DNA of 64,000 nt from a virus (IMGVR_UViG_3300029319_009044:32001-96000), one strand, 5' to 3'. Positions 1 to 64,000 are shown, counted from the first letter of the stretch. Numbers and translations are program-made. The notes: a model not told the origin generated them from the letters alone.

Positions 1-176
1 GCTCCAATCATCTCATTTAAATTAGAATAATTTTTACCGTAAGCTCTTATAAAGTTATCAATAAAAACTGTAACTACATAGTTTAACTCTCCAGCATTTT
101 GAGGTACATAATTTAACCCCGCAGCGTTAAGTTTATCTTCTACGTCTTCTCTTTGTGATGGTTTAATGTAAGGCAT
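1..176 (-). CDS. Conserved phage hypothetical protein, partial (runs off the left edge)
   Basis: Manual translation from ATG at 176: MPYIKPSQREDVEDKLNAAGLNYVPQNAGELNYVVTVFIDNFIRAYGKNYSNLNEMIG; MPYI...GELNY...NEMIG pattern is common in phages; overlaps the clamp-loader stop. Confidence 0.6.
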   Translation of the reverse strand, partial: MPYIKPSQREDVEDKLNAAGLNYVPQNAGELNYVVTVFIDNFIRAYGKNYSNLNEMIG

Positions 177-1089
177 TTTCTAAATTTACTAAACAGGCAA
201 AAGCGTTAATTTCTTTATCTACTACAAACGCACTTTTATATAAATGATCAGCAATAGTAGCTATACAAGTCTTCTTTTTGTTATCTTCTAAATTAGAGCT
301 GTATGTAAAATTTAAAAAGTTAGCTAACAAAGTATCATAATCTCCTTGAAATCTATCTTCATTTTCAATAAGATATTTTCTAGCTTCTAAACATTTATTA
401 CTAGCTAATTTTTTGTAAATTGTTTCGAGAAGCTCGTTATCGCTATTAATGTTAGCAATACACAGCTCTGAATCAATAACGTTCTTTTGAAGCTCATTGA
501 TCGCCTTCCGAAGATCGGGGAAGTGACGCTTAACGAGTTGGATGAATTTAATTTTTTGTTCATCTGATACTTTAATATTTTCTTTTTTAAGGATATAATA
601 GCATCGCTTAACAGCAAGTTCTACTACAGGTTTAATATCTAAAGCTTGACAGCGAGATTGCAAGGCAGGAATAATTTTATGCTTATAATTAGCAGTAAGT
701 ATAAACCTACAATACTTAGCAAACGTTTCCATAGTATTTCGCAAAGCAGCTTGCGCTTGAGGGGTAAGTCCATCTGCTTCATCTAGAATTACTACCTTTA
801 CCCCACCGTCAAAAGATTTAGTTTGAGCGAAATTAGTAATATTATGTCTGATAGTATCGATCCCAGACTCATCAGAAGCATTAATATAAAGATAATTACA
901 TCCGAGTATATCGTTAACAATAACTCTTGCAAGCGTGGTCTTACCAGTACCGGGATTACCAACAAAAAGAAGATTAGGAATTTCATTTTTAAACTCTTTA
1001 ACTATATTACGGGTACGTTCATCTAAGATAATATCATCTAGCTTAGCAGGACGATACTTCTCTACCCAAATTTTATCAAAGTCAATCAT
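163..1089 (-). CDS. gp44: Sliding-clamp loader ATPase subunit (T4 gp44 / RFC-like AAA+)
   Basis: WVEKYRP N-terminal box, Walker A GNPGTGKT, NASD, Walker B ILDEAD, SRC motif. Confidence 0.93.
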   Translation of the reverse strand: MIDFDKIWVEKYRPAKLDDIILDERTRNIVKEFKNEIPNLLFVGNPGTGKTTLARVIVNDILGCNYLYINASDESGIDTIRHNITNFAQTKSFDGGVKVVILDEADGLTPQAQAALRNTMETFAKYCRFILTANYKHKIIPALQSRCQALDIKPVVELAVKRCYYILKKENIKVSDEQKIKFIQLVKRHFPDLRKAINELQKNVIDSELCIANINSDNELLETIYKKLASNKCLEARKYLIENEDRFQGDYDTLLANFLNFTYSSNLEDNKKKTCIATIADHLYKSAFVVDKEINAFACLVNLENALH

Positions 1090-1091
1090 AA

Positions 1092-1514
1092 TTATTTACC
1101 AGAAGAACCAAAGCCTTTTTCACCACGAAGCGACTCTTCAATCTCACCTTCACTAACTTCAACATCATGATTATTATAAACTACAAACTGAGCAATTCTA
1201 TCACCTGCTTTGACTTCGTAATCTTTATCAGTTAAGTTATATAGCTTGATTCCAGCACTACCTCTATATCCGGAATCAATAATTCCCGGATGAGGCAGAA
1301 TACCATGTTTAAAGCCTAGGCCAGATCTACCTTCAATTCTAACCCAATAACCAGGCTCAATATATGCAAACTTTAACCCTACCTCAATAACAGCAGATCC
1401 CTTAGCAGGAATTACTTTATCTTCAACACAAGTAACATCTAATCCAGTATCGTCCTTATGATTCTTCGAAGGAAGGACAGCACTCTCGTCAGTCTTCTTA
1501 AATTTTAATATCAT
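1092..1514 (-). CDS. dut: Trimeric dUTPase
   Basis: GLD, RSGL, GIIDSGYRG, RIAQ and C-terminal RGEKGFGSSG motifs. Confidence 0.95.
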   Translation of the reverse strand: MILKFKKTDESAVLPSKNHKDDTGLDVTCVEDKVIPAKGSAVIEVGLKFAYIEPGYWVRIEGRSGLGFKHGILPHPGIIDSGYRGSAGIKLYNLTDKDYEVKAGDRIAQFVVYNNHDVEVSEGEIEESLRGEKGFGSSGK

Positions 1515-1521
1515 ATATACT

Positions 1522-1549
1522 ATAATAAGATACTTTGCAAAATATTCAA
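1522..1549 (-). promoter_or_regulatory. Sigma70-like promoter for dut (TTGAAT-N16-TATTAT-N7-ATG)
   Basis: Motif read directly; same geometry as seven other sites in the window. Confidence 0.5.
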
Positions 1550-1570
1550 GGGTAGATTAAATATATGTAA

Positions 1571-2011
1571 ATGGCTGAAGAATTAGATGAAGCTGTAAAT
1601 GATATTATTGCTCAATTGAAGCAAAATAATAAAGTTGTTAAGGCTCCCGTAGAAGAAAGTTTTCTTAATAAAGAAGACTTGGAAGATTTTCTTATTCAAA
1701 ATTCAGGTAAGCTTATTAAAAAATCTCTCAGTATAGTAGATAATGTAAATGATTATATTTCATCTGCACCTGAAAATAGAGATGTAGCAGCATTAGCTGA
1801 GCTTATAAAAGCTTCTTCATCTGCTATTGAGACTCTTAATAAATTACATGTAGCTAAAGAAAGAAATGAGACACAGATAGAGGTTAAAAAGATAGACGTA
1901 GAGAGTAAAGAGAGATTGAATATTGCTGATAATCAAACTAAAGTACTTTTATCAAGAGATGATATTATGAAAGCTCTTATTGAAGACGAAAAAGAAGTTA
2001 TAGACGTCTAA
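1571..2011 (+). CDS. Probable terminase small subunit (T4 gp16-like)
   Basis: Helical 146-aa protein; SSAPENRDVAALAELIKASSSAIETLNKL resembles the gp16 SPRAYEV...LIK core; late TAAATA at 1558-1563. Confidence 0.5.
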   Translation: MAEELDEAVNDIIAQLKQNNKVVKAPVEESFLNKEDLEDFLIQNSGKLIKKSLSIVDNVNDYISSAPENRDVAALAELIKASSSAIETLNKLHVAKERNETQIEVKKIDVESKERLNIADNQTKVLLSRDDIMKALIEDEKEVIDV

Positions 2012-2580
2012 TAAGCACTAGGACCGGGTACAAGATCACCTAAGTATTGCTGAGTATAAGAATCAGCTGCTGTAGATGGTGTAGCAGGATCAGAAGGAAT
2101 ATCAGTGTTACTATCTGGTAGAGATCTTTCGGGGTTTTCTCGAGCTTGTGGAGCTTCTGTTTTTTCTGCTTCTTCAGGCTTGATATTAACGTTGCTATCT
2201 CTTTTTACTGCATCTGGAATAGGGGGTAAGTTAGGGTAATATTCAACCGATTGGCCAAGATTACTTGGAATAGAAACATGATGGGTATAACGCCCTCCTC
2301 CGGAATCTAAAGCTAAGTCCAATACAACGTCAAGAGTAGTAGTATCAGCATTTGCTGGGTATCGAGCTGAAGTTGTATCTTTAATACCTACAACTCGGAC
2401 ATTTAATCCAGAGTCGATCATTTGTTGTAGTAATTCTTGAGTATTAGATCCAAGTTTTTTAAACTCATCAGTACTCTTAAAGTTATCGTTAAACTTAAAA
2501 CAATCACCTACTAGGAATCCTCCACGCTCGTATCTTCTCATATATGATTCATGCAGATTAATAAACTTTTTGTCAGCCAT
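2008..2580 (-). CDS. Hypothetical late protein (start probably ATG 2580, MADKKF)
   Basis: TAAATA-N5-ATG at 2580 favours this start over 2604; Pro/acidic C-terminus. Confidence 0.55.
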   Translation of the reverse strand: MADKKFINLHESYMRRYERGGFLVGDCFKFNDNFKSTDEFKKLGSNTQELLQQMIDSGLNVRVVGIKDTTSARYPANADTTTLDVVLDLALDSGGGRYTHHVSIPSNLGQSVEYYPNLPPIPDAVKRDSNVNIKPEEAEKTEAPQARENPERSLPDSNTDIPSDPATPSTAADSYTQQYLGDLVPGPSAY

Positions 2581-2625
2581 AATATTATTTATGCTACCTT
2601 GCATTGAATCATACAGTTCGGGCTG

Positions 2626-2892
2626 CTAATCTTTAAGAAACTCTGCTAAAGTATGGTAAGCAGTAAAGACTTCAATTTGATCTTCAGTAGCAGCTCCTAA
2701 ATCTTCCTCTATTTCGAAAGAATGAGATGTATGAGCTACTTTCTTAATAACCCATCTATTATCTTTTAAATACACTTCTCCAAATAACATAGAGGGAAGA
2801 TCTAATTTTTCATAAACAACATCCTTTACTGCATGTGCTAAATCAGAATTGGAGACATCTACACTTATACTAGCTTTACCATTAACGACCAT
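2626..2892 (-). CDS. Hypothetical protein
   Basis: 88-aa ORF preceded by AGGAAC-N5-TATAAT-N6-ATG. Confidence 0.55.
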   Translation of the reverse strand: MVVNGKASISVDVSNSDLAHAVKDVVYEKLDLPSMLFGEVYLKDNRWVIKKVAHTSHSFEIEEDLGAATEDQIEVFTAYHTLAEFLKD

Positions 2893-2946
2893 AATCTAAT
2901 TATATTATAGTTCCTTAATTCTGATATGCTACATTAAATATAATAA

Positions 2947-3435
2947 ATGGCGCTCATTAAATTAACAGATATAGCAGCTAGCGAGTTAGATAATTCTTCT
3001 CTCGAAAATGGTTATCTTTATAAAGATTTGTTTTTAGATTTAGATACTGCTGTTTATTATAACAGAGAACTTAACAAGAGTTCAGTTCTTAAAGATGTAC
3101 AAGGTTTATTTGATGAGAATGCTATCCGAAATAGTATTACAAACATTTTTTTAACTGCTCCAGGTGAAAAAATATTAAGTCCTGAGTTTGGATTAGATCT
3201 TAGACGCTACTTATTTGAACCTATTTCTGAGTTTAATGCTTTTGCTATTAAGGATGATATTAGAAATCGATTACCTATAATGGAACCAAGAATAGAGATA
3301 GATAGAGTAGGTGTTATACCTAATGCGGATTTAAATGAGTATCAAATAACTTTGCAAATTAATATTCCTTCTTTAAATGTGTATGGTATATCACTAAGAT
3401 CAACATTAAATAACAACGGATATTTTATATTTTAA
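2947..3435 (+). CDS. gp25: Baseplate wedge subunit (T4 gp25-like)
   Basis: YKDL, AIRNSITNIFLT-PGE...PEFG..L..YLFEP, EPRI motifs; late TAAATA at 2935-2940. Confidence 0.9.
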   Translation: MALIKLTDIAASELDNSSLENGYLYKDLFLDLDTAVYYNRELNKSSVLKDVQGLFDENAIRNSITNIFLTAPGEKILSPEFGLDLRRYLFEPISEFNAFAIKDDIRNRLPIMEPRIEIDRVGVIPNADLNEYQITLQINIPSLNVYGISLRSTLNNNGYFIF

Positions 3436-3437
3436 TT

Positions 3438-5273
3438 ATGGCTAAATCAAATAAAGATAACGAATTTCTAGAGTTTAACTTACCTCAAAACGCATATGTT
3501 GCTTTTGATGCTGTAAGTCTAAAAGATTATATAGTTAATAGACTTAATACAAATGAAAAGTTTACTGATCAAAATTATGATGGTAGTAATTTAGCTGCTG
3601 TAATAGATATTATTGCATATTCATATCATGTTTTGTTATTTTATTTAAACCAGACAGCCTCTGAAGTTAATTTTAATCAAGCTTCTATTTATGAAAATAT
3701 GAACAAGATAGTTAAGCTGATTGGTTATAAACCTTCTGGTAAACAAACATCTATAGTTCCTATTAATGCAGTTGGTTCAGCTGACATGGCTATAGGTAGT
3801 TATACCATAAGAAAAAATTCTTACTTTTTAGCTGATGGAATTCAATACAATTTTATAGATGATTATTCTTTTAATAAAACAACTACTGGATCAGAAACTA
3901 TAAAAACATTAAACGATACAGTAGTTTTATATCAGGGTACTGTAAAAGAATATCCTGATTATATAGCTCAAGGAGAAGAGTTTGAGCTTTTACCTATAGT
4001 TGTAAAAAATGTAGTAGATACCAATACTGATAAGTTTATAGCAGATAATACTATAGATGTATATGTAAAAGAAGCAGGTAACAGTACATACTATCTTTAT
4101 AAAGAAGTTGATAGTTTATATCTTTCTAATTCTACAGAAAGGGTATATGAAAAGAGGCTAAATGAAAATGGATTTTATGAAATTAAATTTGGAAGCGGTG
4201 TTTTTGGTAAAAAGCTAGCTGCAGGTGATATAGTTTCAGTAAATTATCTTCAATCAGATAATGCTCAAGGAATAATTAGTAAAAATGTAATAAATGGAAA
4301 TAAAATATTCATTTATGATTCACTAAGACAAAGAAGTATTTTTCAAGATACATTTGCTAATAAAGATGAAACAACATTTATCGATAATACTAATAGTTCA
4401 CTCTTAACTATAAATAACCCTCAAGCTTCTACTTCTCTTTCAGATGAAGAGACAGTAGATGAAATACGTAAAAATGCTCCTAAAGCATTTGCTTCTCAAT
4501 TAAGATTAGTAACTGAGTCTGATTATGAGTCTTTTATAGAGAAAAATTTAGCTAATGTTACTAATAGTGTAAAAGTTGTAAATAACGATTCATACATAAA
4601 TGAATATATAAAATATTTTTATGATATATGTATTGATCCAAATAAAGTAAATAGAGTTTTAATAAATCAAATTAATTTTGCTGATTCATGTGATTTTAAT
4701 AATATTAATGTTTTTTGTGCTCCATCATTTACTATTACAGAGGATAAAGCATTTCCCCCATATCTCTCTGAATCATTTAAAAATTTATTAGTCGAAACTT
4801 GTAAGGATAGAAAGATGGTCTCAAATACGGTAGTTCCTCGTGATCCGATTTACATGGCTTACGGGTTAGGTTTTACTAATTCAGCTGATTTAACTCTAGA
4901 TATTTTAGATCAAACTTTTCTTTATATAGTACGAGAAGTTAATAATAAAATTAACAAAGATACACTAAAAGCCAGAGCTGGTAATTTGATAAAAGCATTC
5001 TTTAATCCAAGTAATAATAATCTTGGTCAAAATTTAAAACTAAGTGAATTAGCTAATGATATATTATCTTTAGAAGGAGTTAGAAGAATTTATACTAAAA
5101 ATGATTCTAATGATAGTAGTATAGATACTGTTTCTTTTTTATCCTTTAATCCGGTTTACGAAACAAGCGATATAGCTTTAGTTAATCAAGATATAACTTT
5201 ACCATATTTCAAGTTCCCATATATGTATTCGCCGTTATCGATAACTAATCGTATTAAAGTAATAGATGAGTAA
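3438..5273 (+). CDS. gp6: Baseplate wedge subunit (T4 gp6-like)
   Basis: FTDQNYDGSNL..IIDIIAY, IGYKP, YEIKFGSGVFGKKL, ETVDEIRKNAP...QLRLVT..DY; follows gp25. Confidence 0.88.
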   Translation: MAKSNKDNEFLEFNLPQNAYVAFDAVSLKDYIVNRLNTNEKFTDQNYDGSNLAAVIDIIAYSYHVLLFYLNQTASEVNFNQASIYENMNKIVKLIGYKPSGKQTSIVPINAVGSADMAIGSYTIRKNSYFLADGIQYNFIDDYSFNKTTTGSETIKTLNDTVVLYQGTVKEYPDYIAQGEEFELLPIVVKNVVDTNTDKFIADNTIDVYVKEAGNSTYYLYKEVDSLYLSNSTERVYEKRLNENGFYEIKFGSGVFGKKLAAGDIVSVNYLQSDNAQGIISKNVINGNKIFIYDSLRQRSIFQDTFANKDETTFIDNTNSSLLTINNPQASTSLSDEETVDEIRKNAPKAFASQLRLVTESDYESFIEKNLANVTNSVKVVNNDSYINEYIKYFYDICIDPNKVNRVLINQINFADSCDFNNINVFCAPSFTITEDKAFPPYLSESFKNLLVETCKDRKMVSNTVVPRDPIYMAYGLGFTNSADLTLDILDQTFLYIVREVNNKINKDTLKARAGNLIKAFFNPSNNNLGQNLKLSELANDILSLEGVRRIYTKNDSNDSSIDTVSFLSFNPVYETSDIALVNQDITLPYFKFPYMYSPLSITNRIKVIDE

Positions 5274-7473
5274 TATAAAGACAGATTACGCTCTTTTTGA
5301 TGTAATAGATTATAAGGGAGAAAATAAGCTTTCTTCATATAATTTAGATCTTACACCTTTAACATTTAAAGCTAGAATACCAGAGGATGATGGGAGAGAT
5401 ATACCACTAAACGATCAAAAGGTAACTTTTGAGTTTGGTGATGGTACTTTTGGTAGTAATCTTTCTTCTAGCCATGTTTACCAATATCCCGGTGAATATA
5501 CTGTTAAAATGATTATAAGGGATTGTAAAAATAACTCAGTTTTAGCATACTACAGTACACCCGTAACTATTCATGACTTTGTAAAAAACACCTTTTCAGT
5601 AGAATTATCTCCAACTAATGCTACTACTATAGGTCTTTCAGCAGGTCAAATAACTGGACCTTTTACAGTAAAATCTCAAACTCCTTTTTATCAAGATTTT
5701 CAAGATATATACTATAGTATTTCAGGGTGTGACTTTGATAACTATTTTAATCTACCTACTAATAGATTTAATAGTTTAAAAAAATATTTTTCTATTTACG
5801 AGAGAGTATATTTACCTACTTTATCTAGCTTTGAATATGTTGAATTAGAAAAAATTAGCCTCACTGGGGCAAATATATATGCTAGAGTAGCTTCTAATGA
5901 ATTATTAGTACAGGGTTTGAGTTCAAGTTTATCAAGTGTTTATGCAGGTATTTCAGGTTCAAAAGAAATTTATATCAAAACTGATGATCAATCAGATAAT
6001 TTAAACATATCGTTTTTTAAAGATAGGTCTAATATTTTTGCTGATAGCTTTACAGGATATAAGAATAATGATTATACTAATAACCTTAACATTACTCTAT
6101 CATCTAATGTATTACCTACTTCTGCTCAAACACTTAGTGCTATAAAATTTTCTTCTAATGGAATATTTGGTGAAGGTATAGAGCAAGAACCGTTTCCAGT
6201 AAATAAAGTTCAATATAAAGGTTTAGGTATACCGTTTATTATTGCACCAGTCAATAACGATAACTATACTATGAAAGCTTTATCAGCAGGTACCCCATTT
6301 TTTGCTTTATTGTCAGGTGATGTTGAAAGTAGGCCTGCACACTATAGAGCAGCATTAACTGTGCCAACTAGTTATTATACTATATCTAGTTTAGCTAACA
6401 CCTTATCATCTATAGATACTAATTTTTGGTATAGAGGCGTACTTACTTTTGATGACTCCTTTAATAGTGAAATATCTGGTAGCCCTATAAGGTTATTCTT
6501 AAGTGCCGGTAATCAATATTCATTTAATACTAATTCGCAACTTTTGTCTACAGTAACTGGAACAACAGTTATATCAGCTTATCCTAAAAATTATTACGAG
6601 TTTTATAAGCATAATGAAAACTTTGACTTTGAAAGAAATATTAAAGATATGCGCTTTCAGGATATATTATTAGATAAAAATATATTCTTTGATGATTTTA
6701 TAGGTACTATATTTGGTAATGTAAGTAGTAGATATGATATACTAGGTAAAAAGCTTTATGAAAAGGTCTTTAACTTTGTTTCAAATAATGCTGATATCGA
6801 TATGTGTGATATTAATGCATTGGTAAGTATGTCAGATATGACTGATGACTATGGAATTATATTTGATAAAGCTTTAGCTCAAGAACCAGCAGAAGTAAAA
6901 AGATTTTTAGATACCTTAAGTGTAAATTATAATAAATTTAGAGGAGGTCAAAATAAATTTGATGAAAACTTCGATCCACAAGGAACTACTACTAAAGCAG
7001 TATATGGTAAAAATTTAGGAGATAAGATTGATTCCTTAACTTATGAAGTTACTGCAGGTAATGATTTAGTAGCATATGAAAAATTTAGTAACACGTATTT
7101 ACGTTTAAATACGTTTCAACCATTAAGTTCTCTTAGTGCTGTAAATACTGGAGCTGTAGCGAAAAATACTAATACTTATATGCTCAGTGATTATAGTAAT
7201 GAATCCTATAATGCGACGCTTAGTGGTGGTGATACATGGGGTTGGGGGTTAATTTTACCAGATACTTATAATATTGAAACTGTAAATAAATTTTATGAAT
7301 TTTATTCTTTATCAGCAACGTATGATAATACTGTTCTTAATGGTTTAATTGATTATAATAATGGTTTAACTACAGTTAATTTTACTGAACCTTTAGATGG
7401 ACTAGAAGGAGACAATAATATCTTTGATATTGTTATACGAAATTCGTTATTTAGTAGTCTATCTCTGTTTTAA
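5266..7473 (+). CDS. Baseplate/virion structural protein with N-terminal PKD domain
   Basis: FEFGDGT...SHVYQYPGEYTV PKD signature; overlaps the gp6 stop. Confidence 0.6.
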   Translation: MSNIKTDYALFDVIDYKGENKLSSYNLDLTPLTFKARIPEDDGRDIPLNDQKVTFEFGDGTFGSNLSSSHVYQYPGEYTVKMIIRDCKNNSVLAYYSTPVTIHDFVKNTFSVELSPTNATTIGLSAGQITGPFTVKSQTPFYQDFQDIYYSISGCDFDNYFNLPTNRFNSLKKYFSIYERVYLPTLSSFEYVELEKISLTGANIYARVASNELLVQGLSSSLSSVYAGISGSKEIYIKTDDQSDNLNISFFKDRSNIFADSFTGYKNNDYTNNLNITLSSNVLPTSAQTLSAIKFSSNGIFGEGIEQEPFPVNKVQYKGLGIPFIIAPVNNDNYTMKALSAGTPFFALLSGDVESRPAHYRAALTVPTSYYTISSLANTLSSIDTNFWYRGVLTFDDSFNSEISGSPIRLFLSAGNQYSFNTNSQLLSTVTGTTVISAYPKNYYEFYKHNENFDFERNIKDMRFQDILLDKNIFFDDFIGTIFGNVSSRYDILGKKLYEKVFNFVSNNADIDMCDINALVSMSDMTDDYGIIFDKALAQEPAEVKRFLDTLSVNYNKFRGGQNKFDENFDPQGTTTKAVYGKNLGDKIDSLTYEVTAGNDLVAYEKFSNTYLRLNTFQPLSSLSAVNTGAVAKNTNTYMLSDYSNESYNATLSGGDTWGWGLILPDTYNIETVNKFYEFYSLSATYDNTVLNGLIDYNNGLTTVNFTEPLDGLEGDNNIFDIVIRNSLFSSLSLF

Positions 7474-7488
7474 GGATAAATATGTTTA

Positions 7489-10359
7489 ATGGATAACATT
7501 ACTACAGGGTTTCCAAATGTTAATCAATCTATTACTAATCCTAATGTAAATAGTGATGAAGCATTAGATAAATTTGCACCTTATACTTTTTTACAGTTTA
7601 TCGAAACTGTAAGTGAAAGCTATAAGCCTGAGACACTTACTGCTTTCTACAACAACTACTTAAATAAGTGGAATACTAGAAATAAAGGTCTTAGTACTTC
7701 GAATGCTGATACTATAGTAGATAGATACAGAGACTTCTTAAAAGATATTACTTTAAATTTTTCCTCTAATGCAGAGAGAAAATTCTTAACTCAATTAGAT
7801 TTTACTGACAAATATGATTTGCAAATAGCAATGTCATTTTATAGTAAGAAGATAAGAAATATAGTTACTTACTATAAAAAGAAGCGTAACACTCTACATT
7901 ACACATTAACTAAAAGTAAAGTTAAAGGAAGTAGTATAGGGGTAGAGCAGGCAACTAAAGATTTAGTTATTGATTTTTTAGAAAATAGAAGTACAGGTGA
8001 AATCGATTATAATATTTCAGACTTAAAGAACAATCTATCTGTTTCAATAACAGAATATTATGATAATTATTCTCAATATTTTAATAAGCCTCCAAATGTA
8101 GAGGAGTACGGAGCTAATTATAAAGAGTATGAACCAGGTGGTTTACCAGAGGGTGACAATTTGTTTTTATCTTTAGAAACTGAAATTATAGATAAAATAT
8201 TTTCTTCGGTATCACAAAATATAAGAAATTTAAAAGAAGCAAATAATGTTCTAGATTCTAAAAAGAAACAAACTGAAAAGTATATAGGTACTGATTTTTA
8301 TTACCTTTCTACTGATAGAAATGGTAAGCCTGATATTGGTTTATTATTTGAAGCTGAAAAACCTTATGCAAACTTTTTAAACCAAGATTATCCAAGTACT
8401 GCCTCAATTTTTTCTGATGATATTATAAGTGAAAGAGACTTAGGATTTTTTAGATCTCACAATTCTGCAATAGCTACTATCCAAGGAAAAAGAATAGATT
8501 TTTATGAGAAGACTTCATATAAACCTAACCAACTTTACATATTTCCTGATCCTAATTTATTTACTAATAATAAAGGTATTTTAACTTTTATAGTAGATAC
8601 TACAGGTTCAATAAACAATAGAAGTAAAGGTGTTGCTATTAATCAACCTAACCCAGACAAAGAAAGTACCACATTCATAGGCTATTCTTCTGAAATAGGT
8701 AAAGAGAGAAATTTAGATACTGATCTTTCTTATCTTTATGATCAAGGTTATATCGATCAAAACAAAAAAGATATTTTTGGTAATATTTTTGGTTTAGTAA
8801 AAGATAATAATTATTATAGAGAAAATTTAACTACTGAAACTCCTAAAAATATTAAAAATTTAGTTATTAACGGTTATCAGTTTTTTGATGATTTATATGG
8901 TGAAGGTTTTAGTTTTAATTACGGTACAGAAGATTCTACCACTTATTCAGAAACTTTACGTTCTGGTATATCGTCATTTACTGGTGGGTTAACTGCAGGT
9001 GGTGATCTTAAGCCTGATACGCCCTTATCAGCTTATCATATTTTTAGTAGATTTTTTACTCCTTATCAAGAATTAAAACTTCCTACAAACTATCTTGAAG
9101 TAGATTATACAAGACCAGAATCTATTACATTTAATGCTAATGTATTAGAAGGAGCTTACTTTAGATTCTCAGATAATGAAACATTAGCAGATCCTGTTAG
9201 ATCTGGATTAAGTGCATTTACCGATTCTGCAGATCAATTTTATTTTTCCGATTTAGTAGAAGCAGGAATAGGTTATTATGATGGTAATTCTACTGTAGTT
9301 AGAGCTTTATGTGATAATACTGGCCCGGGTACAGCGTACACTGCAGGTGTTTCACTATATCAAGGGTTTTCAGGTAACTTTACTTATAATGTTAGGTTAT
9401 CTGGTAGTAATGGAGTTGAGAATTACGATGGTAGTAGATTTACTGATAATATCATATTTGATTATAAGCAAGCTGAACGAAGTTTTGATTATAAGGATGA
9501 TGTTTTTGATGTAACTGCCTTTTCTACTGTTGATAGTTCCAAAGAAAGCTTATTTGATCGTAAAAAACATTTAGGTAAAATTTACATAAAAAATGTAAAT
9601 AAAAATTCACAATTCCCAGCTGTAAAAGAATTAACTGATACTCTTACTTATTTATCTAGTAAATATAACTCTTCAGTATGTAACGAGCTTTCAACTAAGG
9701 TAGTTGATTTTGATATTATATATCAAACTCTCTTCATTGAAACAAGTTCATTTTTAGTTACTGAAAGAACTGTATATGAAAATAATGAATTTATTTCTCC
9801 TAATACATTTACCAATTCTTTGAATATAAATACTAACTTTTTTGATAAAGTGAGTAATAGACTTAGAGTAGATAGTAATGTATTTTTTGTAAAAATGGAG
9901 AGAGAGCAGAATGATTTTAAGGATATTAGACTATATCCTAAAATTTATAAGTATAGCTATAAAGATGATAAAACTGAGCAAATATTTCCAACTACAGGTA
10001 ATACTGCTGCTGCAGCTTCTTGTTATTTTGATTTATCTACATTTAATTCTGTTTATGTTGAATGTGGTAAGCCTAATTTAACTTATAGTAGTGATAACGA
10101 ACAATTTAATTTAGCAGTATTATTAAAAGATCAGAATAAAGCTCCATTATTAGTTAATTACTTATTTGAATATAAAGATAGTGTTAAATTTTTAGATTCT
10201 GCTTCTTTCGAGAGTAATAATAGTAGATTTACAGATAATTTCTTTAATTCTAATACAGGTTTAATAGATTTAAGTAATGTTAATTTTGCATTAACATCAC
10301 AAACTCCGCAAGTTTCAGCCTTTTTTACATCAGCATCATCAGCAGCTTTAATATTATGA
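7489..10359 (+). CDS. Large virion (baseplate/tail) structural protein
   Basis: 956 aa, Asn/Ser/Thr/Phe-rich, in the baseplate operon; late TAAATA at 7477-7482. Confidence 0.5.
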   Translation: MDNITTGFPNVNQSITNPNVNSDEALDKFAPYTFLQFIETVSESYKPETLTAFYNNYLNKWNTRNKGLSTSNADTIVDRYRDFLKDITLNFSSNAERKFLTQLDFTDKYDLQIAMSFYSKKIRNIVTYYKKKRNTLHYTLTKSKVKGSSIGVEQATKDLVIDFLENRSTGEIDYNISDLKNNLSVSITEYYDNYSQYFNKPPNVEEYGANYKEYEPGGLPEGDNLFLSLETEIIDKIFSSVSQNIRNLKEANNVLDSKKKQTEKYIGTDFYYLSTDRNGKPDIGLLFEAEKPYANFLNQDYPSTASIFSDDIISERDLGFFRSHNSAIATIQGKRIDFYEKTSYKPNQLYIFPDPNLFTNNKGILTFIVDTTGSINNRSKGVAINQPNPDKESTTFIGYSSEIGKERNLDTDLSYLYDQGYIDQNKKDIFGNIFGLVKDNNYYRENLTTETPKNIKNLVINGYQFFDDLYGEGFSFNYGTEDSTTYSETLRSGISSFTGGLTAGGDLKPDTPLSAYHIFSRFFTPYQELKLPTNYLEVDYTRPESITFNANVLEGAYFRFSDNETLADPVRSGLSAFTDSADQFYFSDLVEAGIGYYDGNSTVVRALCDNTGPGTAYTAGVSLYQGFSGNFTYNVRLSGSNGVENYDGSRFTDNIIFDYKQAERSFDYKDDVFDVTAFSTVDSSKESLFDRKKHLGKIYIKNVNKNSQFPAVKELTDTLTYLSSKYNSSVCNELSTKVVDFDIIYQTLFIETSSFLVTERTVYENNEFISPNTFTNSLNINTNFFDKVSNRLRVDSNVFFVKMEREQNDFKDIRLYPKIYKYSYKDDKTEQIFPTTGNTAAAASCYFDLSTFNSVYVECGKPNLTYSSDNEQFNLAVLLKDQNKAPLLVNYLFEYKDSVKFLDSASFESNNSRFTDNFFNSNTGLIDLSNVNFALTSQTPQVSAFFTSASSAALIL

Positions 10360-10892
10360 ATACTTATAACTTATCTATTTCTTCAACTAAAGACGATATC
10401 AATCAAAAGATAATTTTGAATGATATAGATTTATTTGATCTAACTGAAGTTACATTAGATATTTCTAACATATATACAGAAATATTTCCTAATTATTTAA
10501 GTATTGATTGGGGTGACGGTTCTCCTACTATTCAGCCTGATATAAAAATATATCGAGATTACAAAACAGAGTCAATATTTCCTGAACTTGATAAGGGAGT
10601 AACTCCAGTTACTTTTAGTAATAGTTATACCCATAGATATTTTCCTTCTTCTTATGCATTAAAAAAAGCGGTAACCTTCAAGATGAACGTGGGATATATA
10701 ACTGGTGAAACTTTGCAACTAAGCGCGCCTCTTGTAGTTAATTCACAAAGTTATTATGAAAATGTAGATGATATAGATATAATTGGATTAGATCTTATAA
10801 ATGATGTTAATAATAGTTCTAGAGTTTCATTTATAACTAAAAAGAACAATTATATAGTACAGCTAGATAACAAAACTTATAAAGAGAACTAG
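10356..10892 (+). CDS. Virion structural protein, PKD-like
   Basis: IDWGDG...THRY PKD-like pattern; ATGA overlap with the previous gene. Confidence 0.45.
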   Translation: MNTYNLSISSTKDDINQKIILNDIDLFDLTEVTLDISNIYTEIFPNYLSIDWGDGSPTIQPDIKIYRDYKTESIFPELDKGVTPVTFSNSYTHRYFPSSYALKKAVTFKMNVGYITGETLQLSAPLVVNSQSYYENVDDIDIIGLDLINDVNNSSRVSFITKKNNYIVQLDNKTYKEN

Positions 10893-10907
10893 GAATAAAT
10901 ATATAAA

Positions 10908-13256
10908 ATGGGATGTTTAGTAAAATCAAGTTTAAGTGCTTTAAGCTCAGTACAAGGTACTGTATGCCCTACTGATTTAACTTTAGATCAATATACACAG
11001 ACTTTTAATGGTGATTTTAAATTTAATTTTATTTCAGCACTTTCGGGTATTCAAGACTTTAAAAAATTAAATTTTACTAATTTTTACCTAACTACAGATT
11101 TTTTACTTGACGAGGTTACTTCGTTTAAAGAAATAAAAATAAAGCCAGAATCATTTTTTACTACTTTAAATTTTTCTACTTCAAGTGATAATTATTTAAT
11201 TTTTGAAGCTGCATCTTTAAGCTCATTTAAAACAGAAGATAACATTATACAAGCTGAATTTTACGGTACTACTTCTTTCACTAAAATTTTATCTGATGCA
11301 GATAATTACGAAATAAAATTTATTGATGATTTTACTTGCAGTGTTAGTACTATTTACAATAATATTAGATATTTTCTTGTAGTAAGTGATGATGAGCAAG
11401 ATAGCAATAATAGAAGAAGAGTCTTATTTGTAGCTGAAAATAAATTATCTTTAACTGGTAGTTATTTAGAGTATAATTTATTAAAATATAAAAGAGATAG
11501 CTTTATAAATTTATTTTCAAATAAAGGAGGGAAATATGCTATAGTAAATGACGGTGGAAAGTTATACGCTCAAAAATTAGATACTACTGCTAAGTTAAAT
11601 CAATTTTATGTAGCTAATAATTCTATAAAGCTCGATCAAGAAATAAACCTTACTGTACCATCTCCATATAATACCTCTTTTATTACATATGATAATGCTG
11701 GTAATGTAGACAATACAAAAAGTGATTTTAATTTACCTTCAAATTATCTATTTTATAGTAATAGTAATAAAGTAGAGCTAGACTTCAATTTTTATAATTT
11801 AAAAAACATAGTTAATACTCAAGATCAATTTACTTCATCAAATACATTGCTTTCTACTTCTGAAACTACTATTTACAGTCAAGACTTACGAAAATATACA
11901 TCTATATTTTCAGATATTGATAGCGAATATAATGAAGTGTTAGCTTTAAATTTCGTATATAATAACTTTGATTTAGTAATAAAACCCGGTACTACCTATT
12001 TTAAAGCTCCATCGTCAATGCAACCTTTTACAAAGCTCAATATTAATGATACTAAGTTTGTAAAGTGTGGTTCATTTGCTTTTAAGAGACCAGATTTATC
12101 TGATAGAGTATATAGATTAGATGACAACTCCATAAAAGATAAAAATATAACTTATCTTTGTACTTGGTTATCAGGAGCAATAGGTAAAGAAGGTATATGG
12201 GTTGATAGATATTATTACCCTGATTTAGTATCAAAAGAAACTGCTTTAGCTGCATCTCCTGTTTATAATGTTACCTATCAAGATTCAGTAGAAAATTTAA
12301 TAATGAGTAACTCTACTTTAAAGAGTTCAGTTGAAAAGAAATTATATTTAGATAAAAAGAGTGATTTAACTTTTGAGCCTGGTAAGAGATATAAGTATGT
12401 AAGAATATCAAAAGATGATTTTATAAGAGAGTCTCCTACTAATTTTTGTAAAACAGCTAGAATTAATAATAAAGTTAATAACTATTATACAACTATAAAT
12501 GACAACGGTGGCTTTACGTTAGGATTTACTATACAAAATGATACTGGTGATTTTTCAATAATTTCCGAAAGTAACGATATAAATGGAGGTATAGATTTTG
12601 ATAAAACAGGAAATAGCATAACCTTTACATTTAGTTTATTTGACAATAGTACGGTGGGTAATACTTTAGAAAGTAGAATTTTACAAAATACTTTTACTCA
12701 TACATTTACTATTGACCCTTACGAAAAGAATAATATATTTTTATCGTTTAATGCAATTAGGGGAATTTGTAATTTATATTTAAATTCAAATATTATTTAT
12801 AATTTTGAGATAAATGCATACCAACTTTATACCAAGAGAATATTGTTTGGAGATATATTTTTAAACTGGAGCGAAGGCAGTGAAAATAAAAAACGAGAAA
12901 TTTTATTTAATGAAGCTACTTCAAAGCAATTTATATCTGATTTATTTTTAACTCTTGAACCTTTAGAAGAATACAAAGAATTAGCTTATGTATTTGGAAC
13001 TAATATAGATAATATTCAAGACTTAACTATTTCGTTACCTTGCGGAATGAGAAATCTTACCGATACTATAAAAGCAGTAAATTCTATTAATACTAATCTC
13101 AAAAATAAGAGTAATGTTATAGATATTAATATAAAGAATATAGAAATAAGTACAGATATAGAAAATGAAGTTAGAGATGTAGTATTATCAAATATAGTGA
13201 AATCTCTGCCTAAAACTACAGTAATAAATAACGTTAAATTTAATAATTACAAATGA
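10908..13256 (+). CDS. Virion structural protein
   Basis: 782 aa beta-rich composition; TAAATA at 10896-10901. Confidence 0.5.
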   Translation: MGCLVKSSLSALSSVQGTVCPTDLTLDQYTQTFNGDFKFNFISALSGIQDFKKLNFTNFYLTTDFLLDEVTSFKEIKIKPESFFTTLNFSTSSDNYLIFEAASLSSFKTEDNIIQAEFYGTTSFTKILSDADNYEIKFIDDFTCSVSTIYNNIRYFLVVSDDEQDSNNRRRVLFVAENKLSLTGSYLEYNLLKYKRDSFINLFSNKGGKYAIVNDGGKLYAQKLDTTAKLNQFYVANNSIKLDQEINLTVPSPYNTSFITYDNAGNVDNTKSDFNLPSNYLFYSNSNKVELDFNFYNLKNIVNTQDQFTSSNTLLSTSETTIYSQDLRKYTSIFSDIDSEYNEVLALNFVYNNFDLVIKPGTTYFKAPSSMQPFTKLNINDTKFVKCGSFAFKRPDLSDRVYRLDDNSIKDKNITYLCTWLSGAIGKEGIWVDRYYYPDLVSKETALAASPVYNVTYQDSVENLIMSNSTLKSSVEKKLYLDKKSDLTFEPGKRYKYVRISKDDFIRESPTNFCKTARINNKVNNYYTTINDNGGFTLGFTIQNDTGDFSIISESNDINGGIDFDKTGNSITFTFSLFDNSTVGNTLESRILQNTFTHTFTIDPYEKNNIFLSFNAIRGICNLYLNSNIIYNFEINAYQLYTKRILFGDIFLNWSEGSENKKREILFNEATSKQFISDLFLTLEPLEEYKELAYVFGTNIDNIQDLTISLPCGMRNLTDTIKAVNSINTNLKNKSNVIDINIKNIEISTDIENEVRDVVLSNIVKSLPKTTVINNVKFNNYK

Positions 13257-15376
13257 TAGACTATTTTAAATATACTACTGGTAATTTATTTACTCTAAGC
13301 GGAGCAGAATATGATGGACTGTTTAATATAACAGATGGAAAAGCATTCACCGGTAAGTCTTATTCTACATCATCTAAACTTTTAAGCGCAAGTCAGACTT
13401 TTTTAACTAATTGCTTTTTGAATTCGTTTGAATTCGATAGAACTACATCGCCAGTAGATAGTAATTTGATAGAACCTCCAATTATATCTCCTAGAAATAT
13501 AATAGATCAAAATTTTATAGATAGAAATTTACAAATTTTAAATATAAATAATTTGAAGATTTTTGCTCAAAATATTACTGCTAATCCTGATCTCTTTGAT
13601 TTTATAAATTCTGTAGAAAGTAAGGATAGTTACTTTTTAGGGCTGTCTAGTAGTTCTAAAGATATTCGCAATGATGATACTAAAGTATCTAAAACAAATA
13701 GCTTTCCTATTCAAATAGATCCTTTTTCATATATTGATAAAGTACCAGGTTTAGATGTCTTAGATGATACTAAGGATAGTATAATATTTGTATATGACGA
13801 TGAATCATACTACTATTTTACTACTACTTCTACTAATTCTTATACATTTTCTGGCTCCTTTGTAAACGGGGGCAGTTTACTTAGAATAGAAGAAGATGTA
13901 TTTCAAGGTGCAGAAAGATTTTCATATGATAATAATACTGACACGCTCTATGCAGTTACAAATAATGAAAATAACTTTACTTTAAATTTATATGATAATA
14001 GTTTTGTAGCTCCTTGCAGAGTGTTAAAATTAGTTGATCAAATTACTATTGATGATGAAATTGTTGATGGTAGAGTTAGTATAGGTAAAGACATAGTAGG
14101 GTATAGACACGTTGAAGATAATATTATAAAAATAAAACTATTAGTAAAATATACTTTTGAGGATATTATTAATATATTATCATCTAATCCTGCAGAAGAA
14201 ATAATAGATTTTGATATTAGAGATTCAGATGATTCAATATTAGTATTAACTTCTCTGAATGGCTTTGATGCAGAAGAATACTACCTCTATCATTTAGATA
14301 TTGATATAGTGAGTAAAGGATCAGGTAATTATATTTTACCGTTTACACCTAAAGTACTTAAAAGATATAAGCCAGATGTAAATTATGATAAAAAACCAGG
14401 TGAAGTTGATATTTATTTTTCTGGTAATGATTCTAATATTTTAACTATATACGACGAAGGGGCTGTATCTACTAGATTTATAACCAATCCAGAAAATGTT
14501 GCTGGGTTTCCATATAGTAAAAATTTATTATATCTTGAAGACATGTATTTTGATGGAACTCTTGAAAAGTTTAATACTATAGAGAAAAAATTTAATTCAA
14601 ATTTACTACCATCCAATAATTATAACAATTTAAACTTTTTAGTAGCTAAAAATAGTTCAGATTTATTTTATGTACTTCATAATATAGGAAGAATATATCT
14701 TATAAAAGAGAGTAAAATACCCTATAAAAGTTTTATTCCTAATGATCTTAAAACTTTATTTGAAAAAATAATTAGCTGTGAATCTAGTATAGGTATTTCT
14801 CTAAATAGTGAATTACAAAATATTATTAAAGATTCAGTAAATGTATTTTTAAATGCAAGTGTAATACCTTATGAAGAAATGCGAGAAGGTATACCAGTTC
14901 TAGGAAAATACGTATCATATGAAGGTATAGATATTAATTTTCGTAATCTAGAGTTTCATGAAAATGAAGAAATAAATTTTAATAATGTGTCGAGAGTTTT
15001 TAATGAAATTTATAACTTACAAAAAACTATTTTTAATATTATAACTACAGGTGAGGATATTGAAGTAAGTGATTTACCTCCAGTTTTAATTGAAGAAGAT
15101 ACATTAACTGAAGTGCTGAATAATCAATATACTAGTGGAGGTGAGTATATAGTTAGAGAGACTGGAGAGGAATACATAGGTTTTTATCATATACACCCTG
15201 AAAAAGGAGCTATGGTAGGACCTCTACATGTTGCAACACCTCATAATTACTTAGACCCATTTATTGAGCAAGATAATGAAACCTCTTCTATTATTAATCA
15301 AACTACTATTCAAAGCACTTCTAGAAGCTCAACATCTAGTGGTACGTCTAGTGGTACATCAGGATCTTCATATTAA
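13253..15376 (+). CDS. Virion structural protein
   Basis: 707 aa; ATGA overlap; related YTxG...Y.G.[FY] motifs at both ends; Ser/Thr/Gly tail. Confidence 0.5.
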   Translation: MIDYFKYTTGNLFTLSGAEYDGLFNITDGKAFTGKSYSTSSKLLSASQTFLTNCFLNSFEFDRTTSPVDSNLIEPPIISPRNIIDQNFIDRNLQILNINNLKIFAQNITANPDLFDFINSVESKDSYFLGLSSSSKDIRNDDTKVSKTNSFPIQIDPFSYIDKVPGLDVLDDTKDSIIFVYDDESYYYFTTTSTNSYTFSGSFVNGGSLLRIEEDVFQGAERFSYDNNTDTLYAVTNNENNFTLNLYDNSFVAPCRVLKLVDQITIDDEIVDGRVSIGKDIVGYRHVEDNIIKIKLLVKYTFEDIINILSSNPAEEIIDFDIRDSDDSILVLTSLNGFDAEEYYLYHLDIDIVSKGSGNYILPFTPKVLKRYKPDVNYDKKPGEVDIYFSGNDSNILTIYDEGAVSTRFITNPENVAGFPYSKNLLYLEDMYFDGTLEKFNTIEKKFNSNLLPSNNYNNLNFLVAKNSSDLFYVLHNIGRIYLIKESKIPYKSFIPNDLKTLFEKIISCESSIGISLNSELQNIIKDSVNVFLNASVIPYEEMREGIPVLGKYVSYEGIDINFRNLEFHENEEINFNNVSRVFNEIYNLQKTIFNIITTGEDIEVSDLPPVLIEEDTLTEVLNNQYTSGGEYIVRETGEEYIGFYHIHPEKGAMVGPLHVATPHNYLDPFIEQDNETSSIINQTTIQSTSRSSTSSGTSSGTSGSSY

Positions 15377-15384
15377 ATAAAGTT

Positions 15385-17616
15385 ATGGCAGGCATAGGTG
15401 AAAGTTTAAAAGGATTAAGAATAGCTGACTATTATTCTTCATTGTTGCATGTTAGTGGAGCTAATATATCTCTATTAGGTGATAACAAAATATATGATGG
15501 TGTTGGTAATACTACAGGTCTTTCTTTGAGTAGTATAGATGATAGAGTTAGTTTTAACCATTACATATATCCTGAAGGTTTTGATAGTGTTAATGAGTGG
15601 ATTGATGCATTTTATCCAATTAATAGTATAATCTTAACTGCAACTAATAATAATCCTACTAATAGAATAGCTGGTACTAAATGGGTCTTAGATAGTGGTG
15701 GCAGATTTTTTGTAGGTGTAGGTGGCTCTGATAAAGAATTTTCTCCAGGTGGTGATGGAGTTAATTCTGGTGACTTAGCTGGCGAATATACAGTAAAACT
15801 TAATGGAAGTAATTTACCAGCTCATACACATGATATTAATTTAGGAACTTCAACTTTAGGAGATACATCTTTAACTAATGTTTTTAGTTATTATTTTGGA
15901 CCTACTATTAATCCACGGGGGTTAACTGAAGAAAAAGCATATACTACTACTAATGACCTACTTCCTAATGTGTCAGATAACCCTTTTTCATATTTCTTAA
16001 ATCAAGATGAAATTGAAGCATTTCAAAATAATACTTACTTTGACGGTCATGATAATTATAGAGATTTTTTAATTAAAAAAAGACATGATGAAGGATTTAA
16101 ATATAGTGATGCTGATTTTGATCCTAAACTAGCTAGTTATTCATTAGCAGGGTGGGGAGGCTCTGTTGTAGGAGGACCAGGGTGGGGTGGTTTTATTAAC
16201 ACTAATATACCTAATACAAAAACTTTTATACCTAATAGCCCTAGACCAGTTGGTGTTGAATGGAGTTCTCAAAATGTAGTATTAGAAACTGCAGACTTCG
16301 ATCCTAGAGATGCAGATAGGGTACACCCAGGAAGATTAGGTTCTGAAGATTTATTAAAAGCTAGAAATATAATTATTGATGTGTTAGGTAAAGAGGAAGC
16401 AGCTATAGCATTAGCTAATGTAGATCGTTTAAAAGAATTAAATGAAATAGTGGAAATCGCTCAAACTGACAATGTATATTTAAACGGGCAAGTTAGAGGA
16501 TCAACTACAGTACCTTCTTCTAATACTGGTAGTACTGTAGCTCATAATAATATAAACCCTAGTTATGGTTTTTATGTTTGGAGAAGAGTACCATTAGATT
16601 TCGTAGAAGAGGAAATAGATAAAGGAGGTGGAGCTACAGTTATTCCAACTTCAACTCTATTTAAAGGAACTATCACTACTAATAAAGAAAATTTACAACT
16701 AGATGAATGGGCTAAAGATAGAGGGTGGGATGGTTTAGGTCCAGCAGAAATAACTATAAGTGAAAATGTATACATTTATTCAGATGATACTGAGTTACCT
16801 GCATTAACTACAGGAAATTGGCCTGGGGGATTAACTTTAATTAATAATGGCTTTATTATGGGCAGAGGTGGAGATGGTGGCTCATTGAGATCGGTTTTAA
16901 CTTTAGACAAACCTATAGCGGAAGGTAAAAATATATGGGATGGAAATGATGGAGGAGATGCTATATTTATAAACACTACTGATAGTATAACTATTACCAA
17001 TAATGGTGGAATAGCTGGTGGCGGAGGTGGTGGAGCTGGTAGTGGTACCGGTAACTTTGGTGGAGGAGGAGGCGGTGCAGGTGGCGGTAACGGTGGTTTA
17101 GGAGCTGGACCTTCTAGGGATCAATATGAATTAGGAGGCCCTGGTGGTGGACCAGGTTTACCTGGAGAAGATGGCAATAACTGGAAAAATTTAGATACTG
17201 ATGCTATAGCTGGAAGAACACGTGCATTTTTACAAGGAAGGGGTGGTGAAGCTGGTGGAGGAGGATCAGGAGGTTTTAAAAGAAAAGGTAACGATCCTCA
17301 TGGAGGCGGTGGAGGTGGTGGAAGAGTATTATCTCTTACTGCATCAGGAGGATCCGGAGGTGCCTACGGTGGAGGTGATGGCGGATCTACTAACGAAGCT
17401 GGAGAATCAGTAAGTTCAAGAGAAAACTTTCCATGGGGTAATGCTGCTGGTGGAGGAGGATGGGGAGCTGATGGAGGAGATTGTTTTAACTCTAGAAGAG
17501 TATCTGGTGTTGCAAGAATAGCGCCTAAAGGTGGTAAAGGAGGAAAAGCAATATTTTCTATTTTAAATGCAAGCTTTACAATTAATGGTGGAATAGTTTA
17601 TGGTACTATAGACTAG
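15385..17616 (+). CDS. Tail fibre/baseplate protein: gp10-like C-terminal scaffold fused to a gp38-like glycine-rich adhesin
   Basis: YPINSI...NP...GTKW...GRFFVG...LPAHTH...HNNINP.Y..YVWRR scaffold; C-terminal INNGFIMGRGGDGG, IAGGGGGG and terminal IVYG typical of T-even gp38. Confidence 0.65.
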   Translation: MAGIGESLKGLRIADYYSSLLHVSGANISLLGDNKIYDGVGNTTGLSLSSIDDRVSFNHYIYPEGFDSVNEWIDAFYPINSIILTATNNNPTNRIAGTKWVLDSGGRFFVGVGGSDKEFSPGGDGVNSGDLAGEYTVKLNGSNLPAHTHDINLGTSTLGDTSLTNVFSYYFGPTINPRGLTEEKAYTTTNDLLPNVSDNPFSYFLNQDEIEAFQNNTYFDGHDNYRDFLIKKRHDEGFKYSDADFDPKLASYSLAGWGGSVVGGPGWGGFINTNIPNTKTFIPNSPRPVGVEWSSQNVVLETADFDPRDADRVHPGRLGSEDLLKARNIIIDVLGKEEAAIALANVDRLKELNEIVEIAQTDNVYLNGQVRGSTTVPSSNTGSTVAHNNINPSYGFYVWRRVPLDFVEEEIDKGGGATVIPTSTLFKGTITTNKENLQLDEWAKDRGWDGLGPAEITISENVYIYSDDTELPALTTGNWPGGLTLINNGFIMGRGGDGGSLRSVLTLDKPIAEGKNIWDGNDGGDAIFINTTDSITITNNGGIAGGGGGGAGSGTGNFGGGGGGAGGGNGGLGAGPSRDQYELGGPGGGPGLPGEDGNNWKNLDTDAIAGRTRAFLQGRGGEAGGGGSGGFKRKGNDPHGGGGGGGRVLSLTASGGSGGAYGGGDGGSTNEAGESVSSRENFPWGNAAGGGGWGADGGDCFNSRRVSGVARIAPKGGKGGKAIFSILNASFTINGGIVYGTID

Positions 17617-17645
17617 TATTTAAAGGTTCTGACATAAATAATAGT

Positions 17646-18815
17646 ATGCCTGAAAGTTTAGAGAATCAATTTATATCTGATTTATATACTTCTCTTTTAC
17701 ATTTAAGTGGTGCAGAGTTAGGTGAGAAAGGTCCTTTAAATAAAGTTTTTGACGGCGCAGGTAATTCTACCGGGTTAGCGTTAAGTGGTGATAGGGTAAT
17801 TGTAAATAACTATATTTACCCCAAAGGTTTTACTACTAGAGACCCTCTAGAATGGTTAGATAGTTTTTATCCTATAGGTAGTATTCAATTAACACTAGAT
17901 GATAATAATCCAACTGACAGAATTGCTGGTACAGTATGGACGAGGGTAGCAGAAGGAAGATTTTTAGTAGGAACTGGTACTTTAACTGATAAAAATGGAG
18001 TTACAAGAGAATTTTGTCCTGGTGGAGCTGAAGAAGAAGCTAATGATCAACGAAATGGAAATGGTGATTTAGCTGGTGAGTATACAACTACTTTAACAGA
18101 AGAAAATTTACCAGCACATACCCATGATGTTAATATAGGAGCTACAGATGTACAAATATCTAATCCTGCAGGAAATAGTACTTCAACACAATCACCTAAT
18201 GTTGGTACAGTTAATTCAACTCAAGATTTTCAAGAGCAACAAAGAGCTAGACAATCTCTAGGTAGAAAAGTATATGCATATCCTGGTGAGTATGATTCTT
18301 CTCTTTTAATAGATTTTAGAAGTGCAGCATTTAGAGATGACTGGAGAGATTATCCATGGTTGTATGCTTTAGACTTTGGTTTTGATAGAGGAACTGCTGC
18401 TAATTATTCAGCTGCAACAAGAGCACTTTATACTACTAGTTGGGCAACTAAATATCAATTTAAAGAAATGATAGGAATATGGAACGGTGAAACTAGGTTT
18501 GTATCTGATTCAAAGGTTCAGGTAGGAGTTACAACTGGTGGTAGAGGCGGTCGTGTAGTAACCGGTGAAATAAGATTATCTAAATCTCCTTATCAGTATG
18601 CCTTAGAATTAGGTGCTGTTGATATAGGAAATGCAACAGCTGGGGATTTTGTTAAACAAAATAATACAGTACCTACAGTTACAGCACCATCTGATATAAT
18701 AAATAGAGATGAGAGTGTTAACAATACTAGAGTATCAGCTTCAGTAGGTGAAAGTTTAGCACATAATAATATACCTCCATCATATGGTGTTTATGTATGG
18801 AAAAGAATAATGTAA
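17646..18815 (+). CDS. Tail/baseplate protein with gp10-like C-terminal scaffold (paralog of the 15385 gene)
   Basis: YPIGSI...NPTDRIAGTVW...GRFLVG...LPAHTH...HNNIPPSYGVYVWKR; shares the SLLH.SGA...DG.GN.TGL N-terminus. Confidence 0.65.
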   Translation: MPESLENQFISDLYTSLLHLSGAELGEKGPLNKVFDGAGNSTGLALSGDRVIVNNYIYPKGFTTRDPLEWLDSFYPIGSIQLTLDDNNPTDRIAGTVWTRVAEGRFLVGTGTLTDKNGVTREFCPGGAEEEANDQRNGNGDLAGEYTTTLTEENLPAHTHDVNIGATDVQISNPAGNSTSTQSPNVGTVNSTQDFQEQQRARQSLGRKVYAYPGEYDSSLLIDFRSAAFRDDWRDYPWLYALDFGFDRGTAANYSAATRALYTTSWATKYQFKEMIGIWNGETRFVSDSKVQVGVTTGGRGGRVVTGEIRLSKSPYQYALELGAVDIGNATAGDFVKQNNTVPTVTAPSDIINRDESVNNTRVSASVGESLAHNNIPPSYGVYVWKRIM

Positions 18816-18819
18816 GTTT

Positions 18820-20307
18820 ATGGCAAATATAACTATAGTAAAATTAAAAGTTAGACGCGGATCAGATGCGCAACGAAAAACTATTGTTTTAGATCAAGGA
18901 GAAATAGGTTATACTCTTGATACTAGGCGTTTATTTGTTGGTGATGGTTCAACTTTTGGAGGACAATCAGTAGGTACTAAAAATATAGGACCTTTCGCAA
19001 ATGTAGCAAGTTTAGGACCTGATAGCTCTCCAGGTATGCAAGTAGGAGATATAGGATATGCAGATAGTAAGTTATATATGCTTACATCTACTAATTATAA
19101 CGATTCGTTATCTGGTTATGCATATATAGGTAATTTACCCGATGATACATTTTTAGAATTTGATTCAAATAATAAACTTACTATTAGAAAAGAAGCCTTT
19201 AATGCAGAATTTTTTACTCCTACATTTTTTGGGGAAGGTTTATTATCTGCTGCAGGTGGTGTAGCTTCAGTTAACACTAATAGTGATTATTTTGAGATAT
19301 CAGCAAGCTCAATTACACCTGTAGCTAATTCGATTACCGAAAGAGAAATTAAAACTACAGCTTTATCTTCAGGATTAGTAGGCGGTAATAGTACTCCTTT
19401 AAAAGTTAATATTGACCCTGAACAATTTGAATTTGATGTAAATAGTAAAATTAAATTAAAATCTTTAGGAGCTACAACTATACCGGTATCGAGTTGGGCC
19501 GGTCAAGATGGTAATAACTTAGTAGGAAGTGGTTTATCTATTGATGCTATTACTAATAAACTTAAAACAGATTTAAGAACAGTTAATATCGATACATTTT
19601 CAGTATCTGATGGTAAATTATCTCTATTTGGAGCTACTTCTTCTGCTCAAGAATTTCCATTCTTAACTACAAAAGACGGGTTAATTAAAAAAATTCAAAC
19701 TTCTATTTATGATGTAGTAACTGGTACAGGAAGCAATACTAAGAGTGCTATACCTGTAGGAACTCTCTTACCTCATGCTAGAGCTTTTACTAATTCAGTA
19801 CCTGAAGGATTCTTACTTGCTAATGGTCGAAATTTAAGTCAAACTGAATATTCAGAACTTTATGATGTTATAGGTACTAGTTACGGTGCTGGGGATGGTT
19901 CTGGTAATACTTTTAGTCTACCTAACTTAACAGGCGGGGGCATGCCAGCCGTATTATATGGTGCAGGTGCTATAGCTCCTATAGCAGGAGATTTTACAGG
20001 TTCTCAAAAATTCTTAGATGGAGATACTAGTTCATCAGGTGCTATATTAAGCGGATTTGGTGTAAACTTTATAATAAAATATACTGAAGACCCTATTACA
20101 AATATCTTTAATGGAGCTCCTAATGCTGTATCTATTGAAGGAATAGGTAGAAATGATAACCAAGTATTTAAAGGTAAAGATCATACCGGTGCTACTGTTA
20201 GTTTAAGTTCTGCCGGTTTTATAACTTTTGCATTATCTGGAAATGTAAGGAATCCTGATAGTGATGGTGCATTTGATAAATTTGCAATTCCAATTTTTAA
20301 CTATTAA
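18820..20307 (+). CDS. Tail fibre protein (Mtd-N-like N-terminus plus tail collar domain)
   Basis: KVRRG...LDQGEIGYTLDTRRLFVGDG; IPVGTLLP...PEGFLLANG...YSELYDVIGTSYG...TFSLPNL collar. Confidence 0.75.
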   Translation: MANITIVKLKVRRGSDAQRKTIVLDQGEIGYTLDTRRLFVGDGSTFGGQSVGTKNIGPFANVASLGPDSSPGMQVGDIGYADSKLYMLTSTNYNDSLSGYAYIGNLPDDTFLEFDSNNKLTIRKEAFNAEFFTPTFFGEGLLSAAGGVASVNTNSDYFEISASSITPVANSITEREIKTTALSSGLVGGNSTPLKVNIDPEQFEFDVNSKIKLKSLGATTIPVSSWAGQDGNNLVGSGLSIDAITNKLKTDLRTVNIDTFSVSDGKLSLFGATSSAQEFPFLTTKDGLIKKIQTSIYDVVTGTGSNTKSAIPVGTLLPHARAFTNSVPEGFLLANGRNLSQTEYSELYDVIGTSYGAGDGSGNTFSLPNLTGGGMPAVLYGAGAIAPIAGDFTGSQKFLDGDTSSSGAILSGFGVNFIIKYTEDPITNIFNGAPNAVSIEGIGRNDNQVFKGKDHTGATVSLSSAGFITFALSGNVRNPDSDGAFDKFAIPIFNY

Positions 20308-20316
20308 ATATTAACA

Positions 20317-22020
20317 ATGTCGATAGAAATTTTAGAAAATACTTTAATTAAACTTCTAGTAAGAAGAGGTACTGATAATGATAGAGGTAATATCATTTTA
20401 GAAAGTGGTGAACTTGGATTTACTACTGATACCCAAGATTTATATATAGGTGATGGAGCTACTAAGGGAGGGTTAATCGTTGGTAACAAATATAAAGGAA
20501 AGGCAGGTAATGTTACATCTCTAGCTCCTTGTGTTACTGGAGATTATGCTTTTGAAACTGATACTAATACTCTTAAAATATTACAGGGGGGAACAGGATC
20601 TAATGCTACTGACTGGTTAAAAGTTGCTAACTTACTAAGTGCTGGTGATGGAACAATATCAATAGTAGATGATAAATCTATAAAAGTTGGAATTTTATCT
20701 TCTGGCAATTTTTCACCTGATTGTTTAGGAGATTCTCTACAAATACTATCTGATAAAATATCTTTAAGTTCTACAATAACTATAGATAGAATAAACCGGA
20801 AAACAACAACTGCTACTAGCTACTTAACTCTACCTTCAAAATTAAAGATAAACAGTATAGATTACGATTTCCCGAGTGTAGCACCTACTGATAATGCATT
20901 TTTAGGATCTAATTCGTCTGGTGTGTTAAATTGGTCTATTCCAGGTTTAGTTGAATCAGTAGTAGCACCTTCTACTGCTAGTGTTTTACCTGTAGGTACT
21001 ATTGTACCTTTTGCATCAGGTAGTGTTGCTGTGCCTTATGGCTGGTTAGAATGCGATGGAGCTGAATATGCAAGTAATTCTATATATTCAGATCTTTCAG
21101 CTGTTATACATACTGCTTATAATACTCCTGCTGCGACTGCAGATCATTTTAGAGTGCCTAATCTAAATGGTAAGGTGTTATATGGAACGTCTTTAGAAGA
21201 TCCAGCTACTAGTACATTAATGCCTGTAACTACAGCATCAAATACTAATACTTTTAGAAACCTTTCTGCTACAGGAATGAATTATATTATAAAAGCTATA
21301 GGTGGGGTTACTATTCCTACTTTTACTATAGGAAAGAACCTTTCAGCTTTTGTTACTACTCCTTCTGGATCTAAAAAGTATGATAAAACTGATACTGCTT
21401 TTAATCCGTTAAGCGGTTCAATTGAAATTGAAAGACCAGCTCCCGGACAAGTTGTATTTAATAACGCAGGTATTCAAACTGGAACTGATGGATTTACGTT
21501 TCCTGATGGTATACACCATGTAAAATATACTGTTACTGGTTCAGGTACAAAAGGAGGTGCTGCGCCTGGAGGTGCAGGAGCAACTGCTATTGGTTATCTT
21601 TCAGCTACTCCAGGAACAAACTTTACTATAGAAGTAGGTTCAGGATTCAATTCTGCTGACGCTCCTGTTAATGGTAATCAATCTGCTATTAGACTTACAG
21701 ACGGTACTGCTATAGTAACTGCTGAAGGAGGAATATATGAAGGTGATAAAGCACAAAATGCTGCAGAAAATCAATTACAAATTCCAACAGCTATTGCAAG
21801 TGGGGTTATTGATACTTCAAACGCTCATGTACTTAACGGTTATGTTATACAAGGAGGATCAGGATTAAATGATACTAGCAGCGGTGGTGATGAAGAATCA
21901 ATTGGTGCAGCTTCATATTTTGGAACTGCTCCTGCTCCAGGTGGAGGTCAAGCTAGTCATGATGGCAATCCTATAGGTCCTCCGCCAGGAAATGGTGTTG
22001 TAATTATAGAATGGTCGTAG
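20317..22020 (+). CDS. Tail fibre protein (Mtd-N-like, tail collar, Gly-rich tip)
   Basis: LLVRRG...LESGELGFTTDTQDLYIGDG; LPVGTIVPFA...PYGWLECDG...FRVPNL; ends GNGVVIIEW. Confidence 0.75.
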   Translation: MSIEILENTLIKLLVRRGTDNDRGNIILESGELGFTTDTQDLYIGDGATKGGLIVGNKYKGKAGNVTSLAPCVTGDYAFETDTNTLKILQGGTGSNATDWLKVANLLSAGDGTISIVDDKSIKVGILSSGNFSPDCLGDSLQILSDKISLSSTITIDRINRKTTTATSYLTLPSKLKINSIDYDFPSVAPTDNAFLGSNSSGVLNWSIPGLVESVVAPSTASVLPVGTIVPFASGSVAVPYGWLECDGAEYASNSIYSDLSAVIHTAYNTPAATADHFRVPNLNGKVLYGTSLEDPATSTLMPVTTASNTNTFRNLSATGMNYIIKAIGGVTIPTFTIGKNLSAFVTTPSGSKKYDKTDTAFNPLSGSIEIERPAPGQVVFNNAGIQTGTDGFTFPDGIHHVKYTVTGSGTKGGAAPGGAGATAIGYLSATPGTNFTIEVGSGFNSADAPVNGNQSAIRLTDGTAIVTAEGGIYEGDKAQNAAENQLQIPTAIASGVIDTSNAHVLNGYVIQGGSGLNDTSSGGDEESIGAASYFGTAPAPGGGQASHDGNPIGPPPGNGVVIIEWS

Positions 22021-22052
22021 TTGCTTTTAATTTACTTTAATATAACTAAAGT

Positions 22053-22217
22053 ATGGAAGAAGTTATAGTAGAAGGTTTAGATTACGAAGATTTTGTTACA
22101 ATTAAAAATATACTAATAAACAATACCTCTTTTAAGTGTAATGAAAAAGATTTATTATCTAACAATCTTATAATTTTAGAAAAAATAGAAAAAATTATTG
22201 AGGTATTCAATGAATAA
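22053..22217 (+). CDS. Small hypothetical protein (54 aa), absent from the ORF track
   Basis: MEEVIVEGLDYEDFVTIKNILINNTSFKCNEKDLLSNNLIILEKIEKIIEVFNE; TATAAC 6 nt before ATG; fills the gap exactly. Confidence 0.5.
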   Translation: MEEVIVEGLDYEDFVTIKNILINNTSFKCNEKDLLSNNLIILEKIEKIIEVFNE

Positions 22218-22225
22218 ATACTTGT

Positions 22226-22438
22226 ATGAATGCAAGTGTCTGGAAAGGTTGTTCTTTATGTGAAGAATTTTCAGACTATGTTTTGTATGATGATTTAAAT
22301 GATAGTATTCTCGTAAATATACATGAGGATTACTTAAAAATTATTAGGAAAGAATTAATGAAAATAGGATACTACTTAGTGTTTAAAACTAAGCTTGAGA
22401 TAACTAATTCCTATACCTGTACTTTTATAAAGGGTTGA
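22226..22438 (+). CDS. Small hypothetical protein
   Basis: 70 aa, CxxC near the N-terminus; TAAATA-N5-ATG. Confidence 0.5.
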   Translation: MNASVWKGCSLCEEFSDYVLYDDLNDSILVNIHEDYLKIIRKELMKIGYYLVFKTKLEITNSYTCTFIKG

Positions 22439-22455
22439 GTAATTAAATATAATTA

Positions 22456-23322
22456 ATGGGCTTTCCAGTTGACATAAAACTACCTGATCAAGCGAGATAT
22501 TATACTTTTATAGAAACTAGTAAAAGATTTAATTCTAACTATGATATTACATGGTCTTTTGAGTATAAGCTTCCTGAAACAAGTATACCTAATAATAATA
22601 ATTATGAACTAGGATTTAGTACTTTTATTACTAATTTATCTGCTCCTTTATCTTCATTACCGGGTCAATATATTGGTGATCAAGATCCTGGTGTGAGCTT
22701 GTCAGCAGTAGCTCTTCTTACAGAAGGAGCAGCACCTGAACTCTTAAGAACACAAAGTGATGATACTTTGGTTTATGATGGAGGTACACTTAGTGGCTCT
22801 ATTGTAAAAATAGCTTTTGATTCAACCGGAAGATATGCACTTTCAGCTAGAGATGATAGACCAGGGGTAACTGAAGCTGAAATAAATAGGCAGTCTTTAG
22901 TAGTAAGAGATTATCAATTGAATGTAAGAGCAAATTCACCTCTTTCTACTATATCTAATGTTTTTAGTACGTTATCAACTAATACATTTAGAACGTTAAG
23001 ATTTAGGTATGTAAATTTAGGTCAAAAAGTACATATTGATTTTAGAGAAAGCGATACTACTGAATTTACCTTACTAACTACTATAAACATCGAACCAAGA
23101 TTAACTGGTTTAGATAATTTAGAGAATTTTTATTGTGGTTTCTCGCTTTCAACTCCAATTTCAACAACTGATACGGGGCTATCTGCTAGAGATTTCTTTT
23201 TACGTAATTTTAATGTAGAAGGGTATGTAGGAACAGAAGTTCTCACTGAAACTGTCATGACCCCTCCGTTATCTGTTAATTCTAATATACAGTATACTAC
23301 TGTAACTAATATAACCGCATAA
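22456..23322 (+). CDS. Virion protein, possible lectin/ConA-like beta-sandwich
   Basis: Beta-strand pattern (DITWSFEY, KIAFDSTG, LRFRY, YCGFS); late TAAATA at 22444-22449. Confidence 0.35.
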   Translation: MGFPVDIKLPDQARYYTFIETSKRFNSNYDITWSFEYKLPETSIPNNNNYELGFSTFITNLSAPLSSLPGQYIGDQDPGVSLSAVALLTEGAAPELLRTQSDDTLVYDGGTLSGSIVKIAFDSTGRYALSARDDRPGVTEAEINRQSLVVRDYQLNVRANSPLSTISNVFSTLSTNTFRTLRFRYVNLGQKVHIDFRESDTTEFTLLTTINIEPRLTGLDNLENFYCGFSLSTPISTTDTGLSARDFFLRNFNVEGYVGTEVLTETVMTPPLSVNSNIQYTTVTNITA

Positions 23323-26300
23323 TGAATATATCTAAACTAAATGTTCTAAATATAGAAACTAAAAATACACAACTACCTAAATTAGGAGGTGGTGGTGTTG
23401 AAGGATCATATTCTCAAGCAGAAGGTACAGTATTCGTTTCAAAGATAGAAGTAGATAAATTTTATTATCCAGAATTAAGTTATCAAATATTTGATAATAA
23501 TGGAGATACTGATGCTTTTGGAGATCCGTTAATAAGCTTTAGTGGTAATACTCACTTAACTGATATTGAAGGTAAATATTTTATAATTGTTGAACAAACT
23601 TTAGAAGGTATAGCTGATCCTAATAATGGTAGTATGAATTTTACTCTTCAGTTTACTAATGCAGAAGAGGATATAGGTATACCTTTAAACGTTTCTTTAA
23701 TAGTAACTAATGAAGAGGGTGATGTATCAGGTGTAAGTACAACTCCTCAAGTTGGTACATGTCCTTCAAGTACATGTCCTCCGAGTATATGTCCATCTAT
23801 ACAAAGACCAGAACTAAGTGTAAACGTAGAAGAGGTAGTACCTATACAAAGACCTGAATTAACTACTTATGTTGAAGAGGTAGTACCTATACAAAGATCA
23901 GAACAAAGTGTAAATGTAGAACAAGTAGTACCTATACAAAGACCAGAACTAAGTGTAAACGTAGAAGAAGTAGTACCTATACAAAGATCAGAACAAAGTG
24001 TAAATGTAGAGGGTGTTGTTCCTATACAAAGACCTGAACTAACTACATGTGTTTTAAGTGATTTAAGAGTAGTAAGTACTACAAAGGTTCCAGAACCTAC
24101 AGTAAATGTTAATAAAGATTGTGCTGGTGTCATTAGTTGTGTTGAGAAACCAGGAGCCGGCTGTAGACAAACTGTTGATGAAACTGCGGTGCCAAGGTTA
24201 GGTGATTGTGATTATCAAGAGCCAACTGCTATTACTGAAGAGGAGTATCTAGGCATAGTTGAAGATGAACCAACTATAGTTACAGAGACTGAAGAATCCA
24301 CTGCTACTACAGAAGAGGAGTATTTAGGTATAGAGACTGAAAGGGAAGAAATAGTTACTAATGTAAATAGAGTAATACCAATATCTACTACAGAAGAATC
24401 CACTGCTACTACAGAAGAGGAGTATTTAGGTATAGTAGAAGATGAACCTTCCTTTATTGAAGAAGAAATAGTTCCTGAGGAATCACAATCAATAATTATA
24501 GATCCTATTAATGTTGCTACAGGTCAAGAGTTAAAGGACGCACTAGGTAAGGCACCTATTATTAATATAGTAAGTGACATAACTCTTACTGAATTTTTAT
24601 ATATTCCTGGTAATACTACTATTAGAGGTATTAATAATCCTAGAGTACTATCAACAGCAGGTGCAGCTTTTAACATTAGAGAAGATAACATTACTTTAAC
24701 AGGATTTACTTTAGCTAATGCAGATGGTAATAACGGTTATGGAATAGAGATTGGTAGAAAAGGGGGAAGAGCTAGTTTAAATGCACCGAAAAATATTATT
24801 ATTGACTCTTTGACGTTCGATGGTATAGCTGGATCCACTGATAAAGCTACTGCTATAAATGTTTCAGGTTATCAATTCGTAAGTACATTAGTTGAACCAT
24901 TTAGAACAGTTCCTGGATTATTAGAAGGAGCTAGTTTAATAAAAAATGTAAAAATAACAAATAACATTTTTAAAAATATTCCTAATACTGCTTTAGAGAT
25001 ATGGAACGCAGAAGATGTAGTAGTTGATTCTAATATATTTGAAACTACTCGAGGTACCCATACAACAAGAGGTAATGCTGTAAGAGCTAATTCGTTAGTA
25101 AATGCAAGATTTACTAGTAATACGTTGAAAGATATAGGAAGATCTGGTATAGAAATTACCGGTAATGGTACTGTAGGTGTATTAGTACAAGATAATAAAA
25201 TTGAAAAGTTTGGTACACAAACCAATTTAGTTCGCACTTTTACTTCTGGTATTACTATAGTACAAGGTGCTAATGAAGTTACAATTAAAGATAATACTAT
25301 AGAAGGTAGTGGTAAAGGTGGTGGTATTGAAATGGCTCAAAACTCTTCTAACTTTCTAATAGAAAATAATACAATATCTAACGTAAACAAAGGTATATCT
25401 ATTTCAGCTCATGTTGATTCATTTAATGTTAAAAATAATATTATAAATTACTTACAATATGGTATTCAAACTTATCAAGCTTGGAATGGTAGAATAAATT
25501 CAAATATATTAACCCAGCCTGATTCACCCGAAGTAGCCAATCCTGCAATATCAATAGAACAGAGTAATGGCATAGTTGTAGTCTTGAATACGATCAATGG
25601 TGATTTTTATGAAAGTAATGATGAGAAGGCAATATTAGTTTATGCTAATTACCCAACTCAGGAATCAAAATTACTCTACGCTGGTGGTACAAGAGAAAAT
25701 AGATTAGCTATGTTAGATTATGCTAGAGGTATACCTAATATATATGATCAAGTTTATAAGCCAGCAGCTTCAAAAGTAGATGATGTTATAGCTAATACTT
25801 TAGAAAATAACATAGTAAACGGAGATCCAGATAGCAGGGTTTTTTTTTCTCAAAGTAGCAGAGTAGTTTTACCTAGTGGAGTAGCTGGTACTACTGGAAG
25901 GAAAGAATTTGAAGTTTTAGTTCTTGAGCAAAAAGAAATTATAGAAATAATAGATACTTCTTTTAATACTGCTGTAATAAATGATACCGGTACGTGTCAA
26001 ACAATACAAGAAGTAATAGTTGATAACCAAAATGTTACTCCACCTGAAGAAGATACATCAACAGTACTAATTGAGGAGGATAAAATTAATAATACTGTAA
26101 CGTTTACTACTGTTGAGACAGTTGAAACTGTAAATAAAGATGATCTCAATATAGTAACCGTAGATGTTGATCCAACATTAGGTTTTTGTTCAACTAATAC
26201 TGAAGAAACACCTGAATTACCAACAACAACTTGCACAAATTTACTCGTTAATTGTGTGAATATAAAAAATTGTGGTTCTTTATGTACAACTACAACACCA

Positions 26301-27317
26301 GTAAGAAATCCTGAAACTACATGCCAGGTAGATACTACAATTACATTTAATAATGATACAACATGCTCAACTGGTTCAACTTGTGAAGTAGATAGAACTA
26401 TTACAGTTGATACATGTGAAGTCAAAACTTGTGATACTATATGTATACCAGGTACTTGTGTTACCGGACCAACTTTATGTAATACTATAGATATTTGCGA
26501 AACACCAACAGTTGTTGTTGATACTATCGATAATCTCTTTGGAACAGATATAGAGACGGAGACTACTACTACTTGTAACCCCCCTATAATAGTTGATCAA
26601 GGTACATGTATTGATGTATGTGCTCCCGGGCCAACAACTTGTCTACCTCCTTTAACTACTGATATATGTGACACTGATAGACCTATAGTTTGTCTACCTG
26701 GTCCGTTTGATATAATTACAGATACTGAAATTAGCTTACCGGGACCAACAACTGATATACCAGATATTACTACTATACCTGAGCCTACAACTTGTATACC
26801 AACGCCAACTGGTGGTTGCTGTCCTCCTACAGAAACTGTAACATGTGTACCTAGGCGTATATGTATACCTGGACCAATTACTCCGCCTGTAGAAATTATT
26901 CCACCACCTGTTATAGTTGACCCACCGATTACCTTTCCACCGCCTATTATTTTTACACCACCACCAGAAATACCTCCATTTATTCCTGCAGACTGTGGTA
27001 AGCCTCCTATACCTAGAGTAGGTGTTCCAGTAGGTGAAGATCCTATCGTTCCTGTTGAAGATGCACCTGAGCCAGAAGTACAACCACCAGTTATTGAAGC
27101 TCCTGTATTACTTTATCCAGCTCCTGTTCTACCATTAACCCAACCGTTTCTAAGTAATATTAATTTTAATACTAATATAACTAAAAAAACTCCTACTCCA
27201 TACTCTTTTGAGGAAGAAGAAACTTCTACCACTATCGATAGACCAACGCCAGAGGATACAGCTTTAAAACAACAGTTATGTGATGACGAAGAAGATTGTG
27301 ATACTTTAGGATTTTAA
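23322..27317 (+). CDS. 1331-aa modular virion protein with right-handed beta-helix domain, tandem repeats and Cys/Thr- and Pro-rich C-terminal regions
   Basis: Parallel beta-helix pattern (NVKITNNIF, V.I.DNTI, FLIENNTI) in the central third; low-complexity flanks. Confidence 0.6.
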   Translation: MNISKLNVLNIETKNTQLPKLGGGGVEGSYSQAEGTVFVSKIEVDKFYYPELSYQIFDNNGDTDAFGDPLISFSGNTHLTDIEGKYFIIVEQTLEGIADPNNGSMNFTLQFTNAEEDIGIPLNVSLIVTNEEGDVSGVSTTPQVGTCPSSTCPPSICPSIQRPELSVNVEEVVPIQRPELTTYVEEVVPIQRSEQSVNVEQVVPIQRPELSVNVEEVVPIQRSEQSVNVEGVVPIQRPELTTCVLSDLRVVSTTKVPEPTVNVNKDCAGVISCVEKPGAGCRQTVDETAVPRLGDCDYQEPTAITEEEYLGIVEDEPTIVTETEESTATTEEEYLGIETEREEIVTNVNRVIPISTTEESTATTEEEYLGIVEDEPSFIEEEIVPEESQSIIIDPINVATGQELKDALGKAPIINIVSDITLTEFLYIPGNTTIRGINNPRVLSTAGAAFNIREDNITLTGFTLANADGNNGYGIEIGRKGGRASLNAPKNIIIDSLTFDGIAGSTDKATAINVSGYQFVSTLVEPFRTVPGLLEGASLIKNVKITNNIFKNIPNTALEIWNAEDVVVDSNIFETTRGTHTTRGNAVRANSLVNARFTSNTLKDIGRSGIEITGNGTVGVLVQDNKIEKFGTQTNLVRTFTSGITIVQGANEVTIKDNTIEGSGKGGGIEMAQNSSNFLIENNTISNVNKGISISAHVDSFNVKNNIINYLQYGIQTYQAWNGRINSNILTQPDSPEVANPAISIEQSNGIVVVLNTINGDFYESNDEKAILVYANYPTQESKLLYAGGTRENRLAMLDYARGIPNIYDQVYKPAASKVDDVIANTLENNIVNGDPDSRVFFSQSSRVVLPSGVAGTTGRKEFEVLVLEQKEIIEIIDTSFNTAVINDTGTCQTIQEVIVDNQNVTPPEEDTSTVLIEEDKINNTVTFTTVETVETVNKDDLNIVTVDVDPTLGFCSTNTEETPELPTTTCTNLLVNCVNIKNCGSLCTTTTPVRNPETTCQVDTTITFNNDTTCSTGSTCEVDRTITVDTCEVKTCDTICIPGTCVTGPTLCNTIDICETPTVVVDTIDNLFGTDIETETTTTCNPPIIVDQGTCIDVCAPGPTTCLPPLTTDICDTDRPIVCLPGPFDIITDTEISLPGPTTDIPDITTIPEPTTCIPTPTGGCCPPTETVTCVPRRICIPGPITPPVEIIPPPVIVDPPITFPPPIIFTPPPEIPPFIPADCGKPPIPRVGVPVGEDPIVPVEDAPEPEVQPPVIEAPVLLYPAPVLPLTQPFLSNINFNTNITKKTPTPYSFEEEETSTTIDRPTPEDTALKQQLCDDEEDCDTLGF
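23797..24046 (+). repeat. In-frame 45-bp tandem repeat, about 5.5 units (15-aa IQRPELSVNVEEVVP)
   Basis: CTATACAAAGA at 23797, 23842, 23887, 23932, 23977 and 24022 (period 45). Confidence 0.92.
24291..24435 (+). repeat. Exact 43-bp direct repeat (EESTATTEEEYLGI), with a degenerate third copy just upstream
   Basis: GAAGAATCCACTGCTACTACAGAAGAGGAGTATTTAGGTATAG at 24291-24333 and 24393-24435. Confidence 0.9.
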
Positions 27318-27550
27318 ATATTACCTAGAGAAGACTCTACTTTAAGATCATGCTTCATAGAGTGAAATCTTTCGTCAATATACTTTTGAAACGCAAGAGG
27401 TTTTATCCATTTATCATTAGTTGTATTAACATCCTCTTTACTATCAACTACTTGTAAAGCTTCAATTAAACAGCACCATCTAACTAATTCATCGAACTCC
27501 ATAGTCTTAGTAGTACCATCTTTTAAATTAAAAGTATATTTTTTATTCAT
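27314..27550 (-). CDS. Hypothetical protein
   Basis: 78 aa; GGAAC-N5-TATAAT-N5-ATG upstream. Confidence 0.55.
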   Translation of the reverse strand: MNKKYTFNLKDGTTKTMEFDELVRWCCLIEALQVVDSKEDVNTTNDKWIKPLAFQKYIDERFHSMKHDLKVESSLGNI

Positions 27551-27561
27551 ATATAATTATA

Positions 27562-28011
27562 TTATAGTTCCGTTCCCGGCTTATATTCAGAAGTAATTTT
27601 TATATCTTCTTGTTTATCCTCTTTTTTAAGCTCAACATTTTGTTCAGTATATAAAGGCTGTGTGAGTAAAGTTGGTGTAACGGAAAATTCTATTCTAAAT
27701 TCATTATTGCATTGTTCACATATATATGTTTCTTCTAAGTTATAAAATAGGTTTGTAGTATGAATATAGTTACCACAGGGGCAGGGTATTTTTGCTTCGC
27801 TTAAACTTAAAAGCTGATCTAGTTCTTGCTCAAAATCATTAGTAAGGGTTTGTACTTGGTTAATTTTAGAAGATCTATAGACAAAAGCTACTACAAACTG
27901 AATAACAAATGTAAGTGCAAACGTTTCCCAAAAACCTATTAAATTTTTTAAACCAAAACTAAAACCTAGGGATACTAATAAAGTAATTATAATAGACCTC
28001 AAAAGAGTCAT
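27562..28011 (-). CDS. Membrane protein with C-terminal zinc ribbon
   Basis: Two N-terminal hydrophobic segments; CPCG...CEQC. Confidence 0.55.
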   Translation of the reverse strand: MTLLRSIIITLLVSLGFSFGLKNLIGFWETFALTFVIQFVVAFVYRSSKINQVQTLTNDFEQELDQLLSLSEAKIPCPCGNYIHTTNLFYNLEETYICEQCNNEFRIEFSVTPTLLTQPLYTEQNVELKKEDKQEDIKITSEYKPGTEL

Positions 28012-28364
28012 ATAGCTATTTTAGCTAGATCTTCTGGAATATCAAGTACTAATTCGTTTATCTTATCAATTTTATTGTTAATATTGTCTATTGCTCCTTT
28101 ATTTATACCTTTATGTGGTAACTCAGTTGGACCTTCTATAGGTTGATTTTTTATACGAGATAACATATTTCTTAATTCAGCTAAAGATACAAATACATTA
28201 CCAAGCATTTCATTCATTACATTAAAATCATAAGGTAGTATAGGTGGTGCTTTTTGATGTTTTTCATCTTCTTTATATTTCATTTCTTGTCCACTAGTCG
28301 ACATTTTATAATTAACAGGCGTGTCATCTTTATTAACACTATAAGGAAATTCCGCTCCATTCAT
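28008..28364 (-). CDS. Hypothetical protein
   Basis: 118 aa; TAAATA-N5-ATG on the minus strand. Confidence 0.5.
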   Translation of the reverse strand: MNGAEFPYSVNKDDTPVNYKMSTSGQEMKYKEDEKHQKAPPILPYDFNVMNEMLGNVFVSLAELRNMLSRIKNQPIEGPTELPHKGINKGAIDNINNKIDKINELVLDIPEDLAKIAI

Positions 28365-28396
28365 GTAATTATTTATGCTAGAGAATAAATATTTTT

Positions 28397-28831
28397 ATGA
28401 CTAAATTTGAGAGACGTTTTTTTAGAAATCTACATGAGCAAAATGACGAAAGAGAAGCATTTGAAGCTGAATTAGATGATAATACCGATCCTGGTGATTT
28501 TGATGTAGATACACAGGTTGATGATACAGTAGTAGATGAAGATCCTAGTGTAAAAGCTGCTCAAGCAGTTAATGAACGTAATGAAGCTATGAAAGAAGAG
28601 CTTAGAGGTTGGATTGGTAAGATGGAAGAATTTTTAGACTATCTTAATGGAGAAGAAGCTGGTTCAATACAACAGCAATTAGCTAATGCAGAACCAGATA
28701 CTATTTTTGATAGAATGAAAGCTTCTGAGCAAAGAAAATTAGCTCGGGTAGCTACTGAACTTGCAGGCGTTACTGAATCATTTAAAGGATATTTAGCACA
28801 GACAGGTAATTCTCAGTTTAAGTATGTTTAA
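28397..28831 (+). CDS. Acidic late protein, possible head internal/core protein
   Basis: MTKFERRFFRNLHE targeting-peptide-like start; TAAATA at 28386-28391. Confidence 0.45.
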   Translation: MTKFERRFFRNLHEQNDEREAFEAELDDNTDPGDFDVDTQVDDTVVDEDPSVKAAQAVNERNEAMKEELRGWIGKMEEFLDYLNGEEAGSIQQQLANAEPDTIFDRMKASEQRKLARVATELAGVTESFKGYLAQTGNSQFKYV

Positions 28832-29876
28832 TTAGATTTCTATACTTTTTAATTTCTGATAACTTAACAATACCTTCGAGTCCTTCGAAGGTATTTTTTT
28901 CTATAAACTGCCATCTTATTTCATCTATTTGAGTTGCCATAGCAATATCATTAAAGTCTTTAAATCTCTTTCCAAACTTTTCAGGCCATATAAATACTTT
29001 CTCTTTTTGTTTAAGTAAAGCCTCAGATTTTACTAATGAAGCTTGATCAACCCACTGAGAATCAAGTATCCACACCTTATCATACCATTTCAAAGAGTTT
29101 AGCTGCTGCTCTTGTCTTTGAGTAAAAGATCTACCGCGTTCAGTAATACCTGCTACTGCTATAGAATTTTTAGTAAAGAAAGCATTTAAAGGCCCTTCAA
29201 AAATATAAACTTTATCATGATCATTAGATACCTTATCAATATTAAACAAAGTTTTTTCTGCTTGTACTTTACCTAAATACTTAGGTTTAGTTTTATTATC
29301 TTTATTTAAAACTGTACGAGTTTGATAAAACTCTATTTCTCCAACTTCATTAATAAAGGGTATAACTAATCGATTTTTATGAACTTTATCAACTAATGAA
29401 ACATATAAATTAGTAGGTCGATTTACAGCAGTATCTAATCTACGTTCTTTAATAAGATATCTAACAGCTGTAACAACATTATTGCTATTATAATAGTCAA
29501 GTTGAAACTCATCAGACAAATTAATACTATCTTTAGGTAAGGTTTCGACCTGAATAGGCTTTTGTAATCCCTCTTTACTTTCAAGTATATCTTTTGTATC
29601 AGGAACATATTCTTTAAGTTCGTTAATTATATCAGTATCAGAGCTTTTAGATACTTCTTTTATCCATCGTAAAGGTTTACCTGACCAGCCACAGTTATGA
29701 CAAAATATATTTTCATTTTTAGGAATATAATAACATCTTCTTTTCTTTCCTAATGATTTTCCCTCTCTACATATAGGGCAACTACACTGATATACATTAT
29801 TAAATTTATTATACTTAGGGTAATATCCCAGTTCAAAGAATTTAAGTATAACAAAATCTTCAGGAAGTGATATCAT
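28818..29876 (-). CDS. gp61: DNA primase (T4 gp61-like)
   Basis: CPIC...CHNC zinc domain, KPKYL, TOPRIM FEGPLNA, KDFND. Confidence 0.9.
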   Translation of the reverse strand: MISLPEDFVILKFFELGYYPKYNKFNNVYQCSCPICREGKSLGKKRRCYYIPKNENIFCHNCGWSGKPLRWIKEVSKSSDTDIINELKEYVPDTKDILESKEGLQKPIQVETLPKDSINLSDEFQLDYYNSNNVVTAVRYLIKERRLDTAVNRPTNLYVSLVDKVHKNRLVIPFINEVGEIEFYQTRTVLNKDNKTKPKYLGKVQAEKTLFNIDKVSNDHDKVYIFEGPLNAFFTKNSIAVAGITERGRSFTQRQEQQLNSLKWYDKVWILDSQWVDQASLVKSEALLKQKEKVFIWPEKFGKRFKDFNDIAMATQIDEIRWQFIEKNTFEGLEGIVKLSEIKKYRNLIKHT

Positions 29877-30744
29877 TTAATTTATTATAAAGACTTTCCA
29901 TAAAAAATAAATTATACCAGTTTTCTTTTTTAGATAATATTCTTTCAAAAGAATGTTCTTTGCAAAACTTTAAAAAGGTCTTATAACAAGACTTTATTTT
30001 TACTTCAAGTTGCTCTCTATAGTACTCCTTTTCTTCCGGAATAGTTTCGTATTTATCTAAACAAAATATATCTGCGTTTCGTTTAAATATTTTTTGCTGA
30101 GATTCATTTAAAATAAATCCTGGATCGTTTAGGTATTTTTTTACTGAAGCTTGACCAAATCTTGGTATGCCTGGTACGTTATCAGATTTATCACCTGTTA
30201 AACACTTAGCTATATACCACTCATCAACATCCTTATAACCAGTTTCCTTTTCAAAACAATTTATGTCAAAATACTTTTTTCTTATAGGGTCATATAAAGT
30301 ACATTCTTCACTAACTAATTGTAAAAAGTCCCTATCTACTGATACTATAATCTTTTCACCTTGTTTTTCTCTACAAATATATGCTACTACATCATCTGCT
30401 TCAAGTTGACAAGGAAAAATAGAATTAATACCCATTGATCTAAGAATAGATTTAATAACTTCATTATTTTGATGAGGTGAGGTATCTTTAGACCTATTAC
30501 CTTTATAGCTTTCTAAAACATCCTTACGAATATTCTTTTTATAGATAGGCTTTTCATCCCATACAAAAATAGTATTATCCGGAACAAATAGCTTCACGTA
30601 GGAGCTTACCGCATTAAGCGTAAAGTAAATATGAAAGTTATTAACCTTTTCTTGAGAATGAGTTTCGGTTTTTTTAGACTGATTCTTTGCTGTATAATAT
30701 GTTCGGTGTATTAAATTGTTGCCGTCTATTATCAGAGTTTTCAT
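29860..30744 (-). CDS. rnh: RNase H / 5'-3' exonuclease (T4 rnh-like, FEN superfamily)
   Basis: IIDGNN, YKGNR, EADD, SVDRDFLQL, GDKSDNVPGI. Confidence 0.9.
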   Translation of the reverse strand: MKTLIIDGNNLIHRTYYTAKNQSKKTETHSQEKVNNFHIYFTLNAVSSYVKLFVPDNTIFVWDEKPIYKKNIRKDVLESYKGNRSKDTSPHQNNEVIKSILRSMGINSIFPCQLEADDVVAYICREKQGEKIIVSVDRDFLQLVSEECTLYDPIRKKYFDINCFEKETGYKDVDEWYIAKCLTGDKSDNVPGIPRFGQASVKKYLNDPGFILNESQQKIFKRNADIFCLDKYETIPEEKEYYREQLEVKIKSCYKTFLKFCKEHSFERILSKKENWYNLFFMESLYNKLNDITS

Positions 30745-30979
30745 TTTTATTATATTGAGACTCTACTACCTCATATACATCATTAGGAAGTTCTTCTACT
30801 AATTTAATTATATCATTGTTCCTTCCGGAATCAAATGCTTCTAATGGTACTATTACATTATCCATTTTAGGTATAGAAAGACAACCTATAAAATCGTTTT
30901 GTATATCAACAACAGCAAACATTTGACCAACATAGTCACCAGTTTGTACAGCATATATTTGTTGCTTAGAGTATTTCAT
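30674..30979 (-). CDS. Hypothetical protein
   Basis: 101-aa ORF in the replication operon. Confidence 0.5.
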   Translation of the reverse strand: MKYSKQQIYAVQTGDYVGQMFAVVDIQNDFIGCLSIPKMDNVIVPLEAFDSGRNNDIIKLVEELPNDVYEVVESQYNKNENSDNRRQQFNTPNILYSKESV

Positions 30980-31286
30980 CTGGACCAGGAGGATTTAATC
31001 CTTTAATAGTTTGTATTTCAGAAGCGAAATATTTCATTAAAAAGGAATTTAGAGCTTCTTTTTGTTGCGGTGTAGCTGCAGCTTTAATATCTATATGTTT
31101 ACCGGTAAAATCATAACCTAATAAAATATAACTATCTAAATATTCACTTAATATACTTGCGAGTCTATTTGCTAAGTCTTGACGTTTTTTAAATTTTTTT
31201 TTCTCTTTAAGGTTATCTTTAAGAGCGCGTTCGACCATCTCTCTTAATTCTTCATCTTCATGAGAGCTATGATCTTGATCTTCCAT
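30966..31286 (-). CDS. Hypothetical protein
   Basis: 106 aa; TAAATA-N5-ATG. Confidence 0.5.
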   Translation of the reverse strand: MEDQDHSSHEDEELREMVERALKDNLKEKKKFKKRQDLANRLASILSEYLDSYILLGYDFTGKHIDIKAAATPQQKEALNSFLMKYFASEIQTIKGLNPPGPDEIL

Positions 31287-31290
31287 ATGT

Positions 31291-31626
31291 TTATTTATTC
31301 AAAAAATTATTTTCATTCTTTTGTCTAACACCACTCTTAAGTAATTTTTGTACTACTACTTCAATAGAGTCAGTTTTTAAGCTAAAACTATTTTTGAACA
31401 TTTGATTACCGTCGTTAAATTGAAATAAATACTCACCTTTGAATGGGGTGTTTTCAAAACAAGTTACATATACAGATGCTCCAGAAGGGTCGATTAACAC
31501 TGTCCATTTACGAGGGTCGCTTTCACTATACTTATCAAAAATTCTTAAAGTAACAAAATCATTATCTTTAAGTCTTTTAATAAAATAACCGGGAGTTTTT
31601 AATTTATTCTTTTTTTGATTAATCAT
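31291..31626 (-). CDS. Hypothetical protein
   Basis: 111 aa basic ORF abutting the clamp gene. Confidence 0.5.
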   Translation of the reverse strand: MINQKKNKLKTPGYFIKRLKDNDFVTLRIFDKYSESDPRKWTVLIDPSGASVYVTCFENTPFKGEYLFQFNDGNQMFKNSFSLKTDSIEVVVQKLLKSGVRQKNENNFLNK

Positions 31627-32348
31627 TACTGTGTTAAAGCTGAAATTATGTATCTTAATTTAATATCGTTTTCTTCAATATCAAATACTACTACACCATA
31701 TTCAGTATTAATTTTTACTCTAATATTATCATTTAGCAAAGATAGTAATCTAATATTGTCTAAGTTAATTGCGATAGGTTCTAAGCTAAAATTTACTTTA
31801 CCAAGACTTAAGGTAAAATTATCAGTATTATGACGAGCTCTATCAGTAAGTTCCGCCATTAAACTACCTTCTTCAGTATAAAAATATATCTTATTAGTTT
31901 CACTAGCAAACGTACTACCTTTAAAGAGTCTTTGAATAGTAGCTTTATTTAAATTAAAATTAGTATCGAATTTGAAACTATTAATTTTATCTATATTAAT
32001 ATTAGGCTTAGTTATAAAACCTTCTTCATATAAATGATATTTAAATTTTACGCCATTACCTTTATATTGTAAATTATTAGAATTAAGTTCAATATCTAAA
32101 GATTCTTCTTCAATAGTATCAAGAACATGTCTTAATTTTTTAACATCAGGTATATTAAGAGTTGTATTAAAGTTAAAATTAGATTTATATTCACTATGTA
32201 ATATTAAAGTACTATCTAAGCTAGATACTAAACTAACTAACTTATCATCTTTTATTTCAAAGATTACTCCAGTATCATTAATTTTTGATATCGTATCTAA
32301 ATACTTTAGATATTCACTCTTACTTTTTATTCTTAGCGCTCTTACCAT
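31626..32348 (-). CDS. gp45: Sliding clamp (T4 gp45-like / PCNA fold)
   Basis: 240 aa with alternating beta/alpha clamp pattern, C-terminal KLRYIIS, replication-gene context. Confidence 0.7.
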   Translation of the reverse strand: MVRALRIKSKSEYLKYLDTISKINDTGVIFEIKDDKLVSLVSSLDSTLILHSEYKSNFNFNTTLNIPDVKKLRHVLDTIEEESLDIELNSNNLQYKGNGVKFKYHLYEEGFITKPNINIDKINSFKFDTNFNLNKATIQRLFKGSTFASETNKIYFYTEEGSLMAELTDRARHNTDNFTLSLGKVNFSLEPIAINLDNIRLLSLLNDNIRVKINTEYGVVVFDIEENDIKLRYIISALTQ

Positions 32349-32784
32349 TATCTAATAATAAGCTAATTTTTTCTAAAATCAAATTTTGTTTTTTAACTAG
32401 ATCTAAAAGCTCATCTATTTTTGAAGGTTCAGTTAAATTAAATTCCATTTGATTAGGGTCAACTTCATTAACAGCTGAAGGTTGTTCTGTCCTAATAGTA
32501 CGTTGTGCTGCAATTTCTTGAGCTGCTTGCTCTGGTGTAACAGTAGCTACTGGTTCAGCTGATTGCTGTACTTCAAGTGCAGGAGGATTAGGGACTACTT
32601 GTGGTGGTTGTTGATTATTTTGTGTAGTAGGTAATTGTGCAGTTTGTTCAAAAACTTGTCTCATATTATTTGATTGATGAGTTAGATTATTAGACTCACC
32701 TACTATCATTTGATCTTGCTTATGCATCTGCCCGTATGTTTGACCCATAAGTTGCATAACAGCTGCTTTTTCTTCAGGTGTCAT
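32320..32784 (-). CDS. Gln/Pro-rich hypothetical protein
   Basis: 154 aa between gp32 and the clamp. Confidence 0.5.
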   Translation of the reverse strand: MTPEEKAAVMQLMGQTYGQMHKQDQMIVGESNNLTHQSNNMRQVFEQTAQLPTTQNNQQPPQVVPNPPALEVQQSAEPVATVTPEQAAQEIAAQRTIRTEQPSAVNEVDPNQMEFNLTEPSKIDELLDLVKKQNLILEKISLLLDNGKSAKNKK

Positions 32785-32786
32785 TT

Positions 32787-33617
32787 TTAAAGATCTTTCA
32801 ATAATTCATCAATATCTTCTTCAACTGTATCATTTGATACTACAGCTGGCTCAGGTTCTACAGGAGTCTCACTTGGTACAGGAGCTGATGTAGTAGGAGC
32901 CGGCTCCTCAGTTCTACAATAGTAATGCTCATTAAGCATATCTTTAAGCTCATCGTATGACTTAATAGTAAACACTTCAGTTAAGTCATGAGCTCCATCA
33001 TAGATACCTTTTTGCTCATCTTCAGAAAGATCAATTTTACCAGCAGGAGTAAATCTAGAAGATACATAAGTAGGATAATCTCCTTGTTGCTCCACTTTAA
33101 TTTTAAAGTTTACACCTTCAGGTCCTAGATCAAAAATACGAGGACCAAACTCTTCTGCATCTTCACCTTCAATAGCTTCAGTAATAATTTTATGAAGCTG
33201 CTTACCATATCGAAGAATCTTTACAGTACCATTATTATCTGGATTAGTAGGATCATCAATAACGTATATATTTACTAACCACTTTTCTAAGCGGCGAACA
33301 ACACTCATTCTTTCTTTTTCTTCTTCACTACCAGTTCTAAGAACTTTAAAACGTTCTTCAGCAATAGGATCACGCTCACCAAAAGTTTGAGGACTAAGCG
33401 ATTGAACATATTGACCAGTAGCATAAGAAGTCCATCCATGATTATAGTAATGAAAGAAAGTCTTACTAGGATCTTTAGCAAAAGGTAAGAGTCTTACCGT
33501 GTATGTATTACCCGACTTAGTCGGCATAATCTCGTTAAACTTAGCTGACCCCTTACTATCAGAAGTAGCTAGTGCATCTTTTATTGATTGAAACATTGAA
33601 CTATTAAAAGTACTCAT
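32787..33617 (-). CDS. gp32: Single-stranded DNA-binding protein (T4 gp32-like)
   Basis: VRLLP, NIYVIDDP.NPDNNG.VK..RYGK, G.NFKIK, acidic tail EEDIDELLKDL. Confidence 0.9.
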   Translation of the reverse strand: MSTFNSSMFQSIKDALATSDSKGSAKFNEIMPTKSGNTYTVRLLPFAKDPSKTFFHYYNHGWTSYATGQYVQSLSPQTFGERDPIAEERFKVLRTGSEEEKERMSVVRRLEKWLVNIYVIDDPTNPDNNGTVKILRYGKQLHKIITEAIEGEDAEEFGPRIFDLGPEGVNFKIKVEQQGDYPTYVSSRFTPAGKIDLSEDEQKGIYDGAHDLTEVFTIKSYDELKDMLNEHYYCRTEEPAPTTSAPVPSETPVEPEPAVVSNDTVEEDIDELLKDL

Positions 33618-33623
33618 ACGCTA

Positions 33624-33651
33624 ATTATAATTACTAAGAACTAAACTTCAA
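33624..33651 (-). promoter_or_regulatory. Sigma70-like promoter for gp32 (TTGAAG-N16-TATAAT-N6-ATG)
   Basis: Read directly. Confidence 0.6.
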
Positions 33652-34293
33652 TAGATTTTGTTCTATTATTTTGAGACCTTTTGTAGCTTTATGTTTTAAC
33701 TTTTTAGAACTAAGGAACTTAGCTCTAGTTTGTGCATATAGGTCATAAAAATCGGAAATTATCCATGTTAATGTTCCAGTTTGTTCCTTAATTACATGAT
33801 CAACTTTTAATGAATGAAGCAGATAAAAATTTATCTTATGATTTTTTAAATGTGTAAATATAATGGGTATAGAGTTAGGAGTATCTACACCTGTATATTG
33901 TTTATATTTTGCTAAAGTTATTTTTTCTTTATTACAATAATCAAATATAAACTTTAAACATTTTTTTAATGTATTGATACTTTCTTCGCTATCTGGGTTC
34001 TCTGTTTCTCTATCTTTACAAAAAATAGAATAACATTTTATTGCTCTTCTAGTATTAAAAAATGATAAATCAAAATAATTATCTGAACCATATACTTTAT
34101 AAGGTGCTATAAAAAAATCACTATAGTTTATATGATTATATTTTGATAAAAGTAAGTTTAGTTTTTTTAACGCAACTTCATCTTTGCTTTCTAAACCATC
34201 AAAATTTTGCCTTAGTCTAACTGGTTTATTTTTAGCCTTACGAGAAGCATATAGATAGCTATTATATATTGACTTCTCTTTTTCTGTAATCAT
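33634..34293 (-). CDS. Basic hypothetical protein, possibly a gp59-like helicase loader
   Basis: 219 aa, Lys/Tyr/Phe-rich, immediately upstream of gp32 like T4 gp59; no decisive motif. Confidence 0.3.
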   Translation of the reverse strand: MITEKEKSIYNSYLYASRKAKNKPVRLRQNFDGLESKDEVALKKLNLLLSKYNHINYSDFFIAPYKVYGSDNYFDLSFFNTRRAIKCYSIFCKDRETENPDSEESINTLKKCLKFIFDYCNKEKITLAKYKQYTGVDTPNSIPIIFTHLKNHKINFYLLHSLKVDHVIKEQTGTLTWIISDFYDLYAQTRAKFLSSKKLKHKATKGLKIIEQNLLKFSS

Positions 34294-34586
34294 AAATTTA
34301 TATCTGAATGAGAATTAAGGAACTTCGTAATATATTTTGATTTAGTAATAGATGGCTCGAAGTCTATAAATAGTTTAACTACATCAAAATTAGTTTCAAT
34401 GGTTAAAAGCTCCTTAAGTACGTTCCTTATTTTTTCTTCTTGTAATACTAATATAAAAATATTTTGTAGAGATAATTTTTTACCTTTTAATTGAGAGCAA
34501 AAAGTACAAAAACATAATAATAGATGTTCAGTTTCATCTTTTATTAAAGTACTTGATGGAGCTTGATTTAAATTTTTATTTAGCAT
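34290..34586 (-). CDS. Hypothetical protein
   Basis: 98 aa, overlapping both neighbours. Confidence 0.45.
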   Translation of the reverse strand: MLNKNLNQAPSSTLIKDETEHLLLCFCTFCSQLKGKKLSLQNIFILVLQEEKIRNVLKELLTIETNFDVVKLFIDFEPSITKSKYITKFLNSHSDINL

Positions 34587-35449
34587 GGTGTAAATTGTTT
34601 AGTTAGAGTTGCAAATCTGTTAGTTAGCTTACCTCCCGCAGAAGCTGTATGTCCCCCTCCATCACATAATTTTTTAGCTATTAAACTTACATCTACACTA
34701 CAATCCTTTTTTCTTCTAAAGGATACAGTTTTAGCTGTTGTATTTACTATAACACTAATATCAGCATTATACTTGCTAAGTAAAAAATGAGCTAATTCTC
34801 CTACTGCATAATTACCAAACGAAGCTATAACATTATAATCTTTAATTTTACCTTTAAAAACTCCGTTAGTATTAATTTGCTCTTTAAATTTTTTGAAAAA
34901 AAGTTTTATAGAGTTTTTTTGCTCTATAGTAAACTCTGTTAAACCATTATAAAAATTACTAATAAAATTTTCTGTTTTAGGAGCATTCAGGTTGTAGTAA
35001 ATTGCATTTAATTTTAAAGATTCATTGTTTGATTTATACCAATCATATTGACTTACTATATTAATTAGGTTCAACTGCTCTTTAGTTAACTTTAAATGTG
35101 TTTTAAATTTGCTATGAATTAACTTAATACAAGAAAAGAAACTATCATCAATTATAACTTTAGCTTTTTTATATAAATGTCTGTTTTTGTAATGATTTGC
35201 ATGCGTATCAATTACTACAACATTTTCTCTATCAGCCAACTCTATTTGTTCTGTATTAAGATCTAAGTCAATAATAAAAACTCTATCATAATGATCAAGA
35301 GATGTTGTAGCTCCTTTGAATCGTCCTGTAAAAGTAGACTCAGTAACGTCATTTATATTAAATGCTTTAGAGTTTTTATATAACCACTTTATCATTAGAG
35401 CACCACCGGCTCCATGAAGATCGGTATCAGTCCATATTTGGATATTCAC
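34580..35449 (-). CDS. DHH/DHHA1 phosphoesterase-like protein (NrnB-like) with degenerate motifs
   Basis: DTDLHG, IIDLDL, IDTH, SFR and GGGHTASAGG; GTG start. Confidence 0.7.
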   Translation of the reverse strand: MNIQIWTDTDLHGAGGALMIKWLYKNSKAFNINDVTESTFTGRFKGATTSLDHYDRVFIIDLDLNTEQIELADRENVVVIDTHANHYKNRHLYKKAKVIIDDSFFSCIKLIHSKFKTHLKLTKEQLNLINIVSQYDWYKSNNESLKLNAIYYNLNAPKTENFISNFYNGLTEFTIEQKNSIKLFFKKFKEQINTNGVFKGKIKDYNVIASFGNYAVGELAHFLLSKYNADISVIVNTTAKTVSFRRKKDCSVDVSLIAKKLCDGGGHTASAGGKLTNRFATLTKQFTPC

Positions 35450-35472
35450 TTAATATATTTATAAAAAGTTCC

Positions 35473-36780
35473 TTATGTTGCAAGTCCTACTAACGCGCTA
35501 AGAGTCTCATTGCCATCATCTTCAAACTCCACATCATCTGCTTCTTCAATAGATAGAGTACTATAGTCTATACGCATAGCTTGAGTATTTCCTCGGGGAC
35601 CATACCGGTTTTTCATCATACCAAGTCTTATTATACCAAGTTCTCTATCTTCTTCATTTTGATATATAGATACAATAACATCAGCAGTAGCAGCTAATCC
35701 AATAGATTCAGATATAGTAGCAAGATCCGGATTATCAGTATCAAATCCTGATCTATTTAACTGAGTAGCAGATATAATAGGGCATTCAAATATATAACTC
35801 ATAGCACGCACTTGCTCGGTAACATGCTTAATACGTTCATAAGAATTATTACCCATAGTAGAATGCATTAAGTTAAGATAATCTAAAACTATTGCATCTA
35901 ATTTAATTCCTTTATCTTGAAACTTCTTTACAAACCCTTTTAGTTGACTAGGGGTAATAGTAGAAGGAGGAAACTCTTTAATAAAGATTTTACCTTCTTC
36001 ACTTTTAACGGCTTGTCTAATAGAAGGTGCATTACCAGCTAATTCCTTCATAGGAATTTTAGTTACGTTAGTACATATTCTACGAGCATATAACAGCTCT
36101 GACATCTCTAAAGTTACAAGTAATACATTTTTACCTTGCTGAGCTATATTAGTAGCTACATTACCTAAAAAGATAGACTTACCAATATTAGTTTCACCGG
36201 CAAATACGTATAAAGATTTACCAGCTTCGAGGAAGCCGCCACCTAAAGTTTCATCTAACCAGTCCCAAGTACTAGGAACATGTCGTTCAACAGAGTTAAT
36301 ATCATCAATAAGTAAGTCAATATCACTATAAAGATCTAAACCTAAATCAGTTACTAAATTAATATTACAAGATTTTTCAAATTTATCTAATACAACAGAT
36401 GTATCAACTTTGCCGCTTGATACATCTTCAGCTACATTAAGCATAGTATGATAAACAGCTTTTTCTTTAAGAAACTGTTCAGTATTATCATACAATTCGT
36501 CCTTATCTAAATCTTTATCAATATCATTAAACGATACTACTAACTCTTTAAAGGATTCTTTTTGTTCATCAGATACTAAATGCGACTTAATCTCAGTAGT
36601 AGTAGGGAGCTTGTTACGTTTTTCAGAAAACTCTTTAATAATAGCAAATATACTAGCTATAGATTTATTCTTAAAAAATTCAGGCTTTACAAAATCAGCT
36701 ACAGAAGCAAGATAAGTCCCGTCAGTAAGAGACTTATAGATTAAGACATTTTCAAAATAATCTAAGTCTAATTTACTCAC
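35473..36780 (-). CDS. gp41: Replicative helicase (T4 gp41 / DnaB-like)
   Basis: AGETNIGKS, TLEMSE, LDYLNL, SATQLNR, KNRYG. Confidence 0.93.
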   Translation of the reverse strand: MSKLDLDYFENVLIYKSLTDGTYLASVADFVKPEFFKNKSIASIFAIIKEFSEKRNKLPTTTEIKSHLVSDEQKESFKELVVSFNDIDKDLDKDELYDNTEQFLKEKAVYHTMLNVAEDVSSGKVDTSVVLDKFEKSCNINLVTDLGLDLYSDIDLLIDDINSVERHVPSTWDWLDETLGGGFLEAGKSLYVFAGETNIGKSIFLGNVATNIAQQGKNVLLVTLEMSELLYARRICTNVTKIPMKELAGNAPSIRQAVKSEEGKIFIKEFPPSTITPSQLKGFVKKFQDKGIKLDAIVLDYLNLMHSTMGNNSYERIKHVTEQVRAMSYIFECPIISATQLNRSGFDTDNPDLATISESIGLAATADVIVSIYQNEEDRELGIIRLGMMKNRYGPRGNTQAMRIDYSTLSIEEADDVEFEDDGNETLSALVGLAT

Positions 36781-36799
36781 AATAATATAATATATTCTT

Positions 36800-37453
36800 T
36801 TACTTAGTTTTCCACTTATTCAAAAACCACTCTTGACCTTTATTAAACTCTTCTGTAAAAGAAGTAAGACCGGGAGAGTTATGTGTCACTAAAATATCAC
36901 CAACACCTACTTTAAATCCAGCTTTATGACATTGCATAGAGTAATCTAAATCGTAAAAATGCCATTTTGAAGGGCATGATTCATCAAATTTAATTTTTGT
37001 AAATACTTTTCTTTTTATAGCCATAAAAACCCCATCAATAATAATAGTTCTATGTGGGTAAGAACCAAATGGGGTCATATGTTTTTCTTTTTCATCCCCA
37101 TGAGCTACTGCTCCATGTAAATTTTTAGATCCAAATCCACCACCCATAATATGCCAAAGTGCCGGTGGTGATAAGTTAACTTGAGAACAACCAGCACAAC
37201 CTATTAAGTCATATTTTTTAAATAATTTTTCTAGTCTTTCATCAGAAAAATTTTCTAAAATTAAATCATCATGTACTAATATTAAATTTTGAACATTTTC
37301 TTGAATAGCAAAATCAATAGCTTTATTATATACCTTATGTAAAGAGTCGGTATTATTTTGCTTAAATACTACTTGAGAGTTTTCAGAAGTTTTCCAAAGT
37401 AATGTATCTATGTCTTTACCAGCAGTAGCTGAAAATATCATATTTTGCATCAT
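36800..37453 (-). CDS. Glycosyltransferase, GT-A/GT2-like (start probably ATG 37453)
   Basis: YNKAI, LVHDD, IDGVFMA, WHFYDLDYS, THNSPG; ATGA overlap with the amidotransferase stop. Confidence 0.75.
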   Translation of the reverse strand: MMQNMIFSATAGKDIDTLLWKTSENSQVVFKQNNTDSLHKVYNKAIDFAIQENVQNLILVHDDLILENFSDERLEKLFKKYDLIGCAGCSQVNLSPPALWHIMGGGFGSKNLHGAVAHGDEKEKHMTPFGSYPHRTIIIDGVFMAIKRKVFTKIKFDESCPSKWHFYDLDYSMQCHKAGFKVGVGDILVTHNSPGLTSFTEEFNKGQEWFLNKWKTK

Positions 37454-38121
37454 ATAAATGAAAAAGGTGAATCGTGTTGAAACTCGCAAACTTTATTCCA
37501 TCTTCGAGTTTTATTATTAAGTTTTACTAATACACCTTCTTGTAATTGTTTAAGACCTTCACCTGATAATGTAGAGTAATCTCCATTATTATTGTAATGC
37601 AATAAAGATCCAGAACGAGCTAAAAATACTTCATTCGTATCACAAAAAACTATACTTAACGCATATGTACCGGATAACTGCTCTAATGTTCTTTTAATTA
37701 TCTTTTTAGGGTTGACTAAAACTTTACCTTTCTTATGTTCAATGTGAGTAAAATACTCTAACATATTCACTATAGTCTCAGTATCTACTTTTGTTTTAAG
37801 ACCGTACATATTATTTAACTTTTTATGATTAGTTAAAACTCCATTATGTGATACAAGCCACGATAATGATTCAAATGGATGTGATGTATCGTAACTATAT
37901 TCTCTCATTGATGAGGTAGGAGCTTGTACGTGACCTAAGTAATAATTAGTTTTAGGTTGATGTGTATACTTATCGAAATCTATATCACCTTTTTTCTTTT
38001 TAATAAATTGATCGTCTTCAGACAGACTAATTATACTACTAGCAAAATTACCTCTTTGTTTATTTGCTTCGTACAAGACTTCAAACATAGAAGTATTAAA
38101 AGAACCAAAAATAGCGCACAT
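37450..38121 (-). CDS. Stand-alone class II glutamine amidotransferase (Ntn hydrolase)
   Basis: N-terminal MC, RG, GH..APT, HPF, HNG, VDTE. Confidence 0.85.
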   Translation of the reverse strand: MCAIFGSFNTSMFEVLYEANKQRGNFASSIISLSEDDQFIKKKKGDIDFDKYTHQPKTNYYLGHVQAPTSSMREYSYDTSHPFESLSWLVSHNGVLTNHKKLNNMYGLKTKVDTETIVNMLEYFTHIEHKKGKVLVNPKKIIKRTLEQLSGTYALSIVFCDTNEVFLARSGSLLHYNNNGDYSTLSGEGLKQLQEGVLVKLNNKTRRWNKVCEFQHDSPFSFI

Positions 38122-38150
38122 AATATATGTTATTATATTTTATGCAATAA

Positions 38151-38603
38151 TCAATCTTCCCATGGAAACTTAAAACCTTCTTCCCACATATACGAGTTAT
38201 CTACATACCTACTTCTTGGTCCATCAGGACCTTCAGCTCTAATTCGTTCACTCAATCTACGCATTTGTAATATCCATGATGTAGGTTCACTAATACTCTC
38301 TCTATTATCTTTATCTATACGCCAAAAGAAGTCAATAGTTCCGTAACGCTTGTCTTTAGATAAGCAATTATCAGGATAATCAATACCATCAATTGTATAC
38401 CATTTCTTTTTTTTCTTTTTAGTTTTCTGTATTCCTAAATTTTTTAAAGTCTTTATTCCAAGACCTTTTACCTTAAAAAGATCATCATTATTTCTAAAAG
38501 GTCTGAATCCCATTATTCTTGCAGCTGTGGTTCTACCTACTCCGGGTATTTTACACAGTTCTCTTCTATTCATCTTGTTAAAATCTTTATAATTCAGCTT
38601 CAT
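38151..38603 (-). CDS. Helix-hairpin-helix (ComEA-type) DNA-binding protein
   Basis: IPGVGRTTAARI...RPFRNNDDLFKVKGLG tandem HhH. Confidence 0.8.
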   Translation of the reverse strand: MKLNYKDFNKMNRRELCKIPGVGRTTAARIMGFRPFRNNDDLFKVKGLGIKTLKNLGIQKTKKKKKKWYTIDGIDYPDNCLSKDKRYGTIDFFWRIDKDNRESISEPTSWILQMRRLSERIRAEGPDGPRSRYVDNSYMWEEGFKFPWED

Positions 38604-38620
38604 AGATATAAATATATTAT

Positions 38621-39967
38621 ATGAGTTCCTTTAATATTTACGATAATTATAGCTCCTTTAATCATTTAATCAACAGAACTGAGTTATTAGAAGAAAAAAC
38701 TTACAAAGCAATGGTTAAAGGTGCTAATCTAGGACCAGAGCTTAAAAAATATAAGACAGAAGATGGTAAAGGTTTAAGTGCTACTTCAAGAATTAAAAAT
38801 CTTATTTTAATAAGTGCTTTAGTACGTATGGATATGTTGGATGAAGATGTAGCTAAAGCTTTAAGAAAGAAAGCTACTTCATCTACTTATATTACTAATA
38901 CACTAAAGGAACTCGCACCTAAGGTACATGCTGAATTATTTGATGGTGATAACCCGGGTAGTGAAAAAGTAGTAAAGTATGTTCAAGATAATATAGAACA
39001 GTTATTACCGTTTGCAGTAAAGAATGTTACTCGTGGAGAGTTTGAAATAAAGGAAGTTGATACAGAAGAGCCAGATGATAGTGAAGCTAAAGAGTTAGAA
39101 GATGAGGTATCTGATGAAGTTAAGATAGCTCAAGGCTTAATGAGTAGTGGTGCTGATCGAGTAAAGTTAGATTTTGATGATGTTGATGTAAACATTGAAG
39201 GGTTAAATAATAAGAATGAAGTAGCTGCTAAGGTTGTAGATTTAATTAATACTACTAATAACTTAAAAGCTGAACCTACAGGGGTTGGTCTTAATATAGA
39301 AGGACCGATCGGAGCATTTGGTTCCCAAACTGATATATCTGATATGTTAACTAGAATTATTACTAGTCATTTTCCTGATGTAAGTGAAAGTGAAGTTAAG
39401 GTTACTCTTAACACTAATGAAGAGGATTATGAAGAAGGCCCTGAGCCCATAGAGCCTGAAGGACCTACTAATGAGTACGAGGAAGATATAAATGATGTAG
39501 AGGAAGATGCAGAATATAAAGGAATAAAACAAAAGTTTTCACCAAAATATGCTAAGAAGGTTGAAGATGAGTTTAAGGATCATGTAAAGCTTAGAAAGGG
39601 TAATTTAGGTGTTAAGCTACCTCCTGGTAATAAAGATGAAATTGAAGATTACAAGAAAAGAGGATATGTTGAAGATAATGAGTTTGATGACTTTGATATT
39701 GGACCTCAGTCAGATGAAAATGTACCTGATGATTATGAAGAGGTTTTAAAAGCAATGATAACAAAAGATAAAGAGAATTTTGCTAAAAATATGATCGAAG
39801 ATGAAGAAGAACTTCAAGTTGAGAGTACTACTGCAGCTTACTTAACTGAGCAAAAGCAAAGTGACAAGCGTAATAAAAAAGCAGAAGTTAAAAATCAATC
39901 CTTTAAGGAAAGATATAAGCCTAAAACACATTGGCAGTTAGAAGAGCTTAGACGTTACGGTCTTTAA
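38621..39967 (+). CDS. Acidic late protein, probably virion-internal
   Basis: Perfect TATAAATA at 38607-38614; Glu/Asp-rich with EEDAE and EDNE motifs; lone plus-strand gene in a minus-strand block. Confidence 0.5.
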   Translation: MSSFNIYDNYSSFNHLINRTELLEEKTYKAMVKGANLGPELKKYKTEDGKGLSATSRIKNLILISALVRMDMLDEDVAKALRKKATSSTYITNTLKELAPKVHAELFDGDNPGSEKVVKYVQDNIEQLLPFAVKNVTRGEFEIKEVDTEEPDDSEAKELEDEVSDEVKIAQGLMSSGADRVKLDFDDVDVNIEGLNNKNEVAAKVVDLINTTNNLKAEPTGVGLNIEGPIGAFGSQTDISDMLTRIITSHFPDVSESEVKVTLNTNEEDYEEGPEPIEPEGPTNEYEEDINDVEEDAEYKGIKQKFSPKYAKKVEDEFKDHVKLRKGNLGVKLPPGNKDEIEDYKKRGYVEDNEFDDFDIGPQSDENVPDDYEEVLKAMITKDKENFAKNMIEDEEELQVESTTAAYLTEQKQSDKRNKKAEVKNQSFKERYKPKTHWQLEELRRYGL

Positions 39968-40722
39968 GCGCATTTCTTACATTTGTTCTCATCATATAGT
40001 TTATCTATTTTATCTTGTTGAACATATGCTATAGGGTCTCTATAACCTGCACTTACAAAGCCTTTTACTCTCATACTACTTGATGGTGTAGTAGCATCTG
40101 CTAGTTTATCTTCTCTATCAGAATAACAAGTCCAGGTATCTCCAAACTTTACACCTAATCGAACACCTTCTTTAATAATTTCTTCTTTAGACATATCTAA
40201 TAGAGGTGCTTCTACTTTAATTCTATTCTCTCTATTAAGATCAGTTACATTATTAAGAGTATCAACAAACTCTTCACTACCATCCCAATAACCAGCAAGC
40301 GAATCAACTTGTGCTGCTCCATACCATACAGTATCAGCACCTACACTTTCTGCATAAGCAGAGCAAATAGATAAAAACATTAAGTTTCTAAACGGTACGT
40401 AAGATACAGGTTGAGCATCCCCAGCTATTTTACTAATATCAGGGTTATCAATATCGGTATTAGTTAAAGAAGATGTAGGAGCTATATCTCTAATATAATT
40501 TACATCAAGAACTTTATTAGTTACCTTTAAATTAAACCAACCACTAAACTGAACATTAAAGTTTGTTATCTGTTTCTTAACACAATCAAGCTCTCGTTTA
40601 TGTCTTTGACCGTAATCAAAGGTTACAGTATGTATTTCTTCAAAGCCTCTATCCTGTGCCATATACAACAGCACAGATGAGTCCATTCCTCCACTAAGAG
40701 TCAGTACTAGTTTCTTTTTCAT
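39964..40722 (-). CDS. queC: 7-cyano-7-deazaguanine synthase
   Basis: SGGMDS PP-loop, FDYGQRH, YVPFRN, YWD, TWTCY; later zinc cysteines absent. Confidence 0.9.
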   Translation of the reverse strand: MKKKLVLTLSGGMDSSVLLYMAQDRGFEEIHTVTFDYGQRHKRELDCVKKQITNFNVQFSGWFNLKVTNKVLDVNYIRDIAPTSSLTNTDIDNPDISKIAGDAQPVSYVPFRNLMFLSICSAYAESVGADTVWYGAAQVDSLAGYWDGSEEFVDTLNNVTDLNRENRIKVEAPLLDMSKEEIIKEGVRLGVKFGDTWTCYSDREDKLADATTPSSSMRVKGFVSAGYRDPIAYVQQDKIDKLYDENKCKKCA

Positions 40723-41824
40723 TAATTAAATTATCTAATTCACCTAATTCATCAGGTATTTCTTCTTCTTTATTACTATAAGACCATTCTTGGCTTATAC
40801 GTTTTTCAACTTTAGGTAAAATAGTATCTTCCCAAAGCTTAGTATCCTTTCTCCAATTTTTATAATAACCTAGCTTAGTACCATCTTCAAGCTGATAAGT
40901 AGCACCAGTTTGAATTACAGCACCTACACCAACAGCTAAGTCAACTAAACCGTAATATCTATCAAGACCAGAAGAGAAAGAGAGATACATTTCACCTTCT
41001 AAGTATTGCTTAATAAATCTATTCTTACGAGTAAGAGCTCTAATAATAATACCAGAGTATTTCTTTTGACCTACAGCTAACTCCCCGTCTACAGTCTTAC
41101 CACCGTCATCTTTCATTGGTTTACGAGCTAATTGTACAGTTACTGAAGGTAAATAGATACAAGACTTACCACCAGGCATATTCTTTTCAATAGAAGGAAA
41201 CAGAGCTGCGGGATCATCATAAACATGATTAGTACAAAGGATAGTAGTTTGAGTTACTGAACCTAAATTAGTACAAGTCTGCATTAACGTCTTCATAGCT
41301 CGAGCTTTAGTACCCATATCTGATGAAGTACTATCTTTACTCATACGAGTTAGTTCCAATTCAGATTGTAGGTTAGCAAGAGAGTCAATAGCTACGATAA
41401 ATTTACCTTCAAGACCTTTTTCTTTAACAGAAGTAAGAAACTTATACAACGAGTTTCTAGCTTGCTCAATGCTAGTACATGGAACATATTTTACCTTACT
41501 AATATCAAGACCAAGTCTTTCAGCGCCTTCAGGATCAATAGCATTTTCAGTATCAAAGATAACTGGAATAAGACCTTCTTCTTGAGCTTTAGCTAAAATC
41601 TTTTGAACAAACAATGACTTACCTGTCATAGACTCACCAGCAAGCATAGTTACTCTTCCCTTAGGAATACCACCATTAATAGAGCCAGAAATGATAGCGT
41701 TCAGTACATATGACCCTGTATCAATCCACTCTCCAACATGACTTAAAGTATTATTATCAAGGTAAGTAGCGAAAGGGTTAACTTTATCGATAGCGTCTAA
41801 AGCACTAGTAATATCTTTATCCAT
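40694..41824 (-). CDS. uvsX: RecA-like recombinase
   Basis: IDTGSY.LN...SG...GGIP.GR, AGESMTGKS, FDTE, IDSL, PGG, KNRF. Confidence 0.93.
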   Translation of the reverse strand: MDKDITSALDAIDKVNPFATYLDNNTLSHVGEWIDTGSYVLNAIISGSINGGIPKGRVTMLAGESMTGKSLFVQKILAKAQEEGLIPVIFDTENAIDPEGAERLGLDISKVKYVPCTSIEQARNSLYKFLTSVKEKGLEGKFIVAIDSLANLQSELELTRMSKDSTSSDMGTKARAMKTLMQTCTNLGSVTQTTILCTNHVYDDPAALFPSIEKNMPGGKSCIYLPSVTVQLARKPMKDDGGKTVDGELAVGQKKYSGIIIRALTRKNRFIKQYLEGEMYLSFSSGLDRYYGLVDLAVGVGAVIQTGATYQLEDGTKLGYYKNWRKDTKLWEDTILPKVEKRISQEWSYSNKEEEIPDELGELDNLINEKETSTDS

Positions 41825-41831
41825 ATAGATG

Positions 41832-41859
41832 ATTATATAATATAAGTTTTAAATTTCAA
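41832..41859 (-). promoter_or_regulatory. Sigma70-like promoter for uvsX (TTGAAA-N16-TATAAT-N7-ATG)
   Basis: Read directly; abuts the upstream terminator. Confidence 0.65.
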
Positions 41860-41860
41860 T

Positions 41861-41891
41861 AAAAAAAGCCTCGGATTAATCCGAGGCTTTT
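41861..41891 (-). terminator. Rho-independent terminator downstream of hsp20
   Basis: Perfect 28-bp inverted repeat AAAAGCCTCGGATTAATCCGAGGCTTTT (41864-41891) ending in T7 on the minus strand; possibly bidirectional. Confidence 0.85.
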
Positions 41892-41916
41892 AGTCGAGTT
41901 TTATCTCTGTTAATTG

Positions 41917-42327
41917 TTAAACTGTGTATGTTTTAATATACTCTTCTTTCTTTCTACGAGGTACATCTACCTCAAGAACTCCGTTAATATAAGTAAAGTT
42001 AATCTTATTAAGATCAAACTCTCTTCCAACTGAAAAGGATCTGTTATAAGTTTGTTCCTTTTCTCCGTCATGAGCTTTTACTTTACGCTTAGCTTTTATA
42101 TAAACTTCGCGTTGATCAGAGTCTGTAGAAAGATCTAAATCTTCTTTATTGACTCCTGGTAGATCAATCTGAACGCTAAGTGCATTCTCGTCTTGAGAAA
42201 AACGAACTTGATCTCCTGTTTTATATACTTCTTCCAGCTGGTGGAAGACTGGTGTTAGATTGAAAAATCCATCAAAGGCTCTTTCAATTTCTGCGATTGG
42301 ATTGTGTGTGTATTTAGTTAGTTTCAT
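41917..42327 (-). CDS. hsp20: Small heat-shock protein (Hsp20/alpha-crystallin)
   Basis: IDLPGVNKEDL, YNRSF, YINGVLEVDVP. Confidence 0.88.
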   Translation of the reverse strand: MKLTKYTHNPIAEIERAFDGFFNLTPVFHQLEEVYKTGDQVRFSQDENALSVQIDLPGVNKEDLDLSTDSDQREVYIKAKRKVKAHDGEKEQTYNRSFSVGREFDLNKINFTYINGVLEVDVPRRKKEEYIKTYTV

Positions 42328-42368
42328 AGTAAAATTATTTATTACACAATACTGCTTTCTGCTACTAA

Positions 42369-42770
42369 TTAATTAGTAGCAGCAGTAGCAGTAGCTTCAA
42401 CGACTTCTTCTTCATCTTCGTCGTCAAACAGTTTTACAACTTCACCATCACCTACAGCTGGTTGAGTAAGCGGTGGTTTAGGATCATTAATATTTTCATA
42501 TTGCTGGATAATACGTTCATCAAGCTCTACATCTGAAATACTAATTGCGCTTTTTGAAAAAGTCCAATGATTCTTATCTTTATCTTTGAGAAATTCCATA
42601 AAGATATAAGGAAAGGATTGCACTTGAAGTTGGCCTGTTTGTTGATCAGGCTGTACGTGAATGATCACAGGATTAAAAAGAGTAATACTGTCTTTAGTAT
42701 CTTCTTTAACAACACCTAGTACAGTTCTACCAATGTGATCAACAATAGTTTTAATTTGTTTGTCTGCCAT
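42369..42770 (-). CDS. Hypothetical protein
   Basis: 133 aa; TTGCAA-N15-TATAAT-N6-ATG upstream. Confidence 0.55.
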   Translation of the reverse strand: MADKQIKTIVDHIGRTVLGVVKEDTKDSITLFNPVIIHVQPDQQTGQLQVQSFPYIFMEFLKDKDKNHWTFSKSAISISDVELDERIIQQYENINDPKPPLTQPAVGDGEVVKLFDDEDEEEVVEATATAATN

Positions 42771-42803
42771 GTCTTAATTATAGTTAATTAAAATAAATTG
42801 CAA

Positions 42804-43115
42804 CTATTGAAAACGTAAAGTATTTGCTATTTCAGTAGCTTGCTCTAGAGCCTCTTTACATTGTTTAGATAAGTAAGTAGATTTATCTTGTGCATGATCA
42901 AGAGTACTTCTCATTAAAAAAATCGCCCTTCTAATTTTTTCTAACTCTTCGTTATTGTTTGTACCTGAACCATTATCTGTTCCAACAATAACATTTCTTA
43001 AAATAGCTAATGTTTCCAAAATACCGTTAATTTTACCTCTATTAAATGCAGGATGTGCACGTGCTGTATTATCATCTTCAGGTCTGTCTGTATATCCGCC
43101 GGGTTGTAATGCCAT
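42804..43115 (-). CDS. Hypothetical protein
   Basis: 103 aa; TAAATA-N5-ATG. Confidence 0.5.
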   Translation of the reverse strand: MALQPGGYTDRPEDDNTARAHPAFNRGKINGILETLAILRNVIVGTDNGSGTNNNEELEKIRRAIFLMRSTLDHAQDKSTYLSKQCKEALEQATEIANTLRFQ

Positions 43116-43123
43116 GTGTCTAT

Positions 43124-45697
43124 TTAAGCAAAGAGGTCAAATAATTCAACTTGTACATTTTCCGCAGGCTTTCTTATCTTCCAGCCAACACAATCATAGA
43201 AACGTTCAATACCTTGAAAGAGAATCTTTTCAAACATCTTATCATAATCAATTTTAAAGATATCGTTAAACTCTTTCGGATAGTCATACTTGAATCCAAT
43301 ACTATCTAAACCATACTTATTAGGTTTTTCAACATACATATATCTTACCTTATCACCAGATCCGAGATCTTCATATCTGTTACCAGTATTGAGTTTATCT
43401 AATAGTAAGTTATAGAAGTAAGCAGACTTAACATGAATAGGCATGCTCTTTACAGTATTAAACTCATTACAAGCTACTGCATACTTTTCATACCCTTTTA
43501 CACCCATAACAAAAGCTAACTCTTCAGGAGTAAGCTTCTTAAAAATATCATAAGTTTTATTTAACACTCTATTAGTCTCCGTAAGAGACTGAGTACTAAG
43601 CATAGTCTCAATAATTTTCTTAGCATAAGGTTTAATAGCATTAGGCATAGTAGTACGTACTACTTCAACCCCAGTATACTTAAATTTATTTTCTTTAATA
43701 CCTTCGTCATCTAAAATATGCATCACATATCTTTTCTTCTGCAAGAATACTCCCACATCGGCAATGCATTCCCGTTTAAATACAAATCGACTATCTTGAG
43801 ATAATAAAGACTTTTTAGCCCATTCATGAACTCCTTCATTAAGATAGTTCTCAATCTCCTGAATCTTATCATGCGTATCTTGATGCACATCACTCCCGTC
43901 TAAAAAGTTTAAGCCCTTATTAACAAGAGGTGTAATAGAAACATAGGAAGAATCCGTATCATTATATATAATACAACCTTCAAGTTCTCTATCAGAGATA
44001 TCAGGGATTTCTTTTTTGATAAATTCCTTAATAAGCTCATTTGAATATTTAATAACTGCTTGACCAGTTAGCGTTACTGACGAAGCAATATCATCATCAC
44101 CAATAGGAGCATTTTTATTACCCATATAACCATAACAAGAGTTAATAAGAATTTTAATAACCATTTGCGAAGTATTAAGTCTTTCTACTTCATATTTAGC
44201 TTCAATATATTCAGGAGTATCTTTCTTAAGTTTCTTAAGTTTAGTTTTAGCCTTAAAAAGCTCTTTTTTAATAATTACACGTTGATTATAATAGTACTCT
44301 AAAAACTCGGGTATAATACCTTTTTTCTTTTGCGTAAATAAAAAACCAGCCTTAGACAAAGCACACTGCTCATCTTTTAAGAACTTAGCAAATGCAGGTC
44401 TATCAAGTTCGAACAACTTACCACTTACATGCTGTATAACTACTTTTTTATCAGTAGTATTTTCTACTTTACCTACTTTAGTTTCAGGCGAAGTATTTAA
44501 AGATATCATCACATTAGGATATAGAGAGTTAGCATCAAAAGAAACTATATGATTCTTAAATCCGTTCTTAGGTTCAGCAACATAAGCACCAGGATTTTTA
44601 CCAGTATCAGCATTACGTAAAAATGTAGCAATAACTTCACCTCGTTTTCTAGCTTTTATACATAGCGCACCATTAATTACTTGAATCGTACCCATCGCAC
44701 CTTCAAGCGTAGTTAAACCTACGTAAGATAATTTTCGTAGTAAAGGAACGTATTGTAGTTTTTCTTCTAAACGAACTAACAAATTAACGTCTTGAATATT
44801 ATAATCAATAAAAGTATCCCAGTCTTCATCAGATAAAGTAGCCAAGTTACTGTCACCATAGTCAATCTTTCGTTGACCTAATTCTACTTCACCAATAGCA
44901 TCAAGTTTATAAGACTCTCTAAGTTTAAGACAAAATCGCTTGTATACATCTAGATAATCTAAACATGCAACTCCGTCAATATAGTAACGTTTTTGCTCTT
45001 TACCAAACTTACCTTTTATAGCTCTAAAATGAACCCTACCTAAAGGTGAAAGTCTATTAACATAATCTTGACCTAAGATTCTTTCAATACGGTTAATAAT
45101 ATAAGGTATATCAAAAAATTCAGAGTTCCAACCACTTAAGATATCCGGGTAATCGCTTTCGAGATATTCAATAAATTTAATAAACATCTCACGTTCATCT
45201 CTACAATGAACGTAATTAAGATTATCAGCTCCTTTACCATTATAAGGCTTGATACCAAATGTATGAAACTTTTTACTAAAATTATCATAACAAGTTATTA
45301 CATTTACTACATGAGTAGGATCTTCAGGATCAGGAAATGTATCTGGAGAATAAGTCTCAATATCAAGTAAACACGTTTTAAGAGGGTGTGAACTAAACTC
45401 TTCTTGTTCGTTTTGCTCCCAATATAAATCAAGCAAGAACTGCTGAGCCGGGGGCATATTTTCAAATACTCTCTTAACGTTAGATTCTCTTACAAATCGT
45501 GACCTATCATAACTAGTATTAAACTTACGTTTTCTAATCTTAGTACCATATATTGATGTCTTATCTCCAGAGGGATTTTCTAAATACAAATAAGGTTCAA
45601 ACGAACATTCATGCATTACTCGTTTACCATCAGTATCCCAAGTAAATAGATTTACACTTCTATTTCTACCGTTATAAACAACATTACGATACGACAT
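43124..45697 (-). CDS. gp43: Family B DNA polymerase (T4 gp43-like)
   Basis: Exonuclease DIET, GWNSEFFD, YNIQD; polymerase SFDANSLYP, KILINSCYG, YNDTDS, KKRY; no intein. Confidence 0.96.
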   Translation of the reverse strand: MSYRNVVYNGRNRSVNLFTWDTDGKRVMHECSFEPYLYLENPSGDKTSIYGTKIRKRKFNTSYDRSRFVRESNVKRVFENMPPAQQFLLDLYWEQNEQEEFSSHPLKTCLLDIETYSPDTFPDPEDPTHVVNVITCYDNFSKKFHTFGIKPYNGKGADNLNYVHCRDEREMFIKFIEYLESDYPDILSGWNSEFFDIPYIINRIERILGQDYVNRLSPLGRVHFRAIKGKFGKEQKRYYIDGVACLDYLDVYKRFCLKLRESYKLDAIGEVELGQRKIDYGDSNLATLSDEDWDTFIDYNIQDVNLLVRLEEKLQYVPLLRKLSYVGLTTLEGAMGTIQVINGALCIKARKRGEVIATFLRNADTGKNPGAYVAEPKNGFKNHIVSFDANSLYPNVMISLNTSPETKVGKVENTTDKKVVIQHVSGKLFELDRPAFAKFLKDEQCALSKAGFLFTQKKKGIIPEFLEYYYNQRVIIKKELFKAKTKLKKLKKDTPEYIEAKYEVERLNTSQMVIKILINSCYGYMGNKNAPIGDDDIASSVTLTGQAVIKYSNELIKEFIKKEIPDISDRELEGCIIYNDTDSSYVSITPLVNKGLNFLDGSDVHQDTHDKIQEIENYLNEGVHEWAKKSLLSQDSRFVFKRECIADVGVFLQKKRYVMHILDDEGIKENKFKYTGVEVVRTTMPNAIKPYAKKIIETMLSTQSLTETNRVLNKTYDIFKKLTPEELAFVMGVKGYEKYAVACNEFNTVKSMPIHVKSAYFYNLLLDKLNTGNRYEDLGSGDKVRYMYVEKPNKYGLDSIGFKYDYPKEFNDIFKIDYDKMFEKILFQGIERFYDCVGWKIRKPAENVQVELFDLFA

Positions 45698-45719
45698 CTA
45701 TCTTATTATAATAAGATAG
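45698..45719. promoter_or_regulatory. Perfect 22-bp palindrome directly upstream of the gp43 ATG, containing the -10 box
   Basis: CTATCTTATTATAATAAGATAG equals its own reverse complement. Confidence 0.6.
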
Positions 45720-45722
45720 TTC

Positions 45723-46937
45723 CTAATTCCACTTATTTAAAAATTTTCTTTCTGGGCTTCCCCACGGTGTATTTAGAGCTTCAAGGTGACAGCCAATATT
45801 TTCATCTATCTCTAATATTCTTTTTTCACCTATTCTTCTTAATCTATGAATATTTTGTATATACTTATTTTTCTTTCTAAGAGTACGTTCTATTTTATCT
45901 GCAAACTCTTCAACAGTATCAAATCTTAATTGCTTCGGAGCTGTAAAATATGTTTCAATGTTTTGACATAAACAAGGTATACCTAAAGTACATGCTTCAA
46001 TAAATTTAATATCAGATTTAGCTTTATTAAAATCATTAGGTAATAAAGGTGCAACCATTAATTGTGCATCTAAATTAGCAATAAAATATGGATACTTTAA
46101 TAATTGCTGCCAAGGATAAAACTCTATTTTTCTATCTTGTACTAAATCTACTAATTGGGGTGGAAAAGCACCAACGAAAATCCATTGATACTTATTAACT
46201 GTTTTTCTAATATAATCTCTTACCCCTGCTAAATCATCATTACCACCTACTTTATTATCAACATCATAATGTGCACCAGACCCAGTATATAATATTCTAG
46301 GTTTCTTTTTATTATTTTCATATGCTCTTTCAACCTTACTAGGGTTAAATAATTGACCCATCCAACTATTAGGAACAAAATTAGGTATAACTGTTATTTT
46401 TTGCTGGCCGGTCTTTTCAATATATAGCTGTTTCATAAAGTCACATGTAACAGTTACCTCATCAACCATATTAATTATATCTATACAATTTTGACGTACT
46501 TCATCATTATCAAACGCAAATTTAAATTTATTGTAATCGGGTATTACTTCTCTAAATACAACATCATCGACTTCATATATAATTTTAAAATCATGTTCTT
46601 TTTGTACTTCTTTAAGAAACTTTACAAATTCTTTCTGGGATGAGGAAGCCTGTCGTTGTAGCTTTACACACTTTACACCGGTATACCAAGGAGGCTGCGT
46701 AACCATAGCTGTGGTAGATTGTGACATTCCATCACCTCTAGCATTTATTACTGCTTCTGGCCATAAAATTCTCCAATGACCACAACCTGAATAATCAGCT
46801 AAATAATTTACATATCTAGGTAAATTAGCCTCGTTAGGTACAGGTATATCTTTAGGTTTTTCAGGTTCAATCTGAACGTGATTAACAGCGTATGGAGACG
46901 CAATAGGTGTAGGAAAAGGCGACGGACCTGTAATCAT
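45723..46937 (-). CDS. Glycosyltransferase, GT-B (GT4-like)
   Basis: GCGHWR, IYEVDD, VIPN, APL..NDFNKAKSDIKFIEA..LGIP. Confidence 0.8.
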   Translation of the reverse strand: MITGPSPFPTPIASPYAVNHVQIEPEKPKDIPVPNEANLPRYVNYLADYSGCGHWRILWPEAVINARGDGMSQSTTAMVTQPPWYTGVKCVKLQRQASSSQKEFVKFLKEVQKEHDFKIIYEVDDVVFREVIPDYNKFKFAFDNDEVRQNCIDIINMVDEVTVTCDFMKQLYIEKTGQQKITVIPNFVPNSWMGQLFNPSKVERAYENNKKKPRILYTGSGAHYDVDNKVGGNDDLAGVRDYIRKTVNKYQWIFVGAFPPQLVDLVQDRKIEFYPWQQLLKYPYFIANLDAQLMVAPLLPNDFNKAKSDIKFIEACTLGIPCLCQNIETYFTAPKQLRFDTVEEFADKIERTLRKKNKYIQNIHRLRRIGEKRILEIDENIGCHLEALNTPWGSPERKFLNKWN

Positions 46938-46949
46938 AATATATATAGT

Positions 46950-48755
46950 TTAAATTTCTTTGTAATCTAGTCTCTTAGTTATACCATTTTCTTTCTCAAG
47001 GTATATTACATCACCAGTCACAGCTTTAATAGACTCTTTTCTATGAGAAATTACTATTGAACATTCATCTAACTCTTCAACTCTATCTTGTAATATATGA
47101 GTTATTAATTCGATTCCTTTTTCATCAAATGAAGAATCAAATAACTCATCATATATTGCAATATTATACTGTACTCCGCCTTGTAGTCTTCTTATGTCAG
47201 AAAATGTAAATAAGCATGCCAAATCTATTGACTTACGTTCAGCGCCTGAAAAGTTAAAATAAGAACATACCTTGTTTTTTTCATTTAATATTTCTTCCTC
47301 AAAATATTCATTGAAGATACAAATAGAGTTAGAATCTAATCTTTTAAGATAATGCAATAATTTATTATTAAGCAACTCGAGTAGTTTATTAACTATATAT
47401 GATTTTACCCCTTCTTCAGATACTATATATTTAACGATATCTAACTTAGCTAGCTCATCTCTATATTGCTTTACTTTTTTAGCTAATTTATCTACCCGTT
47501 TTTTAGTTTCAATAATTAAAGAATCAAAATCTGTATCTGTAGATTTTATAACTTCTAAATCGCCTTCGAGCTCAATTTGCCATTTATCTAATTGTTCTAT
47601 TCTTTGCTCAATGTTAATTTTATTTTGTTCTTGAAGTTTAGCTTCTGATAGCTTATTGCGGCATTCATTTATAGCTTTTAAGAATCTATCCTTTCTTACT
47701 TTTAACTCTTTTAAATCATCAGAATAATTTTTTATGTTACTAATAGCTTCATGAATATATTCTTTGAGATTTTTCTTTTCAGTGGCAATTAATTCAGCAT
47801 CATGTTCTTCCATAGGTCGGAGACATACAGGGCATTTTTCTTCTTCAGTTCCCATCTTCTTATATCTCTCTTTCCTTTCTGCTGCTATAGCTTTATTACG
47901 AGCTACTGCTTCTAAATTAGTTTCAATTTTTATATCTTGATTGTTAACAGCTTCTTCTAATGAGTTTATTTGACTTTCAATCTTATTAGTATCTATTTTT
48001 TTAACTTCACTAATTTCTTTTTGAAGTTTTTCCTTTTCTTTGGTATTATCTTCTTGACGTCCAAGGTATTTTTGTTTTTTCTCTTCCCTTGTTTGCAATA
48101 TCTTTTGCTTTTGATCTTCATAATTTTTATATGCTTTTTCGATTTCTTCTAATTTAGTTAAGCGAGTATCATGCTCTCTAGAGATTTCATTATATTCATT
48201 TCTAAGAGTAGATAGCATAGTACTAAATATTTCCATACCAAAAATATCTTCAATAAACTTTCGTTTTTCAATTTTATTTTTAGCCATAAAAGGAACAGCA
48301 TTATTTACTGTCATAATAACACAGTTTTGAAAGATAGAAGGTGAAGCACTTAGTACTTGATTAATATATGTAGTAGTATTTTTTATACTATCACGAGTTC
48401 TATCAACACCATCTTTAAAAATTAAAACTTTCGAAGGTGAGAGTGTTCTAATAATCTTATAGTTATTTGTACCCTTAGATGAGTCTAGTTCGAAGTCTAA
48501 TTCAACATGAGTCTTACCATTAGTAAGGTTATTAGGTATAAGATCTTTTTTGAGCTCACGCAACGTTTCACCAAATATAGCAAAGTATAAGGCATCTGCT
48601 ATAGTACTCTTACCAATAGCGTTTCTACGGTCAGGCTTGTCTTTATTTTTACCTGTAATAACATGTAAACCTTTTCGAAACTCAATAGTTACAGGCTCAT
48701 CACCAACTGATAAAAAATTTACTAAGCTTAGTTTTTTAAAGTTTACTCTTTTCAT
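46950..48755 (-). CDS. gp46: Rad50/SbcC-like recombination ATPase (T4 gp46)
   Basis: NFLS.G, NAIGKST, CPVC hook, FSGAE, YDE, ISH. Confidence 0.93.
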   Translation of the reverse strand: MKRVNFKKLSLVNFLSVGDEPVTIEFRKGLHVITGKNKDKPDRRNAIGKSTIADALYFAIFGETLRELKKDLIPNNLTNGKTHVELDFELDSSKGTNNYKIIRTLSPSKVLIFKDGVDRTRDSIKNTTTYINQVLSASPSIFQNCVIMTVNNAVPFMAKNKIEKRKFIEDIFGMEIFSTMLSTLRNEYNEISREHDTRLTKLEEIEKAYKNYEDQKQKILQTREEKKQKYLGRQEDNTKEKEKLQKEISEVKKIDTNKIESQINSLEEAVNNQDIKIETNLEAVARNKAIAAERKERYKKMGTEEEKCPVCLRPMEEHDAELIATEKKNLKEYIHEAISNIKNYSDDLKELKVRKDRFLKAINECRNKLSEAKLQEQNKINIEQRIEQLDKWQIELEGDLEVIKSTDTDFDSLIIETKKRVDKLAKKVKQYRDELAKLDIVKYIVSEEGVKSYIVNKLLELLNNKLLHYLKRLDSNSICIFNEYFEEEILNEKNKVCSYFNFSGAERKSIDLACLFTFSDIRRLQGGVQYNIAIYDELFDSSFDEKGIELITHILQDRVEELDECSIVISHRKESIKAVTGDVIYLEKENGITKRLDYKEI

Positions 48756-49785
48756 ATAGATCTAGAGTGTAATTTATTATCTCCTTTTTATTCTTAATTT
48801 CAAGTAAGTTTACAAACTCTTCTATAGCTTGTGGTATATCAATACCTGATAAATCTTCCTTATTTTCAGTATCGTCAAGTAAGCGATTAAAATTTATATC
48901 ATAATCTATAGTAAGTACTTCAGGCTTTAGTAAAGTAAGCTTCTTAACTAATATATCCATATCTACTTGAGATATATTCATATCAACTTTTAGTTTAGCT
49001 ATATTACCAGAAAAATCATTAATAACTTTTTTAGTTATACTACCTTCCTGTACAAGTTCGCTTAAAGATACCTTTTTATAAGTAGGAGATACGTTATTAT
49101 AAGTAAAATCATACTCCATAGTATCTAAGTCAAGAATATAATAACCTTTACGATTACCCGCATCACCAAAATCCATTTGAAATGGATTACCTACATACAA
49201 TATAGTACCTTTACCAAACTTCTTTTCATGTCTAGTATGAAAATGCCCTGATATAACTAACGGGCTCTTATTAAGTAAATCTTTAACCTTAAGTCCTTCT
49301 TCACAAACCTTATACGAGTTCATCTTGAAAGTTTCTATCTCAAAATGGCCAAAGATAATATCACTTTCAGGTATGTCTTGTACTTTTGTATTCCAAGGAC
49401 AGAAGGTAATAGTACGATCAAATGCTTCGATCGTATCAAACCTATCTAAAATAGTAACATTTTTACGTTTTTTAAATATAGAAAGAGAGTTAACATCTGT
49501 TCTATGCTTATAATAGATATCATGATTACCAGTTATAGCTATAATATTAAAATCACATAATATATCTAATATATCTGCAGATACTTGCAGAGTATTAACT
49601 GATATCTCACTTCTGTTATGATGCCAATCACCACAAAAGATTAAATCTTTGATATTTTTTCTTTTACACTCTTCTTTAAACCAATGAGCCCATTCTATAG
49701 CGTAATTATGCCAATCAGAACTATTCGAATGAACGCCTAAATGAAGATCAGAAAAAATAGCAACTCTAGGCTTATTAATCTTCAA
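48736..49785 (-). CDS. gp47: Mre11/SbcD-like nuclease (T4 gp47)
   Basis: SDLHLG, CGD, GNHD, GHFE, SGHFH. Confidence 0.92.
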   Translation of the reverse strand: MKINKPRVAIFSDLHLGVHSNSSDWHNYAIEWAHWFKEECKRKNIKDLIFCGDWHHNRSEISVNTLQVSADILDILCDFNIIAITGNHDIYYKHRTDVNSLSIFKKRKNVTILDRFDTIEAFDRTITFCPWNTKVQDIPESDIIFGHFEIETFKMNSYKVCEEGLKVKDLLNKSPLVISGHFHTRHEKKFGKGTILYVGNPFQMDFGDAGNRKGYYILDLDTMEYDFTYNNVSPTYKKVSLSELVQEGSITKKVINDFSGNIAKLKVDMNISQVDMDILVKKLTLLKPEVLTIDYDINFNRLLDDTENKEDLSGIDIPQAIEEFVNLLEIKNKKEIINYTLDLYEKSKL

Positions 49786-50212
49786 AAGAATTTTCTTCGT
49801 CTGCGGGTTTCACGTATACATGCCCATGTGTATTAGTTGGATCGGACATATAATCTTCATACACTCGTTCTTTATACTTCGTAACTGCTTCATGATGCTT
49901 TTTCTCTTTCTTTATACGGTTTATAAATGCATGATATGCTATAGTTGTAAAATAAGAAAAAGGATTAGTAGCTTTTTCGAAGTTAAACTTTTTATGTTTA
50001 AGAGCTGAATACATTTTAATTAAAGCGTCTCCTATCATATCGTCTTTATATGTATAATTGATAAAAGATGCATTATAACTTAGACCATAAGCAATTTTTT
50101 TAATATTTTCTGCTAGATCATCTGTTAATATATCAGTATCGTAATACTTTTGTAAAGACTCTTTAAAGACTTTAGGTTCTATATAATATGGTTTTTTCTC
50201 TTTTGCGGCCAT
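49775..50212 (-). CDS. gp55: Late-transcription sigma factor (T4 gp55-like)
   Basis: IAYGLS...FINYTYKDDMIGDA, NPFSYFTTIAYHAFINRIKKEKK. Confidence 0.92.
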   Translation of the reverse strand: MAAKEKKPYYIEPKVFKESLQKYYDTDILTDDLAENIKKIAYGLSYNASFINYTYKDDMIGDALIKMYSALKHKKFNFEKATNPFSYFTTIAYHAFINRIKKEKKHHEAVTKYKERVYEDYMSDPTNTHGHVYVKPADEENSFED

Positions 50213-50219
50213 TTGATAA

Positions 50220-50247
50220 ATTATAATATATGTTTATGATTTTTCAA
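50220..50247 (-). promoter_or_regulatory. Sigma70-like promoter for gp55-47-46 (TTGAAA-N16-TATAAT-N7-ATG)
   Basis: Read directly. Confidence 0.6.
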
Positions 50248-51670
50248 GAATTTTACTCTCTGTATACTTGATCTTCTCCGCCTTGTATATATCTTTACGT
50301 TTTTCACAATGACGTAATCCATATCTTAAGTTATCACATATATCAAATATAACTAGTTTATTTTTTGAAGCGTGTTTACGTAAACCACGACCTACAGACT
50401 GGACTGTTCTAATAAACGACTTTCCTCCCGCCGCAAATATAATATTGTGTAGATTTTTAATGTTAACCCCGGTAGAGAAGATAGAACTCATAGCTACACA
50501 TATTACATTATTATCTTTCTCCATTATTCTCTTTATATCTTCACGTGTCTCTACTTCTACTTCACCTCTAATAAAGTAGATTTGCTTATTTTCGCATTCA
50601 GTAAGATATTCTGATAGCTCCACCCCTTGAGAAATATGATTAACTAGTATTAATGTGTTATTCTCTAATTTACTGCATAGCTTAGTTAAAAATGTATTAC
50701 GAAAATGACTTTCATATATAAAATCTAACTCTTCTCTATAAGCATTGTCAGTAAGGTAGCGTGGAGGTGTGTTATATTCTAAATTTAGTATCTTAACAGT
50801 AACATTAGCTAGATAATCTTCTAATCTTAGTTCATAACTCGTTTTTTCGTATATAACTGGGCCTAATTTACCTATAATTGACCACTTATCTAAGTTATTT
50901 TCAGGTAAAGTACCTGTAAAGCCATATTTGTTATGTGTTCGTATGTTAGATACTATCTTACTAACCTTATTTGTTGCTTTTATCTTATGACACTCATCGA
51001 CTATAAGTAAATCTACATATTTCATCCAATCGTTGTTATCAAACTGACTTTGAACAATGCCTATATTACAAATTACAACATTTGACGTTAAGTCGGGCTT
51101 AGTTTTACCTGTCCATTTAGTCATTTTAAACGTAGTACCTACGTCATTAAACTCGTCATACGTCTGACTTACTAATCCTAAGTCTGGAACTAATACTATA
51201 CACTTAAAAGTATCTTTATCTGTGCAATTTTGAAAGTAATTTTCAATTAATGCTGCTGTAGTTAACGTTTTTCCAGCACCGGTGCCTAATACACATGTAC
51301 CTCTACCTAGTTTTAAAGCCTTTTTTATTACTTCTTCTTGATATTCACGTAGTTCCAGCGTAAAGTCTTTATACAACTCTACATCTTTACCTACATTTAG
51401 TATTTTTTTAAGTTTATCTGTTATCTTAATATCTACTTTAATCTGTTCTTGTATTAGATACTGTCTTATATCCCAATATAGCCCAGGTTCACAATTACCT
51501 GTACCAGTTATTGCATATTTTCTCCTAGCAGCAAAGCGACCTCTATATCTCGCAAAACGAGCGCCTTCATTTTCAACACTAAAATGCTCGCGTATCTTAT
51601 CAAATAAAGAACTATCTTCAGTTCTTATCTGAATCTTTCTATTGCTTGTATTATAATCAAAGGTTAACAT
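50234..51670 (-). CDS. uvsW: SF2 DNA helicase
   Basis: LREYQ, GTGAGKT, DECH, TGT, QSVGRGLR. Confidence 0.92.
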   Translation of the reverse strand: MLTFDYNTSNRKIQIRTEDSSLFDKIREHFSVENEGARFARYRGRFAARRKYAITGTGNCEPGLYWDIRQYLIQEQIKVDIKITDKLKKILNVGKDVELYKDFTLELREYQEEVIKKALKLGRGTCVLGTGAGKTLTTAALIENYFQNCTDKDTFKCIVLVPDLGLVSQTYDEFNDVGTTFKMTKWTGKTKPDLTSNVVICNIGIVQSQFDNNDWMKYVDLLIVDECHKIKATNKVSKIVSNIRTHNKYGFTGTLPENNLDKWSIIGKLGPVIYEKTSYELRLEDYLANVTVKILNLEYNTPPRYLTDNAYREELDFIYESHFRNTFLTKLCSKLENNTLILVNHISQGVELSEYLTECENKQIYFIRGEVEVETREDIKRIMEKDNNVICVAMSSIFSTGVNIKNLHNIIFAAGGKSFIRTVQSVGRGLRKHASKNKLVIFDICDNLRYGLRHCEKRKDIYKAEKIKYTESKILEKS

Positions 51671-52065
51671 TAGAGTTGCTCCATTTTATTAATATCAATA
51701 ATATTTTTAATCTCCCAATGCATTTGACCCATAATCTTCTCTACCTTTTCTAAGTATTCGATAATAGAATCTTGTTCATGTATTGAATCATTAATTTTAC
51801 CAATTGAATCATGTCTTTCAGCTGCTGATTCAGCAGCAGATTGACTAATCTTTACTGGTGAATCGGCAATAACCTTTTTAACTACTTCTTTTTTAAGTTG
51901 TTTCTTTTTTCTTAACAAAGAGTTACGGTTAATTTTTGCATCCATAAGCCTTGCTACCCAGAAATGCTTCTTAGCTGGTAATCTCATTTGAGATTCTTTA
52001 ATATTGAAATCATCTAAATATAAATCTTTAGTAATTTCTTCAATATACTTTTTTAGCAATTCCAT
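51670..52065 (-). CDS. uvsY: Recombination mediator (UvsY-like)
   Basis: 131-aa helical protein; KDLYLD, WEIKNIID; adjacent to uvsW as in T4. Confidence 0.7.
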   Translation of the reverse strand: MELLKKYIEEITKDLYLDDFNIKESQMRLPAKKHFWVARLMDAKINRNSLLRKKKQLKKEVVKKVIADSPVKISQSAAESAAERHDSIGKINDSIHEQDSIIEYLEKVEKIMGQMHWEIKNIIDINKMEQL

Positions 52066-52089
52066 CCATATATTATAAATATATATAGA

Positions 52090-52758
52090 ATGGAATCAAT
52101 GGGTAAATTTGAAAAGATCTTTTATAAGTTACTGGAAAACAATATTGCTGGTGGTGGTGGAGCTTTAGGAGATACAGCAGCCGTATACGATCCTGCAGCA
52201 GGTAGAATATCTTCTAATGATGATGTTTATGCACCAGGAGACGCTAGGAGACCTAAAGTATTAGGAAAGGTCGTATCAAGAGCTGGTACAGTTGGAAGTA
52301 AGAAAAAGAAAAAGAAGAAGGAAAAAGACGGTTTAGATGGAGTATATTTAACTGGTGAGAATGAAGAAAATGAAGTGGTGAGTGAAATTGCTCCAGTAGT
52401 ATTAGGTCTTGCTAGAGGTGCTGCAGCAGCTGGTAGAGGTGTTGCTGCTACTGGTAAAGCTTTATCAAGGGGAGCTAGAGTGGTAGCTCCTAAAGTAAAA
52501 AGTGCTGTTAAAAAAGCCGGGGAGTTAGCTATGGCTTCTCCTGTAGATGATATAGCTGCTGCAGCTGTAGATAGTGTAGTTAAAAAATTTAAAAAGAAAG
52601 ATAAAGAAGAAGAGGTGCCTGAGGAAGATGCAGAAAAGAAAAAAGCTGATAGATGTAAGCGTAGAGCAGATTCAGTTTATGGTAAAAAGACATCAGCTTA
52701 CAAGTCTGGGGCCATTGTAAGATGTAGACAAGGTAAAATTTGGAAGAAGAAAAAATGA
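52090..52758 (+). CDS. Basic modular late protein (putative internal head polyprotein)
   Basis: TATAAATA at 52074-52081; Lys-rich modules separated by acidic linkers; C-terminal C..RA...Y...SAY.SGAIV.CR module. Confidence 0.55.
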   Translation: MESMGKFEKIFYKLLENNIAGGGGALGDTAAVYDPAAGRISSNDDVYAPGDARRPKVLGKVVSRAGTVGSKKKKKKKEKDGLDGVYLTGENEENEVVSEIAPVVLGLARGAAAAGRGVAATGKALSRGARVVAPKVKSAVKKAGELAMASPVDDIAAAAVDSVVKKFKKKDKEEEVPEEDAEKKKADRCKRRADSVYGKKTSAYKSGAIVRCRQGKIWKKKK

Positions 52759-53501
52759 CCCAAAAAGAACTACTCGAAGCTAGCGACTCTCTTCGTCAAT
52801 GGTTTAAGAGAGGTGGGACTGATCCTAAGACTGGTAAAAAGTTTAAGGGTTGGATAAATTGTAAGACAGGAGGACCTTGTGGACGTAAGTCTAAAAAATC
52901 AGGAGGTAGTTACCCTGCTTGCAGACCTACTAAAGCTGCATGTAATAAGATAAAGGGTAAAATGTATAAAAAGAAAAGCTCAAAGAGAGTTAATTGGAAG
53001 AAAAAGAGTGAAAATGCTGAAGAGCCTAAAAAAGGTACTGGTAAAAAACCAAAGGGTTCAAGTAGAAGATTATATACTGATGAAAATCCTAAGGATACAG
53101 TAAGTGTAAAATATAGTACAGTGGGGGATATAAGAGAGACTCTTAACAAATCTTCGTTTAAGAGTAAGTCTCATGCAAGACAGTCACAAATAATTAATTT
53201 GATACATCAAAGAGTAAGAGCAGCTCGTGGTAGAGTAAAAGATCCACAAAAGAAAAAAAGTTTAGCTGCTGCTTTTGAATACATTACAAAGAAAAAAGAA
53301 GCTAGTAAGCGTAAGACTAAACGTATGAGAGAAGAAGATGCTGAAAAGAAAAATATACATAAGCCCGTAAAGCCCGGTATACTTAAAAAGCGTTTAGGTA
53401 GCTTATCATGTAGTAAGGTAAGAGGTGCTAAAAGTAAATTAAAAAATAAAGGTACACATTATGCAAAGGCTTTACAGCGCTATTTAAATTATCATTGTTA
53501 G
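52755..53501 (+). CDS. Basic modular late protein (start probably ATG 52755, MTQKELLE)
   Basis: ATGA overlap; LRQWFK...CGR...YPACRP, RLYTDENPKDTV and KPGILK modules split by ENAE and EEDAE. Confidence 0.6.
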   Translation: MTQKELLEASDSLRQWFKRGGTDPKTGKKFKGWINCKTGGPCGRKSKKSGGSYPACRPTKAACNKIKGKMYKKKSSKRVNWKKKSENAEEPKKGTGKKPKGSSRRLYTDENPKDTVSVKYSTVGDIRETLNKSSFKSKSHARQSQIINLIHQRVRAARGRVKDPQKKKSLAAAFEYITKKKEASKRKTKRMREEDAEKKNIHKPVKPGILKKRLGSLSCSKVRGAKSKLKNKGTHYAKALQRYLNYHC

Positions 53502-53514
53502 AATAAATATTGTT

Positions 53515-54210
53515 ATGAAATTCGACGACCTAGTAAAGCGTATAATAGAAGAAAATTGGGAAAAGGGTACTTCTAAAGCTCCAAAAGGTAAATCATTTGA
53601 TATGGAAAGAGGTGGAGCTCCTAGTAATGTAGATGCAGCTAGGGATGGTTCGGGGGGTAGATACAGACGGACTCGTCCTCCTAGTGCACCTTCGAAAAAG
53701 ACCCATGGTGAAATGGAAGAATCACCTAAAGAGGATAATGAAAAGAAAAAATCTGATAAGGTAAAAATTTATAGAGGTAAAGATTATAAAGTAAAAGTCG
53801 AGAAGGGTAAAAGATTTACAAAGAATGGTATTTATATGAAAGTATATTATCAAAATCCTAGTCTATCTAAAGAGAGACATAAACAAATAGCTAATCAAAT
53901 ACATAGAGCTATATCAGATGAAGAGTCGCCTGAAGAAGATGCAGAATATAGAGGGAGAAAAGTAAAACTTAACAAACCTACGAGAGGTGATGTTAAAAAG
54001 TTTAAAGTATACGTTAAAGATCCGAAAACAGGTAACGTTAAAAAGGTAAACTTCGGTCATGGAGGTACATCTGCTAAAAGAAAGGGTGAAAAGACGATGA
54101 AGATTCGTAAAAGTAATCCAAAAGCTCGTAAATCATTTAGAGCTAGACATAATTGTGATAATCCTGGTCCAAAGACTAAAGCTAGGTATTGGTCTTGTAG
54201 AAAGTGGTAG
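53515..54210 (+). CDS. Basic modular late protein
   Basis: TAAATA-N5-ATG; C-terminal YRGRKVKLNKP...KFKVYVK...SFRARH.C...ARYWSC module, common in T4-like phages. Confidence 0.65.
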   Translation: MKFDDLVKRIIEENWEKGTSKAPKGKSFDMERGGAPSNVDAARDGSGGRYRRTRPPSAPSKKTHGEMEESPKEDNEKKKSDKVKIYRGKDYKVKVEKGKRFTKNGIYMKVYYQNPSLSKERHKQIANQIHRAISDEESPEEDAEYRGRKVKLNKPTRGDVKKFKVYVKDPKTGNVKKVNFGHGGTSAKRKGEKTMKIRKSNPKARKSFRARHNCDNPGPKTKARYWSCRKW

Positions 54211-54602
54211 ATTTAGGTCATTGGGAGGGGGTTCTAGAGGAAAATGTGGACCTACCTTATGGTTTCATTTATAAGATAACTAATCTTACTAATGATAAAA
54301 AATATATTGGTAAGAAGCAGTGTCAATCAATAAAAAAACGACCTCCTTTGAAAGGTAAAAAGAATAAACGTCACGAAAAAATAGAAACAGATTGGAAAAC
54401 CTACACTTCTTCATCAAATGAACTTAATAAAGACTTAGAACAGTTAGGAAAGGATAATTTTAAGTTTGAAATACTTAGATGGTGTGATTCTAAGTGGGAG
54501 TTGAGTTATTACGAAGCTAGATTACAATTTAAAGAAGAAGTATTGCTACGTAATGACTACTATAACGGAATCATCAATGTTAGAATCGGAGGCCGTAAGT
54601 GA
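54204..54602 (+). CDS. GIY-YIG endonuclease (catalytic domain only)
   Basis: GFIYKITN...KYIGKK, conserved E and YYN. Confidence 0.82.
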   Translation: MVDLGHWEGVLEENVDLPYGFIYKITNLTNDKKYIGKKQCQSIKKRPPLKGKKNKRHEKIETDWKTYTSSSNELNKDLEQLGKDNFKFEILRWCDSKWELSYYEARLQFKEEVLLRNDYYNGIINVRIGGRK

Positions 54603-55047
54603 TCCTGTACGTGGTTTTGAGTTTATTGATCTTAATAAGTGTCTAGCGAGGTCTTTTAACCAATATTTGTTGTATATTACTGAAAATGAGCTAAAATTAA
54701 CAAGAAAAGATAAGAATAAGCTTGGTATTCACTTTATTATAAAAGAGTTAGTTAAAGTTTGTAAAAAAACTAATAATAAAAAATGGTTTTACTACAAAAC
54801 TAACGGTAAATCTATTGAACATACGCTTATAAAACGTATTTTTAATGCTTTACCTACTAATATCACTTACAATGAAGGTAGTTTTAGTACATTTCTAGAA
54901 GAAAGAGATTACATTTCATTTGCTAAGAAGGATACATCAGCAGTTTCTTTCTATAAGTTTAGATTATTTCTTCGTAGATATGAATTACAACAAATAGAAA
55001 AAGAGTTTCTATCTAATATAAATATAAAACTCTCGTTACTTCCATAA
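54553..55047 (+). CDS. Hypothetical protein (start may be ATG 54577)
   Basis: 164-aa ORF filling the operon. Confidence 0.45.
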   Translation: MTTITESSMLESEAVSDPVRGFEFIDLNKCLARSFNQYLLYITENELKLTRKDKNKLGIHFIIKELVKVCKKTNNKKWFYYKTNGKSIEHTLIKRIFNALPTNITYNEGSFSTFLEERDYISFAKKDTSAVSFYKFRLFLRRYELQQIEKEFLSNINIKLSLLP

Positions 55048-55055
55048 ATATATAC

Positions 55056-55403
55056 ATGAGTAAATTTTTGAATTTGGTTGAAGATAATAGACCAGAAAAA
55101 GACATTGATGAACTTACTAATGCTAAAAGATCTTTGCAGCGGCTTTTACTAAAAAATAAAATCGAAGCACATGGAATAGCTTTTCAAGATATATTACGAG
55201 TAAGATTAGATGATGGTCGAGTTGTTGAACTAGAGGTTAAAGATGTTCAACGTCCAGAGGATAATGAAATGCTCAATAAAGAATTTGAAAGTAAAGCAAA
55301 AACTGATCAAAGATATGCTAAGGCTTTAAAAGATAGAAAAGATGCTTTAGATAAAAAGTTAATGGACTTTGAAAAAGAAACGCAAGAAATAGAAACATCG
55401 TGA
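55056..55403 (+). CDS. Hypothetical late protein, putative internal protein
   Basis: TAAATA-N5-ATG; MSKFLNLVE start; PEDNE. Confidence 0.5.
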   Translation: MSKFLNLVEDNRPEKDIDELTNAKRSLQRLLLKNKIEAHGIAFQDILRVRLDDGRVVELEVKDVQRPEDNEMLNKEFESKAKTDQRYAKALKDRKDALDKKLMDFEKETQEIETS

Positions 55404-55933
55404 AAACTTTAAAATTAATAGAAAGTTACATGCGTATACTTGAGCAGGATGATACTGAAGTAGAGGATGTAAAAATAGATGCTGAGGTTGATAAGTCTGA
55501 ACCTTCTCCTGGCGAACAATCTATCGCAGAGTTGATTGCCTCAGCTTTCGCTTATTTACCTACTGATCAAGAAGCTGAAACTGTAGAGGAATTAGAAATA
55601 AAAAAGGTTGGTACACATAATCAAGCTCCTCCAACTAAAGATATTAATCCTCGTTCTGTAATAAAGAGTGTTATTTCAAGATTACCTGTTGGTTTAAGAG
55701 CAGTATATACTAGAGGACCTGGTTTAGGTGGCATTACACCTGAATCGGAGATATATTTAGCTCAAATATTAGCTGATGCGTTTAGATATAAACCAACTTC
55801 ACAAGATGCTCATATAGCTAGTACAGTTAATAAACAATTTAATGATACTGAACCAATGAAAGTAATTGAAACTATTGAAAGATTACTTCAGTTTTCAGAT
55901 GAACCCTTAGAAGATGAACTTTTAGACAATTAA
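55400..55933 (+). CDS. Hypothetical protein with internal duplication
   Basis: GTG start; LIASAFAYLPT and ILADAFRYKPT are repeated halves. Confidence 0.5.
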   Translation: MKTLKLIESYMRILEQDDTEVEDVKIDAEVDKSEPSPGEQSIAELIASAFAYLPTDQEAETVEELEIKKVGTHNQAPPTKDINPRSVIKSVISRLPVGLRAVYTRGPGLGGITPESEIYLAQILADAFRYKPTSQDAHIASTVNKQFNDTEPMKVIETIERLLQFSDEPLEDELLDN

Positions 55934-55937
55934 TATT

Positions 55938-56993
55938 ATGCAGTGGGAATTAGAAAAGATTTATAAAGAACAAGTTAAAGGTAATATACCTCCTCGTAAA
56001 CATTTACGTGTTATAGGAGAGAATGTAGGTTTATATACTAAAGGAGAAGAAGGTTATAATCATATTGGAGATGTTTCAGATGATAACTTTAAAAAAATTA
56101 CTAGATTAGCGTCAGACGGAAATGCTAAAGATGAAATAGAAGATTATTTAACTAAAAAATCTTATACTACAGATTCCTTTAAAGGTGAAGATGATTATAG
56201 AGTTTTGGTAGACTTACTTGATGATGGTGCTTTTGAAGAATATATTGGTCAAGATAAACCTTCACTAGAAAAAAATAAATTAGGTAATATTATTAACATA
56301 TCTTCTAAAGTGGGTTTAGATACAAAGATGGCAGAGCGCTTAGCAAGATTTACACCTATTGATAAAGGTGGTAGCAATGTAGGACCTGGAGAAATTTTAC
56401 TCGCGTTAACGTTTAATGATGTATCTAATTCAACTATTGGGGGTGATTTAATGTTAGGTGATCAAAAGCTTGAAGTTAAAGGTCAAGGAGGTAGATTTGG
56501 TCAACAACCTGGTAGAGGAGGAGTAGCTTTTTCTGTTAATCAAGTTGAGGAAGGGTTAGATAAGAAACTTGATCTCGATAATGTAGTTTCTTTAGAGAAA
56601 CTTATAAGTTCTTTATATAACGCTTATAAGCAAGAAGGAAAAGAAAAAGAGTTTATTCCTAGATTACATGAAACTTTAAAAACAGCTTACCCTGGAGCTG
56701 ATTTAAATTATTTAAACAATTCTACTGATTTTAACGACTTAGGTACAAGGCAAGGTAGACGAATTCTACCAGGAGCTATTAGAAAAGCTTTAGGTAAAAT
56801 TAATTTTGATTACTATTCATCTAAATATGATACTGATTTATATATTTTTATTGATAAGAAAAGTTTAAATTACGCTCTATTTACTAAAGATGATGTTTTA
56901 AAAGATGGGGGTTTAATAGATCAAAATATTTTAAAATCTGATAGTTTTTCTAGAAACACCTTATATCCAAACTTTATATACATTTTTAAATGA
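55938..56993 (+). CDS. Putative PD-(D/E)xK restriction-endonuclease-fold protein
   Basis: GPGEILL...GGDLMLGDQKLEVKG (E...D...ExK pattern). Confidence 0.55.
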   Translation: MQWELEKIYKEQVKGNIPPRKHLRVIGENVGLYTKGEEGYNHIGDVSDDNFKKITRLASDGNAKDEIEDYLTKKSYTTDSFKGEDDYRVLVDLLDDGAFEEYIGQDKPSLEKNKLGNIINISSKVGLDTKMAERLARFTPIDKGGSNVGPGEILLALTFNDVSNSTIGGDLMLGDQKLEVKGQGGRFGQQPGRGGVAFSVNQVEEGLDKKLDLDNVVSLEKLISSLYNAYKQEGKEKEFIPRLHETLKTAYPGADLNYLNNSTDFNDLGTRQGRRILPGAIRKALGKINFDYYSSKYDTDLYIFIDKKSLNYALFTKDDVLKDGGLIDQNILKSDSFSRNTLYPNFIYIFK

Positions 56994-58201
56994 AAAGCTT
57001 TAAACTATATTTCGAACAATACGAGCTTTTAAACGAAGCTAAGGCTAATACTCACCTTACACATTTAGAAGAGCTTATCCTTACTAAGGGAGAAGGCGGC
57101 TATAAGACTGCAAGAGGTTTTATAACCGATTTGCTTTCACATTTACAGGGTAAGAGTAAAAGAAAAGTAAATACATCAGTTAAATGGGATGGCGCTCCTG
57201 CTATTTTTGCTGGTAAGCATCCAGAGACTGGTAAATTTTTTGTAGGTACTAAATCTATATTCAATAGAGAGCCTAAAATTAATTATACAGATAACGACGT
57301 TGAGATGAATCATGGTCATGCTCCTGGTTTAGCAGATAAATTAAAGAAAGCTCTTAAGTATCTTCCTAAGCTTGGTATTAAAGGTATACTTCAAGGTGAT
57401 TTTATGTTTGATTCTTCATCTGTTAACAAGGAAGTTATTGATGGAGTAGATCATTTTACATTTAAACCAAACACTATTAAGTATGCTGTAGAGAAAGATT
57501 CTAAATTAGGTCGTGAAATAGCTAATTCAGTATTTGGTATTGTATTTCATACAGGATATGCTGACTTAAATAGTCCTCCACAATATGGTATTAATGTAAA
57601 AGGACTTAAAAAGGTACCAGGTGTATGGGTTGATGATGCTATATTTACTGATTCTACTGGAACAGTTACACTTACGACAGATGAAGCAAAACAAGTAAGA
57701 GATTATGTAAAGACAGCAGATTCAATAAAAGTTGATTATAGAGATTTACCTTTAGATTTACTAAACATTTACGCTAATTCTGAGATTCAAAAGGGTATGT
57801 TTTTAGAAGACCCTGAAGTTTCATTTAATAACTTTGTTGATTGGTTCAAAGGTAGAATGACTAAAGAGATTGAAAAGAGAAAGTCTAAAGCTGGAAAACT
57901 TAAAGTAGAAGAAAGTTTTAAGAAGAAAATGGCTGAATTCAATCAGCAAAAAGATGATATAGTAAATATTTTTAAGGTAAGTAAATTACTTTCACAAGCT
58001 AAACAAATCTTTATTAACAAGTATAATAATGCTGTATATAATACTAAGCATTTCTTAGATGCAGAAGATGGTACATTAAAAGTAACTTCACCAGAAGGTT
58101 ACGTAAGTGTATCTAAAGCTGGTGATGCTGTAAAGCTTGTAGATAGATTAGAGTTTAGTCGTGCTAACTTTAGTGGAGGTCAAACAAGTACAAAAAAATG
58201 A
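56990..58201 (+). CDS. Ligase-superfamily covalent nucleotidyltransferase (DUF6267-like)
   Basis: Motif I KWDG, motif III-like LQGD, motif IV PEGYV, motif V VKLV; HLTHLEE N-terminal block. Confidence 0.65.
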   Translation: MKSFKLYFEQYELLNEAKANTHLTHLEELILTKGEGGYKTARGFITDLLSHLQGKSKRKVNTSVKWDGAPAIFAGKHPETGKFFVGTKSIFNREPKINYTDNDVEMNHGHAPGLADKLKKALKYLPKLGIKGILQGDFMFDSSSVNKEVIDGVDHFTFKPNTIKYAVEKDSKLGREIANSVFGIVFHTGYADLNSPPQYGINVKGLKKVPGVWVDDAIFTDSTGTVTLTTDEAKQVRDYVKTADSIKVDYRDLPLDLLNIYANSEIQKGMFLEDPEVSFNNFVDWFKGRMTKEIEKRKSKAGKLKVEESFKKKMAEFNQQKDDIVNIFKVSKLLSQAKQIFINKYNNAVYNTKHFLDAEDGTLKVTSPEGYVSVSKAGDAVKLVDRLEFSRANFSGGQTSTKK

Positions 58202-58701
58202 AAACATTTAGAGAATATTTTGAAGAAAACAAAGCTATTGAGTCACTTAAAGGGTGGAAGCATGATGATGCTCAAAAATATGCAATAAAATTAATTAAGC
58301 AATTTGGTGAACCTGATGAGGTAACTGAAAGTATGCTACTTTGGAATAATATAGAGCCGCCATTTGAATCTGTTTATATAAAAGATGAAAGTATACCTCA
58401 TGATTTTCCAGCTTCTCATAGAGATTTTGTTTATTCAACTATGAATATAGACGTACCAGCTGATATGTTAGATACGTTAGGTCATGTTACTGGTAGTATT
58501 ATTTATGATGGTCTTAAAAAAGAAGTAACTGCAAGATGCGGTGACTTATATGCTAATGCAGCTACTTTAGGTTTTGTAAAAGATATGGTTGATGGTAAGA
58601 TTTCAACTGATTTTGAAGAAGCTAAAAAAGAGTATGCTAATAGGATTCAAAAAGCTCCTCTACCTGATTGGTATCCAGATAGTATGGAGGAAGATAAATG
58701 A
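58198..58701 (+). CDS. Conserved hypothetical protein with capsid-targeting-like N-terminus
   Basis: MKTFREYFEE; FGEP, HDFPASHRD, GSIIYD, TARC motifs. Confidence 0.55.
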   Translation: MKTFREYFEENKAIESLKGWKHDDAQKYAIKLIKQFGEPDEVTESMLLWNNIEPPFESVYIKDESIPHDFPASHRDFVYSTMNIDVPADMLDTLGHVTGSIIYDGLKKEVTARCGDLYANAATLGFVKDMVDGKISTDFEEAKKEYANRIQKAPLPDWYPDSMEEDK

Positions 58702-59237
58702 AGACTTTTAAAGAATATTTTGAAGATCAAGAATCTACTTCAGAAAAAGTAGCTCTTTTACCTGGTGGGTTTAAACCTCCTACTAAAGGTCACTTTAATG
58801 CTTTAAGGTATTTGCTACAGGATACAGATAAAGGTGTTGTTTTTATAGGAGGTAAAGAGAGAGACGGTATAACCCCTGAGCAATCAGAAAAAATATGGAA
58901 CATATATTCTAACTACTTAGGTAAACCTGTTAACGTTGTAGATGTACCAAATCCAGTTAGAGCAGTATACGAGTTTGCAGATGATAACTTAGATAAGACT
59001 TTATTTGTAGGTGCAGGAGCAAAAGATGAAGATGTAAAACGATATGCTTACTTTATCAATAATGTTGATAAGTACCCATTAGTTAATGTTGTAAAAATAC
59101 CTATGCAAGAAGGTGGTATTTCCGGAAGTCAAACACGTGAATTAATTAGTAAAGATATAGATAAAGCTTTAAATTATTTTGTTCCAGAAGAAGTTTCGTC
59201 TGATGATAAAGAACGAATAAAAAACATACTTGCATAA
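58698..59237 (+). CDS. HIGH-family (cytidylyltransferase-like) nucleotidyltransferase
   Basis: LPGGFKPPTKGH and KMSKS-like ISGSQTR; MKTFKEYFE start. Confidence 0.8.
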   Translation: MKTFKEYFEDQESTSEKVALLPGGFKPPTKGHFNALRYLLQDTDKGVVFIGGKERDGITPEQSEKIWNIYSNYLGKPVNVVDVPNPVRAVYEFADDNLDKTLFVGAGAKDEDVKRYAYFINNVDKYPLVNVVKIPMQEGGISGSQTRELISKDIDKALNYFVPEEVSSDDKERIKNILA

Positions 59238-59245
59238 ATATTAAT

Positions 59246-59620
59246 ATGAGAGATCAAAAGCGTAAAGAAATGGCTTTAATGGAAGCTGCATATATGAATG
59301 TAGGGCATGGCTCAGATTGTCAATGCTCTAGTTGTATGGGTGAACATGATCAATCTGAAATAGATATGGCAGGTCGCGATCTTCTTAAAGCTAGAGAGTA
59401 CGCTGAAAAATTAAGTATGATGGTTCAACAATTACCTGGTCTCGAAGGGTGGGTAGCTTCTAAAATTACTAAAGCATCTGATTATCTTTCTTCTGTATTT
59501 CATTATCTAGATTATGAAATGAACGAAAAGGGTCATCATCAAAATGATCATGAGCAACAAATAGCTATAGTAGTTAAACCAGATCAAGGTAATTTTAACA
59601 AAGGATATGAAGAAGTTTAA
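59246..59620 (+). CDS. Conserved phage hypothetical protein
   Basis: MA...L...LEGWVASKITKASDYL..V..YL motif; TAAATA-N5-ATG. Confidence 0.55.
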   Translation: MRDQKRKEMALMEAAYMNVGHGSDCQCSSCMGEHDQSEIDMAGRDLLKAREYAEKLSMMVQQLPGLEGWVASKITKASDYLSSVFHYLDYEMNEKGHHQNDHEQQIAIVVKPDQGNFNKGYEEV

Positions 59621-60047
59621 ACAGTTCTTTGCAGAAAAGACTGTATTAGGTCTTATTGAATTTTTTGATGTAGATGGTGTAGGTAAGATTCCATCTAAAT
59701 TAGATTCTGGTAATGGTGCATTTAACGTTATACATGGTGAAGATATCCAAATACAAGGTAATAAGGTTCATTTCAAGACTGTTAATAATAAACGTCTAAT
59801 GAAAGATAAGGTTGACGATATTACTATTAATGTTGGAGCAGGTCATACTGAAGATAGACCTGTAGTTAATTTTGATTTAAAAATTGGTAACAAGGAATAT
59901 AAAGATATTCCATTTTCTGTAGGAGATAGAACTACTAACCTATTTAAAATATTAGTTAGTAAAGATTTTATTGAAAAAGAGCTTGACGCTCTAATAGATG
60001 TCAGTAAAGAAAATATAGCCCATAAGGATATAGAGGCAAATTATTAA
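59607..60047 (+). CDS. Retropepsin-like aspartic protease (RimK-associated / RimB-like)
   Basis: LGLIE...G.I..KLDSG, EDRPVV, F..GDR, IL...F; MKKFKQFFAE start. Confidence 0.72.
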   Translation: MKKFKQFFAEKTVLGLIEFFDVDGVGKIPSKLDSGNGAFNVIHGEDIQIQGNKVHFKTVNNKRLMKDKVDDITINVGAGHTEDRPVVNFDLKIGNKEYKDIPFSVGDRTTNLFKILVSKDFIEKELDALIDVSKENIAHKDIEANY

Positions 60048-60574
60048 TACCAAGTTGGCTTCCATCTTGTAGTCCAGGTTGCGAAAGGTTTATCATAACG
60101 AATATATTCTCTATATTTGTCAATCGTTGAAAGATTATCAAAATTATCTATAAGTCTACAATCACAATCATTACTGATAGCTAGAGCATAACTAGTTAAA
60201 CCAGTCTTACTCATAATAGTATTATGAATATTTTTACCACACCATTCAATAAACGTTTTTGTAAAATGCTCTTTTGATTCAGGCCATCTATACATACGCT
60301 CATTAAACATTTCTAACGTGTGATCAACTAACCATTTAAAGTTATCTTTAGTTTCTCTAGCCCATATAGAGCATTGATGGTTAAAATAACCTTTACCTCT
60401 ACGTCTAGGTTTACCAGTAGAAGTTCTAGGTGTAGATGAATGATCTAATACTTCTTGCGGAAATGCATGCGCTAACATGATAGCACCTTCAATTTGCATT
60501 TTAGATCTTACGTGTTGATCACACAGATTATATGTAGAGACGATAGGATCGTCATCCGTCACAAAAATATTCAT
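60044..60574 (-). CDS. Pyrimidine-dimer DNA glycosylase-like protein (DenV-related family)
   Basis: MNIF..D.DP.......CDQHV..KM.IE, NHQCSIWARE, YREY. Confidence 0.65.
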   Translation of the reverse strand: MNIFVTDDDPIVSTYNLCDQHVRSKMQIEGAIMLAHAFPQEVLDHSSTPRTSTGKPRRRGKGYFNHQCSIWARETKDNFKWLVDHTLEMFNERMYRWPESKEHFTKTFIEWCGKNIHNTIMSKTGLTSYALAISNDCDCRLIDNFDNLSTIDKYREYIRYDKPFATWTTRWKPTWY

Positions 60575-60596
60575 TCCTTTATTGTAAAAATGTTCC

Positions 60597-61646
60597 TTAT
60601 CTTAATCCAGTAGATTCGAAAACATCTCTAGTAACACCAGCTTTAAAGCCACCTTCAATACCTTTTACTATAACTGATACAGCATTATGACTATGTAAGC
60701 TTTCGTTATGAGAAGCAACAATCTTAAAGTCTAAAATACGAGATTCATTAGTAAGCTTTTCATAAAGCAATCTAACAGCATCTTCTACAAACTTTAGATA
60801 AGCACCATTTTTCTCTGCAAATGCTTGCTCATCTTCTCTCTTAACCATAACTTGCGTTTCAGTTTGTAAAGCAGCTAAACATAACTCTTGAATATCTTCA
60901 ATCCAAAGCATATCTTCAAATCTAACACTTACACGAGCAACACTTCTTTGACTATGAGGTACAGTAGCTCTATTGCGATACTTTTCTGCATGCTCACTTA
61001 ACTCGAAGCTACAAGGACAAGCAGATGAATAAACAAAATCGAAATGAATATACTTTTTAAATTCACCTTCTTTAGTTAAATCACCTTCAAATACTACATC
61101 GTAATATTGATAACCTTCTAACCCGCTGCGTAAACTATTTTGTTTAATAGGGTAAGAAATCTTAAGCATTATTCTAGAATCAAAACATTTAAGATTATTT
61201 TTATAAGTTTCTAAAACATCTTTGATCTTATCAATACTAAATGTCTCATCTTTATGATCGTAAAAACTTCTCATAATACGTGACATATTGATACCTTTCT
61301 TATGAGCTTCTAAACTAACACTACCGGTAACACTTGTTTCTAGTTCAATAGTTTTACCGTTTCGCTTTTTATAAGTAAGAGGTAATTTAAAGTTATGAAT
61401 ACCTACTTGTTGTATAGGTACTGCTGCTCCTTGAATTAAACTAGAAGGTCCATTTTGTAGATCAGGTAAAGAGGAAATATATTTTTTAGTAGCATTAACT
61501 TTATCATCATAAACTCTAATAGGAGGAAAATAACTCTTACTATATTCACTACCCATTATTTCTTTTGCTACAATATCCTTTTCACCAGTTAGTTCATCAT
61601 CTTCACCTAACCACTCATAATTAGAATCTTCTTTACTTTTACTCAT
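60597..61646 (-). CDS. folE2: GTP cyclohydrolase IB (FolE2/MptA type)
   Basis: KGINMSRI, SSACPCS, PHSQRS, VKREDE, ESLHSHNA. Confidence 0.92.
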   Translation of the reverse strand: MSKSKEDSNYEWLGEDDELTGEKDIVAKEIMGSEYSKSYFPPIRVYDDKVNATKKYISSLPDLQNGPSSLIQGAAVPIQQVGIHNFKLPLTYKKRNGKTIELETSVTGSVSLEAHKKGINMSRIMRSFYDHKDETFSIDKIKDVLETYKNNLKCFDSRIMLKISYPIKQNSLRSGLEGYQYYDVVFEGDLTKEGEFKKYIHFDFVYSSACPCSFELSEHAEKYRNRATVPHSQRSVARVSVRFEDMLWIEDIQELCLAALQTETQVMVKREDEQAFAEKNGAYLKFVEDAVRLLYEKLTNESRILDFKIVASHNESLHSHNAVSVIVKGIEGGFKAGVTRDVFESTGLR

Positions 61647-61698
61647 TTATAGCTATATTATAGTTACAATATTTTATTTTCAAGACTAAATATTGTAT

Positions 61699-62124
61699 AT
61701 GGCTAAATTGTCACAAAAAGAATTAGTACAGGAAGGCATAACTAGCCTTATTAGTAAGGGTTTAAAGAAGGGTGCCCAGGCAGTAGGTGCTGTAGGTGGT
61801 GCTCTTAAAGCAGTTTCTGATGCTGGTATAGATGCAGGAGTAGGTAATGTTGTAAGAGGAGCAAAAGCTGGTTCGGAAGGAACTAAAAAATTTTTAACAG
61901 GTAAAGATAAAAAGCTTAATGATACTATAGAAGATTTAGGTTACTATAAAGATGAAGATTCTATAGTTAAAGGTAAAGGCGATATAAGGGTTGTAGATGT
62001 AAATGATTTAGATTATGATTCTGAAGGTAAACAAAAAGCAGGTAAAAATAATTACAATCTTATTATTAAGTGGGATAAAGACTCTAAATCATGGTCGTTA
62101 GTTAGAGCTAAAAAAACTTCCTAG
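61699..62124 (+). CDS. Hypothetical late protein (start probably ATG 61699, MAKLSQKELVQE)
   Basis: TAAATA at 61687-61692 then N6-ATG; Gly/Ala/Lys amphipathic segment. Confidence 0.5.
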   Translation: MAKLSQKELVQEGITSLISKGLKKGAQAVGAVGGALKAVSDAGIDAGVGNVVRGAKAGSEGTKKFLTGKDKKLNDTIEDLGYYKDEDSIVKGKGDIRVVDVNDLDYDSEGKQKAGKNNYNLIIKWDKDSKSWSLVRAKKTS

Positions 62125-62204
62125 TAAAAGTTGCAATCGAAAAAATAAGATATAATTATCCGAGATTGGGACGAGGGAGACTACTTTAAATTTCTTCAAG
62201 GTAG

Positions 62205-62232
62205 TTGATTTATTTTTTATTCTTACTATAAT
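62205..62232 (+). promoter_or_regulatory. Sigma70-like promoter for queD (TTGATT-N16-TATAAT-N6-ATG)
   Basis: Read directly. Confidence 0.6.
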
Positions 62233-62238
62233 ACCTGT

Positions 62239-62850
62239 ATGACTTATACTTCATCAAAAGTAATTGAACTAGGATCTGCAGCTTTTCGTCAACCTAATGC
62301 TAGTTCACATTGCAAATATTTACATGGATATCAATTAAAAGCAGAGTTAACATTTGGTTGTAAAGAACTAGATGATAATAATTGGGTATACGACTTTGGT
62401 GGTTTAAAAGATCTCAAAACTATTTTCAATAATCAATTTGATCATACTACTGTTATATCAGGTAGTGATCCTGAGTTAGATACATTTAAAGAATTAGCTA
62501 ATAAAGATATTATTCAATTAAGAATTATGGATGGTGGTGTAGGTATTGAAAAATTTGCTGAATGGTGTTTTAAGACTGCAGATACTTTCGTTGATGAAGC
62601 TTCTGAAGGTCGTGTTTGGGTAGAAAATGTTACAGTATATGAGCATAGTAATAATTTTGCTTCTATTGGTAAAAGGCCTAAAGCTTCAACATTATATGTA
62701 AATGAAGAAGGTACCAAAACATATGTAGAAGTTGAAGAAGAAGCAACTGAAGAAACTTCAGCTCATAACCCTCGCGCTGCTAGAGTAGGTTCAGATGTAA
62801 GAGAAGGTAACTTTAGCGATCCCTTTGCAGGTACTTCATGGGGTAATTAA
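62239..62850 (+). CDS. queD: 6-carboxy-5,6,7,8-tetrahydropterin synthase
   Basis: FRQ...SHCKYLHGY, WVYDFGGLK, FDH, G.EKFA, VYEH..N.A; acidic C-terminal extension. Confidence 0.88.
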   Translation: MTYTSSKVIELGSAAFRQPNASSHCKYLHGYQLKAELTFGCKELDDNNWVYDFGGLKDLKTIFNNQFDHTTVISGSDPELDTFKELANKDIIQLRIMDGGVGIEKFAEWCFKTADTFVDEASEGRVWVENVTVYEHSNNFASIGKRPKASTLYVNEEGTKTYVEVEEEATEETSAHNPRAARVGSDVREGNFSDPFAGTSWGN

Positions 62851-63575
62851 GCACCTAATACTGAGCAAATAAATCTTAGTATTTTACTTCTCGCTATTTC
62901 GGTATTACCAAACTTAAAAGAATATATATTATTTTCAGCACATTTATCTGTATTAAAAGAATTGAATATTTCTTTGTAGCCTGATTTATTAACATCAGCT
63001 TGGTTACAATCACCAATAACTACATATCTAGAATCTCTTCCAAATCTAGTTAATATAGTAGTAAGCTCTTTACGTGATAAATTTTGCGCTTCGTCTACAA
63101 TTACTAAAGATTTATTGAATGTTAAACCTCTTACAAAATTTACTGGTATAGCTTCAATCAAGCCTTGCTTCTTTAAATTGCTACATACACCTGGACCAGC
63201 TATTTCAGATACCTTTTCATCTAAAGGTATAGCATAAGGTGAAAATTTATCATCTATTTCACCAGGTAATGAACCTAAACTCTTCTCTGCTGATTCAGCT
63301 ATGGATCTAATATAGACTAATCTGCTAAAAGATTCATCTCTTATTAATTCTAAACCAGCATATACAGCGATATATGTTTTCATGCTACCTGCTGGACCAT
63401 CTACAAAAGCCATTTTAGTATTTGTATCTTTTAAACAGTTATAAAATTGCTTATGTGCAGGATTAAAATAAAACGGTCGCTTTATTTTAAAGGAGAAAAG
63501 ATGATTATGTTCAAATGCTTCCGCGAGATCTAAATCAGAACTCGCCCGACGTTTACGAACGGTCTTTATACTCAT
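62847..63575 (-). CDS. phoH: PhoH-like ATPase
   Basis: GPAGSMKT, LGSLPG, RGLTF, VDEAQN, TR.G, GD..Q.D. Confidence 0.92.
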   Translation of the reverse strand: MSIKTVRKRRASSDLDLAEAFEHNHLFSFKIKRPFYFNPAHKQFYNCLKDTNTKMAFVDGPAGSMKTYIAVYAGLELIRDESFSRLVYIRSIAESAEKSLGSLPGEIDDKFSPYAIPLDEKVSEIAGPGVCSNLKKQGLIEAIPVNFVRGLTFNKSLVIVDEAQNLSRKELTTILTRFGRDSRYVVIGDCNQADVNKSGYKEIFNSFNTDKCAENNIYSFKFGNTEIARSKILRFICSVLGA

Positions 63576-63591
63576 ATATATTATTATTTAG

Positions 63592-63619
63592 TTGAAAACT
63601 CCCTCTAACCCTATATAAT
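63592..63619 (+). promoter_or_regulatory. Sigma70-like promoter for queE (TTGAAA-N16-TATAAT-N7-ATG)
   Basis: Read directly. Confidence 0.6.
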
Positions 63620-63626
63620 TTTATAT

Positions 63627-64000
63627 ATGTCTATAGATTGTGATAAAGAAACGTTACTAGTATCTGATGATAAAGCCTTTTATACTTTAGAGGGTGAAGG
63701 TGAATTTGTGGGTATGCCTTCAGTATTCTTTAGGTTATCGATGTGTAATCTTACATGTAAGGGATTTGCTTCTGAAGATTCACCTCATGGTTGTGATTCT
63801 TATATTTCATGGTCAGTAAAGAATAAAATGACCTTTAATGAGATATTCGAATACTTTGAAAAACATAATCTGGTAGAGAAGTTAAAGAATGGGGCTATTT
63901 TTAAATTAACTGGTGGTGAACCTATGGTACAGCAAAAGCAATTGCTTAAGTTTATTGGTGCATTTATTGAAAAGTATGATTTTCATCCGTTAATTGACTT
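63627..64000 (+). CDS. queE: 7-carboxy-7-deazaguanine synthase (radical SAM), partial; absent from the ORF track
   Basis: Manual translation MSIDCDKETLLVSDDKAFYTLEGEGEFVGMPSVFFRLSMCNLTCKGFASEDSPHGCDSYISW...KLTGGEPM. Confidence 0.88.
   Translation, partial: MSIDCDKETLLVSDDKAFYTLEGEGEFVGMPSVFFRLSMCNLTCKGFASEDSPHGCDSYISWSVKNKMTFNEIFEYFEKHNLVEKLKNGAIFKLTGGEPMVQQKQLLKFIGAFIEKYDFHPLID

Follow-up and report, generated by a model that had tools for sequence, protein, structure and literature searches.

Putative T4-type capsid targeting leaders on enzyme-like proteins of a late gene cluster in a marine myovirus

Four proteins encoded in one late gene cluster of an uncultured, Kyanoviridae-like marine myovirus begin with the same 10-residue leader, M-K-x-F-[KR]-x-[YF]-F-x-[EDQ], which we interpret, with a probability of roughly 0.7, as a T4-type capsid targeting peptide. 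The four tagged proteins, of which at least three look like enzymes, very probably enter the virion. The window analyzed, meaning the whole stretch of 64,000 nucleotides (IMGVR_UViG_3300029319_009044:32001-96000), contains the following tagged genes (starts at 56990, 58198, 58698 and 59607) and one untagged neighbor.

55938-56993, plus strand: untagged protein of 351 amino acids, lying upstream of the tagged genes and coupled to them in translation; D170...E179-V-K181 (PD-(D/E)xK-like) invariant in nine orthologues.
56990-58201, plus strand: tagged DUF6267 protein of 403 amino acids (PF19782, E 1e-95); leader of ~16 residues ending L-N-E before A, then a putative RNA-ligase-like adenylyltransferase domain.
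58198-58701, plus strand: tagged alpha/beta protein of 167 amino acids; conserved core from near residue 20, with D63, E64, H68, H74, D76 and C114 invariant (30 homologues).
58698-59237, plus strand: tagged HxGH-type (cytidylyltransferase/NMNAT/PPAT-like) nucleotidyltransferase of 179 amino acids.
59607-60047, plus strand: tagged retropepsin-like (PF05618, RimB-type) aspartic protease of 146 amino acids; domain from residue 13.

The presence of T4-type leaders on enzyme-like proteins of the late cluster is well supported, but indirectly: the leaders match those of T4 at the mapped positions, the genome encodes the protease and scaffold, late-promoter boxes are present, the leader is modular, and leader-bearing homologues occur in cyanophage virions. 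A sequence-only reading of this region had proposed virion-packaged enzyme cargo on the basis of the same four N-termini, which lie at the coordinates it gave. Its interpretation held in these respects but is not new in kind; the cluster extends a known T4 mechanism, and virion NMNAT-like enzymes in cyanophages have already been published.

Outside the leader, the four tagged proteins showed no mutual similarity. The sequence-only reading had expected a motif built from these N-termini to hit only late genes, and when the strict pattern M-K-[KTS]-F-[KRQS]-x-[FY]-F-x-[EDQ] was scanned over all six reading frames of the complete genome (170,908 bp), it matched only the four cluster starts; amino-acid frequencies predict 0.00017 matches among 1605 candidate starts. 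On a position matrix derived from orthologue leaders, marine only, the four leaders scored 20.5 to 28.1 bits, which is 6.4 to 7.9 SD over the mean of all starts, while the next-best genuine ORF start reached 9.2 bits. The start of UvsY (51670-52065, minus strand), a weak look-alike at 7.1 bits, was treated as chance because it belongs to a replication/recombination gene on the opposite strand. Looser versions had also been listed at 28397, 52090, 53515 and 55056, and this held in part: 55056 (2.5 bits, kept in orthologues), 53515 and 52090 have their own conserved leaders ending hydrophobic-x-Glu, whereas membership was not shown for 28397.

It is textbook knowledge that the varied internal proteins of T-even phages have nothing but the capsid targeting sequence (CTS) in common. 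In T4, the CTS is carried by IPI, IPII and IPIII (Mullaney and Black; reviewed in PMC9026906 and PMC3012670), and mutational mapping assigned targeting to positions 4 and 7 of the leader, and processing to positions 8 and 10 (PMC9026906). The leaders described here invariably have Phe at position 4, and they have Tyr or Phe at position 7. When scored on the marine-only matrix, the genuine T4 leaders (NC_000866) reached 8.3 bits (IPII/III) and 12.7 bits (IPI), 4 to 5 SD over background. A marine homologue (P0145), for which the related-loci search gave no relative, has the same residue as the T4 IPII/III leader at 9 of 10 positions.

The genome also encodes a Peptidase_S77 gp21-type prohead protease (PF03420, E 1.2e-32) and gp23 (PF07068, E 4.7e-88), with a gp22-like scaffold ORF sitting between the two genes. 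The late-promoter box NATAAATA lies 5 to 6 nt before the ATG of portal, protease and baseplate genes and is also found before 52090, 53515, 55056 and 59246, supporting the predicted late expression of the cargo cluster alongside the head genes. The remaining genes of the region are as follows.

52090-54210, plus strand: three late, strongly basic proteins (pI 9.8-10.5) that have short leaders and multiple copies of E-[DN]-[AN]-E.
54204-55047, plus strand: SegE-type GIY-YIG homing endonuclease (PF19835, E 2e-33) and an overlapping ORF.
55056-55933, plus strand: the first two genes of the operon (115 and 177 amino acids), each with its own conserved leader ending hydrophobic-x-Glu, as seen in orthologue N-termini.
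59246-59620, plus strand: untagged acidic protein of 124 amino acids with its own late box (59234-59240), heading a transcription unit that includes 59607.

The box at 55044-55050 is followed by 5 nt and then the ATG of 55056. The overlap coupling described in the sequence-only reading was found as ATGA overlaps at 56990, 58198 and 58698 and as a 14-nt overlap at 59607. We did not count 54204-55047 as cargo; with its homing endonuclease, it is a mobile insertion inside the cluster.

Proteins resembling one of the cargoes have been found in virions. A cytidylyltransferase/NMNAT-like protein was detected in the virions of cyanophages S-SM1 (PMC3037559), S-SZBM1 (PMC9146016), S-SCSM1 (PMC9602691) and S-CREM2 (PMC10665884), in the first three by mass spectrometry of purified virions. 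The virion nucleotidyltransferases of these first three phages start with a leader of the same type, ending L/I-x-E, and the papers on the cyanophage virion enzymes mention no targeting leader. A leaderless DUF6267 homologue, SSZBM1_141, is missing from the list of 30 virion proteins of S-SZBM1 (PMC9146016). Three proteins from the syntenic clusters of cyanophages (SSZBM1_139, SSCSM1_90 and SSCSM1_92) were detected in virions although they do not have this leader, and the leader is thus not the sole route into the particle. BLAST of 58698 against the virion-proven cyanophage enzymes detected no homology beyond a 24-residue motif match (E 0.004), so that the link between them rests on motifs, fold class and synteny.

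The sequence-only reading had assigned an enzyme class to most of the cluster, and three of its calls were borne out: a KxDG ligase-family protein at 56990, a HIGH-type nucleotidyltransferase at 58698 and an aspartic protease at 59607. In DUF6267, the residues K65-x-D67-G68, E369-G370 and K382 are invariant in 54 diverse homologues (34-45% identity), in line with motif I and its catalytic Lys and with motifs IV and V of the ligase/capping enzyme superfamily. Alignment of its AF2 model (pLDDT 91.4; residues 1-20 about 60) with VIA-align gave RNA ligases as the top hits (Z 8.9-7.3), and 24 of the top 25 were RNA or DNA ligases (Z down to 5.5), with Z values near the tool's quoted noise ceiling. 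Foldseek returned nothing significant for this model or for that of 58198, and a PDB sequence-profile search nothing meaningful for DUF6267 or 55938. There is moderate support for an RNA-ligase-like fold of the covalent nucleotidyltransferase superfamily (ATP-dependent ligase/capping enzyme) in DUF6267. In 58698, the P-P-T-K-G-H and I-S-G-S-x-T-R motifs are invariant in the alignment and fit the (H/T)-x-G-H and I-S-x-x-x-x-R signatures that HxGH nucleotidyltransferases carry on a Rossmann-like fold; its profile gave full-length but weak matches to PPAT/NMNAT structures, including PPAT 4f3r (E 0.07-0.5), and the protein matched the cytidyltransferase family phrog_395 (E 2e-4). It had no Pfam match at E 0.01, the family-model score of the window protein itself not being significant; L044, a relative that also carries the tag, scores above the PF01467 cut-off. 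The protease 59607 matched PF05618 at E 1.3e-4, the single sequence scoring 22.3 bits, below the curated cut-off of 27, and its orthologue profile matched PDB 9g58 at E 6.9e-7, with the catalytic D-[ST]-G motif (D33-S34-G35) and leader residue E10 invariant.

The call of 58198 as a His/Cys-motif protein did not lead to a function, and no Pfam or PHROG family matched it. The protein atlas was uninformative for 58198, and a weak VIA-align likeness to the T3SS-chaperone/YbjN fold (Z about 5) was not accepted as indicating function. Its AF2 model has a pLDDT of 91.5, falling to 58 over the first 10 residues, and the leader is the sole poorly ordered part of both this model and that of DUF6267. For 55938, called a PD-(D/E)xK nuclease, the D...E-x-K motif is conserved; the other leads are weak, the protein having no Pfam match and its nearest named atlas clusters being type II restriction endonucleases at a sub-threshold 0.79-0.80.

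Under the reading as capsid targeting peptides, the four proteins would be made late, and their N-terminal 8 or so residues, with Phe 4 and Tyr/Phe 7, would dock them onto the scaffolding core during prohead assembly. The gp21-type prohead protease would then probably trim the leader at hydrophobic-x-Glu, 9 to 16 residues in, and the mature RNA-ligase-like enzyme, HxGH nucleotidyltransferase, retropepsin-like protease and fourth protein would remain in the DNA-filled head. By analogy with T4 IPI-III and Alt, the mature cargo may exit with the DNA at infection. It is also conceivable, although we consider it unlikely, that the leader loads the prohead with proteins that work in the head or its assembly, for example in DNA condensation, end protection or the turnover of scaffold or core, and are not injected effectors. 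T4 core proteins gp67 and gp68 are loaded and later degraded (PMC9026906), a protease carried in the prohead could serve maturation, and the neighboring proteins at 52090-54210, of pI about 10, look like structural or DNA-binding core proteins; 52090 duplicates the N-terminal arm of mature gp23 (46% identity across 56 residues, E 6e-9), and we regard the three as candidate DNA-associated internal head proteins. However, three of the four tagged cargoes have intact catalytic signatures (of soluble nucleotide- or RNA-handling enzymes or a protease) with no obvious substrate in a sealed capsid, and in T4, proteins loaded by the CTS reach the cell, even as large foreign fusions (PMC9026906).

Searching the phage collection by megablast with this region gave no match. 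The leader is retained on orthologues in 80 related IMG/VR loci. In these loci, 200 of 1980 ORFs score at least 10 bits and, with the exception of 6 UvsY ORFs, they fall into cargo-cluster families; some six of these families, including a Pol-beta-type and a second HxGH nucleotidyltransferase, are absent from the window. Most DUF6267 homologues at 35-45% identity carry a leader of the same form, 12 to 19 residues long, before the conserved core, and some do not. The leader is thus modular, being present or absent among homologues, and across 35-98% protein identity it is under purifying selection.

The C-terminal part of the leader is a possible prohead protease site. In leaders picked by the targeting half alone, which come from few families and are not independent, hydrophobic-x-Glu with Glu at residues 8 to 18 occurred in 110 of 111 distinct sequences, compared with 390 of 1278 other N-termini. 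The T4 gp21 consensus has Leu or Ile two before the Glu, whereas that residue is mostly Phe or Tyr here, and strict L/I-x-E was present in only 59% of leaders. The candidate sites are L-N-E at residues 14-16 in 56990, F-A-E in 59607, F-E-E in 58198, and Y-F-E followed by Asp in 58698. Position 10 is thus Asp in 58698, and it is Gln in 56990; in T4, Asp at position 10 blocks cleavage, not targeting (PMC9026906).

The shared N-terminus might instead be a signal unrelated to the capsid, such as an enhancer of translation initiation or coupling, an N-terminal degradation signal, or a docking site for another late complex, and the tight coupling of the genes would suit this reading, as would the Lys-rich second and third codons common in AT-rich genomes. 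We consider it improbable. The leader codons vary at synonymous sites and the DNA upstream of the four starts is unrelated, which places the repeat at the peptide level rather than the DNA level; residues held constant despite synonymous variation argue against a signal in the mRNA. Moreover, the pattern extends to residue 10 with invariant aromatics, matches T4 leaders of proven function, and is carried by homologues physically present in cyanophage virions. The unrelated flanking DNA also ruled out a DNA repeat or mobile cassette as the source of the common start. Chance likeness, or a neutral scar of the shuffling of genes via short shared boundary sequences in T4-type genomes (PMC2839356 and PMC4122927), is effectively refuted by the four matches where 0.00017 were expected, by flanking DNA not common to the four genes, and by the purifying selection on the leader.

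If the leaders are capsid targeting peptides, they offer a mechanism for the repeated, unexplained finding of NMNAT/cytidylyltransferase-like enzymes in purified cyanophage particles, and they suggest that the signal T4 uses for head loading is ancient, having been conserved in Straboviridae as well as in the T4-like phages abundant in the sea. DUF6267, which in metagenomes forms more than 2000 clusters at 50% identity and for which a literature search found no paper on the family, gains a likely location (the virion) and a likely RNA-ligase-like fold. A simple sequence rule would then predict packaged, probably injected, proteins of uncultured ocean phages. More tentatively, the leader might serve marine T4-like phages in general (Kyanoviridae and relatives) as an address label that can be recognized from sequence, and metagenomes would then reveal which proteins thousands of uncultured phages inject. 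The pre-packed RNA-ligase-like and NMNAT-like enzymes would in that case act from the outset of infection, ahead of phage gene expression, to reverse the damage caused by abortive infection of the host (cut tRNAs, NAD+ depletion).

One of the closest known systems is that of T4 IPI, IPII and IPIII. Both have a roughly 10-residue N-terminal leader common to otherwise unrelated proteins, with an M-K-T start, aromatics at positions 4 and 7 and Glu at or near position 10, and one window leader is identical to that of IPI at 6 of the first 7 residues. Both sets of genes are late, as their promoter boxes indicate here, and accompany a gp21-type protease and scaffold. The window differs in coming from a phage of another family, in having Phe or Tyr and not Ile at position 8, and in two leaders without Glu at position 10; the T4 proteins are small GmrSD inhibitors, whereas the cargo here is 146 to 403 amino acids long and enzyme-like by sequence. 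T4 Alt, an ADP-ribosyltransferase, provides a parallel as a head-loaded enzyme with an N-terminal propeptide cut by gp21 and DNA-accompanied delivery. The marine matrix, however, gives its propeptide -2.1 bits, so that it represents another leader type, and its enzymology is also different. ATP-dependent RNA ligases (T4 Rnl1/Rnl2, NgrRnl, Trl1 and REL1) gave the best alignments of the DUF6267 model, which keeps the K-x-D-G adenylylation, E-G and K motifs but has no sequence-level match to them and carries a large helical insert at residues 230-348. Finally, the cyanomyovirus virion NMNAT/cytidylyltransferase-like proteins (T4-GC190; S-SM1, S-SZBM1, S-SCSM1, S-CREM2 and S-CBWM1) share with 58698 the fold class, signature motifs, leader type and a syntenic cluster adjoining DUF6267; unlike 58698, they are 360 to 420 amino acids long with an extra N-terminal region, and the similarity is confined to the motif region.

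The source virus is a T4-like myovirus, and its genome, a single IMG/VR record of 170,908 bp with 32% G+C (window, bases 32001-96000), carries a T4-like gene set comprising baseplate and tail genes, gp43, gp46/47, UvsW, UvsY, a Peptidase_S77 prohead protease, a gp22-like scaffold, and gp23. The closest isolates by DUF6267 protein are Pelagibacter phage HTVC008M and Methylophilales phage Melnitz (~36 to 38% identity), both Kyanoviridae. Four proteins of one plus-strand cluster, named by their start positions, share a leader of about 10 residues, M-K-x-F-[KR]-x-[YF]-F-x-[EDQ]; the sequence-only reading had proposed that it loads them into the capsid as in T4, and the N-termini that it reported were borne out, with the starts as written. 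These tagged proteins (the cargo) and one neighbor are as follows.

56990, (+): tagged DUF6267 protein (E 1e-95), predicted to be RNA-ligase-like
58198, (+): tagged protein with a confident predicted fold
58698, (+): tagged, predicted HxGH nucleotidyltransferase with T-K-G-H and I-S-G-S-x-T-R signatures
59607, (+): tagged putative PF05618 retropepsin-like protease with an invariant D-S-G (profile against 9g58, E 6.9e-7)
55938, (+): untagged protein with a conserved D...E-x-K motif and weak restriction-enzyme leads

When the strict pattern from the four leaders was searched in all six frames of the genome, it matched at those four starts only (expected, 0.00017). On a position matrix built from the leaders of orthologues, the four starts scored 20.5 to 28.1 bits, compared with a mean of -12.4 (SD, 5.1) for 1605 candidate starts, and the next-best genuine ORF start reached 9.2 bits. 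A DNA cassette as the source of the shared start was ruled out: among the four leaders, synonymous codons differ and the upstream DNA is unrelated, so it is the peptide that is under selection.

Across 80 related IMG/VR loci (DUF6267 identity, 62 to 98%), the leader was kept on orthologues of all four proteins, with an invariant Phe at position 4, Tyr or Phe at position 7, and Phe, Tyr, or Ile at position 8. Scores of at least 10 bits were obtained for 200 of the 1980 ORFs in these loci, all in the cargo cluster except six UvsY ORFs. In the window, the UvsY gene (PF11056; 51670-52065, minus strand) begins with a weak look-alike of 7.1 bits, which rises to 10.7 bits in some relatives; this sole off-cluster match was taken as chance. 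Near the genome end lies a second operon that is late and overlap-coupled (L092, genome 166500-170908; minus strand 667-3599). It contains a fifth tagged ORF (205 aa, 9.2 bits) and an E-L-L-E-E-A type start, together with acidic proteins bearing motifs of the E-D-A-E type, and possibly encodes another head-protein set.

Besides being conserved, the leader is portable and optional. Relatives contain about six tagged families without a counterpart in the window, and the families beyond the window include a Pol-beta-type nucleotidyltransferase, a second HxGH nucleotidyltransferase (above the PF01467 cut-off), and a DUF4112 protein. Most DUF6267 representatives at 35 to 45% identity carry a leader of the same form, 12 to 19 residues long, ahead of a conserved N-x-H-L-x-H core, while the S-PM2 and S-SZBM1 proteins are among a minority that begin at the core without one. 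Low confidence at the N-terminus is confined to the leader in both AlphaFold models.

The promoter context predicts that the tagged genes are expressed late, behind boxes common to head and tail genes. The sequence NATAAATA followed by exactly 5 to 6 nt and ATG occurs 34 times genome-wide, accounting for 34 of 44 box-plus-ORF pairs; given this spacing, late mRNAs may have little or no leader, which would leave no space for a Shine-Dalgarno sequence. The box precedes portal, prohead protease, baseplate, and tail genes, as well as cluster ORFs 52090, 53515, 55056, and 59246. The 55056 box lies ahead of 56990, 58198, and 58698, which are joined through ATGA overlaps, and the 59246 box lies ahead of 59607. 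Examples in the window, each upstream of ATG, are as follows.

52074-52089: late-promoter box
53502-53514: late-promoter box
55043-55055: late-promoter box
59233-59245: late-promoter box
28384-28396: late-promoter box

Across 54 diverse DUF6267 homologues, the K-x-D-G and E-G motifs do not vary, and neither does a Lys farther downstream. The confident model of 56990 aligned best with RNA ligases (NgrRnl, Z 8.9; Trl1, 8.8; REL1, 7.9; T4 Rnl1, 7.6; Rnl2, 7.5), followed by DNA ligases and capping enzymes; Foldseek alone returned nothing significant for it. These alignments suggest that DUF6267 is RNA-ligase-like. Many 50%-identity representatives (P0192-P0208 and others) are 570 to 1090 aa long and have the domain at one end or the other, so that fusions, or gene calls merged with neighboring cluster genes, are common. 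Protein 58698 aligned over its full length but weakly with PPAT and NMNAT. The 58198 model gave no convincing structural match.

Upstream of the tagged genes, 52090, 52740, and 53515 encode proteins of pI 9.8 to 10.5 with short leaders and repeated E-[DN]-[AN]-E motifs. These look like DNA-associated head-core proteins and favor the view that the entire plus-strand block 52090-60047 encodes head-internal proteins. The motif, mostly in the form E-E-D-A-E with Lys or Tyr next, occurs once or twice each in 52090, 52740, 53515, and 55056 (52090-55403, plus strand). Residues 16 to 64 of the 52090 product (52090-52758, plus strand) match residues 57 to 112 of the virus's own gp23 (46% identity, E 6e-9). 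The match begins where cleavage of gp23 during maturation is predicted, and the order along the protein is leader, copied N-arm of mature gp23, and Lys-rich tail. One insertion lies mid-cluster among the head-internal-protein genes.

54204-55047, (+): SegE-type GIY-YIG homing endonuclease (PF19835, E 2e-33) and overlapping downstream ORF

Virion evidence comes from cyanophages, in which a cytidylyltransferase/NMNAT-like protein is a cyanomyovirus core gene product (T4-GC190) and was detected in purified virions of S-SM1 (PMC3037559), S-SZBM1 (PMC9146016), S-SCSM1 (PMC9602691), and S-CREM2 (PMC10665884). Upon translation, the S-SM1, S-SCSM1, and P-SSM2 proteins begin M-K-[SK]-F-x-x-F-L-x-E, and the S-SZBM1 leader is one residue shorter, ending I-I-E then Ala. 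The adjacent S-SZBM1 DUF6267 homologue has no leader, and the list of 30 virion proteins does not include it (PMC9146016). S-SCSM1 ORFs 89 to 93 are all annotated as virion proteins, and some virion-detected neighbors of cyanophage NMNAT-like genes lack a leader. BLAST of 58698 against the cyanophage enzymes gave no significant match; motifs, fold class, and synteny are what tie it to them. A targeting leader is not mentioned in any of the four virion papers, searching full texts for the T4 capsid targeting sequence (CTS) with cyanophage matched a reference list only, and DUF6267 does not occur in the searchable literature.

T4-type capsid loading is the best explanation of the leader, and we put the probability that the tagged proteins are loaded into the capsid at about 0.7; injection and a counter-defense role are less probable than loading itself. 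T4 already provides the mechanism, and NMNAT-like enzymes in virions have been reported before; this analysis adds the link between the two, the portability of the leader over about ten cargo families in the lineage, and the proposed RNA-ligase-like assignment for DUF6267.

In T4, the first ten residues of IPIII are enough for encapsidation; positions 4 and 7 serve targeting and positions 8 and 10 processing, Asp at 10 stops cleavage but not targeting, gp21 cuts after L/I-x-Glu, and CTS-loaded proteins, large fusions included, get delivered (PMC9026906). By analogy, the tagged proteins would be ejected and function in the host. A hydrophobic-x-Glu within residues 8 to 18 is conserved in every marine family (110 of 111 distinct leaders versus 31% of other N-termini), and 56990 has a classical L-N-E then Ala at residues 14 to 17, directly ahead of its conserved core. 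Phe or Tyr usually takes the place of Leu or Ile two residues before the leader Glu; in the 59607 family, Phe and Ile alternate there before an invariant Glu 10, which hints at a slightly different prohead protease preference. The IPIII targeting positions are those conserved in the marine leaders. Using leaders from the T4 record (NC_000866; ipI, ipII, ipIII, and alt), we found that six of the first seven residues of IPI are identical in the 58698 leader, that the 59607 leader parallels that of IPII/III over its full length, and that a distant marine 58198 homologue (P0145) has nine of the ten IPII/III residues. On the marine-only matrix, IPI scored 12.7 bits and IPII/III 8.3 bits, 4 to 5 SD above background, whereas Alt, gp67, gp68, and gp21-24 scored below 0.
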